From contig CM035351.1 of the NCBI GenBank assembly GCA_020137815.1, forward strand, positions 6,882,001 through 6,946,000: DNA of 64,000 nucleotides. The letters run 5' to 3'. The stretch is from Hormiphora californensis. Its lineage: Eukaryota > Animalia > Ctenophora. The notes beneath the pieces are model-generated. The model worked only from the letters and a program-made list of their open reading frames with translations. It was not told the DNA's origin and did no database searches. Positions 1-64,000 of this stretch are shown in pieces. The position numbers and the translations under genes were made by a program. Numbering within the stretch: the first letter of the stretch is position 1; the number at the start of each line of letters is the position of its first letter.

Positions 1-3516
<3,516 letters not shown>

Positions 3517-3575
3517 CTCCCCATATACTCCACAAGCTTATCAATATATGTATCTCTCTCTTGCCTTGTACACTG

Positions 3576-3768
3576 TTAAAACGGCAGGCAAAAAGAAACG
3601 CAAGAAATGAAGTTTTCTCTCGTGACGGTTATCTTGAAATTCCTGATTCCATTAGCCGGGGTGCACTCCAAAGTCACGAGACTGCCACCGAGTTCCCTTT
3701 CTCTCTCGTCACATGGGTTACAGCCCCTTATCTGCTTGGGCATTGCCATTATGCGGAGCACGGTGTGC
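3576..3768 (-). CDS. Probable terminal exon of an unidentified gene (HTVLRIMAMPKQIRGC...CVSFCLPF*)
   Basis: (TC)n tract and CTGTAG acceptor precede an open frame that stops ~60 nt before the lectin ATG. No recognisable homology. Confidence 0.35.
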
Positions 3769-3798
3769 CTACAGATAGCACGGGGTATATGTAAGAGG

Positions 3799-3949
<151 letters not shown>

Positions 3950-4092
3950 CTGGGAAGGTAGACAAGAAAAAGGCATGTGAATCAGATAGGACGGTGAGGA
4001 GAGGGCTAGGGGTACTGCATGTGTCTTTGTAGATTAACGTCAGAAGGCAAATATTTTCGAGGAGGACATGCTGAATGAATACTGATGAACAT

Positions 4093-4858
4093 GAGCGCGC
4101 ACAGACTGTTCATGCGTGATCATGTCCATAAGTGGGCAAGATGTTGATCAAGTCACGCAGACTGATCAAGCTTGATCATCTGATCAAGCTTGGACAGTAA
4201 AAACTGAAACTTCATATCAAAGCGAAAACTACTGTACCCGGCTAATTTTAATACTCTGAATCACGTAAGCTAGTTTTCAAATCCGTCAGAGGTCAGGAAA
4301 GTGTTCTAATTGGGCATTATTGGGTCTAATTGACCCCACTTAAAACTTGTCACCTGGAAATAATAGACGCTTATGTGAGGGCACTTTTCCGACTAATTTT
4401 GATACGCTGAATCACATAAACAACTTTTCCACGCCCCCAGAGGTCGGGAAAGTGTCCTAATTGAGTATAATTGGATCTAATTGACCTTAATTGCTCAATT
4501 AGAGTATTTCCTGACCTCTGGGGGCTCGGACAAGTTGCTTATATGATTCAGCGTATCAAAATTAGTCGGAAAAGTGCCCTCACGTCATTTCCAGGTGACA
4601 AGTTGTAAGTGGGGTCAATTAGACCCAATTATGCCCAATTAGGACACTTTCCCGACCTCTGAAGGATTTGAAAACTAGCTTACGTGATTCAGAGTATCAA
4701 AATTAGTCGGGTACAGTGGTTTTTGCTTTGATATGAATAAGTTTCAGTTTTTACTGTACAAGCTTGATCAGATGATCAAGCTTGAACAGTCTGCGTGACT
4801 TGATCAACATCTTGCCCACTTATGAACATGATCACGCATGAACAGTCTGTGCGCGCCC
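4093..4858. mobile_element. ~770-bp foldback (palindromic) MITE
   Basis: Arms G(A/G)GCGCGCACAGACTGTTCATGCG... and ...CGCATGAACAGTCTGTGCGCGCCC pair along almost the whole length, centre ~4480. Each arm has an internal sub-repeat. Confidence 0.9.
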
Positions 4859-4957
4859 TAAGGTAAAAGAAGAAAGAAAAACTGCATTCTCAAGAAAGTT
4901 GGGCAACTCACACCTCCAAATAAAATAAGTTCGTCTAACACACTGGGGTCTAGAACA

Positions 4958-5443
4958 CACTGTTCAATAGGGGTTGCTAAGTTGAAAAATATCGCTTTCG
5001 AACATTATGTCTGGTATTCAGTGGGTAATTTTCTACTGATATCCGAAGTTTCAGCCCAAACGGTTGAGCCACTTCGAATCGCAAGCGACTTTCATAACCC
5101 GCGTTTTTGCGTAAATAATGGGAATTTTAGAGTTAATGAAGTCAATGGAGCACTATATTTTGTATACCTTGCTGTATACTCAAAATATCGCTTTCGAACA
5201 TTATGTCTGGTATTCAGTGGGTAATTTTCTACTGATATTCGAAGTTTCAGCCCAAACGGTTGAGCCACTTTGAATCGCAAGCCACTTTTGTGACCCTTAT
5301 TTTCGGTGAAAAATCGGGAAAAAATCGGGAAAAAAAATTGAAATTTTAAAATTTCAAAACACGGAAATTAGTCCCTAGAACATCCCAATACACGTGCAAC
5401 ACTTTAAAATTGTGTATTTTTTATTTTCAACTTAGCAACAGTG
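4958..5443. mobile_element. Non-autonomous TIR element with CACTG...CAGTG ends (possibly CACTA/EnSpm-like) and an internal ~105-bp direct repeat
   Basis: GTTGCTAAGTTGAAAA / TTTTCAACTTAGCAAC inverted ends. Duplicated unit at ~4988-5095 and ~5183-5290. Confidence 0.55.
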
Positions 5444-7574
5444 TTCAAATGTCATATTTTAGACGGAATAATTTGCTGTGGTTGCGAAATTACTCCTCAG
5501 GCTATCTCGCGGCTTTAGCAAGGTAGGGGTAAGAGTCCTTAATTTATTAATGAACGTAGAAATAGTTCATGAATGAAAGATGAACTTTTGAATTAACAAT
5601 TTATCATGTTTATGGGCCACCTTGTTTATACTGAGTATATAATATATATACAAGGTGTCCCAGCGCGGTACGTAGAGTACGTACCACGTACCACGTTGAG
5701 ATAAGGGGGAAGATCGAGTGAAGCAGGCCAAAGAGTATCATGGTCCGAGCAGTATTAGAGTGTGAGCAGTATCAGGGTCTTGCATAGTTCAGGCAGAGGT
5801 TCCGGGCAGGGTTATTTGGGCAGAGGTTCCCTGTAGAGAGTTTCAAGTAGAGAGACAACAGGAATTACAGGATCGTGGAGCTTCTGGAACTGCCTCTTTC
5901 TGTTTGAGCTCGGGCTTATAAGCGCTCTGGACGACCGCTGTCGTCCAGAGCTAATGAGTGGTGCACCAGGTGGCTTTCATGCTGTTCACCTCCTCATAGG
6001 ACTGGTCGCATAGGACTGGTCGCAATAAATTATGCGCTCTATCCCATTCTATTGTATGTAGGCCGTAGGGGCACGGGAAAAGATGCTCCCCTGGCTCACT
6101 AGACTACGAGACCGAAGACACAGGAATGCGTGCCTGGGCTTATTAAGACGAGCGTTGGGGCACGTAATAAAGTGACCCCGAGCTCACCACGATACATAAC
6201 AGGGTACCCAGAAATATACGACTGATGCTTCAGCTGGGATTATTTCTATTATTATTATTATTAGGCCATCTGGCATTCTGACGAGTCGGTTTCCGGTTTG
6301 TTCTGCACACGGTCCCGCGTACAAGTGCGTCTTTAGTGCGTCTAGAGCCGTAGCATCTATATTAATATTGGTGACGCGGTCACCCCTCCACAAGGGCCGC
6401 GCGAAGCGCGGCAACGAAGCTCGCGAAGCATAATAATAGGGGATGTCATCACCAAATATTAATAGTATGTTGTAACATCGTCCCTAGTTACATCGTCTCG
6501 GGCTAACCCGATTTTGAGAAGGCTCGCACAGCTAGATCGATCAGTACCCCGGGTAACGCATTGAAATGGAGCTTTCATTCTCTATTCGATCAGGGCTGCA
6601 TCACGGGTATATCTAGGATAATTCTAAGTGGGATTATTGTAACAACGGGTGAGCAGTATCATGGAACCCCTCTCCGGCCCCTCCCGACTAAAGTAATGAT
6701 ACTATGATATCCAGATCATAATATCGTTTATTTGTTTAGATTACAATCCCCCCACCCCCCGTTGCTCGTAATTATGCCCTGCTAATCGTACAGTGATAGT
6801 ACGTGTGATACAGTTATCCGTTTAATAACTAGTTATAATAAGCTGGAATGTAGTAATAATGCTGTACAAGATTAAAAAAAGGGATATGGAGAGGAAGAGG
6901 GAGAGGGAATTAAGAAAGAACTCTTTCTGCTTTTTTATCTAATCCAGTTTGTATTAATAATAAAGTGTTGTAATGTGTGCGGGGTGAGGCAGGATCGAAC
7001 AAGACAAACATTGACCAATCACCGCCCAGAAATAATGGTAACAATCGCCTTCCTACCATTCAGACACACCCCAAGTCATTATAAATCATCAATCATGTCA
7101 TTGGTGTGTGAGGGCGAGGCATTGAATCATAACAAGTGGTCATCATGATCTCCACAGCTCTTGTCTACTACCGGGGCTGCCCATGATAACTTGTATGGAA
7201 TCTACTGGGTGAGATAACATGCCGCTAGGATTAGAAAGTTGGGTTCCGTGTGTAAACATAGAGTTATCCGACACCAAGCTGAGCTTTTCTGCAGTTTCAA
7301 TTTCATTTCCGCAGAGAGAGAGCCCTCTGTATAAGTATAGTTTGCCCTGTCTCATCACCCTGTCTCCCTGGCCCCACAGTTTGAAAAACAAATTCTAGTC
7401 GAATTTGTATGATTTTGTTTCACTCGTGCTTTACTTGTCTATGATTGCGTTGTCTAGCAGCGCAGCTTACCCTAGATCATATTATAGCCCTTTCTAGACG
7501 ACTTGCCTACACCTATAACACTACTAATTAGAGATTGAAACCTGGAAGGATGCGAGAGATAGAGATAGAGATAG

Positions 7575-7735
<161 letters not shown>

Positions 7736-8037
7736 ATCAAACCGGAGTTTCATTACGTACACAGAGGGAATAAGGGGAGTGAGAAAATGAGTGAGAAATT
7801 CCTAAAATGTTCCCGTTCGCATATATATTTTCCTTCCGCTCAGTATACCATGCCCTTGCAAAGAGTTAAGTGCTGCCTGCAGCAGCAGATCAAAGCCTTG
7901 CAGCACTGCAGAAGTAGGATCTATTACATGACTGTCTTTAAGCATCTTATCTTAATTTGAGTAGCTATTTGTAACTTTTAATTAATTAGCTTTGATTAGT
8001 GTAATATCACGTGTGTTCTGATCTAGTGGACCAGATT

Positions 8038-9703
8038 ATGGCGATGCTGAAGTGGTCCCCGACTCTGTTCGTAACTCTTATTGTGTAAGTTGTTCGTCGG
8101 TGCAGTAGGTAGTAACTGAGCTAGTATAAGTTCATGTGTTGCCACGTTCGATAGGTCGGTAGAATTTATTATGGTAGTTCTGAATTTAGGACAGGTCTGA
8201 ATTGCAAGCCTTCAAGAATATTTCTTACCGCGTCGAGCGTCGAGCCAGGCAAAAGAATTCTTATTCGATTATTGGGATTATTATACGTATCTCTTTCTGA
8301 TACCATAATTTGTTATATATTTATCTACATCATATCAATCACGATCATATGAAACGAAATAATATCTGCAGGTTGGTAGTGGGTGTTCAATCATGTTCAG
8401 ATTTGTACCCACGTCATTGCCCAAAATGGGCGAAAAAGGGCTTCTGCGACTTCCCAAATTACAGAAAGACTCTACAAATACACTGCAAACAGACTTGTGG
8501 CTTTTGCTCCGGTAAGCTTTTACAATATCACAGCTGGTGTAAGTTGTAATGTTAGTTGTATTGAGTGTAGGGATTAGATTAATTAGATAGATTAGTTAGA
8601 TCAACGACCCTCATTCCCCTGCAGAGTCTACCTGCATGGATCTGATCGATAGAAATATTTGTGAAAAGTATCAGCTGTACGGGCTGTGTGACGAGGGACA
8701 TGTAAAGGACGTATGTGGGGAAACTTGCGGAACATGCAAAACAAGTAACTGCAATTTGAGTATTACTCTCACATGGACTTTGATTGTCCATTACCATTTA
8801 CCCAGCCCCCAGTGGCTTCCAATCTTTGAATGTTGCTTTGTTTTTAGTGTGTCCTGAGCTGTACGTGAGGAATGGGATTATTAGCGGCGATAATAGTGAG
8901 GACAATACACGGAATCGAAAAGAGATAGCGGGACCTCTTTCAGAAGGTAAACACATCTTAGTCTTCAGAAAACTGCTTGAATTGTCTAGGTATTTTGAGC
9001 AACGCTAAATTAAAATATTGATTATTGGTCATTAGAAAGTAACCTCATCCCAGGAGACGTTGTGAAGATAGACTGTAAGGATGGATTCCAGCACATGTCA
9101 GGTTCAACCTACCTAGAGTGTCAACCCGATGGGTCATACAATGCATCTGCAGGGGTGTGTATCTCAAAAAGTAAGTTACCCTCACATACCTTAGCGACCC
9201 CACTGCAGTAGCCCACTCAATCGTTAATCGACCCAACTTCCAGCTGAGTGTGTTGTGCCAGAGAAATCAGACGGATACATTCTAACCAGTGATAACCTAC
9301 AAAGTACCATCAAGAGGACTGTCTCTCCCGGAACTTATGCCGTAATGGTAAGATAGATGAGGCTTGTACCTAACCCATCTGGCACCCTTGAACTTAGCTG
9401 ATGTAGGTCCCAGCTAGCCTTTTCTAGGACTATATTTCAATATTTGGGATCCTAATCTAAACTCAATGTTTACAGGTTTGTAGGAATGGCAGGCGAGCCC
9501 AGAGTTTCTGCTCTTCCTACGGAACATGGGTGCCTCGTATTAGGGAGTGTAACGACAACAAGGTCGACTGGAAAATATGGAAGGATCATGATGCATATTG
9601 GGACTCTGAGAAAAGCCGGAGTATTTTGATCGATTTTCCCGAGGGAGAAGAGGCGAATAGGAGTGAATATGTTGATAATGAAGAAGATTCTCGTGATTTT
9701 TGA
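8038..9703 (+). CDS. Secreted protein with 2 ShK (ShKT) domains and 2 sushi/CCP domains, acidic tail; 7 exons
   Basis: Signal MAMLKWSPTLFVTLIV. ShK1 CSDLYPRHCPKWAKKGFCDFPNYRKTLQIHCKQTCGFC. ShK2 CMDLIDRNICEKYQLYGLCDEGHVKDVCGETCGTC. CCP CPELYVRNG...GDVVKIDCKDGF...LECQPDGSYNASAGVC. Second CCP ends CSSYGTWVPRIREC. TGA at 9701-9703. Confidence 0.85.
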
Positions 9704-9938
9704 AACGAATTAACATTAGTTATAAATATTGATATGAATTAGGAATAATGTCTAATGATATTGAATATGAGTATATTATGATATAATAGGTTCAAGGTTG
9801 TTGTTTAAACCACGGCCCTACATGTCATAAACAACATTAACGTATGAAGATTGAAGATTAAAAAACTAGAAGTGTTTTAATTGCAATTGGAAATAGTGAG
9901 CCTCTTCACGGAAGGCAAATTCCTTGGGTAGAAACCCT

Positions 9939-10628
9939 GGGCACCGTTACGATCTGGGTAAGTATTTGGAGGCCTGTTTACAGGTGCACACTGCCAAAAA
10001 AGTACCATGTCTAAAACGGCTCTAACTGCCAAACCACTCAACCGATTTGGCTAATCCAAAGTTTATCTGATAGGAAATGTCAAGCCCTAAGTCCTAACCC
10101 CAACCCAAACCCCAGCCGGCAGCCCTAACCCTAACCCTACTTTAGCCCTAACCCTAAAAAACCGTGAGTGCTGACACTCCAAACACTGGGGCGAGACACA
10201 CTGAAGTTGGGCGCGCTCGTTCAAATCTCAACCTCGCGACACACACTGAAGTTCGAAGTTTCGCGAAAACCCATTTTCGGCTGAGAAATCATTTGTAAGT
10301 GGCTAACTTATTTACTGGTACATCTCTCGAGATGTCCTTTATCCATACCGAGTCAATTTCACCGTTTTAAAAGTTTTGGTGAATCGGGACAACTGTGACC
10401 GAATTAGCAAAAAAATTGTGAAACGGTGAAATTGACTCGGTATGGATAAAGGACACCTCGAGAGATGTACCAGTAAATAAGTTAGCCTCTTACAAATGAT
10501 TTCTCAGCCGAAAAAGGGTTTTCGCGAAACTTCGAACTTCGAACTTCAGTGTGTGTCGCGAGGTTGAGATTTGAACGAGCGCGCCCAACTTCAGTGTGTC
10601 TCCCCCCACTCAGATTTTAACGTTGGCC
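9939..10628 (+). mobile_element. Mutator-like MITE carrying (CCCTAA)n-like repeats, 9-bp TSD, interrupted by a nested foldback element
   Basis: Ends GGGCACCGTTACGATCTGGG...CAGATTTTAACGTTGGCC. TSD AGAAACC(C/A)T at 9930-9938 and 10629-10637. Confidence 0.8.
10188..10607. mobile_element. 420-bp near-perfect palindromic MITE (PIF/Harbinger-like: GGG ends, 3-bp TSD)
   Basis: GGGGCGAGACACACTGAAG...CTTCAGTGTGTCTCCCCCC with ACT duplicated on both sides. The host element sequence resumes exactly after it. Confidence 0.88.
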
Positions 10629-11044
10629 AGAAACCATCACGCCCTTATTAGGCTTTAAGCTAGGCTGCGTCTGTTTTTGAATAGCTTCCGCCTTCCCCTG
10701 CTTAAGTTTAAGTTAAGTTTAAGATTACAAGATTACAAGATTACAAGATTAAAATTATATTTATAATGTCAATAAATTAAATAAATGTAATTATTGACAC
10801 CCCGCTAATACACTAAACATATTGGTTCACAAGTATTAAAAATAAATATGTCCAACATGCGGACGTTTCCGCCCGTAGCTACCTCTAGCTGGGTTATCTC
10901 GTCTAATTCAAACACTCTTCAATATCACATTGTATGTACAAAAAACAGAATCAATAAACTGTCGTGATAACAAGTGATGAGTAGCGTGTAGAAGGGATGT
11001 TGTAGATAGTTTGTAGAATGAGGAATGAGGATGTGCTCGATATG

Positions 11045-11512
11045 GAGCAGCGCAAGGAAAAGGACCCAGGGATCGATGTGGAGGAGGTAGGAGTAAAGGA
11101 CCCAGGGATCGATGAGGAGCAAGGTAGGAGTAAAGGACCCAGGGATCGATGTGGAGGAGGTAGGAGTAAAGGACCCAGGGATCGATGTGGAGCAGGTAGG
11201 AGTAGAGGACCCAGGGATCGATGTGGAGCAAGGTAGGGAAAGGACCCAGGAATCGATGTGGAGGAGGTAGGAGTAAAGGACCCAGGGATCGATGTGAAGG
11301 AGGTTGGGAAAAGACCCAGGGATGGATGTGGAGCAAGGTAGGGAAAGGACCCAGGAATCGATGTGGAGGAGGTAGGAGTAAAGGACCCAGGGATCGATGT
11401 GGAGGAGGTAGGAGTAGAGGACCCAGGGATCGATGTGGAGGAGGTAGGAGTAAAGGACCCAGGAATCGATGTGGAGGAGGTAGGAGTAGAGGACCCAGGT
11501 ATCGATGTGAAG
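11045..11512. repeat. ~36-bp minisatellite (GGACCCAGGGATCGATGTGGAGGAGGTAGGAGTAAA)
   Basis: About 13 tandem copies with variants. Confidence 0.95.
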
Positions 11513-11710
11513 GAATACACGAGAAAAAGGGAGCCCAGGAATCAGGAATAGGAGTTGGGGACAGTAGTTACTTTGGGCACGTTGCGCCCCCCATGTTCGC
11601 GCGCCCGTAGGGCGATCCCCTCACGGGGCTTGCCTGCTTCGCAGGCAAGTAGTTACTCAGGAATCCATGTGGATGTACCAAATGTAGGGAAGTGAGGATT
11701 ATTTTGCCGA

Positions 11711-11900
11711 TCATTGGTTGTATGCTCTAAAGAACAAGTGCGTCTTCAGGGATGTTTTAAAAGTAGTAAGGGATTCTGAGTCCCGGATTGATCGTGGTAG
11801 CTGATTCCATAATTTAGGTGCAGCAATACTGAAAGCGCCTCTAGTGTTCTCGTAGTGGTACTCACTCCTCCGCACCTCTTTCAGAGCGGTGACGTCATTA
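11711..11900 (-). mobile_element. Non-LTR retrotransposon (L2/CR1-group) ORF2 C-terminal fragment
   Basis: GAFSIAAPKLWNQLPRSIRDSESLTTFKTSLKTHLF is the typical C-terminal motif of L2/CR1-clade RT proteins. Confidence 0.75.
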
Positions 11901-12302
11901 TCCACTCGGAGTGATTTCACTTTCTGGGGTGCACTCTGCATAGCATTAGCAAGCACTGGCCACTTTTGACACTGTCGAGAATCAAATCAGGGACTGGCGC
12001 CGCCCACCAGACAGATAAAGCAGTGCTTTTCAGACAGACTGTCCACGCCTTGGCAAACGCTGATGCCCCCGGCCCCCGCCCCCGCAGCGCTTTTCAAGTC
12101 CACGCCAAAATTCACAAACCCCAACACGGCGAAGTCAAAATATTTTTGGCAAAGATTTTTTAATCCGCGGCCCGTGGCTTTTATGTAACACGCGAAAATA
12201 TGTGTGTCTAAGCTGGAAGCAATGCGCGCGCGTATTTTTTTGAAGCTTCGCGCGCCCCCCAAAATAATTTACGATCTGGGTGTTGCCCGGTTGGGCGCGA
12301 TA

Positions 12303-12594
12303 GGGATCCCTAAAAAAGTTCAGTATTTACACAGAGTTTACACAGTCTTTACACAGTCATTACACCCAGAGCGGCGCGTGCTGCGTTTTGCAGCTTTTTC
12401 TAAGAAAATATTGGATTGTGTGCTGCACATATGAGTAAATTGAGCGCTGCGGCGAAAAAAATTTCCGAAAACGCTGCAAATCGAGTGCGAAAGACGCAGT
12501 CTTTACACCCAGAGCGGCGCGGGCGCTCTGGGTGTAACGACTGTGTAAAGACTGTGTAAACTCTGTGTAAATACTGAACTTTTTTAGGGATCCC
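12303..12594. mobile_element. MITE with ~70-bp TIRs, flanked by TA
   Basis: TA-GGGATCCCTAAAAAAGTTCAGTATTTACACAGAG... and ...CTCTGTGTAAATACTGAACTTTTTTAGGGATCCC-TA. Confidence 0.85.
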
Positions 12595-12599
12595 TATTA

Positions 12600-12722
12600 T
12601 AAAGTCCGTTTCAAGCGACTTGACCCGTAATTCTTGGAATTTGGCGCATTGTGCGTGTATTTACAAAGAGGAAATCCTGAATTTCCAGGAATCTCAGGTC
12701 AAGTCGTTTGAAACGCACTTTA
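12600..12722. mobile_element. Small MITE (Kolobok-like AG...CT ends near TTAA)
   Basis: TAAAGTCCGTTTCAAGCGACTTGACC / GGTCAAGTCGTTTGAAACGCACTTTA imperfect TIRs. Confidence 0.65.
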
Positions 12723-13471
12723 ATCTGGGTGCCTTGCAGTTGAAAAACAATGGAGTATACAGGTGCACGCTACCAAAAGAGTACACTTAGACCGACTTTT
12801 CTCAAACGGCTATAGCCACGCACCCACATGGCCAATTTGAGTAAACTAAACGGTATCTGTTAGAGAATCGATAGCCCTAACCGATAACCCCAAACCAAAC
12901 CCTAACCAGACCCTAACGGATAGCCCTAACCCGTCGCGCGCGCCAAAACTACGAATTGTTAGCAATGAAAGGCACCCAGATTTTAACGTTTTCCTGCCCG
13001 GTTTGGTGGCCAGCGTTAAAATCTGGGTGTTTTGGGAGTGCTGACAAACGGTTTTTTAAGGGTTAGGGCTAAAGTAGGGTTAGGGTTAGGGTTGGGGTTT
13101 GGGTTGGGGTTAGGCCTTGACATTCCCTACCATATAAACTTTGAATCAGCCAAAACGGTTGAGTGGTTTGGCGGTTAGAGCCATTTTAGTGAATCAACTT
13201 TTTTGGCAGCGCTCACCTGTAAACAGGCCTCCAAACACCCAGATCGTAACGGCGCCCCGGTTTGGTGGCCTGTTTTCTTGTTTTACAGGTGCGCGTTGCC
13301 AAAAAAGTTGATTCACTAAAATGGCTCTATCCGCCAAACCACTCAACCGTTTTGGCTAGTTCAAAGTTTATCTGGTAGAAAATGTCAAGGCCTAACCCTA
13401 ATCCTACTTTAGCCTTAACCCTAAAAACCGTTTGTCAGCACTCCCCAAACACCCAGATTTTAACGCTGGCC
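12722..13471. mobile_element. Cluster of three telomere-repeat-bearing Mutator-like MITEs: ~12722-12990 (+, diverged), 13008-13257 (-, complete), ~13267-13471 (+, partial)
   Basis: Homologous to the 9939 element. The 13008-13257 copy has a perfect 9-bp TSD CGGTTTGGT (12999-13007, 13258-13266). Confidence 0.85.
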
Positions 13472-13793
13472 AGAAATCAGGGCCCACGACCCAATGGCCA
13501 AAGAGCTAAAGCTATTTCAATGCTCGCTGCTCTACTAGGTTTCAAAATTCACGGAATTAAGTTTGGCAATTCTGCAAATTCGTTGCTGTCAGTGCTCGAA
13601 ACTTGCTCATACTGTCCACCTTTTCAATTGAGTTAGTTAATTTGGAGTACCGATTAACTTAATTCGTATTCCCTATTTGCACCGGTTACTCCGACTTTCC
13701 AAAAAATTCATTTGGATAATGGATTCTAAGATAATTCGAAAACTTTGTCCTTAATCTGGCATTGCTTAACAATAATATCACAGTATTTTTATA

Positions 13794-16373
13794 ATGGCTA
13801 TGAAAGTGAAGAAAAACCCATACGATTCAATCAAACCTCCTGAGATGTCTTTCGATGAAGAAGATGGTGAAACACCTATCAAGTAACTATAGGCCTTCAA
13901 AATGGGCCTAGATTGTTTACAAGTTTACAATGTTGACTATGATAAAATATTTGCCAGGAGTTTGCCTCAAACTAAAGATATTTGGGAGTTGTGTATTCAA
14001 GCCACTGAACGGGCAAATCAAGCAGCAGCAAAAAGAAGTGATCAAACAGGTAAACTAGGCTAACAACAATTAGAGTTTTTTTTCATCAAATATCGTTTGT
14101 TGTTCAGGTGCTTCATTTTTGCGTCCATCGCTCATTTTCCCGGGTATGTTTGATGTCGTCTTGTTTGAAGCTGTTTTCTTGACCTTCCTTTTTGTTTATA
14201 GAGTGACTTCTGCACGGCTGTTTTCTGAGTGTTAATTATTTCAGGAGTTGTTGTTGAAAACCAGAACAAGTCATCCGAACGAACAATTTTTGTTGTCGGG
14301 GCAAAATCCTCCGGAAAAACTGGTATCATCCTACGATTTCTTGATAGGTAAGCCGTGAATTTACATCGCTCTGACTGTGGATCTTGTGGATAACTATTTT
14401 TCACCTATCACCAATTTTCCTTGCTCGACCCTGTTTCACCGTGCCCCAGATTAATCAAAACAATCTCCCATCTCTACAGGGACGAACAGCCCAAGGCTAC
14501 AACGGCACTGGAGTACACATTTGGAAGGCGATCACGGAATGACAGTATGAGTAAGGATGTTGCCCATGTCTACGAGTTGGGTGGAGGAGTGGCACTCTCA
14601 AATCTCATAGAGATACCTGTTACTAAGGAGTGTGTCCAGACACTGAACTTTGTTATTGTAGTGGACCTCAGCAAACCAGAAACTATCTGGACTACACTTG
14701 AGTCCCTGCTGGCCGCAATTAGACAGAGGGTGAAGAAGGTTATACACGAACTAAAAGTAGACTCTCCCAGGTAAGATGATAATGGCTGATCGAGTAGATG
14801 TTCTCAACACGTCGTATATTCACACACATCATATATTGACACATCCCCCCAGTGCGGCCAATAACCTAGTCGCGGAATGTCTGGCAAGGTATGATGCTGA
14901 CCATCCTGACAAAGACTCCCTGGATATCATACCAGTGCCCATCACCATCATAGGATCTAAATACGATGTCTTCCAGAACTTTGACAGTGAGAAGAAGAAG
15001 ATAATATCCCGGACATTGAGATATGTGGCACACCATCATGGGGCTCATCTCTGTGTAAGAATTACACATTTCTCTCATCATATATAATCGGGCTAATTGT
15101 TATCTCAAATCACCCAATTTAATGTTATGTTTTCTAATGGTTTTCTCTCTCTCTATTCATCACTAATTGTACTTATCACCCCCTGCCAGTACTTTAGCTC
15201 CAAGATCGAGACGTTGGTTATGCGAGCCAGGGGGTTGTTAGGACATCTCGTGTTCAAGACACAGCTCAACAAGACAACATCAACTGACCACAATAAACCC
15301 ATTTACATGCTGGCTGGTATGGATGCTGTCAGTCAAATCGGATCACCCCCTCCTGCCCCTGGATCTAGGTACAATATACCCCCTCCTGCCCCTGGATCTA
15401 GGTACAATATACCCCCTCCTGCCCCTGGATCTAGGTACAATATACCCCCTCCTGCCCCTGGATCTAGGTACAATATACCCCCTCCTGCCCCTGGATCTAG
15501 GTACAATATACCCCCTCCTGCCACTGGATCTAGGTACAATATACCCCCTCCTGCCCCTGGATCTAGGTACAATATACCCCCTCCTGCCCCTGGATCTAGG
15601 TACAATATACCCCCTCCTGCCCCTGGATCTAGGTACAATATACCCCCTCCTGCCCCTGGATCTAGGTACAATATACCCCCTCCTGCCCCTGGATCTAGGT
15701 ACAATATACCCCCTCCTGCCCCTGGATCTAGGTACAATATACCCCTCCTGCCCCTGGATCTAGGTACAATATACCCCCTCCTGCCCCTGGATCTAGGTAC
15801 AATATACCCCCTCCTGCCCCTGGATCTAGGTACAATATACCCCCTCCTGCCCCTGGATCTAGGTACATCACATGTTATATCACACATAACAATCACACTC
15901 ACATCAATATTTGTTTCTCTCAGCAACCTCTCACACTACCTCTCACACACGCATGGAGGGGACCCATTTGGTACGGACATGGACAGGTAATACACATGTA
16001 TCATCACTAGTTTTCACGTGTATAATAACGGTGCCCACTCCCCTGCAGGTCTCTGTTAGAGCAGTGGAAACAACTGTTCCTGTCATCATTCCCCCAAGAA
16101 TCGGAAGCGGCCATGCCAGATGACCCAACCAAAGATAAGAAGTACAACGAGCCCATAGTGGATTCTGTCCGCGTCCAGAAAGATGAGGTTTGTTTGTTTG
16201 TGGTTGCTGTAAATACACATTACACATCATGTTAGAAAAAACTGTAAACATACGAACGTGATAATGTTGATAACTTGATGTCCTGATTATTTAAAGTCGT
16301 GCTATTTTAGGAGCTGGAACGATTCCGGAAAGCTCAGGAAAGGAAAATGAGACAGAGTGCAGCTCAACAGTAG
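13794..16373 (+). CDS. DYNC2LI1: Cytoplasmic dynein-2 light intermediate chain 1 (retrograde IFT)
   Basis: DIWELCIQA; P-loop [41 protein letters not shown]; [12 protein letters not shown]; [29 protein letters not shown]; [30 protein letters not shown]. Multi-exon GT-AG. Confidence 0.93.
15346..15866 (+). repeat. 33-bp tandem repeat x16 spanning a DYNC2LI1 exon/intron junction
   Basis: Unit CCCCCTCCTGCCCCTGGATCTAG|GTACAATATA. The first 12 copies are in frame ([11 protein letters not shown]). Confidence 0.97.
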
Positions 16374-16608
16374 CTTCTTGTTTATTTCTGCTGGATCAGA
16401 GATATATAAAAGGAATTCTAACTTCAGATATTTGTGTATAAAGTGTGTTTAGATGAACTCTATACAATTTATTTTAATACAGAGACAGATGTAAATTGTA
16501 TATAATAGCTTATTTATTTTCCTGTGTTAAAACACTCTAATTATGTCAAGTGCCAACTATCTCAAATGAATCTGACCCTGTCTATTCCTATCTAGCTCCC
16601 ATCTAGCC

Positions 16609-19600
16609 ATGTTGTCCCTTCTCTCCAGAACCCCCTCTATCCTCCGTGCGGGATGTAGCAGTGTCCGCTTCCTAAGCGGGGATGTGAACAGTCGTTTCAC
16701 CGCCGCCCAGGAGCGTCTTAACACCATCAAAGAAGACCCTGGAAACGCTGCTAAACTGAAGATATACGGGCTCTTTAAACAGGCTAATGTCGGTCCCTGT
16801 AACATTCCTAAACCAGGGGGTTTCAACTTTGTTGCCAAGGCTAAATACGATTCCTGGAAGGGGCTTGGTGACATGACAAGTGATGAAGCAAAGGAGGCGT
16901 ATATTGCCTTTGTAGATGAACTAGCTGGACCTGAGGAGGGAGCTGCAGGTGGTGTGGAGGAGGCTGCACCAGTGGGCGAGGGAGTGCCTGGACTGGATGT
17001 GACAAAGGAGGGAGGAGTCCTGACAATCACACTAAACAGACCTGACAAGTTCAACGCTCTTACCTGGCAGGTAGCTGATACTTAGCTAACATTAGGTATC
17101 ACTCCCTAGACCCCTCTAGCCCCCACCCCTCCCACCCCTAGACCCCCTCTAGCTCCCACCCCTCCCACCGGGCTCCCACCCCTAGACCCGCTCTAGCTCC
17201 CACCCCTCTCGACAGTCGACACATAGACCCCTCTAGCCCCCACCGGGGGGGTTCCAACCTATTTTTTGTATGTTTGTACGGAAAAAAACAGGGGTTTCCT
17301 CAAACAAAAAAATACAAAAAAATACAAAAAAATAAAAACAATTTTATAAGGTAATTTACCATTCTTGTTCGAACTTTTACTGTTTTTAAACATTCTTCCA
17401 CGCTATTTTACGCAATTTAGCACAAATTATATACATATTTTACATATGTAGCATGCCAAAATCGCGAGAGAAATTTTCCCGAATCGCAATTTCTTACCAA
17501 TACAAGAAAACTTTCTCGAATCGTAATTTCGAACCAAGAAATTTTTCTCGAATCGAAATTTGTAAGCGAGAAAGTTTTCCCGAATCGCAATTTCTTACCG
17601 AGAAAACTTTCTCGAATCGTAATTTCGAACCAAGAAATTTTTCTCGAATCGAAATTTGTAAGCGAGAAAGTTTTCCCGAATCGCAATTTCTTACCGAGAA
17701 TACTTTCTCGAATCGTAATTTTGAACCAAGAAATTTTTCGCGAATCGAAATTTGTAAGCGAGAAAATTTTCCCGAATCGCAATTTCTTACCGGGAAAATT
17801 TTCTCGAATCGTAATTTCGAACCAAGAAGTTTTTCTCGAATCGACATATTTTCTAAGCGAGAAAATTTTCCGAATCGCAATTTCTTAGCGAAAAATTTTC
17901 TCGAATCGTAATTTCGAACCAAGAATTTTTCCTCGAATCGAAATTTGTAAGCGAGAAAATTTTCCCGAATCGCAATTTCTTACCGAGAAAACTTTCTCGA
18001 ATCGTAATTTTGAACCAAGAAATTTTTCGCGAATCGAAATTTGTAAGCGAGAGAATTTTCCCGAATCGCAATTTCTTACCGGGGGAATTTTCTCGAGTCG
18101 TGATTTCGAACCGAGAAGTTTTTCTCAAATCGGCATATATTCTAAGCGAGAGAATTTTCCGAATCGCAATTTCTTAGCGAAAAATTTTCTCGAATCGTAA
18201 TTTTGAACCAAGAATTTTTTTTCTCGAATCGACATTTCTAAGCGAGAAAATTTTTCCGAATCGCAATTTCTTAGCGAAAATTTTTCTCGAATCGTAATTT
18301 CAAACCAAGAATTTTTATCGAATCGACATTTCTAAGCGAGAAAATTTTTCCGAATTTTCTCGGATTGCAATTTCTTATTGAGAAAATTACCTCCAATCGC
18401 AATTTCTTGCCTTGTTCGACCCTCCCTCCCCGCGCCCCGGTTTGAACAAAACAAGCAATTTCTTACTGTCTGACGCCGCCGACCCGATCTGAGAATCAAA
18501 TTGGGGTATGGGCGCCGCCATACAGATTTCTTAGGGAAAAAATTATCTCGAATGACGAATGGCAATTTCTTACCGAGAAAGTTTCTCGAATCGTAACTTC
18601 CAACCGAGAAAATTTTCTCGAATCGTTATCTGAATCAATCATGTTTGCTTTTCCGAATTTCAAGAACGTGTAATTTCTCATATGTACATATAATGTAACA
18701 CTTTTAAGGAATAAAATGCGTGACAATGGAACTAAAAATGTTCCTAGGTGGTACATGGTCACAAAAGGAACCCGTCGATGTATTATTTACACGTTTATCA
18801 AGCACCCATATATCAGTACATATTTTGTATTTTTTTGTATTTTTTTGTATTGTTTGTACGGAAAAAAAAACAAGAATTTTGGATATTTTTTTGTATGGCC
18901 CGTACAAAAACATACAAAAAAATAGGTTGGAACCCCCCCCCCCCCCCCTCTAGTTCCCACCCCTCCCCACACATAGACCCCTCTAGCCCCCCACCTTTCC
19001 CACATCTAGACCCCTCTAGCTCCCACCCCTCTAGCTCCCACCCCTCCCACCCCTAGACCCTCTCTAGCTCCCACCCCTCTCGACACATAGACCCCTCTAG
19101 CCCCCACCCCTCCCACCCCTAGATCCCCTCTAGCCCCCACCTTTCCCACCCCTAGACCCCCTCTAGCCCCCACACCTCCCCACATCTAGACCCCTCTAGC
19201 CCCCACCTTTCCCACACCTAGACCCCTCTAGCCCCCACCCCTCTCGACACATAGACCCCTCTAGCCCCCACCCCTCTCGACACATAGACCCCTCTAGCCC
19301 CCACCCCTCTCGACACATAGACCCCTCTAGCCCCCACCCCTCCCCACATCTAGACCCCTCTAGCCCCACACCTTTCCCACCAGATGTACAAGGGTATTGG
19401 TGAGACCTTGACAGCAGCAGCTAACGACTCCAGTGTGCGTGTAGCCGTCCTGACAGGTACTGGCAAGTGGTATTGTGCGGGCAATGATCTGTCCAACTTT
19501 ACCAAGGACATGCCTGCTGGGGGTCCAACCGAGATGGCAGATAACGGACGTGATGTTCTAGAGTAAGTAACACCTTAAATAATACACTAGAATACACCTT

Positions 19601-20511
19601 AAATAACAGTACATTAAAATGCAATTAAGTATCGGTGGAAGTAACGTCTTTCCTGGTAAAACAGGGAGCTATTATAAGGGTTTGGATATATCAGTCATAT
19701 TATAATCACAGTCTCTTCCCCATTATCAGTGTGTTCTGCGCGGCTATGATCAACTTCCCGAAGCCCCTGATCGCGGCAGTTAACGGCCCTGCCATTGGTA
19801 TTCCTGTAACCACGCTGGGGCTCTGTGATATCGTCTACTGTACTGATAGTGCCCACTTTAGGACACCTTTCGTTAGTCTGGGACAGTCCCCTGAGGGCTG
19901 CTCTAGCTACGTTTTCCCCAGGACATTTGGGTTTGCAAAGGTACTTATGACGTCATTGTCTAATTATAGTACATCCATCACCCACTAAATCACTGAACAG
20001 GCCCTGTACTTTACTATTTTCTCATTTACCTGCTTGAGAGCTAACCGGTACACTAACAGGCCAACGAGATGTTGTTGGCTGAGAGGCAGATCTCTGCAGA
20101 GGAGGCATGTGCAGGTGGACTTGTCACTAGGGTCTTCCCTGAGGAGTCCTTCCGGGATGAGGTCAACAAGGTCGTATCACACATGGCACAACTGCCACCC
20201 CAGGTACACAACTACCACCACAGGTACTACCCTGTTAGATAATACTGTTAGAACAGCCAAAGCAAATGGAAAGTCGACTCGGATAAATCTAGATGTCGAT
20301 ATATTACCCAACCCTAATCTGACCCCGACTGCATCTAATCACCCCTCTCCCCTTGTAGTCCATGATAATTAGCAAGGGGCTCATCCGACAAGAGCTGAAA
20401 GAGAAGCTGCTGGAGGTGAACACTAGGGAATGTGCCACACTTCGTGATAGATGGCTGAGTGACGAGTGTATGACTGCCATCATGAACTTCCTTAACCGAA
20501 AGAAGAAATAG
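16609..20511 (+). CDS. ECI2: Enoyl-CoA delta isomerase 2 (ACBP + crotonase domains), mitochondrial presequence; 5 exons
   Basis: ACB domain [22 protein letters not shown]...[11 protein letters not shown]; [13 protein letters not shown]; WYCAGNDL; [16 protein letters not shown]; [11 protein letters not shown]; ends NFLNRKKK*. Confidence 0.95.
17105..19383. repeat. C-rich minisatellite (CCCCACCCCTAGACCCCTCTAGC-like) in ECI2 intron 1, split by an inserted element
   Basis: The same unit occurs at 17105-17244 and 18949-19383. Confidence 0.9.
17245..18948. mobile_element. ~1.7-kb non-autonomous TIR element carrying a 96-bp (3x32) higher-order tandem array
   Basis: TIRs GGGGGGGTTCCAACCTATTTTTTGTATGTTT / AAACATACAAAAAAATAGGTTGGAACCCCCCC. 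Array at ~17455-18630. Confidence 0.85.
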
Positions 20512-20687
20512 AGACAGCAGTTAAACAGAGAGACACCTGTGTAGTATCTACACTCCAAGTTTTTGAAGTGATTTTGTGTTATACGTTCATGTTTTCAAAT
20601 TATTCTGTAAAGTTACCCCTCTCGTTGTCACCACTACCAACTAGCTAATAGTAAGAGCCTGATCTCCTATCTAGCCCCCATCTAGCC

Positions 20688-21011
20688 ATGTTGTCTCTTC
20701 TCTCCAGAACCCCCTCTATCCTCCGTGCGGGATGTGGCAGTGTCCGCTTCCTAAGCGGGGATGTGAACAGTCGTTTCACCGCCGCCCAGGAGCGTCTCAA
20801 CACTATCAAAGAAGACCCTGGAAACGCTGCTAAACTGAAGATATACGGGCTCTTTAAACAGGCTAATGTCGGTCCCTGTAACATTCCTAAACCAGGGGGT
20901 TTCAACTTTGTTGCCAAGGCTAAATACGATTCCTGGAAGGGGCTTGGTGACATGACAAGTGATGAAGCAAAGGAGGCGTACATTGCCTTTGTAGATGAAC
21001 TAGCTGCATAA
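20688..21011 (+). CDS. Stand-alone acyl-CoA-binding protein with mitochondrial presequence (partial duplicate of ECI2 exon 1)
   Basis: 107-aa ORF nearly identical to ECI2 aa 1-106. It stops right at the end of the ACB domain and keeps the upstream acceptor context. Confidence 0.75.
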   Translation: MLSLLSRTPSILRAGCGSVRFLSGDVNSRFTAAQERLNTIKEDPGNAAKLKIYGLFKQANVGPCNIPKPGGFNFVAKAKYDSWKGLGDMTSDEAKEAYIAFVDELAA

Positions 21012-21228
21012 ATGTCAAACAGGGAAACATTGTGGGTGTGTAGAATCTACACTGTATTGTTTTGTGATTTTGTGTAATTTATTCTGTGTTTCTTTAATGT
21101 TTTTAATTAACATTTTAATTTGTTACTAATAATTGATCTCTCTTCATCATGTTTATTATTCAACCCTCTAAATGATAATCTCCCCTCCCTAGCGCTATAC
21201 AGTCCATGATTTTGTCCCTTTGCCTGGT

Positions 21229-21528
21229 ATGGCAGTAAGGGGTGCATACGCCTTTGGAGCATTCTGTACAACGTTCTTTATTGGGTTTACTGGTTACGTG
21301 TGGTATACAGAGCGATCAGACAGGAAGAAGCTGAAGGACGGTGCAGCTCGTGACATCAACGAATACCAGAGAAAGTTGGCAATTCGCCTAAAGAAGGAGC
21401 AAGACAACAAAGGTGTGTGTGATGAATATGAGTTTTCAAAAAAGTTGTCTGTCGAGGTGACTTCAGTTAATTTTGTATTAACTAATTATTCATCTCTCTT
21501 TTCAGATGGCCCGAAAACGTCAAGCTAA
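21229..21528 (+). CDS. PET117: Cytochrome c oxidase assembly factor PET117-like
   Basis: MAVRGAYAFGAFCTTFFIGFTGYVWYTERSDRKKLKDGAARDINEYQRK: TM helix plus a D..RL..G..RD motif. Probable 93-nt intron 21413-21505; last exon DGPKTSS*. Confidence 0.75.
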   Translation: MAVRGAYAFGAFCTTFFIGFTGYVWYTERSDRKKLKDGAARDINEYQRKLAIRLKKEQDNKGVCDEYEFSKKLSVEVTSVNFVLTNYSSLFSDGPKTSS

Positions 21529-23836
21529 TTTGGAACGTTTCGCCGGGTCAATAGCTGATCTTGTTGGCGGTGCAAAGAAGAAGAACAGGGCCGGTCAAAA
21601 GATCGGAAAACCCAAATTCCAGCTCGACAGAAAACGGAAACGGAAAGAGGAAAAGGAGGCTAGAAAGGAGAGGAAACTGAAACACATTTTAGTTAGAGCA
21701 GGAGCAGTCCTCCCTGAGGAGAGTAACCCTGAAGTTGAAACTGCTGATCAGCCCAAGAAGAAAAAGGTGAAGAAGGAGAAGTTTGTAGCAGGACGGGACA
21801 CCCTCACTTCTCTACAATCAAAGCAGGAGAAAATCTATAAAGCTGCAGAATCTTATACACGACTCACCAAGGAGGAAGCGGATATCGCTAATAAGAAAGA
21901 GGACAAGAACATCAAGGAATTGGAGAAACGATTAGGAATCCGGAAAAACCAGAAAACTCCTAAATCGTTCACTGAGGATGGCCTAAATTATGTTCTTGAT
22001 TTTGAGAAGAAGAAGGACAGTGTAGAAGAAAAGGAAGAGGAGAAGGAAGCTGGGGATGAGGAAGCTGGGGATGAAGCTGTTGAAGGGCTATTTGAAGACC
22101 TTGAATCTGACACTGATAACGACTCTGATGGGTTCTTCCCCTCAGAAGGGGAAGAAGAGGGGGAGGAAGAGGAAGAAGAGGAGGAAGAGGAGGATCAGAT
22201 TGGGGAGTTTGGTGTTGATGAGACCATGGGAGAGAGCGAGATAGAGGACGAAGAAACGAGCGAAGAAGAAGAAGATATGGAAGGACTCGAGGAGGATCCA
22301 GGAGAAAGTGAAGAAAGTGAATCAGGGAACAAAACAGAAGAGAAAGAGGAGGTAAAAGCAGCTCCCACCTCCTACGTTCCCCCTCACCTACGGAATCTAG
22401 ACGCCTCATCCCTCCTATCCCGCAGAATCCGGGGCTATGTTAACAGGGTATCTACCTCCAACATCAAGCAGATCCTGACAGATGTAGAGCTGGTGTACCA
22501 AGATCACCCCCGGGGTGAAGTTAACTCTACAATCCTAACCAGGATCAGCGAGTCATGTCTCATTTCTACGGTCATGCCAGCGAGGCTGTGTGCTGAGCAC
22601 ATGCTGCTCGTTGCCTGCCTCTCCGCTAATATCGGGGCAGAGTTTGTTAGCCCGCTACTCGAGGAGTTGGCGGGCAAGTTTAGATCTGAGCTGGGAACAG
22701 ATCGTCGTGGTGGTAAGGTTCTCAACAACATTGTCTCTATGGTATGTTTCATGTACTCCCTCAAAGTTGTATCATGTGTCCTTGTGTTTGATATCATCCG
22801 TGCCCTACTGGGATCCTTCACCGAGCCAGATCTAGAGGTACTCCTCTATATCTTCAAGTCAGTGGGTGTGGACATCAGGAAGGATGACCCTCAGGCCCTG
22901 AAGGATATCGTAAACATTGTCAATGAGAAGGGATCCAAACTAAAAGAAAAGAGCTCTAGGTTCACGTGGTTTGTGGACACTCTGACTGCGGTTAAAAACA
23001 ACAATGTCAACAAAATACCAAACTATGATAAATCTGATATAGTGGATATCCAGAAGGCGTTCAAGGCGACTGTCAAGGCCAATCCACCGAATCTCCAGGT
23101 CACCTTGGCTGATCTCCAAGATGCGGCAACGAAAGGGCGCTGGTGGGTTGTCGGTGCTGCCTGGACGGGTACTGAGGAGGGGAGTGAGAGGAGTAAAAAG
23201 ACATCAAATATCGGCAGTTTTGACAGTAAACTCCTGGCCCTTGCCAAGAAGAATCACATGAACACGGAGGTCAGGAGGAACGTGTTTTGTGTCCTCATGT
23301 CATCTGAGGACTTTGAGCACTGTTTTGAGCAGCTAATGAAACTCAACCTGAAGGATAAACAGGAGAGGGAGATTATCCATGTGGCGGTGTTGTGTGCACT
23401 AAAATGTAAAACATACAACCCCTACTACACCAGCGTGATCGGAAAGTTCTGTGGGTTTAGTAAGAACTTCCAAGTGACCACCCAGTTCTCTCTATGGGAC
23501 AGGTTAAAGGAGCTACAGTCCCTCTCCCCAGCCAAACTCTCCAATCTGACCAAGTTGTTGGCAGCCCTCATTACCTCCAAAACCATCTCTCTGGCAGTGC
23601 TAAAGGTGGTGAACTTTGCTGAAATCGGGACTGATGATGTGACATTTTTTAAGGATCTCTTTACAGCTCTCCTCTCCAATTCTGAGGGTGTTGTGACGGA
23701 GATCTTCGGGCGGGTTCAACCCCTCCCCCTTGATAACTTGAAAAATGGTATGAAAGTGTTTATGAAGCACTTCCTGAAACCAGATTTAACGGGAAGTGAA
23801 CTGAAAAATATGAAAATCGCCTTGAAATGCTTTTAA
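21506..23836 (+). CDS. NOM1: Nucleolar MIF4G/MA3 domain protein 1 (Sgd1), intronless, 776 aa
   Basis: Basic/acidic N-terminus, YVPPHLR, MIF4G, KGRWWVVGAAW, MNTEVRRNVFCVLMSSEDF (MA3). Confidence 0.93.
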   Translation: MARKRQANLERFAGSIADLVGGAKKKNRAGQKIGKPKFQLDRKRKRKEEKEARKERKLKHILVRAGAVLPEESNPEVETADQPKKKKVKKEKFVAGRDTLTSLQSKQEKIYKAAESYTRLTKEEADIANKKEDKNIKELEKRLGIRKNQKTPKSFTEDGLNYVLDFEKKKDSVEEKEEEKEAGDEEAGDEAVEGLFEDLESDTDNDSDGFFPSEGEEEGEEEEEEEEEEDQIGEFGVDETMGESEIEDEETSEEEEDMEGLEEDPGESEESESGNKTEEKEEVKAAPTSYVPPHLRNLDASSLLSRRIRGYVNRVSTSNIKQILTDVELVYQDHPRGEVNSTILTRISESCLISTVMPARLCAEHMLLVACLSANIGAEFVSPLLEELAGKFRSELGTDRRGGKVLNNIVSMVCFMYSLKVVSCVLVFDIIRALLGSFTEPDLEVLLYIFKSVGVDIRKDDPQALKDIVNIVNEKGSKLKEKSSRFTWFVDTLTAVKNNNVNKIPNYDKSDIVDIQKAFKATVKANPPNLQVTLADLQDAATKGRWWVVGAAWTGTEEGSERSKKTSNIGSFDSKLLALAKKNHMNTEVRRNVFCVLMSSEDFEHCFEQLMKLNLKDKQEREIIHVAVLCALKCKTYNPYYTSVIGKFCGFSKNFQVTTQFSLWDRLKELQSLSPAKLSNLTKLLAALITSKTISLAVLKVVNFAEIGTDDVTFFKDLFTALLSNSEGVVTEIFGRVQPLPLDNLKNGMKVFMKHFLKPDLTGSELKNMKIALKCF

Positions 23837-23959
23837 CTGGTACTTTTTACACACGATAATTTATTAACCAAACTCTTCGCGACAACAGACGTGGTTTTAT
23901 TTTCCGATGTTCGAACCCTAGCACTTTCCAGTTTCCCCATACATGCAGATTCACATCAT

Positions 23960-24192
23960 AACTCCCCTCTAACTCCTCTCCTACTAACTTGCCCCTGTTT
24001 CGGGTTTCTCTACCTGTACCTTCCCTACTAAACTGCCCTCTAACTCCCCCTGCTTCCCTCCCTGCCCCTCCTACTAACCTGCCCCTGCTTCCCTCCCTGC
24101 ACCTCCCTACTAACCTGCCCCTGCTTCCCTCCCTGCCCCTCCTACTAGCCTGCCCTTGCTTCACTTCCTGCACCCTCCCTACTAACCTGTCC
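23960..24192 (+). repeat. Tandem array of branch-point/polypyrimidine units (CTACTAACCTGCCCCTGCTTCCCTCCCTG) upstream of INO80E
   Basis: About 6 copies of CTACTA(A/G), most forming TACTAAC, ending just before TTTTAG|tATG. Confidence 0.8.
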
Positions 24193-24203
24193 TGTGTTTT
24201 AGT

Positions 24204-27200
24204 ATGGATGAGGTTGAGGATGATGAAATTATTGACCCAAACTACTTCAACAAATATAAAGATCTCAAGGTAAACAATGTACCAATCAACTATTAATTAC
24301 ACCACTTACTAAATCTTAACACCGCTCTTTTTTCAGAGAAAGTTACAATTCCTATTGTACGAGAACCAGTCCTTTCAAGATGAACTCAGACAGGCTCAGA
24401 AGAAGTTACTCCAAGTAAGTTCTCCTCTTCCCATTTATAGCAGTTTGACATCCCAGACTGAGCTCTTAACCCCCGCGACATCCAGGTGACACGAGATAAA
24501 AACTACTTGTTGGAGCGATTAATGAAGTACGAGGGTGTTAGTAGTGACAGTGATTCAGATGATGAGAAGATAGTTGATGATAAGAGCAGGCAGGGTTTCT
24601 CTCCCGCCCCTCCCTCCTTCAAAAGGAGGAATGTGATAGCCATCACACCAGGACAGGCATCCACTGCCGGTATCACCATGCCCTCCCCACGTGGTATTAT
24701 GCAGGTATATATAGTACATAACGTTCTGCACGCAGTGCAAGCGCGCCATATACGCTCTGCACTGCAGAGCGTATATGGAGGTGAAATGCACGACAGCGCA
24801 GCTGGAGTGCATTTCACACCTATATTGCACGAGTGTAACGAGTGCGATATAGGGGCGCTTGCACATGCCGTGCAGGACGTTATTGAGTATATATTCCGCG
24901 AGAAAACACATGACAAGCAAAACAATCATAATTTTGGGTGATTACACACAGAGAGATGTGACAAAACAAGGTACAGACTAAGCAAAAACACACTCAAAAA
25001 TACTAACAGACACTACTGCAACTCTTACACACAAGGGAGACAAGATCTGATAGTTTGAAACAGTGAAAAGAAGAGAGAGATAAAGAGAGAGATGCGAGAG
25101 AGGGAGATTGGAATTCTTGGAAATAGCAAACAACAAAACGTGATAAGGGGATAATTAGTGAGAGAAAGAGGGATAGTGAGTGTAATTTGACAGACTTTGT
25201 GTCGTGTAGTACCTTGTCAGTCATATTCTGTGTGTTTGTGTGTGAATAAGGTGTAAAAACACTTTTCTCACTTATATCCCGCTACCTCTATATCTGCACG
25301 CTCCCGCGGAAGCACAGTGCATATTTCAGCGTGCAAATGGTCGCGCACAGCGGGAGTGATATGTGCACTCGCGGTATATATATATACCATGTACAGGGAT
25401 AGCTTTTTAGGGGTACTATTTTTACATATGTTAGGAATAAAAAATCTCCGAATATTTCTAACTCCCTATTCCATTTCAGAGTCCAAGTTACGGCAGTAGC
25501 CCTAAAACAAATCATAGTCCAACCGTCCAGAGCCCTTCCAGTACGGCCTTCCCCAGTCCGGCACCACCTCCTAGCAACCTTACCAACAGCCGCAGCCCGG
25601 GTCCCGCTGCAGGGCTAAACAAAGCGAGCCCACGGTCCAGGAGAACTAGTTCAAATGATGTGGGTAATATGAAACCTACAGTGAACAAGAAGCCACCACC
25701 ACCACCACCCCAGCCCATGCAGTATGAGGCCCCTCCTACACCCGCTCCGCCCACACCAGCACAACCACCACCACCACCGCCACCACAGCGGCAAATCAAG
25801 TTTCCCATTGTCAGTCAAGAGTCAGATCCAGGGGTGACGTTTTGCTCGCATTTAGAGAACGGTATCCAGTGCACCACGGAGATCTCCAAGAAGTCCAAGA
25901 CAAGGTTATGTGGTGCTCACCGGCGGTTGTTGAACAAGAAGAAGAAGCAGCAGAGTGCGGGGGAGGATGCCCTAAACTCACCCAACCACCCCCACACTCC
26001 CTCCTCCAACATTGCGTCCTCACCCGCCCAGTCACCCCACCCTGGAGCGGAACAACAGCAGCAGATGATGCTGCAGGGAGGTCCACCACCAGGACACCCG
26101 GGGTACAGGCCCCATTTCGGGAGGGGAGGGCCCATGTACCATGGGGGTCCCCCACAGAACCCCGCTCAGATGCAACAAATCATGAACCAGAACTACCAAA
26201 TGCAGATGCAGCGGATGATGATGGCCAATCCGAAGGAGTTCTACGCTCAGCAACAAGCCTACCAGAAACAGTACCAGCAACACATGCAGAAGATGCAACA
26301 GCAACAAGCCGCACAGCAACATCCTGGGCATCCTGGGCAGGGTGGGCATCCAGGGCAGGGTGGACATCCAGGTCAACCAGGACACCCTGGCCAACCTGGA
26401 CATCAGGGAGGTCAAGGAGGACATCCCTCACAAGGAGGACATCCCTCTCAAGCAGGACACCCCGGTCAGGGAGGACACCCCGGTCAGCAACCAGGTCACC
26501 CAGGGCAGCAACATCCAGGAAATCACCCTGGAAGTCACCCTGGAAGTCACCCTGGCCCACCTCAGCAGCAGCAGCACGCCAGACAGCAGCAGCAGGGGAA
26601 GCAGTCATCCTCAAGTGGGCAGCAGCAGGGAAAAGAGTCATCCTCCGTGCAGACAAGCACCCCCAGTAGTGGGAAACCTGACTCTGGGTCCAGCACACCC
26701 AGTAAATCTAGAACCAAGGGAGGGGATAAGAGTGGAGAGAAGAAGGAGACTAACCAACAGATAAGGGCGGCCCAACAACTTCACATGGAGATGACACGTG
26801 GTGGGCAGCAGAAACAGGGTGCAGCAGCAGCTGGTATGCAGCAGCTGACACAACAACAGATAGCACACCTTCACGCACAGCAACAGAGGCAGATACAGTT
26901 GCAGATAGCGGCTCAGCAGCAGCAGGCGGTCAGGAGGGCTCAGTATAACAGTATGCAGTATCAGGTGTACCCCCCACAAGGGGCCATGATGGATGGGAGA
27001 GAGGGGATGCCACCACAGTTCATAGCTTCCCAGCCCATACCACAACAGCAGCTGCTGATTCAACAGGAACCAAAAACTCCGAGGTCCTCCTCCTCTCAGC
27101 AAGCTCAACAGGAGAGACAGCAGCAAGAGAGACAGCAGCAAGAGAGACAGCAGCAGGAGAGACAGCAGCAGGAGCGGCAACAACAAGAGAGACAACAGCA

Positions 27201-27774
27201 AGCTGCGGCCGCATCCGGGGTCGAACGGCAACAGTTACAGCAACAACAACAACAACAGGAAAGACAGCAACAGGAGCGCCAGCAGCAAGAGCGCCAGCAA
27301 CAAGAGCGCCAGCAGCAAGAGCGCCAGCAACAAGAGCGCCAGCAACAAGAGCGCCAGCAACAAGAGCGCCAGCAACAAGAGCGTCAGCAACAGCAACTTC
27401 AGCAACAACAAGAAAGGCAGCAACAGCAGGCTAAAAGTGCTGCTCAGAAACCACCGCCAAGAAAACCACCCATCTCACATCCTCCACCTCCCCCTCCTGA
27501 AAGTCCTGCCCCTCCCCAGCAAGTTGCCCAGCCTCCTCAACACGTCTCCCAGCCTCCTCAACACGTCTCCCAGCCCCCTCCACAAGTTGCCCAACCTCCT
27601 CAACAAGTTCCCCAACCTCCTCAACAAGCAACAGAACCACAAGTCCCTCCCTCCCCCGGCCCCACTCCATCTGAGATACTACCTGACGAACTGGTGGCCG
27701 GTCTAGATGCATCCCTTATGGACCATTCCGCTCGGCCGCAGTCAAACAGCAAACAAACCCCCCAGAAAAAGTGA
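24204..27774 (+). CDS. INO80E: INO80 complex subunit E with a very long Pro/Gln-rich C-terminal extension
   Basis: [51 protein letters not shown] is the INO80E coiled coil. Intron 24705-25479, then an open frame to 27774 with GHPGQ and QQQER repeats. Confidence 0.85.
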
Positions 27775-28041
27775 CGTGTCTCCCTTTGTATACATGTGTG
27801 TGTGTGTGTGTAATGACAGTTTGTGATGGGTTAGTGAATAATATTTGTAACATTTTATCTGCATTTGTAAACACAGTGTCAAAAACACGTGGAGAGACAG
27901 GAATATATATCTAATGTATTGATATTGTATAACGTGTACCGTTTAGAGCAATTCGTTAGAAAATTTGAAAGTTTTAAAAAACACCTCGTTTTATAGAATC
28001 CTCTCTCACCAAACTAAATCCCCTCCTCTATCTGACCAGCT

Positions 28042-28806
28042 ATGTATGTAAAGATAGCATGTGTTGCGGGACTCCTCATCTCTATCTACGCACTATGGAT
28101 TGAGGTACAAGTGTATACCCATTCCAACTACCTGGCTCTCTGTGACCTCCATCAGTACATCAGCTGTAGTAGAGTCCTTACTTCTAGGTAAGAGGGTGAT
28201 TGAGTAGCACGACCTATAGTAGCTAAATCAGTACAGCGGAGTTACTGACAAAGAGAGATCTCATCTGCCCCCCCCCCCCTCAGCTATTCTAAAGGGTTTG
28301 GTGTGGTAGGGGATGTGTTGGGACATGACCATCCATTAAATCAACCTAACTGCATATACGGGATACTCTACTATCTGATCTACCTGACTTTAGGTAAGGA
28401 GAAACACCACTTTATTCCCTTCTCTCACGAGACCCCTAACTCCCTAGTGCACTGTACAACCCCCAACCCTCTCTCACGACCCCAAACCCCTCTCTCACGA
28501 GTCACGACCCCTGGGAGAAGCCCCGTTCATTCTTAGTTTTATCAAACATGTGATGATGATTTGAAAGATTACTAACATCAAAACACTTCTTCAGACACCG
28601 TGAAGCAGACTGACACTGTTAAAAAGATAAAGTTTTCTCTCTCCCTCTCCTCTATCTTCATGTCCCTCTATCTGGGTTACATCCTCGCCTTTGTCCTGGT
28701 GGATCTCTGTCTGGTTTGTATATCCTCGTATGCTGTAAACTGTACCCTGTTTGCAATTGCCCTTGTCCAATATCAGGAGATGATGGGGAAAGCAAAAGTC
28801 AGTTAA
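28042..28806 (+). CDS. VKORC1: Vitamin K epoxide reductase (VKORC1/VKORC1L1 family); 3 exons
   Basis: YLALCDLHQYISCSRVLTS-SYSKGFG, LNQPNCIYG, active site CLVC. Confidence 0.93.
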
Positions 28807-28894
28807 TATATCTGTGTGTTGATCTGGTAATCTGTCTGAATTTAATTAGTACCTGATTTATAATTTCTTATCCATGTTTATTGATGATAACGTG

Positions 28895-29065
28895 TGTTTT
28901 TCAAATTCGATCGCCCGCTCCGGTCGCACTTTTAGATGGACAGTGATGTAGCGCGCGAAAACTCGGTTACATGGTGAAGACACGCCGTAGCAGTTGCAGT
29001 CACGTGACATGTTGGCGCGCATTCCTTACCCCGTTGCCACAATCAGCAGGCAGTTTTCAAACAAG
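28895..29065. promoter_or_regulatory. Possible cell-cycle-type internal promoter (E2F-like and CHR-like sites, E-box)
   Basis: GCGCGCGAAA at 28951, TTGGCGCGC at ~29012, TCACGTGA at ~29000, TTCAAA at 28900 and ~29056. CpG-rich compared with the other spacers. Confidence 0.4.
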
Positions 29066-29146
29066 CACCACTCCGGAACTACCAGTTCCCTCGTTGTTAT
29101 CTCACCCCACCAACCCTCATATAGCTACAGGTATATCGGGGAGATA

Positions 29147-32100
29147 ATGTCAGACCCACCTATATGGTTTATGAAGTATGCATCCACCCTGACCCCCTAC
29201 AACATGGCATTGGTCTTGATGATAAGTCACTACTGCGCTGACCCCTCGCGAACTCAGTACAAACTGGCAGTCATGTTATGGGAGTGTATAAAGTATAAGA
29301 ATCTCTCCCTCAATCAACTGATACAAGAGCTAGATAAGCTTGGTGATGAGGCCTTGGGAAGAGAGTTACAGACTTACTTCGAAAACTTCAGAGGGGTCTC
29401 ATACAGGGTGTTAAAGGGTGTTTTAGGAAACATGGGTACAACATATGCCCTCATGATTGAGCCAGACTCACTGGTCAGCCCTAAGAGTCCCTTTGGTCTG
29501 TTTCTCAGGCACATGATAGTGTCTTTTGAAAGGGCCTCCCTGGAACACGTCTTCTCTTTTATTAAGGTAATTGAAGATTAGGATACTTTAGTAGCATTAT
29601 TATAATAGCATTATTTAGTAGAATTATTACATTACATTACACATAACTGATTAATCGCATTCCCAGACATTTTCTTGATCATTACCCCACTCCAGGATCT
29701 CCGTGATTACATTCAAATAAAGGACGCTGTATTCCCTGTCCTGTCAACCCGCCACCAACAGGCCAAGTTCTCCCGCGAGGTAGCCTCATTTCTCTCGGAT
29801 GTGTCCCTAACCAAGTCTAATCTGGATATTCACGAGATGTGTGAGGGGGTGTCGAGTATCCAACAGGCTGAATTCCTCCTCTATCTGAACTACCTGAGTG
29901 TCAGGGAGTATAATATGTCTAGAAGGCACCTCCACCAGTATTTTACTGTTATGTGGCGTGATGCAGGAAACCACGGCAGTAGGAATGTTAGACCCTTCTC
30001 TGCCCTCAAGATGGGGGCCCTACAAGCCATGTTTGGACATACAGAACTGGCCATGAAACACTTTCAGGTAAATCAAGGCATCTGGGAGAACCGTAATAAC
30101 GTAGTTTGACTATACCCTACCCCGACCATAGTATCACTTCTGATTATAATCCTCCCTCCCTCCCGTTATTATTATAACCCTCCCTCCCCTCCCCGACCAT
30201 AGTATCACTTTTGACTATAATCCTCCCTCTCTCCCGTGGCAGGAGTCGATGCACCTAGCACAATTGTTAGGAGAAGAGTCATGTCTGTCTCAGTGTATCG
30301 CATGGACGGGATCCCTCCGAGGGACCCCCCTCACTAAACCCATACTACCTACCGATTCAGAAACTACAACACCTGCACATTTAGAGGTATGTGAATTTAG
30401 AGGTACATGTGTGGAAATAAACGTTGAAAAGTTGGACAACCAAATCAGCAAAATGTACAGTATATCTCTTACACAATCCTGATGACATAGATCTCATCAG
30501 GAACTCTTGTACTTTCAAACTTAAACACTCGTTATAGTTTTACAGTTTCAGCCATCCAATTCTCTCTCTAGCACAATTTTAGGTACTTCACAGCACCATC
30601 ATCATCAGGGTCCATGGACAGCCAGGTCGAGTCTGTATTGTAGAAGGTCTTGGTGGACCCGGCCCCACACGTCACATTGATACTGTTGAACAGCCAGTCA
30701 TCATTACCCGCAAGGGCCCGGATGGAAATGCATCTAACAAAGCCAATAGGTCTCATACCAAAGAACTCAAAACTGCTAACTTCTCCCTGGAATATTGTTC
30801 AAGTCAGCAACTGTATGATACAGTGTATCAACCCAATACCACTGGGGGGGGGGGGTCTAGGCTATCTCTTATACTATTTCCCTGTCTCCAAACTCACCAT
30901 ATTAAAATCATCAATGTCTACATTGTCGAAAATGCCAGTCATGGTGGCTCCCTTGGTTCCATAAATAGTTGACATCATAACTAGGTTGGTGGTACCGGAA
31001 TGGCTTTCAGTGGCAGTATGGGCAGTCAGGCTGCACGTGCTACCACCCTGTTTACACATCCACGCGATCGGGGCAGCGTCTAGGCGGGAGGGGGTGAATA
31101 TTGGGGGGGGATGATTGTTGGGTAATCGGGGCAGCGTCTAGGGGAGGGGAGGTGAATATTGGGTAATCGGGGCAGCGTCTAGCGGGACGAGAGAGCAGTC
31201 TTTGGTGAGACAAGTAATCATGATGATTTATTTACCGCAGTGGCTAACTTACCAACGCCATTGGTTGACAGTTTTTGGTTGGCAACATTGTAGAAGTAGG
31301 TGGGTGAGCCTTTGTCAAAGTGAATAACAATGGTTCTAGGCCACCACCAATCACTTCCATCGGTCTCCAGGTCAATACAGTGGACCTTTCCAATGTGCAC
31401 ATCTGTCACGTGTGTCATCTGCAGAGCATTATAGGAGATTTAACAAGTGGGGAAACAGGAGGGGTAACACTTTGTTACATGCCACCCTCCCCCTAATTAT
31501 AGTGCTCGCAGCATAGTCCCGCTGAAAGAGCAAAACAGAAACTACTCAGATTATATAGCTGGGTTAATTTATCTACTTCAATCATCCTATAATTTCATTT
31601 GGTGACGCAATCACCCTTACAACTCGCGCACGTAGCACGCCAAAACGAAGCCCGCGTGACGTAGAGAGGTGACGGCGCCACCAATAATTTCATTTACATT
31701 AACTGTTAGTCCTGAGGGGAAGTTGTTGCCGAGAGTAAAGGAGATATCATTGGTGGACCCGTAGATAGAGATAGTGATTGTATCAGATGTTCCCGAGTCT
31801 CGAAACCATCCCTCTGTCGTTGTGGTAACTGTAACATCCTGATGGGAAAGGGATGGTTATCTTTTAACCCTCACACTTTTACATTTGTAAAGGAGGTGGG
31901 GCGCGGGAAGCAGGGTGGAGCAAGGCAACGAAAATGGGTGGTCATCATGGAATCTATATAGATTGCCTTGCTCGGCCCTATTTCCGTGTGCAAATGTAAA
32001 GGAGGGTTAGGACATAACATGATGTAGATGTGTTTGGTATTCTTAGAACATCTTGATACTGTTTATCAGTATGAACAAGGTACTTACGGTAGAGCCAAGG

Positions 32101-33790
32101 CCAAGAAGGAGGCAGAGCAGCAGAGCAGAGTGCATCATGTCAGGGGGGAAATGGTGATGGTTGGTTTGTGGTCCATGTTATATATCCACCTCTTGGAATA
32201 ATATGAGTTCCTCATGGGACTAATACTGCTGCTTAGCCAGTGGATCCATTGTAAGGCTGGCATGTACGGGCTGCCTCCTATATGTCAAGTATTAGTCCTT
32301 TGAAAAAAAGAAGGCTGTCCGTGCTTGCCCAGTGATACAAAGGATTCATTGGCATTCCTTACCCTCATAGAAATATGTAACATGCTGATCCAATGGCTAG
32401 AATATTTTAGACAATGATAGTAAACATAAACCAGTATAATTCTTCCGTAGCACTCCGTTATACAAAACACCGTATTAGTAATAAATTAAACAAAGTCTTA
32501 CCTGCACAAAATATCTCTCTCCACCCCGATAAATAAGACCTATCTCTCTCTCTCTCTCTCTCTCTGTAGGTTCTAAACTATCTACACACGTTAGAGTCCA
32601 AGTGTACCAGTGGGGAGAGCCCTGAGAGCGTGTTGTCCTTCCTATCAGATATAGCTCCCCTTATCTCACCTGTGGAGCAACATACCAACGCAGCTCAGAT
32701 ATTCAGGTATTAGCCATGGTAACCATGGTAACCGTGCCCTGCTGATCAAGAGAGAAATGATTATTGTGATCGAGTTATTTATTTTTAAATAAGCACTTTT
32801 CACTGAATGAGTATGCAGTAAAACCCTGCATGTGTTGTTGACAAGTTGACCAACACAGTTCACTCTAGGTGGTATGGTAACGATCTCCTGAAGGAACTAC
32901 ATCCCTTCTTTATAGTGATCCAACTGTGTCCTGAATGGAACAAGGAAGGTCACCTCATATCATTCTCGGAGAAGGCAACCTCCCTTTGTGCAGCCCTCTG
33001 TAACCTCTCCACCTCCCTCGCTCTCTCCCCAACCAACTCTGTCTCCGGTACGGACCTTATCAACTTCACACTCTCCCTCTTCCCCTCCATCTCACCCCAT
33101 CGGGATCTCATCAAGCTAACTGCGTGCCGTATGGAGTTGGAGCGGGCCCGGAGGAAGGGTGGGGAGGGGAAAGGAGCAAGTTGACACTTATCCGGACTAT
33201 ATCACCCTCAACATTATGCAGCACTTACCCTCACAGAGACCGATCTAACGGGTGACCGGTATATCACACAACCGGAACTAAGTGCAAGTATCATGTACAA
33301 CCTTGCCTAAGCGAGATGTTCGTGTCGCTCCTGCACGTGCCATAGAAGTCCTACTAAAACTGATCCTACACTGCAAGAAGACACATCCTCTTAGAATGGT
33401 CGCTGAAAAGTCCATCTCCTGCTGGCTGAAGTCCAAATACACCTAAAGCTCTACAACCAAGGCTCTATCCACTGTTGACAAGGTGTTTGTTGCCGCTCTC
33501 TTCTCCTCAGACTCCCTTATCCAGTGTACAGCACGGTGGTTGTATGTCCAGTGTAAACTGGCTACATGCCAGGTTCAGGACAGGATTCAGGGTATTTCAG
33601 ATCGGTTGAGAGGCACCTGCACCTTGCGGGTGAGGGCTTCCTTGCTCACACGGACAGGGTTAATGTGTGTGCGGTGATGTACTTTACTGCTCGGCTGTAT
33701 GATGAGTTTAATATGAGGGATGATAGGAACAAGTATGCGAGGAAGTTTCGTAACTTTACTGAGACCTTGTCTGTACATGATCCCGTGTGA
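29147..33790 (+). CDS. ANAPC5: Anaphase-promoting complex subunit 5; several frameshifts/stops in the last exon as assembled
   Basis: LTPYNMALVLMI, SPFGLFLRHMIVSFER, AEFLLYLNYLSVREY...LHQYF, C-terminal MYFTARLYDEFNMRDDRNKYARKFR. Confidence 0.85.
30568..32138 (-). CDS. Secreted protein with two PLAT/LH2 domains, nested antisense in an ANAPC5 intron; 5 exons
   Basis: Signal MMHSALLLCLLLGLGST; VTTTTEGWFRDSGTSDTITISIYG...IGKVHCIDLETDGSDWWWPRTIVI; HTATESHSGTT...IYG...IGFVRCISIRALAGNDDWLFNSINV...WLSMD. All junctions are GT-AG. Confidence 0.8.
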
Positions 33791-34174
33791 GTTGATTGGA
33801 TGGCCCCGGGATATGGGTCCCTCCACAACTACGGGATATGGGTCCCTCCACTACTTCTCTCAGGGAAACATGATTATGATATCGGTAGGTATGAAGGGGA
33901 GGGGGCCACTAGGAGACCATGATTCCAGCTGGTGTCGCGTGTATCAGAGTGGAGTCAGACATTCGGTCAGGTACTCTAATGTCTACCCTAATCTATTATA
34001 CTCGAGTGTTTAATTTGATACTTTTTACTGACTATTATGTTGTTTTTTGTAACATTATGTTTTGTAACGCTGTCATACATTTTCTCTCTCGCATATAATA
34101 TGTCCTTGTGATCAGTCATATTCACTGCCCATGACAGTCTAAACATCTCACTTTCCTACTCTTGCTCTATAGCT

Positions 34175-34861
34175 ATGTCTCCAGATACAACACCCAGTGC
34201 TCCAGACACCACTACCAGCAAAGTGATGTGTCGATTCCAATCCTACCGCTCAGCCATGGACTCAAAGAATGATAAACATGAAAGGATAGTCAAGATAAGT
34301 CGAGATATCACCATCGCCAGTAAGAGGATCATATTCGGGCTACACCGGATCCTGCCTGACAACACTAAGGAGCACGAGGGGATTCTCAAGGAGGCAGAAG
34401 GGAAGCTAACTGCCCTGAAGCCTCAGTTTGTTAAGATCGGAGAGGAGCTGAAGGGGGAGGATGTTTATAGGTTCCACCGGGCCTTCACTAACGGTGTCCA
34501 GGAGTTTATAGAAGCAGCAACTTTCCATCACGGCCTCAAATCACTAACCATCCCGACCATTAGTCATCTCCAGGAGCAGTATATGGGTGCCACATGCCCC
34601 CTTCTCCTGACTGACTACCTCCAGGGTCTGGCAGATCTGACCGGGGAACTAATGAGGATGTGCATCTGTTTCTGTAGTCGGGGTGGACCAGAGAGGGGTC
34701 ACCAGTTGAGGGAGTTGTTGTACCAGGTGAACTCAGCTCTAACCATGGTGGAGCCTGTACCCAAGATGAAACAGAAGATGGAGGTGATGGGCCAGAGTCT
34801 GGGGAAGTGTGAGAGGGCCAACTATACTGCCAGTGTACGGAGTGCAGAGGTTTTGGGATGA
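34175..34861 (+). CDS. TSNAX: Translin-associated factor X (Trax, C3PO nuclease subunit), intronless
   Basis: KHERIVKISRDITIASKRIIFGLHR, GVQEFIEAATF, DYLQGLADLTGELMRMCI. Confidence 0.95.
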   Translation: MSPDTTPSAPDTTTSKVMCRFQSYRSAMDSKNDKHERIVKISRDITIASKRIIFGLHRILPDNTKEHEGILKEAEGKLTALKPQFVKIGEELKGEDVYRFHRAFTNGVQEFIEAATFHHGLKSLTIPTISHLQEQYMGATCPLLLTDYLQGLADLTGELMRMCICFCSRGGPERGHQLRELLYQVNSALTMVEPVPKMKQKMEVMGQSLGKCERANYTASVRSAEVLG

Positions 34862-34941
34862 ACTATGTGTGTGGTGTTTTTGATGTTTAATTTTTCTGTT
34901 TATTTTTGTTATTTAATTTTACAAAACCTTAGTAGGAAAGT

Positions 34942-35733
34942 ATGGCGTTGTGTCGGAAGGTCGTCTCCACTGTTCTATCCAGAGGGACCTGTAGGAGGTT
35001 TCTCTCTGTCGCTCCATCTACTGATATAATTGATACGGTTACCCGAGATATTGAGAGACCAGTGGGTGATCACTTTGCTGTGGTACAGGTATGTGATGAG
35101 ATAATGATTTATAGTATTAGTAGTCGGCACTGCTTGGTTCCCAATCCCCCGAAGTGTCCGACTTCACGAGAGAGTGGGTTAAACTCTAACACTTCACTAG
35201 ATCAGTTAATTAATTAATTAATTAACTAATTAATTCCACCAGGTAAGAGGAAGGCAGTGGAAGGTCTCTGTCGATGATATCATTCAGACTGATAACCTGA
35301 ACCTGGAACCTGGCACCGTTATTTCACTGGACAAGGTTCTACTGGCAGGTTCAGTTAACTACTCCCTTATTGGCCGACCTCTCCTCCCTTCTGCCACCGT
35401 TCAGGTCAGTTATAGAATCACTTCCAGTACCCTCCCCCACCCTCCGAGAATTCATGAGCCCATTAGTAAGATATGAAAGTGGTAGATGTCACCATGGTAA
35501 AGTCCTTTTAATAACTTGATCCCAAACCCCGTTAGGTGAAAGCGTTGGTAATAGAGAAGAGTCGGGGTCCGTATCTGCGTGTTTACAATCAGGGGATGGC
35601 ACACACCCGGACCCTGTGGTGGGGTAAACGATGGCACTGGATGACATTCCATGAATCCATGACAACCATGCTGAGAATTCAAAGTATTGAGATAACTAGT
35701 CAGGGACTGAAGAAAGAGGATGAAGGGAGCTGA
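34942..35733 (+). CDS. MRPL21: Mitochondrial ribosomal protein bL21m; 3 exons
   Basis: Presequence; HFAVVQVRGRQWKVSVDDII...LDKVLLAGSVNYSLIGRPLL...VKALVIEK...TMLRIQSI. Confidence 0.9.
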
Positions 35734-35937
35734 GAGAGAGGGTGCGGGGTATTTATTACTTTTTTATCTCGAGTGGTGACCGGTCGTGTATTATATTGAG
35801 AGAAAGAGGGAGAGAACTTTTATTTTTCGTTTGTTTTTCAACCTTCTTTCCTAACCTATAATCCCTTTTTCGACCAATATTTTATGACCCCTTGCCACAA
35901 TACCCGCTCCTCAACCTCTATTCTAGGTTCCATATTT

Positions 35938-38900
35938 ATGTCTCTGATTGGTTGGTTGTAGCGTGGCAGCATTCCTCCGACGTCTAGCAAAATCACCAGC
36001 AGGATTCTCTAGAATCCCATTGATAGTAAGGATGAGTGGCACTAATGTTAGCGGGCTAGCACACTGGAATGTACTGTTTAATGATAACACTCAGCGGATA
36101 TGTAAGGAGTTCGGAGATCACGGTGAGTAACTAGGAAGGGTATACTATAAACTATTATCGAGATACTGCAGTGAGTAGCCCTGCCCCTAGCTAGCAAGGA
36201 TGTAGTATTGAAAGCACTAAGTATCCAGATAGTGAAAGTGTTTTCTCAGCTGATAATCGAGAGATAGTGTGATAACCACCTTTGTTAAGATTGTGTGTGT
36301 GCCTTGGTTCTGCTAAGATTTATTGTATGTTTGTCATAACTGTATATATTCGTTGTACCAAAACCATGTATAGCACCTAGCAACCTCCCAGGTTACGAGG
36401 TCCGTATTGTTGGTGGAGCGGTGAGGGATCTCCTCCGTGGTGTGGCCCCTAAAGATGTTGACATGGCAACCAACGCAACTCCTGACCAAATAGTGGAGGT
36501 GTGCAAGGGAGCAGAGATTAAACACATCCTTACAGGTGATTATCTAGGGGGGGGGGGGGCATTTGGAGTCCTTGCTATTGAGTCACCTTGAGCTCAGAGC
36601 CATTGATAGTAGTAGACATTACTTCAGAGTTCAGGGGGATATCACTGAGTTTCCAATGTCATATCATGGAATGAAAAAGAACCAAATGATATGTATGACC
36701 GACTATCTCTCTCCACTCCTAGGTTTCGAGCACGGTACGGTAACACTGATGTTGGATGGGACCCCCTACGAAGTAACTACCCTACGGGTTGATAAGGAGA
36801 CCGATGGTAGGCACGCCAAGGTGGAATACACTACCGATTTTGAGGCGGATGCTGCTCGACGAGATCTGACAAGTATAGTAGGGACGAATCTCTTATAAAA
36901 AGAAGTGGCTGACTCACTATTTGGTGGAAAGCAAATTCCGGTTGTAACCCACCTATTTTGACCCGCTGAACACGATCCCGTTCATAGGTAAGGTCGCAAA
37001 AGTGAAGAACATGCCCAAATCGGCCACGCCCTTTTACCTGTATTTTCAGCCTGTAGCCAAAAACATAAATCCTCTTAGAATAGGATTAGAGACAAATCTG
37101 AGGGCACTAAAGTGATCAGCGCCCTCGCATTAGTGGGGGTAGGTGCTGGAATTAAGTCTCTATCTCATCTGGTTAATTAGATAATTGGATAATTAGGTTT
37201 GCGCATAACCGTTTTTTGGCTATATGGCTATAGCCACTTAGGAATGGTTTAGAGACTTTTCACTGGCGCCAATTTATAGGCAATAGCCACGTTATGGGGG
37301 GTCGACGTCGGACTTTTAAGCTCTATCTCCAACCGTTTAGCCGTTATTGGGCTTAATCGGTGCTCAAAATGAGCGAAAAACGGTAAAAAGCCCGATTTTG
37401 AGCATCGTTTAAGCCAAATAACGGCTAAACGGTTGGAGATAGAGCTTAAAAGTCCGACGTCGACCCCCCATAACTTGGCTATTGCCTGCAAAATGGCGCC
37501 AGTGAAAAGTCTCTAAACCATTCCTAAGTGGCTATAGCCATATGGCCAAAAACGGCTATGCGCGGATCTAATTATCCAATTATCTAATTAACCAGATGAG
37601 ATAGAGACTTAATTCCAGCACCTACCCCCACTAATGCGAGGGCGCTGATCACTTTAGTGCCCTCAGATTTGTCTCTAATCCTATTCTAAGAGGATTTATG
37701 TTTTTGGCTACAGGCTGAAAATACAGGTAAAAGGGCGTGGCCGATTTGGGCATGTTCTTCACTTTTGCGACCTTACCTATGAACGGGATCGTGTTCAGCG
37801 GGTCAAAATAGGTGGGTTACAACCGGAATTTGCTTTCCACCAAATAGTGAGTCACAAAATTAAGATTCGTCCCTACTAAGTAAGACACAGCTTGCAATAC
37901 TTCACTATTTTGTGGGGTTCGGGGTTCACAATTGCGGTATCGGTACACAGCTAGGACATGGGGTTCGGACACACTTCACACAGAATACACGTGAGAGTTA
38001 TCGAGATTCTATAGGACTAAGGAGGGTTAGACAAACTCGTTTACACCTACTACCCTTTAGTTAACGCTATGAGTGTGCGTATTGATGGAACCCTGTTTGA
38101 CTACTTTGAGGGGAGATGCCACCTGGAGGAGAGACGGGTACTGTTTGTTGGTGAACCTGCTGAGCGAATCAAAGAGGATTACCTTCGCATTTTGAGGTAC
38201 ATCATAGTTGTTTCATAGAAGTGTATGGTAGAAGGGACACGAGCCACATAATGGGCGTGTTCAACTATGTAACACGTCTTGCAACAACTCCAACCTACGT
38301 GGTCCTATTATCTAGCAGTAGGCAGGTGCCAGGTATGATATACCACCCCATGTTGTCAGCCTCATGGAAAACAACAGGAGGAGAGGTCTAAAGTAGAACA
38401 CATACCTGCTCCCCCCCCCCACATACCTAAACAGTGTCTGTTGAGAGACACTAAATCTTGGCACTTGGTGAAGGGGGGGGGGCAACGGACCCTCTTGGTG
38501 AAAGGGGGGTGGTATTATTTCAGGTTCTACCTAACTAACATGTCCCCCCACGCCCCCAGGTATTTCAGGTTCTACGGCCGTATCTCCCAGAAAGATGACG
38601 AGTTTGATGAGAAAACGATTGAAGCCATCAAACTACACAAGGATGGCCTCAAAAAGATCTCCAGAGAGCGAATTTGGTTGGAAATGAAGCAGGTTGTGGT
38701 GGGAAGGTTCGCGGAGACCATCCTCACCAAGATGAAGGATCTGGACCTGTTTTATCTGATCAACCTGAAACACACCTTCCGTATTGACACCCTGTGTAAA
38801 CAACACAGTTTAGCAGACCTTGATGTCATCCAGCCCGTCACCATGTTGAGTTACGCATTCGATCACCATGGTGATTTCACCAAACTCCGCCGTGACTGGA

Positions 38901-39292
38901 AGATGTCCATGGATGAGGATTTCATCGGTCAGTTCCTGATCAGACACCGGCACAGGAGTGAGATAAAACACTTCCAGGATCTCCTAGTGGATACACCGAA
39001 ACATTGCCGGCACAAGTTCCACATGGCATTCAAAGAGTTGTGTCTGAGTAGGGCTGATAAGGGGCTGTTGGAGACTATTGAGAAGTGGACGGTCCCTGAA
39101 TTCCCCCTCAGGGGTGATCAACTGATAAAGGAGGTAGGCCTGCCCAAAGGGCCATTAGTTAGCAAGTATTTCACTCTTGGTAAGGCTCGATGGAAGGATC
39201 ACCAGTATAGTATGGAGAAGGAGGAGGTTATTGAATTTCTAAAGGGCGAATATGAGAAGTCAAAGGCACCTACTGCGGATCCTGAATCGTGA
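35938..39292 (+). CDS. TRNT1: CCA-adding tRNA nucleotidyltransferase (class II)
   Basis: [12 protein letters not shown]...[32 protein letters not shown]|[31 protein letters not shown]. Start codon uncertain. Confidence 0.95.
36876..37878. mobile_element. 1003-bp near-perfect palindromic element, TAG...CTA ends, 4-bp TSD (Academ-like)
   Basis: AGTA-TAGTAGGGACGAATC...GATTCGTCCCTACTA-AGTA. Arms pair to a centre at ~37377. Confidence 0.9.
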
Positions 39293-39571
39293 GTGGTGGA
39301 TCTAGATCTAGCTAGATATGATATTTTAAACCACCAATGAGTAGGAAGGACTGTGAAGTTGGTACTCGGTACATTATTATATTGACACATTTTATAAAAT
39401 TCACGACTTATTTATTTGTTTACAGATTTATTCAACTTATATAAATCATCCACAAATTTCCGTTATTTGTTATTCTCGAAAACTCCCTTCCCCACTTTCA
39501 GATCTCTCAAATGGTTCCATCTCAGCCGATCACACTTCCAATATTCCTAACCCAGCCCCCTCCTTTTAGCA

Positions 39572-42005
39572 ATGGTGAAAGTTGAAGAAACAGTCAGTCC
39601 TCTAAAGCAGAAGACCCTTGATGGGCTGCTGAAGAAGAGTCCTGAGCCTTCTGAGAAATGTCCCGACAAGGCAGTACCGGTGAAGAGAGAGCCCCTGCAG
39701 ACCACAACCCAGAAACAGGAGGTGAAGAAGGAAGGGAAACCGACCAGGAATCAGCCTACAAAGGAGAAAAAGCAGGCCAAGGAAAATAAATCATCAACAA
39801 AAGGTAACAACGTGTTTTGTAACTAATATTTAGGTTACTATACTGGTACAGTCGGACCCCGATTTAGTGGCCCCCGATTTAGTGGTACCCCGATTTAGTG
39901 GCAGGATTTTTTCCCCGCGATATAGGAAATTAACATTATTTGAACCCGATTTAGTGGCACCCCGATTTAGTGGCAGGATTTTTTCCCCGAGGATGCCACT
40001 AAATCGGGGTCCGACTGTATATGATTATTGATTCTTGGATTAAAATTCCTCAGGTACTGCAGTAAAGAAAACAGAGAAGACCCGGCCAAAGAGACAGATA
40101 AAAGCAGCTACCGAGGAAAAAGATGACTTCAGGTACTAATTTTGTGAGTAATTAGTAGAAAATGTGCCGGTGAGTTTTCCAAATTAGCCCCAAATATCAG
40201 TTTAAAGAGAGTCTGGGGATCGCAGTAAATCACTGGGTGAGAGTGTAAAACACTGATTACTCAGAGCATATCTCATGTTTCACATTCTCCTACTGTTGTT
40301 GTTTGTGATGTAAATGTCTTGTAGCAGAGGATCACTTGAATGATCTCCGGTTTGGCCACTTCTATCTTTCTGTCTACCCAACTGAAAGGAACTGTCAACC
40401 TGTTAAAGTAAGAGTGGCGCGCCGTGTTTTCTCACAAAACTTAGTGGATGAACGGGGAGTACCACCAGGACCATTGGTACGGTATCGAAAATTTCCAATT
40501 CTGTCTCGTTCATTAGTTATGACGTAATATGTTCATTATTTCAACTTTCATAAAATTGCTCTACAGAAATATCTGTGCATTGTGGATTGAAATGGATGCT
40601 CGCATCGTGTTCAGCGTCAAAAAATAGTCGGGGTACCAAATTTTGGTGTCTCTACCTTGTCTGTGACGCGAGATATCGACAATTATCAAAAACGACCAAA
40701 ATGGGTGAGAGAGAGATTGTTACTTTTGGGTGCTAGTTGTTTGTGCGCGCCACCCAAAAGTAACAAACTCTCTTTCTCTCACTTTGGTCGTTTTTTCATA
40801 TTTGTCAATATCTCGCGTCACAGACAAGGTAGAGACACCAAAATTAGGTACCCCGACTATTTTTTGACGCTGAACACGATGCAAGCATCCATTTCAATCC
40901 ACAATGCACAGATTTTTCTGTAGAGCAATTTTATGAAAGTTGAAATAATGAACATATTACGTCATAACTAATGAACGAGACAGAATTGGAAATTTTCGAT
41001 ACCATACCAATGGTCCTGGTGGTACTCCCCGTTCATCCACTAAGTTTTGTGAGAAAACACGGCGCGCCACTCTTACTTTAACCGTAGCAACAACACGTTC
41101 ACTCATGGGTCTAATAATAAGTGGCTTCGATCGGTCAGGTGTGTTAGCAAGGAAGGTTATTATTGGGGATTGACCATCGTGTACATTGTATAACGTCTCT
41201 CTTCCCAGGAAGTTGTCTGATTTCTACCCGGTCCGGAGAAGTAAACGTCAGCCCATTTCCAAACTAAAAGATCAAGAAACCCAACAGTTGAGGGAGAAGA
41301 TTGAGAACAAATGTCATGAGGGTCTAGAGGTAACTATAATATCACAGTGTACCAATGTGATAGAAGTGTGGCTCTTTCAATTTACTGTTTTTTTAGTCAT
41401 TAGTAGTTCACTAGTCGTTACAAATGAGGCCCACAGTCTGTACCCCAAATTAACCTCCCTATCTTCACCGCAGATCCGGGAGATACCCGGAAAAGGAAGG
41501 GGTGTCTTCTCAAACAGACACTTCAATAGAAAAGAGTTTGTAGTTGAATACTCTGGGACCCTGATCTCATTCGAGGAAGCAAAACGGAGGGAAGCGGAAT
41601 ATGCTGAGCACCCTGATAAGTTTGGGTGTTACATGTACTACTTTTCATTCAAGAATAAAAAATACTGGTGAGTTCCATTTTTCACATCTTTCTCTCTCTC
41701 TCTCTCTCTCTCTTCATATCATATATACCCTTTGAAGAGGGCCCCCAGTCCCCACCAACCAGTACTTAACACCCCCTCCCTCCTCCTTGCAGTGTGGACG
41801 GTACGGCGGAGGACTGGCAGCTATGGTCGGCTTCTTGAACCACTCAGTAAATGGTAACGTGGAGACCAAGTTGGTGGATGTTAACAGTAAACCAGTGCTA
41901 ATTCTCATTGCTAAAACTGATATCCCACCTGATACTGAACTATGTTATGATTATGGGGAGAGAAGTAAGGATATTATTGATTCACATCCATGGCTAACCA
42001 GCTAA
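39572..42005 (+). CDS. KMT5A: H4K20 monomethyltransferase SETD8/PR-Set7 (apparent frameshift errors in the last exon)
   Basis: KLSDFYPVRRSKR (PIP-degron-like), GKGRGVF, EFVVEYSG, GCYMYYF, NHSVNGN, ELCYDYGERSKDIIDSHPWL. Confidence 0.93.
39849..40017. mobile_element. Tc1/mariner-pogo-type MITE, TA TSD
   Basis: TA-CAGTCGGACCCCGATTTAGTGG...CCACTAAATCGGGGTCCGACTG-TA with internal CCCGATTTAGTGG repeats. Confidence 0.9.
40407..41077. mobile_element. 671-bp palindromic MITE, TTAA TSD, AG...CT ends (Kolobok-like)
   Basis: TTAA-AGTAAGAGTGGCGCGCC...GGCGCGCCACTCTTACT-TTAA. Full-length arms, centre ~40742. Confidence 0.9.
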
Positions 42006-42919
42006 ACAATCCAGTATATGAGCTTGTATTCCTTGTTTTTATCCCAGTATTATATATCTGTGTGTGTATTTTAAATGATTTATCCGGAATGTGCGACAAG
42101 TGTGTCGCTGCTTTTTCAAACCAGGTGGCATCGCTTCAACAGTCGCCCGCCTAGAAGTGCTACTGCCGAACAGTTCGCACTTTTTCACACCATTATTTAA
42201 AGCGTGTATTTGTAACTTAAACTGTTAAACAATGAATTCCCATTCTGCTATCCAATATTAACTGCTAAAGGATCGTGTATTATTTGTTATCGCGGTGGAA
42301 ATTCCACACCCGAAAATCGGTGGATCACGGCTGTGTGACGTGCGCGGCGCGGCCTCCCAGCGCCAACAACCTCACCCACAACACAGTTGGACGGCTAGTC
42401 GTGTAGGGCCGCGCCGGCTCACCTGTTGTTGAGGTGCGGCGGGGGGATGCAAGCGACAAAGCCAGTGTATGAGGAGATCTGCTACATAGAGGGGAGTGGG
42501 TGAAACGTAATATCGGGGAAATATGCGTGTGCTTGCTACTTAAGGAGATGATCGACTAGAGTGGAATGTGCAGTGTGCATCTGTAGTCAGTATCATGTGG
42601 GCCACAAATTCACCAAATAGTAAAGGTCGGCGAGGGTGAGAGAGATTAAGTTGAGAGTACGGCAGAGAGGACAGAGAGGGAGAGACATATGGAGACGTAT
42701 ATATCTCTCAACTCCTGCGGTCGCTGGCATGCATTGCATTGTGGTATTCTCCCCTCCTCCTCCCTCTCAGTATATAAGAGATGCACAAATAAAGGGTGCA
42801 GTATGCACAATCATTCTGTGAAGTATACTCTGAACTCTCTACACATGCACATCTTACATGTTTCAGTGCGGTGATAATGTATGTGTAATGTTGGAGGTGG
42901 GGGAGGCTGCTAGCAGTTG

Positions 42920-43018
<99 letters not shown>

Positions 43019-45215
43019 AGTGGAGAGGAGAGAGATAAGAGAGAGAGAGAGATAGAGAGAGAGAGAGGGAGGGAATCTTTAGAGAGGAGAGAGAGAGAGA
43101 GAGCGAGAGAGAGAGATCTCTCTCCGTCTAGAGAGACTCTCGCTCCTCGAGAGCGGCAATGCAAGTTTCGTCAATACGTAAAGGAAATTTCCGTATTGCT
43201 GCAGTCGCAATCAAAACTTCAAATATTATATGGTTACGTTAGAGTCTCTGTGTGGACAACACACCCGCACAGATGTATTGAAGGTATATAAATTCTTCAA
43301 AAACACTCATTCACTCCACACGGTACAACACATTCATAAGAAATTATATAAATCTCAAAGAATAAAGAATCTAAGTAGTTATTTCTCTATTTCTTGCTCT
43401 TTTAAAAAACAACAACAACCATAAAAGTAGCATTAGGTGCACGTGCATGAGCAACACAAAACATTTTCCTGCATGCGATTTTCAACAAAAATATAAACTT
43501 CCTTAGACACGCGACTTAACAGAGAGTAGTTCATTGAATGAAAATCACGTCTATTCGAAACAGCCTGATCAAATCATAAATCCCCGACATGGGTGAACCT
43601 CTTTGTCTAGTCGTCCTACCTTTCTATTCCGCACATATATTCTCAACCCTCTTTTCTACTAACTCACTCACTGTGTACTCATATCCCTACGCAGAGAGAA
43701 GGGCATGCCCCACCGATACAGCAGGAAGAGAGTTGTTGCTGTATATCAGCAGTGAGACAGAGAGAGATGGGAGAGAGAGAGAGCTGAGAGAGAGAGGGGA
43801 GAGATAGGAGAGAAGAGAAAAGGGAAGAAAAGAAGGGGGGGAAAATTTTTAAAAAAATCAAAAGGAAAAGGGTTTGAGAAGAGAAGGAAAGGGAGGAGAA
43901 GGGGAAAGAAGAAAGAGAGAGATGCCAAAGGCGTCTAATTTCCCCCCTTTTACGTATTTCTAAAATGTACACTATTCGGTCAATAGATCTTTCCCCTTCC
44001 AAAGTAACTACCCCTTTCACTCAACTTTCCTCTCTCTCTCACTCCCTTTCACTCTCTCTATCTCTCTCTCTCCCTCTATATATGTATCTGGTATCTTCTT
44101 TTTCTATCTCCAATCTATTTCACTTAATTATTCTCTATATCAGTCCCAAAATATATTCACTATTAAAGTCTATCAAATTCACGGAAGTCGCTCAAAAACT
44201 AAACAGTCTCTCTGTTACTATCCCTGCGATACTGTACTACACTTGGATTTGGTCAGGTCCGAAGGGGGGGTTTTTGAGGGGGGAGGTTTTGGGGCTGCTT
44301 TAATCTCTCCAGGGCTGACGGCCGGTACAGGCCCATGGCACTCTTACACTGGAGTGATTCCAACTGAGGGAGAGGAAAGGGGGGAGAGAGAGAGGAGGAA
44401 AAGGGGGAAAGAAGGGAAGAAGAAGAGAAAGAAAGAGAAAGGGGGAGGGGGGGAGAGAGGGAGAGAGGGAGAAGAGGGAAGGAAAGAAGAGAGAAAAAGA
44501 GAAAAAAGAAAAAAGGGGAGAAAAAAGAAAGAAAGAAAAAGAGGGAAAGCATCACCAGCTGTGGGGGGAGGTAATTTTGGTGACAGTGTTATCCAACACC
44601 AACCTGCCTGCTGAACACTTTCTGACGGCTCAGAGCGCCTGTCAGCGCACCACACACATGCATATAATGACAGAGTATGGCAACATCAGAGGGGAAAGGG
44701 GAAAGGGAAATGAGGGAAGAATGCATTAGAAGGAAAAGAGTTGGAATTTGGGAAAGTTACACGGCTCTCCGGGATCCCCCGGGTTCCTAAGACGTCTTTT
44801 ACAAACCCAAAAAAACAAAAATCCCGTTAAACCGGGGGGGGGGACTACCCACTGAGAATGTGAGAAGGGCCCTGTCCCAAAGTCAGTTTCCCGCCCTCAC
44901 AAAAGGGCAAACATTCGTCTGTCAGTACTGGGGTGCATTAACCTCCCCCTTTCAAGTGATCCCCCCGGTTTGGGGTTAAGGAACTTCCCCTTGGGGCGAC
45001 TTTCTTGAGGGGTTTTTCACATTTAACCCCAGGGGGGTAATAAAAAAAAGGGAGAGAAAGAGAGAAAAAGAGAGGGATCACATCACATAGCATATAGCAG
45101 ACAGGCAGAGAGAAAAATATAGAAACATACCCCTCGATTTGCGATCGGTACGATCGCCCCAGTTTTGCTAGTTATATTAAAGTGGGACTTGTCACCCCAA
45201 ATATATTGGCCTCAC

Positions 45216-45381
45216 CTGACTTGAGGAAGGTATCAAACACCACAGAACTGGGGTGGATCTGCAGTTTGGGGGAGATGAGGGATTCTCTAAAGGGAGGAGG
45301 TGGCATTCCTCCCATCATCTCCAGCTGAGCTTTACTATGCAGCGGCTCAGACATAAAACTACCTGCGTGGGAGAGAGATAG

Positions 45382-45423
<42 letters not shown>

Positions 45424-47302
45424 TGATAGAGAAGAAGTTAAAAGAGAGAGGGGGAGAGAGACGGGTGTAAATCGTGTTCTTACTGAGGCTGAGTTACTAT
45501 GAGTTGGGAAAAGAGAGGCACTCAATAATACTGAGAGAGAGAGGAGCCTGGTCTGAAAACTACTACCCATCGCGTTTACCCGCACAGTAATTCTCCGTAA
45601 TTAGAGGCCTCCCTCCTGAGCGGCATACGGGAATGCTTAGTAATAATAATATAGATGTTCCACAAGAGGAAAGTAGTAGTTCTATTTACTTCTCAACTCT
45701 TCACTTTTCTACTCCGACACTTAGCGTTATAGTATATAACACCCTCATTCTCTCACAATTCCCTCTCTTTTATTGCTTTGTATTTCTAATTCAAGTAACA
45801 GTGAATTGCCCCCACTATCAACACCCCACTAAATATATCCCCCGGCCTTCTTACCTTCCCCAGAACTATATCCAAAGCCGTGAGGAGGTTTCTGGGAGCT
45901 CTGTAGGGATGGTACTGACGCCTGACTGTACGGTGGAACACCACCAGGCGGGCCCCCATGATAGGGTGGTGTCCTGTATGACTGGAAACTGGAGTCCATA
46001 GGTAGCGGTGCGTATCCATTTGTTGTACCCTCTAAAACAGGGTGGTTGTCATGGTTACAACTTATCTCTCTTGCTCATACAGGGCGGCAGTCTCGGCAAT
46101 ACTTCAAAGAGAAATTAGTAGCTTATAGGTTCGTCTCTCTCTTTTAAAAAGGACATTCAGCTAACTGACCAGAACGAATTTCCTACCCATTTCTGTGACA
46201 TACTTACCCATTATTTTCTGGTTTTGTGCTCTCCGGCGGATTCGAAGGTAGCATACCAGCGAGATGATGACCACTAGAATCAGCACCGCTCCTAGGACAC
46301 CGATGACTCCGTATAGAATGATTGCGTTTGGGCTGAAGGAAATAGTAAGGAGTTAGTGAATGGTATCTAGAAAATGAAGGAGAAGAGGGTTATTAAGAAA
46401 TATAGAGTAGTGAATGGGTTGAAAATGATGTAAGAAAGGATAGATATAGGAAATAAAGAGCGAAATGTGAAGATGTGTATAATGATCAAGTCGAATAAAT
46501 AAAGGAATCGCGTGAAAAGGCTAAGTTGCGATTCATAGTGGAGTTTTATTTCGTTCTATTCATTCTTTTAATAAAAGACGGAATACAATCGAAGCTAGAG
46601 ATGGAGATAATAATTTTCCCTGGGTTTGATACAAAAAAACGACCCAAGATTCGAAGATTAAAAAGCAACCCTATAATCCAAAAGTTAGAGAGACAATTAA
46701 AGGAATATACCCTTGGGGAAATGCTAGCGAAAGAGAAAGAGGAAAATACAACTAATATATGTATAGGAAACAATAAGACCGGCAGGAAGAGAACTTTTAG
46801 CAGGGAAAGGAAACCCTTCTTACCGGGTTAAAACTTAACAAGAAAGTGCGCTATCTTAAAGTACTTCCTATCCATAAAAGTACTCGCTAATTTCACTCTC
46901 TCTGGGAAGTGTTTATAGTCAAAGCCTAACTTCCCTATCTCTCTTCTCTCTTTTTTTTCCCCCCCTTTTCTTTTCCCTTTTTTTCTTCTATCCTTCCTTC
47001 GGTTAATACACGACCAATCCCCCAAAGGGGGTAGGCTGTGGGGGTTTCCCCGGGGATCTGTTATGAGGGGAAGGCTGGGGTAATAGTGGCAATTACAAGG
47101 GTAGTTTAAAGACATAGGGTTAAAGTAGGGGGAAAGAAAAGGGAGGTTTCATAGTCGATATAAGGAATCCCAGAGGAAGAGAATGATGTGTGAAGATGCT
47201 GCTAGTTGCTGTAATGTGTGCGATTCGTAAGTGGTCATTGCTACTTGAGAAAGGGACCTCACATCGCATCATCACTAGAAGCTACTGGAGGATTTTTATA
47301 TT

Positions 47303-47336
<34 letters not shown>

Positions 47337-48467
47337 TGAGTAAACAAATGAACTGGAATGAAATGAAATGGAATGTATGTGTATGTGAAAATAAATAATT
47401 CTCCTGGATATAATGCTAACTGAACTGACTTTATTCCTGATGACCCTTCGAATATGATATTTAATATGATCAGCCAACACACTATTCAGAATTCGTCAAA
47501 TAAGTTTACAGAGATCTAAGCTAATTCTAAGATCTCTCTTTAGTACTCAATTTGGAGCTCACTTGCTAGCGAGAATGTACTACAATGTACTTTAATGTAC
47601 TACAATGTACTATAATGTATGATCTCACTTGCTAGCAATAATGACCGGGCCAGGAAGAGAACAGTTTTTAGCCAGGTAAAACTGGAACTCCTCTTCTGTG
47701 TTATCACTGGGGTAGGTCAACTTCACATCAACCTGTACAAATGCCCTGACCGTATCTTTACAGGTGAAGTTGACGTTAAATGTATTCGTCATATTGTCCA
47801 CAATTCCCTGGAGGAGAAGGTGTGTTATTAGTACAAAGTGGGCCAGAAAGTCCCCCTAGATTTGGTAGAAATAAAGAAATAATGTATTGAGTAGATTGAG
47901 CAGAAACAATGATGTATTGAGTAGATTGAGTAGAAACAAACTATGTAATTATCTATCAGATTAGTAGATGACGTAATACCATGGTGGGTAGAGACGTTGT
48001 GGGTTCTTCCATTAGAGACATCTGTTCACTATGAAAGTTAACATAGTAGGAAGCTTTCTCACTTGACTTCATGGTGCATTCCATCACGCTTGTGTCTGAA
48101 GAGAGAGAGGGGAGAGTGGAGGAGGGAATTGGATCATGTGTAATCTTAGGCGCAGCTAATGATCAGTCATAGAATGGAAGTTGCGTGTAGAGGCTCTCTA
48201 CAAAGAAAGCTCTACAGTATAACTTTCTTTGTCCCCCTAACAAACCAGCATTCACTGAACAAGGTTTGGAAAAACAATCAACCCACCATTCATGATGGGA
48301 AACTCGTCAACTTTCTTTTTCGAGGTGAACATGTCGATGATCCGGCTGTCAGAGATCATGCATGGTTTAACTTTAAACACGGCAATATGGCAACACAGGT
48401 CGAACTTCTTGCGGGTGTGGACCACGACCAGCAGAGCCAGAACGCACAGTATTACCCGGCCTAACAT
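45216..48467 (-). CDS. RYK-like receptor: signal peptide, WIF domain, TM, start of a kinase-like domain (3' part unresolved, probably extending toward ~42.7 kb)
   Basis: MLGRVILCVLALLVVVHT; WIF-like MSLMEEPTTSLPTM|GIVDNMTNTFNVNFTCKDTVRAFVQVDVKL...FQFYLAKNC; TM IILYGVIGVLGAVLILVVIISLVCYLRIRRR; LQIHPSSVVFDTFLKSG resembles RTK subdomain I entry. Confidence 0.65.
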
Positions 48468-48869
48468 TCCTTCAGTTGCAATGAATCTATACCATCCTGG
48501 GAGAGAGACGCAGGGGATGGTTAGGGGTGGGAGGGAGAGAAGCAGGGGATGGTTAGGGTTGGGTGTAACAGATTGGTGCTGGAAACATAGAATAAAAGCA
48601 AGGTTAAAGTTTAGAGAAGTTAACAACAATCTGAATTACAATAACAACAAACGTATTCTTATATCAATCAAGTCAAAATATATCGATACGTGATACTTGT
48701 ACACACTTGGTACAGCTATCACATAACCATTAGAAGTTTTCTCTATCAGCTCAATCACAGTTATATAGTAGAGTAATAACACACACACGTCAGCAGGAGA
48801 GAGGATCTGTGCAAAGTCGGAAATGCAGGAATGTACCGCAGAGAACAAAGAGATCTCTCGCTCTCTCTC

Positions 48870-49332
48870 TCAGCTCTGATGGAGCCTCTTTATTTCCGAG
48901 CTCAGCACATCGAGATCGGTCATGATTTCAGAGAACTTTTCAAGAGAATTAGGGTCTTCACTAAGGGAACCAGACCTTGTGGCATCAAACTTAAGATGCT
49001 TTACTGCCAAGGCCTCTTGCTGTGCCCGCACCTGCAAATGTAATGAAGAAGAATTTGTTAACTGTTTAAAAGTGTTAACACACCCTTTATATTTCACTCC
49101 ATATTACGTGAGTAAATGCTAATGCCGATAAGCTTGAGTGACAAATAAACAATACACTAGATGTGGACGGTTCAATTCCACTAAAGTTTTAAGTTACCTT
49201 TTCTAACTTCTGGAAATCACAGGCACCTCTAAAAGCTTGCAGTGCACCATCACTAAAGTCATTCTTGACTTTCTGGAGATCTCGCTCTTTTTCCGGTATT
49301 GCAGAAAAGTCGCTGGTAAACGAGTGAGACAT
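48870..49332 (-). CDS. CCDC28: CCDC28 family protein; 2 exons
   Basis: MSHSFTSDF...NDFSDGALQAFRGACDFQKLEK|VRAQQEALAVKHLKFD...IMTDLDVLSSEIKRLH matches the CCDC28A/B core. Confidence 0.85.
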
Positions 49333-49734
49333 TACTACTAGGAAAAGGGTCAAAAGTCAAAATTAAGATCAATAATCAATTGGGACTGTTTATTGAATTA
49401 TATTGGACTTTGCAAGTGGGAATTGATAACTAAAAACTACAGTAAACAGAAATAAGCACAATATGGCTCTGGAGCAATCCAAAAGGCAAAATCCCTCTGC
49501 GTCTGTTGTCTTCAATCTGTGGTCCGCAATCCAGCCGCGCCAACGTTCCGGCTTCCGCGGAAGTCCGGAATCTGGGAATAATGGCGACGCCCGATCAAGT
49601 GTGATAAAAAGCACATACTGAGGACTCTGTAATCTGTATTGAGTCATGACCCACATTGCAGGCTTACCATATTTGATTTTTCGACGAATTTTCTAATTTC
49701 AGAACTTAGCGGGGAATTTCAAACATTTGGCGAA

Positions 49735-49956
49735 TAGTGGAAGCTCTTATGGTAATTCCCACGCCCCGTGGGAAAGTTTTTGACCGTGGGAAAGTTTTCA
49801 AAGCGTGGGAAAAGAGAGATACATACAATAACATTTAAAAAATAATTATTTTTTTAAAGTTATTGTCTGTATCTCTCTTTTCCCACGCTTTGAAAACTTT
49901 CCCACGGTTGAAAACTTTCCCACGGGGCGTGGGAATTACCGTAAGAGCTTCCACTA
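49735..49956. mobile_element. 222-bp palindromic MITE, TAG...CTA ends, 3-bp TSD GAA (Academ-like)
   Basis: GAA-TAGTGGAAGCTCTTA...TAAGAGCTTCCACTA-GAA with repeated CGTGGGAAA. Confidence 0.88.
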
Positions 49957-50894
49957 GAAAACATTTTTCCAAATTTTGATTTGCAGCGATTTGTGGAATA
50001 ATTTTCGCGCAACACGCAAAATGCCGTGTGAATGCGCTGCTCGCCGCGCACACTAAGCAAAACAAACTTAAAGCTTAATTTTAAAGTTCGGAAAAACGAA
50101 CTTTCCTTTTTTATCCGTTTCTTCTCCGTTTTTACTTTTCTTTCCGATTTTTGTCTTCATTTCTCGTGTTCGACGAGTCACAGAAGTGTCGTTTGTCAAG
50201 TGAATTGTGTCAGGAAGTAAATTATGGAAAATCTAATCGATAGCTGCATCGAAATCATTTGTCTTTCACCTCGGGGCTCGGTAAAATTGTCCACCGGAAA
50301 ATTTCCGGACCTGTGGCCTAGATGAGCGGCGTAAAAAGATGACGTACAAATTTAGTTTGCAGACTTAAAACAATTGTGTAATTTCTCACGGTCAATGCTT
50401 CACGCCCTGATGATACAGAGACTTGTAAAATGCAATTTTGAGATCATGTCGAGTTCTTCCTAACCTCAAAATTTCAAGTCTTTAGTTGATTGGGGTTTCC
50501 TTTAATATTCTTCAGCTTTAACATACATTGAACTGTAAATGTGGTTAACATACGTTTACCTCAGGTATTTGTTTTACTAGAAGATTCCTGATTCTGGATC
50601 GTACAGTGTGCTCACTGCTCTGTCACGTATTTTACAATGAATCTTTGTATTGTCTTCTTAACTTGAATTCGTTTCTCATTATGCTACTCTTGGTCAAATA
50701 TTCCTATTAGCCCATCGCCCAAATTTATGAACGGTCGCAACAAGTCCCAAGTTGGCAGTTGATTTAATTATGGGCCAACACGGCCAATTGAAACTACCAT
50801 CGTCCGACTTTACAAGAGCCCCCTCCCCAGTGGACGTGTTTTGTGGATGTCCCCTAAAGAGTGTGTGCTGTGTGTCATCTTTCGAGAATTTAAC

Positions 50895-51003
50895 CAGGAA
50901 CCGACCGAATCAAGTAAACAACCAATCAGAACTCGTTATTTAGGTCACGTGACTGGTTATCAGCCAATCAGGGACCAGTATTTCCTGATTCGGTTGGTTC
51001 CTG
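50895..51003. mobile_element. hAT-type MITE, 8-bp TSD
   Basis: AATTTAAC-CAGGAACCGACCGAATCA...TGATTCGGTTGGTTCCTG-AATTTAAC. Confidence 0.9.
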
Positions 51004-52041
51004 AATTTAACATTGGCATTGTCCCATCCACTGTGTGTGTTTCAAAGGAGAGAAAGTGGGGCAGATGTGAAATGTGTGAAGGGATCAAGTTTCCACACCA
51101 AGTGTTGCGTGGTGTAGAATGTGAATTGAATCGAGTAATCTTATTTGGGGACCTACATCAAATTTTAATGAGGTTCAAGTTGTTTACCTGATTGTAGATC
51201 ATATCGCTTAGTTAATTTTAGCACTGGCTACTCAAACCATAGTTTCGTGGACAAATCTAGAGTCCAGACAATTCTAGTAGACATACACATGACATAATAA
51301 CATGTATAAGTGTAGTTGTATGTTTGGAGAACTAATCTCAATTTTTTGCAAAAGCCGGGGTACCGGTTCAATTATTAAAATGGATATAGAAATCAAGGTC
51401 ATCTAGTCTGTACATAAGATGGATGTAATAAATTAATTCGAATTGTTTTTAATCATGTTACATACAATGTTAATATCATTCCTGTCGCTAAACCGTTTTG
51501 GGCTAGTGCCACGGTGACCCCTTAGGCTGATCACACGTGTCCTCAAGAGGCAGAATGATAATTGTTGCCTAATGTACTCATTGTCCCAAACAAATATTAT
51601 ACATTACAGCTAATTAATCGATGTTCTTTCCAATCTCTACGATTCACGATGTTCTTGAGTTGCTTGTAAAGATCCACTTATACTTCCGTGCTACTTTATT
51701 TCGCTTGTTGGTTGTTAGATCTCCCCACAATTCTACCACCCCACCACTTACAAGTTACAACCCCCTGTACAGTTGGTAAACCCCTTCAATCTTCATACCC
51801 CTGACATATCCAGGTAGTGGACCCCCTTTTGACAATTGACATATTGTTCAGACCTGAACGAAAATACTTGTTTCTTTTGTACCTGGTACAAAAGAAACAA
51901 GTATTTTCGTTTCTTAAAAGCTCTGCAGTTAAGATCACAATCATCAGTTGAGCATTTTCACCAGACCGTCCCTCAATAAACATGTTCAGGTAGTGAGCTA
52001 TGATCTAGGTAGAAGGGTGAGAGAGCAGCCGCAACAACATC

Positions 52042-55000
52042 ATGTCCTCCTTCCTTTCCCTGCGTATTAAAATCGTCAGAAATGGAAACATCAAGACGAT
52101 ACAGGTGAGCCATAGTTTGGAACCTAGAGCCACACACACACACAGGTGAGTCGCTATTGAAAAAACATCCTTTTGTTTCTCAATTTGTTTCACAAACATG
52201 CCAAAGATATTTCACATTAGCTTCATCGATCATTGTCTCAATATCATTCAATGATTTGTACTGCGAGTCTATATCGTGAAGAAAGAATTTGTACAATGCA
52301 CTGTCCAGTGATACACTCTCCCTACTTCCGCCCCTGTGCCAAACTCTCTTTATTTTATCCTCTCTTTTTCTCCATCTCTCTCCCCCTCCTTCGTCCTATC
52401 CTCTCTCTTTCTTCTCCTACCTCGCTTCCTTAGTTAAATTGGATTACACCAGACAAAGAGAGCGAGTATACAAACTATACACGATCATTCTACTCTAATA
52501 TATGTACATTTTGTTATACACCGTCCTGTCTTCACAACTAATTTTTGACACACTCCTCCTCTCTCTCTCAATGTCTCCACAGTAGTGGTTATGGGGTAAC
52601 TAAATTAAAAATAAGCCCACCGCTGTCTAATTGAGGATGTCCTATGACTGCGTCACGTGGGTATACACGTGGTAAGGGAAAGCCAGTAGTAGAAGAAGGA
52701 GGTGCACTGTAGTGTGTACACTCTGAACTAGCAGAAAGGGAAGCTGCAAACCATGTGTATATGTTACATGTGTAGAATGATACAATGGGGGGCACATCAT
52801 GGGATCATGTACACAGGCTACATGACTGGCGACTGCAGTAGAGACCACTATCCAGGCTAACAATATGGTTCATACATTGTTCAGGACCGTGTAGTAGTGG
52901 TTAGAACTTGGACTAGAACTGCAATGTAAATAGGAATTACATCAGGTCTCTGCGACATTCCACATCTCTTGTGTTTATGTTTCTCTCCGGAGACCGCATT
53001 ATACAGCTCTATAATATATATCCTCCTATTATAATAATTATCCTACATAACAATCACTGCAGGTTGACTAGAGAGTGTAACTTGGAATATAAATTACTAG
53101 AGCTCCTGGTTTAATAAACTGCAGTGTAGTATAGTGGTCAATTAGCGGTATTACTGTCTGGTGGGTCCCCTCTCTTTACATTACAGCTACGAGTCTCGGT
53201 ACCACAGTAATTCGCAGTACTTTTTGCAACATATTTATAGAACCCCCCGTGCATGCGTTTTAGAGTGCAACCTGAACAAATTTGAGTGTAAACATTATGT
53301 CCACAAGTTTCATGTTGCATACTCGGTAGTGTGGCCACCTCCCCCTTCTCGTGTGCAGTACAAGTAGTACAGGGTGACCCAAGTTATAGATCGGGATACA
53401 TACTGCATTCAGGCTGAAGAGTTGTAACTTCAAATTAGATTACACTTGGCCCAGCTTGGCTCCCACTGCACACTTGGCGAATGTGTACAGAGTTGGAAAG
53501 GATTGGAACTCAATGTAGAACAAGGGATAAAGTGTATGAAGAGACGGAAAATCTTGAGAGTAAGGTGAATCTAATCGATGAAAGAGAGGTCATACATTCA
53601 AACAGTTTGTAGAGAAGCTATCGACATAATTAGGGAGGAATTAAGTATGCGAAGAGTGTTAGTTGAACATTTCGTCATGTAGAAGCTTAAAAATAATACT
53701 GTTCTGTGAGTATATTTACAAAACTATCTATTTACGTATCTGCAGGTTCCGTAAAGTTACAGGTTGGGAAAATTTATGTAGGTTGTCGTGTAAAGTACTA
53801 TAGTAGAGGAACACGTGCATGTGGTAAAATGACATTAATGGTAGAAGAAACAGTTTAGGCAAGCAAGAGTGTGGAGGGAGAGAGTTTTGAGAGTAAAGGT
53901 ACAGGAAGGGAAGACGTGAGAGGAGTAGAGTGAGGATGTCATCACAGACGACTTCCATCTTCTCTCACTCATTCATCAATCTCTCTCTCTCTCTACTCGC
54001 TCCTTCTCTCTCTTTCTTTCTCTCTCTCCTCACTCTCTCCCCTCTCTCCTCTCCTCTTCTCTCTCTCCTCCTCTCGTCTCTCTCTTCTACTTTTACACTG
54101 CCTTCTTTTCGGTGTAAGTTTCTCCCTGGTCTTTCAGACCCTCCTTTTATCACTCCCTGGATTTCCATCTTCTTGCCTGTATCCTTCTCTCCCCCGATAC
54201 GAACAAGAAGGAGAAGGAGGCATGCGAAGTATAACACACTCGCTTCTCTCTTTGGATTTATTACAACTGAATATGACAGCTCAGATCAGCTCACTATGTC
54301 TCTTTATCCTTTCTCGTCCTCTTATTGCGTGGAGGAGTGAGTGTCACTATCTCGAGTATGGATCCCATAATGCATGCATCGTTTTATATTATATTCACGA
54401 ATCAGAAATCAAAATATTTCATCTATTTTCTGATGCGAGGTGCTCCCTTTTTCTGATCTTGGGGGACGAGTAAATTTTCTGAAAAGGGGGGAGGAGTAAG
54501 AGGCAAAAAAAAGGGGGTATAGGAGCAGTAAGTAGAGAGCTGCAGAGAGAGGGGTAGCCTCTCTCGGTGAGCTTGTAGCTCTGAGCGCGAGGCGCGCAGA
54601 ATGATGCGGGAGAAAGCGTACGTGCTGACTCTTCGTAATCACCATTCTCTCTCTCTCTCTCTTGCTCTCTATTTCTGCTTTAAAGACTCTATATCTAGCT
54701 CGTCTGCTAACTATTTCCTTCTCGCTTGGTGAATACTGACATGACTGAATATAAACGCTAAGCTGCTGGAGGGAGGGAAGAAACCTCTCTTTGTGTGTCA
54801 GTAGTGTGTGTATAAAAGCCATACTAGCGTTTCCAGCAGAAGCATGGGAGAGAGAGATAGTGGGGAATAGAACTGTGGAGAGAGAGGAGAGGGAGAGATA
54901 CCGTAGAGAGAAAGCAAGATAGAGAGATAGCGGTAAAAAAGAGAGAACTGAGGAGGGTTAAAATGAAAGTGGTGAAAAGTTAGTGTGATTGGGAGAGAAT

Positions 55001-58000
55001 ACCAGTGTTTTTAGTGAGAGAGAGAGACAGAGAAGTGTGTGTGTGTTCCAGCTGAGTCGAATCTGAAAGTGATAATGCAATAGCTCAGCTGCTGTACACA
55101 TGTGTCCAGTACACACACGGACACACACACTCACCTCTCTCCCGTATCCATGTTAAGTCATCACATTGACACCAGTTTACAAATTCTTGCACCCGACTAG
55201 AGTTAGACAAATGAGAGAGCGAGAGAAGGAAGAACGGGCTTCCTACAGCTGGCCATTCTCTTCTAAAATCTTCTAACACACACAGACGTGTCTCTAAACA
55301 GTCATTTTTCCTGGTCCATACCAAACAGAAAACCACATTTTAATCCCACAATATATATGTACAGTAAGTAGGTCTCCAGTTCTCCCATGATACTCAGTAT
55401 CAGTCTGATACTGCATTCATATTACCCCGATATAATGTCCCCCAAGTTTGCCCCCATCATTACACCCCCTCCCTCTATTTCAGTTCAAGTACAATACGCT
55501 GGTGAGTGAGGCATGTGAGATAATCAGGGATCGGGAACCCAGTGATGACCAGGGCGACAGTAAGTTACCCTCATTATGGGGGGCCGGGGGGGGGGGGGGG
55601 GGCAGTGATGACCAGGGCGACAGTAAGTTACCCTCATTATGGGGGGGTCGGGGGGGGGGGGGGGGGGCAGTGATGACCAGGGCGACAGTAAGTTACCCTC
55701 ATTATGGGGGGTCGGGGGGGGGGGGGGGCAGTGATGACCAGGGCGACAGTAAGTTACCCTCATTATGGGGGGTCGGGGGGGGGGGGGGGGCAGTGATGAC
55801 CAGGGCGACAGTAAGTTACCCTCATTATGGGGGGGGGGGGAATACAGAGAGTTTGGGGAGTTGTTCGTGGTGGCAGAACATGGGCTTCTCTTTCCCACTC
55901 TCCCCCTTTCTCTACTCTCGCATTATCTCTCTTTCTCTCAGTTTAGCTATACTCTCTCTCTCTCTCTCTAACTATTGGGAACCTGGATGACCACCTTGTA
56001 ATTACTGGGCTCTCCTTTTTGTCCCCTGGGTCTCCTACCTGTCCCTGGATCGTATTGTCCATTCTAAACTATCCATCTCTCTCTCTCACAGTGACTGAGT
56101 TTGGTATGTTACCGTTCTAAACTATCCATCTCTCTCTCACAGTAACTGAGTTTGGTCTATTCAAGCCTGATGAGGATGTCAAGAAGGGACAATGGCTGGA
56201 TCCAAGGCGAGCCCTCGAGTTCTACCTCCTCCGTGCAGGGGTGAGTTATATCCCCAAACAAAGGGGAACAATATCTGTGTTATTGTTACATGATGCCCAG
56301 GATGATCACCAGCAACATGATCAGCTGCAGCGCCCGCCAACTCCGTTCAAGTTGGGGCCCGCGCGCGCTCAGCAATGTGTTCGCGCGGCCCCTTTGTCCA
56401 AATCATTGCAAAGTGCACTCCCCCAGGCAGTGAGCTCAACTCTCAGAAATTAATGAGCCGCGCTGTGCCCCTGCAGCGTCATGTTTTCCCACGGTGTGCT
56501 CCAGACCCCCTTATTTAACAATAATAACACCACCCATCAGGACCAACTGGAGTACCGAAAGAAGATCAGGCCGCTACGAGTGAAGATGCTGGACGAGAGC
56601 ATTAAAACTATCCTGATAGATGACTCCCACAACGTCAAGGAAATCATCCGAACTACTTGTGAGAGGATCGGAATTAACAACCCTGACGAGTTCTCTCTGG
56701 TAGTAGAAAATGCAGATACGGATGAGATGAGCAAGACAGGCACCCTGAAGAAAGACAAAGGAGGGCTCCAGGAGAGAGATAGGAAGAAAATGGAGACACT
56801 GAGACGGAAACTGCACACTGACGATGATATCCTGTGGTTGAACCACGACAAGAGTCTGAGGGAGCAGGGTATAGCCGAGGATAAGATGTTGTTATTGAGA
56901 AAGAAGCTGTTCTTTTCTGATGTTAATGTTGACAGAAACGATCCTGTTCAGTTAAATCTTATGTACATTCAGGTTAGTATCTCACCCAAGTAGCCATTTA
57001 CCCTCTAACTAACTGGGTAGCCATTACCGGCTCTAACTAACTGGGTACCCATTTACCGGCTCTAGCTCCTGATCATACCCAGCCCCCTCTCTAAACAACT
57101 CCTAATCGTACCCCCCCCCCTTCCATAAACACTGTCCCCTATAATGAACACTGTCCCCTATAATAAACACTGTCCCCTATAATGAACATGGAACCCAAAC
57201 CAAACTGTAACTCCGCCTCCTAACAGGATAACACCTGTGTAGTGAACGGAACCCACAAGGTGTCCCTTGAAGATGCCATTGAGTTGGCGGCTATCCGGGT
57301 CCAGATCCAGTTTGGTAATCACGACGAGACAAAACACAAGAAGGGATTCCTGGACATGAAGGAAATGGTTCCTCTGGAGTACAGGAAGGTTCCTGGCATC
57401 GAGAAGAAGATCTATGCTGAACACAGGAAATTAATGGGAATGACTGAGCTGAACGGTGAGTTGTTGTTGTCATGGTTATGTGATACCATTAGGTTGTCAT
57501 GGTTATATTTTACTAATCAAGATTTGGAATTTGATAGATTCGCCTCCTCGATTTGTTCCTTGTTGTGACATTTTCTTGTTTTAGGCAAACTGCGATACAT
57601 CAAGCACTGCAGAGAGCTGAAAACTTATGGTGTGACATTCTTCTTGGTTAAGGAGAAGATGAAGGGAAAGAACAAACTGGTACCCCGTCTACTAGGTGAG
57701 TTGTATCTGCCCCCTGAGCATTGTAAATTATATAGTTCATCTCCCCTTTTCGTCCCCGTGGAAACCTTATATTCTGTACCCCGGTGTTACCATGGTTACC
57801 ATGTCTTCTCTGACCCCCGCCCCACAGGAATCACCAAGGAGAAAGTTATGAGGGTTGACGAGAGAACTAAGGAAGTCATCCAAGAGTGGCAACTAACAAC
57901 CGTCAGACGATGGGCTGCCTCCCCCAACTCTTTTACCCTTGACTTCGGAGACTATTCCGAGAGCTACCACTCTGTGCAGACCCAGGAAGGAGAGAAGATC

Positions 58001-61000
58001 TCCCAACTGATCTCCCAGTACATTGATCTCATCATGAAGAACAAGACTGGTGGAGACAGGAGGTTAAGTGAGACTGATGAAGAGGCGACGGTTATTGAAG
58101 ACCAGGTCCGGCCTGGACAGGCTGTAACGTTACAGAGTATTGGTGGAGACAGGGAGACAATGGACCAGAGTAGTATCGCCACCACTGGTGTGATGCATCC
58201 CCCTGAAGCCGGTAAAAGGGCCTTGGTTTCCCATCCAGATGCCCCTGATCATCTTATCACCGGGGGAGGCATCCATATTGGACATAACGCTGTCGTGGGA
58301 CAGGCTGTGGATATGACTAGTGCCAAGGGTAGCCCCCAGCAGGCCCATATCTCCAATATTATCACCAGTATTGATGATCTGGAGAGGGCTAAAAACGAGA
58401 TGGCTTATCCAGCAGATCTGCCACCTCTGGGAGACAACATTGCCAGCAGACAGTGGCGAGAGATGATGTTTGATACCAGTAAACATAATATTCATAGTAA
58501 CCTGGTGGCGAGTAACACTGCTGCCTGTGGTATCTATATCAACACTCCCACTACTAATGGATCACCCAACTACCTGGCACTGGGTAAGTAACAACAGCAG
58601 ATCAATATATTCCAATTGTTGCCATAGCAACATGAATGCCAACTAATTATCCCCCATTCTCCCAGGAACGAATGTGTCTCAGTTGGTTTCTAACATGAAG
58701 AATGCAACCAAGAACCTCCGAATGCTGATGACCCTGATCCCTGATGGGCCTGAGAAGGATAACCTGCTGAAGGCTGCCAACCAGGTCGCTAACGCCACCC
58801 AGGACCTACTAAACGCTGCCAAGGATGGACGTGCCAATAGGCCCGCCCAGCAGGAGGCCATTGTTCAGATGTCTGAAGCCCAACAGGCTCTGTTGTCATG
58901 TCTGGGTGACCCCCAGCCTGACTCAGATCTCCAGATGAGGTTCCTGGACCACGCCAGGGCAGTCAGCCAGGCCGTTGGACGGCTGGTAACTGACTGTAAG
59001 GAGGTGGCCAGGGCATGTTCTGATCCGGGGATGCAGGGCAATGTGATCAATGCCAGCAAGGATGCTGCCGCTAGTAGCAGTCAGTTGGTAACGTGTATCA
59101 AACTACTGGGACCCACCATGCACTCACCACTCTGTCAGCAGCAACTTATGGAGGCAGCAAAGGTAAGGGAGGGAGTATTAGTGAAACGATATTATCTCAA
59201 TATGATCATTTTATTAACTACCCATTCTCGTGACCTCACACACAACTGAAGACGTTAAACACAGTGTTCTCGAAAACAAATAATTGATTTAGTACCATGA
59301 TATAAACTCGTCTCACACACACACACCTGCAGGTAGACCCCACTTCATCCATAATTCAGCAGCATCTCATCTCCCTGAACATCCTCCTCAATCTACACAG
59401 ATCTATACGCAGGGTACACACAACAATCAAAACACTTGTTTTCATGTATTTACATAAGTTTTTTCTTGGTGACAACACATTTCTACATCCACTATCTCTC
59501 CCTACCTACGATTTCTACATCCCACTCTCCCTACCAGGGTGTCGCCTATGCGGTCGAGGGACTGGTGCACACTGCCCAGAACAGCTCCGACGATCAGGGT
59601 ATCCTGAACAATGTGAGCAACAGCGCTGAGGACGCTCAGAAGGCACTGGACGAGCTGATCAAGTTCATCAAACAGACACCCCTTAGTGTCCAACAAGATG
59701 GTAAGATACCTCATTCCTCACCCCGGCAAGATACCACGCGGCCTGCTCGAATAAAACATCAAAAATTGATGTTCATTAAAATCACCTAGATGATGTTATA
59801 TCCCCCTCCTCACTAGGCCGAGAACTAAGTGCGGAGCAGATCCTGGATGCGAGTGACAAGATGTTCAACGCGATGGGTAACACCCCTGAGATGGTGCAGC
59901 AAGCCAAGGTTATCGCCCGGGCCACCTCCTCCCTGGTGCATGGTATCAAGCTGGAAGCAGAGAGTCAGAGTGATGGAGATACCCAGAACAAGTTACTGGC
60001 GGCTGCTAAACAGTTGGCAGACGCTACTGCCAGGATGGTCGAGGCTGCTAAGGCTGCTGCAATGAATCCAAATGATGAACAGTGCCAGATCGCCCTGCAA
60101 CAGGTATATTGTAGATCGGGTAATCATCTTTTACAGTTCTGTTCCGAATATTTCTATCTCTCTCCCCAGTCCCCCGACTCTACTAATTATCAACCCCAGA
60201 CCACTACTAACCCCTATCTCCCCCACCCCAGACTCCACTACTAACCCACATATCTCTCCCCCACCCCAGACGACAGAAGACCTGAGACAGGCTGCTAACA
60301 ATGCCACCAGTGAGAACATGAAGAGCAAGCTGATGGTGAGGTTGGAGGAGCAGGCCAAGATGGCCACCTCCGCCAGTACCCAACTACTGGCAGCTGCCAA
60401 TGGCACTGAGAGATGCAATGGGAACCCCTCTACCCAGGAGGCATTATTGTCACAAGGCAAGGTGCTGGGTGATAGTATTAGCAAGCTGGTTGCTGCAGTG
60501 GGGGCCTTCCATAAGGATCCGAACAGCGAGAGTGAGCAGCTCAATCTGGTGCAGTGCTCACAACAATTCGTTACGGTATGTTTTTTAAATGTTGTATGTC
60601 TCGTTAGTCTATCACTTTTAGCCCCCTTGTTCATACAGTCAGAGAGACTCAGCCCTTGTAACTTCTCTAAATACCCCCCCCTCTCTCCAGCCTGCTACCC
60701 GGTGTATCGCTGCAGCCAAGTCAGCTGTACCCCATGTAACGGACCAGGCAGCTGCCCTGCAGTTGGCCAACTTCAGCAAGGGCTGTGCCACTGCCCTGGT
60801 TAACCTCCGAAACGCTGCAAACAGGTGAGCACTTCCATCATACTCAACAGTATTGATCCCACCCAAGGAATAAAGTATTGATCCCACCCAACATTTAAAT
60901 ACAATTGTCGGCACTATGAGTAGCTAGGTTGTAGCGAACACAATAACACCACACCTCCATATCTCAGGGCGGGAGAGAGTTTCACTGTACTGAATGTTGA

Positions 61001-63069
61001 CAGTGCTCTCCAACTATTGGACAGTGTCCGGGACAAACTCAAGGATGTGGAGAGGAGTGTCAGTGATGAAACCCTCAAACCTCTTCCTGGCGAATCGGTA
61101 AGAGTTATATACATCCCCTGGTGAATCTCTCATAATTTCTTGGTTATATATATATATTCATATTGCTAGTTGTTTTTGACCAAAAAATAATCCACTCTTA
61201 GTCGCAAGGAGAGGTGTCAACAGTAAGTTTAGTACCCACGTGTCTATCTCTCTCTTTCTCTGCGTGTTTGTGTGTCTGTTTGAATACATCCTACTAGCTA
61301 ATATCTTTCTTTTACCCGTGGCACATACTGTGATTCATATAAATGTTTAGTAGTGGAATTATAGTGGAGTATATGTAATGGATGGTTGGTCTGCCTGTAG
61401 CACCGCTACTAATTATCATGTCTTACTATTGGGTAAAGCTTGGTGGGGTCCATGGCACAGTTGATACTTGATGTTGATACTTAATTACTAATTATCTGTT
61501 CTCATTAAATGTATGATCCCATAAAACATAACACGTGATGTTTACTGAATGTAGTGTTTGTAGAATTCACATGATTAGTGAGAGTGATGTTAAACCCTTC
61601 TAATGCTATTTCTCCATTTTATATCTGATTGGAACAATATAACTACTCTCATAACATGTCCTCCTCACACAGGCTGATAGTTGTACAGCTCAACTGTATG
61701 CAGTTAACAAGGCCCTGGGAACTTCCATGGTTCAACTACTGACAGCCGCTAACCAGGGAAATGCCAACTATACTGGTACGAAATTGTTTTAGTTGTTTTT
61801 ACCGAACCCTCACAGCGGTGTGAGCCATGCAATGATTTAGTTACAATTAGTGCTTCTTCTGGGGTTAGAGGAAGAGGTTACTCACCCCCTCTCCTCTCCC
61901 CCCGTGCAGGTATTTCGGCCCGTGAGACAGCCAACCATCTGGGAGACCTAGTAGCAGCCGTACGTGGTATCTGTGCCCACATCCCTGACAAGAACTACCA
62001 GTATGTGGTGTTGGATAACGCTAAGGATGTGGTAGACGAGGCTGAGAGAATGATGCAAACTAGCAAGGCCCTACTGGAGAACCCTGATGAGATAGATGGA
62101 CAGAGGACCCTGATGGAGGCGAACAAAGCAGTCTCCAATGCGATCAATAACTTGTTGAACTCTCTGCCTGGCCAGAAGGATGTAGATAGTGCTATCAAGG
62201 ATGTGGCGAGGGCTAGTGTGATGATAACTGATAGCCAGTTCCCACTTACCAAGGTAGGATAGTTACTAATTAGTAATTGCCCATTCTTTTAATTAATTAA
62301 TGATTACCCACTCTTTTAATCTCCAAGTAGACCAAACTTTAGCTTACATCTCTCTCCGAACCGGGCCAAAGCAGCGTCCGTGATGCTACAGTCATTTAGT
62401 AGACCATACTATGATATGCTCCCCTCACATCACCATCCCTCCACCAGGGACAAGATTTGGCTGAGCTCCAGAACGTTGTATCAGATGATGCTGCCAAGTT
62501 GAACCAGGTTGCAAGTGAGCTAGTAGCCGCTAGCAGGGTCTCCCCTGACGACCTCTCTGCTGTCGCCAATAACTTTGCGAACGCTTACTCCGATGTCATT
62601 AACCACAGTATGATGCTGGCTGGTGCGACAAAGGTACGTATTGAGTTGTTGTTCTTCACTCACGAGCACTCATACTGTCGACCATATAATTGCATTGATG
62701 AAAGAAGCGATAGTTCGTTCTTTTGGGCTTCCCAACCCGACACAGAAGAAGAATGATTTGGATGGAACCTATAGATCAGTATATCTAACCCAACAACTCC
62801 CCCCTCCTCCAGGACCCCGAGTTACAATCTGAGGTTATCATGCAGCTCAAGAACTGCCAGAACTCAACCAACAAGCTGCTAAGTTTGAGCAAGTTGTGTG
62901 TGGCTGACCCTACTACACCGCATCTAAAGAGTAACCTGACAGCAGCTGCTCGAGCTCTCACTGATAGTATCAATAACCTGCTGAATGCGTCCACTAGTAG
63001 TGTGCCTGGACAGAAGGAATGTGATAATGCCATCAGGAACCTTGAGGTAGGAACAGTGGAGAGAGATAT

Positions 63070-63100
<31 letters not shown>

Positions 63101-64000
63101 GGATAGAGAATTAGTACTTAAATGGAGAGTACAGTTTGAGAACACTAATACCATCATCTTCACTCCTCAGACTCTGAACAACAGTCTCCAAGACCCAAGT
63201 GTACCCATGAACGAAGAGAACTTCTTCGATTGTATCGAAACTGTTGTCGACAGTCAGAGGATGCTAGAAGATAATCTGAAACAGCTACCCAACCTGGCCA
63301 AGGCTAACGATAGAAAGGCCTTCGCGTCAGCTATTGATGAGATTAACGGTGCCCTTGCTGCCCTCCAAGGTGCCGCAGCCCAGACTGCTTATCTGGTTGG
63401 TGTGTCCGATCCTAACAGTACGGCTGCCACTCCTGGTATTGTGGACCCCCAGATCTACATGGATGGACACAAGGAGATCAGTGCTGCTCTGGAGCTACTC
63501 TCACAACCTGATATCACCCAGCAACAGGTAATTGTAGCTCTGGCATCTGACCCAAGTACAGGGGGGTACGAGCAGTTATATATTTATTTTATGACATTAC
63601 TCCCACCATTATTCTTGCCAAATATGTACAATTAATATCTCCTATCCTCTAACAACTGGACTATTTCAGGTGTTAGCAGCTGCCACTAAGATTGCCCAGT
63701 ACACATCTAAGCTGTGTAACGCGTGCAAGTCTGCCTCCCAGAAATGTGAGAACCCAGTTGCTAAGCGACACTTTGTCCAGTGCGCCAAGGATGTGGCCAA
63801 CTCGACCGCCCAGCTTGTCAAGGCGATCAAGGTTCTGGCTAGTAAACTACCTCCAGACAACAGGAAGGGAGTGGCAATTCCCCCACTAGTTGAGGAAAGG
63901 AAGGCAGTTGCAGTTGCTAGTGCCCCTCTTCTTGATTCAGTGGAACACCTCCGCAACTTTGCCCTATCCCCCGAGTTCGCACCTGTCCCCGCTAGGATCA
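52042..64000 (+). CDS. TLN: Talin (FERM head and rod), continues past the window
   Basis: MSSFLSLRIKIVRNGNIKTIQ|FKYNTLVSEACEIIRDR; KKMETLRRKLHTDDD; TYGVTFFLVKEKMKGKNKLVPRLLG; RRWAASPNSFTLDFGDY; rod AAAKQLADATARMVEAAK, PGQKECDNAIR. Confidence 0.97.
55540..55840 (+). repeat. 5 tandem copies of the talin exon-2 end, donor and G-run
   Basis: CAGTGATGACCAGGGCGACA|GTAAGTTACCCTCATTATGGGGG repeated about every 62 nt. Confidence 0.95.

Follow-up and report, generated by a model that had tools for sequence, protein, structure and literature searches.

Animal bicistronic mRNAs that encode a small protein upstream of a longer one are the closest described systems. In these mRNAs the small upstream protein is often mitochondrial, according to the available part of a recent survey, and half of the human downstream ORFs are intronless, which is an enrichment (PMC13303939). 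In fly dicistrons the stop-to-start distances go down to -34 nt, so short overlaps are known (PMC4528330). In the KSHV ORF35-ORF36 transcript ORF36 is driven by reinitiation, through a uORF of 11 codons that overlaps the start of ORF35 (PMC3561293), and the accessible text of a green-algal study gives scarcity of upstream AUGs before ORF2 as a mark of scanning bicistrons in algae and fly (PMC11892635).

Spliced leaders are widespread in ctenophores; in Hormiphora, at least 56% of the long reads carry one (PMC8527503). As far as its accessible text goes, a 2021 methods paper describes operons and polycistronic mRNAs as unreported in ctenophores (PMC7986045), and a literature search whose coverage lacked the bulk of the subscription literature and the 2010 paper on ctenophore leaders returned nothing on the PET117-NOM1 pair or on ctenophore bicistrons. 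Here we analyse a 64,000-nt stretch of the Hormiphora californensis genome (the window), in which PET117 and NOM1 form a conserved overlapping bicistron. PET117 is a small mitochondrial assembly factor for complex IV, and NOM1 acts in ribosome biogenesis. On balance we think that the two genes, which overlap by 23 nt on one spliced RNA, are probably both translated from a leader-capped bicistronic mRNA by scanning ribosomes.

Gene structure and neighbourhood of PET117 and NOM1

The first coding exon of PET117 occupies 21229..21412 on the + strand (61 codons and one base) and has no ATG in any frame past its start. It is followed by a phase-1 GT-AG intron of 93 nt (21413..21505, + strand) with the donor AAAG/GTGTGT at 21413, a branch-like ACTAAT at 21481-21486 and a pyrimidine tract with TTTCAG ending at 21505. 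The NOM1 ATG lies directly after this AG, at 21506, and NOM1 runs as one uninterrupted ORF of 776 amino acids to 23836 on the + strand. Splicing gives PET117 the tail (D)GPKTSS-stop, which is read out of frame with NOM1 codons 1-8 in a dual-coding overlap of 23 nt (21506..21528, + strand); its stop TAA, ending at 21528, is formed by the NOM1 codons Ala7-Asn8. As PET117 has no stop before 21505, there is no intercistronic region and no PET117 3' end upstream of the acceptor. On all of these points, i.e. the splice signals including the branch-like motif, the NOM1 start abutting the AG, the out-of-frame tail DGPKTSS and the lack of room for a PET117 3' end before NOM1, the initial annotation is borne out by the sequence. 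No AATAAA or ATTAAA occurs from PET117 to the end of NOM1; none is found after ECI2 either, so this is uninformative.

A Pfam profile search finds MIF4G and MA3 domains in NOM1, a nucleolar protein. Where the two align, NOM1 shares 99% identity with a protein of Pleurobrachia bachei; with other proteins of ctenophore type, among them entries from Mnemiopsis and Bolinopsis, it shares 61-67%, so that the window belongs to a Pleurobrachia-type comb jelly. The window PET117 matches Pfam PF15786 with an E-value of 2.7e-5 and 24.6-24.7 bits, under the curated cut-off of 27. The family is matched by all five PET117 sequences, one of which (the relative P0090, 35.7 bits) scores above the cut-off. NOM1 was called whole on contigs of 22 kb to 1.4 Mb from other ctenophores, where it is seemingly intronless too, in contrast to the genes next to it. 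Vertebrate NOM1 is a multi-exon gene. An old retroposition possibly placed an intronless NOM1 behind PET117, and the acceptor at 21505 may be what is left of a leader site that once belonged to NOM1 and was captured by PET117.

The PET117 intron contains the only two ATGs between the PET117 and NOM1 starts in the window (21422 and 21428). The initial annotation had also drawn attention to its being stop-free in the PET117 frame. It is indeed open, but this is not special: 8,759 of 100,000 shuffles of the intron (8.8%) are stop-free as well, and the relative P0001 (90% identical) ends in KGM two residues past the donor position, which we read as an unspliced frame that stops inside the intron. 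The open frame is therefore due to chance and carries no weight, and a functional retained isoform is ruled out on the same grounds.

The gene order on the + strand is a dynein light intermediate chain gene, an ECI2-like gene, a stand-alone ACBP copy, PET117 and NOM1. The first of these gives a weak DLIC match and is presumably DYNC2LI1. The ECI2-like gene (ACBP and enoyl-CoA isomerase; 16609-20511, + strand) has four introns, and the stand-alone ACBP ORF of 107 amino acids (20688-21011, + strand) lies between it and PET117. The segment 20665-21006 is a 342-bp copy, 98% identical, of 16586-16927, i.e. of the first ECI2 exon together with the acceptor upstream of it, and may reflect either a very recent partial duplication or an assembly artefact. 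Contigs mapped onto the ACBP copy run on into ECI2; the copy is also the source of a contig joint that 'goes back 1626', for which exon scrambling or a circular RNA was ruled out. From about 14100 to 23836 five ORFs lie on one strand. The stop-to-ATG distances are short (some 175-235 nt in the first four), pyrimidine-AG sites are found shortly 5' of the ATGs, and this cluster appears operon-like. Candidate leader acceptors of ECI2 are found 2 and 13 nt before its ATG.

Elsewhere in the window, long near-perfect palindromes of up to 947 bp and 96% (4095-4856, 10187-10608, 12996-13483, 36910-37854 and 40402-41082), together with tandem arrays in introns and spacers such as the 33-bp units at 15345-15867, are likely foldback or MITE-like elements.

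The joined transcript and conservation of the overlap

Contigs of four (X1-X4) of the 11 listed runs were mapped to the window. In a 339-nt contig, X1 record 2, the segment 21248-21412 is joined to 21506-21679; the 93 nt left out have GT..AG ends, and the contig reaches 174 nt into NOM1. This was seen in one contig of one of the four runs; X1, which was taken as RNA by guess, is without three of the ECI2 introns as well. The PET117 intron is spliced out, and the RNA continues into NOM1. The cis-splicing of the PET117 donor to the AG before the NOM1 ATG, which had been predicted from the sequence, is supported by X1 record 2 with the junction 21412^21506 in this single contig. A bicistronic mRNA, mentioned in the initial annotation as a bracketed alternative, gains support from X1 record 2 and from the contig L001 described below. 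X1 record 2 is the only listed contig of the four runs that covers 21506. These are contigs and not single molecules, none of them shows a poly(A) end, and a contig over two genes is no proof of one molecule; NOM1 stretches without contig cover in the four runs carry no evidential weight.

The same arrangement is present in L001, a 1,852-nt contig whose PET117 and NOM1 are 44% and 50% identical to those of the window. PET117 (38-256) and NOM1 (243 to the contig end, 536 codons, 1.6 kb) have the same relative frame as in the window and overlap by 14 nt, compared with 23 nt in the window. The 5' end of L001 consists of 30 nt that are G-free until the final AATTGAG and resembles, when compared by eye, the published ctenophore leader motif AATTTGAG (PMC8527503). 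This leader-like end directly abuts the start of a uORF, ahead of PET117. L001 was treated as RNA solely because of its 5' end, and is best read as a leader-capped RNA that spans the whole of PET117 and 1.6 kb or more of NOM1. A quick tree places it within the ctenophore clade (support 100) and outside a group of the window, the lobates and P0005/P0008 (SH-aLRT 91), its position not being separated from that of P0010. Because this distant sequence keeps the same-frame overlap and branches outside the window and the lobates, the overlap would predate the split between these lineages.

Further evidence comes from PET117 proteins. P0002 (68 amino acids, 83% to the group of P0001) ends in DGPKTTS, and P0090 (71 amino acids, with an N-terminus shared with the Mnemiopsis model) ends in NGAEETS. 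Of six ctenophore NOM1 starts tested, three (for P0002) and four (for P0090) could encode the seven-residue tail with its stop in the shifted frame; among 20,000 random tails, two fitted the shifted NOM1 frame with a stop at the same place. The tails of P0001 and P0087 do not fit the six tested starts, in P0087 because its own NOM1 start differs. Judging from protein sequence, PET117 and NOM1 would overlap in the species of P0002 and P0090 as well.

In Mnemiopsis the annotation fuses the PET117 N-terminus to that of NOM1 and splits NOM1 in two (P0088 and P0009). The model ACHWQZ_G012410 (P0088) has 38 PET117 residues fused to the NOM1 start and adjoins G012411 (P0009), the C-terminal part of NOM1, so that the adjacency of PET117 and NOM1 is kept. 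A PET117-NOM1 fusion protein was rejected, as P0088 replaces the conserved second half of PET117 by eight unrelated residues and the two frames differ in both DNAs; we read P0088 as a mis-model of two overlapping genes. The initial annotation had left conservation of the overlap to a comparison with relatives, and it is kept there, as seen in the L001 DNA, the P0002 and P0090 tails and the Mnemiopsis adjacency. This conservation argues that the overlap is beyond chance.

Deep-branching ctenophore-type NOM1 proteins (P0010, P0085) are without the conserved start QANLERFAGS, and their lineage may have lost the overlap. L002 (a 13-residue match), P0086 and P0089 were discarded as chance matches. 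Searches with the NOM1 N-terminus in genome_contigs and with P0090 in viral_contigs gave no match, nor did an Rfam search of the window and L001.

Possible routes to the translation of NOM1

A uORF of 10 codons (21206..21238, + strand) begins before and ends after the PET117 ATG, out of the PET117 frame and in the NOM1 frame. Its counterpart in L001 has nine codons (L001:33-62) and is also in the NOM1 frame, so that both DNAs have a uORF over the PET117 start, ending 174 nt (window) and 180 nt (L001) before the NOM1 ATG. Shuffled leaders yield such a uORF at 0.05-0.09 for the window and 0.015 for L001, a post hoc comparison with n = 2. The uORF is a putative element for bypassing the PET117 start. 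We infer that it is part of the mature mRNA in the window, for which candidate spliced-leader acceptors lie at 21180..21202 on the + strand (CTCCCCTCCCTAG ending at 21192 and TACAG ending at 21202), a segment with no read cover. The uORF start context in L001, AGCC-ATG-T, is the same as that of the real ECI2 start, and that in the window is weaker, with T at -3. Start contexts were judged by the general Kozak rule, which is not a ctenophore consensus. In both DNAs the PET117 ATG is flanked by G at -3 and at +4, and the NOM1 ATG by A at -3 and by G at +4. The weak ORF1 context that is a trait of leaky-type bicistrons is thus absent. Because the PET117 context is strong in both DNAs, plain leakage past PET117 would be less likely than bypass through the uORF.

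The spliced stretch from PET117 to NOM1 has no ATG between the two starts in either DNA, and the four complete PET117 proteins (window, P0002, P0087, P0090) have no internal Met. Under NOM1 codon use, the chance of finding no out-of-frame ATG is P = 0.042 for the window and P = 0.006 for L001. ATG-forming NAT+G junctions are found in 0 of 9 cases in PET117; the figure for NOM1 is 48 of 59 (p = 3e-6), and that for ECI2 is 9 of 19. PET117 favours C-ending codons even without a following G (T in 2 of 12 cases versus 62 of 142 in NOM1, p = 0.12), comparison of G with non-G contexts within PET117 gives p = 0.49, and CpG is less depleted at the 5' ends (o/e 0.85 and 0.71). ATG-free segments of equal length account for 291 of 2,144 (14%) in the window NOM1 and for 1% in the L001 NOM1. 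Avoidance of ATG in PET117 is suggestive, being confounded by codon and CpG bias.

Co-translation of PET117 and NOM1 from one mRNA is likely. Ribosomes starting at the PET117 ATG would make PET117 and stop inside NOM1, and those starting at the 9-10-codon uORF, or leaking past both starts, would bypass the PET117 ATG, scan the ATG-free PET117 and initiate at the NOM1 ATG as the first one met. Removal of the intron would take away its two ATGs and leave the NOM1 ATG first for the scanning ribosomes. No splice junction follows the PET117 stop codon, so junction-dependent decay should spare the RNA. A minor leader-NOM1 form made from the same AG may coexist. The signs of scanning, i.e. the ATG-free stretch, the uORF and the intronless NOM1, are post hoc and suggestive.

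Acceptors shared by cis- and trans-splicing are a possible alternative, of which the 'alternative operons' of C. elegans are a further case. The initial annotation had proposed a switch in which the AG at 21505 joins either the PET117 donor, giving a PET117 mRNA with NOM1 untranslated, or the leader, giving a NOM1 mRNA, the two being mutually exclusive. Leaders are common in ctenophores, as seen in the Hormiphora long reads (PMC8527503), the acceptor abuts the NOM1 ATG where a leader acceptor is expected (0-3 nt before an ATG), the PET117 start context is strong, and in the available part of a flatworm study leader acceptors are also cis-spliced in 20-95% (PMC12582326). N-terminal over-calls of NOM1 (NFQ-M in P0005/P0077 and SSFQK-M in P0007/P0081/P0083) would, from protein only, be in keeping with a TTYCAG located 0-3 nt 5' of the NOM1 start codon; in Mnemiopsis the corresponding stretch is purine-rich and may be exonic sequence. 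However, no leader-NOM1 sequence was found in searches of little power: the loose ends listed for the four runs include none at 21506 and none with a leader joined to NOM1, at a site that a single contig spans and where leader tips, being short, were likely pruned from contigs, and a pattern scan for the NOM1 start in metagenome_contigs gave 0 matches with low power. A search for leader genes in the window gave no match to two 3'-end motifs and three matches to a looser 8-mer. The sole leader-bearing contig, L001, has the leader ahead of PET117, cis-splicing in the available flatworm data is lowest at operon-resolving acceptors (PMC12582326), and the switch leaves the ATG-free PET117 and the uORF unexplained, neither of which would be required with trans-spliced RNA as the sole source of NOM1. 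We consider the switch unlikely.

Two transcript starts would give a similar outcome if an upstream promoter produced a PET117 mRNA with NOM1 as a passenger 3' region and an internal promoter in PET117 or its intron produced a leader-NOM1 mRNA, with the uORF and the ATG scarcity due to chance. At 114 of 159 Drosophila dicistronic loci monocistronic mRNAs are also made, often via a downstream promoter (PMC4528330), and in urochordates, by the available account, alternative promoters feed cis- or trans-splicing at one acceptor (PMC12582326); the confounded ATG-scarcity test would also leave room for this explanation. The promoter would, however, have to fit into under 300 nt that are for the most part coding, the uORF is present in both DNAs, and no transcript start inside PET117 was seen in the four runs, which have little power; this arrangement seems quite improbable to us. 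Calicivirus stop-start sites use termination-reinitiation, with TGGGA as the TURBS core. Ribosomes that end PET117 inside NOM1 could in the same way step back to the NOM1 ATG, which would suit the short conserved overlap (23 and 14 nt) with a stop near the next start. A TURBS-like motif was looked for and is absent, as neither PET117 (window, L001) has a TGGGA; moreover the stop lies 11-20 nt past the NOM1 ATG and is shifted between lineages, and an ATG-free 5' part of PET117 would not be needed. Such coupling is very unlikely to apply here.

Our preferred reading is therefore still scanning on a leader-capped bicistronic mRNA. A bolder extension of it, which we regard as doubtful, would be that ctenophores have kept since their early radiation a leader-capped mRNA whose uORF routes ribosomes past PET117 to NOM1 in a herpesvirus-like bypass, with splicing licensing NOM1 by removal of decoy AUGs and the same acceptor also taking the leader. 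This would be a three-way switch tying mitochondrial respiration to ribosome supply.

Comparison with known bicistrons and operons

Whether leaders and scanning compete or coexist can be tested on a conserved mRNA for two proteins such as this one, from an animal lineage that branched off very early and could resolve it by trans-splicing. The overlap also accounts for an annotation error, the fusion of PET117 and NOM1 in Mnemiopsis ACHWQZ_G012410.

The locus resembles the animal bicistrons STREMI-SLC35A4, MIURF-MIEF1, PYURF-PIGY as well as ASDURF-ASNSD1, as far as the accessible survey describes them (PMC13303939), and the Drosophila dicistrons (PMC4528330) in having a small conserved upstream protein and an unrelated long intronless downstream ORF. 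It carries the pattern in which a small mitochondrial protein is encoded upstream of a gene without introns far past vertebrates and insects. It differs from these in the gene pair and the phylum, in being leader-capped in an animal that can use trans-splicing to resolve operons, and in that the last exon of PET117 is made of the first codons of NOM1.

With KSHV ORF35-ORF36 (PMC3561293) it shares a short uORF over the start of the first ORF (11 codons there, 9-10 here) and partly overlapping ORFs. The viral case is proven by mutation, whereas ours is cellular, spliced and inferred from two sequences, and there is no homology between the two. Scarcity of AUGs before ORF2 and a strong ORF2 context are common to PET117-NOM1 and the leaky-scanning bicistrons of green algae, in what is available of that study (PMC11892635), but there the ORF1 context is weak, while it is strong here, and here the ORFs overlap.

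Finally, the spliced-leader systems of flatworms (PMC12582326) and of Hydra RFC140-flp (PMC3273482) are, in the parts of these reports at hand, similar in the use of leaders, the tight same-strand cluster and an acceptor abutting the ATG. In contrast to operons resolved by spliced leaders, as far as those sources describe them, the processed RNA seen here still contains two genes. Because no intercistronic region separates PET117 from NOM1, the pair is not a classical operon resolved by a spliced leader.
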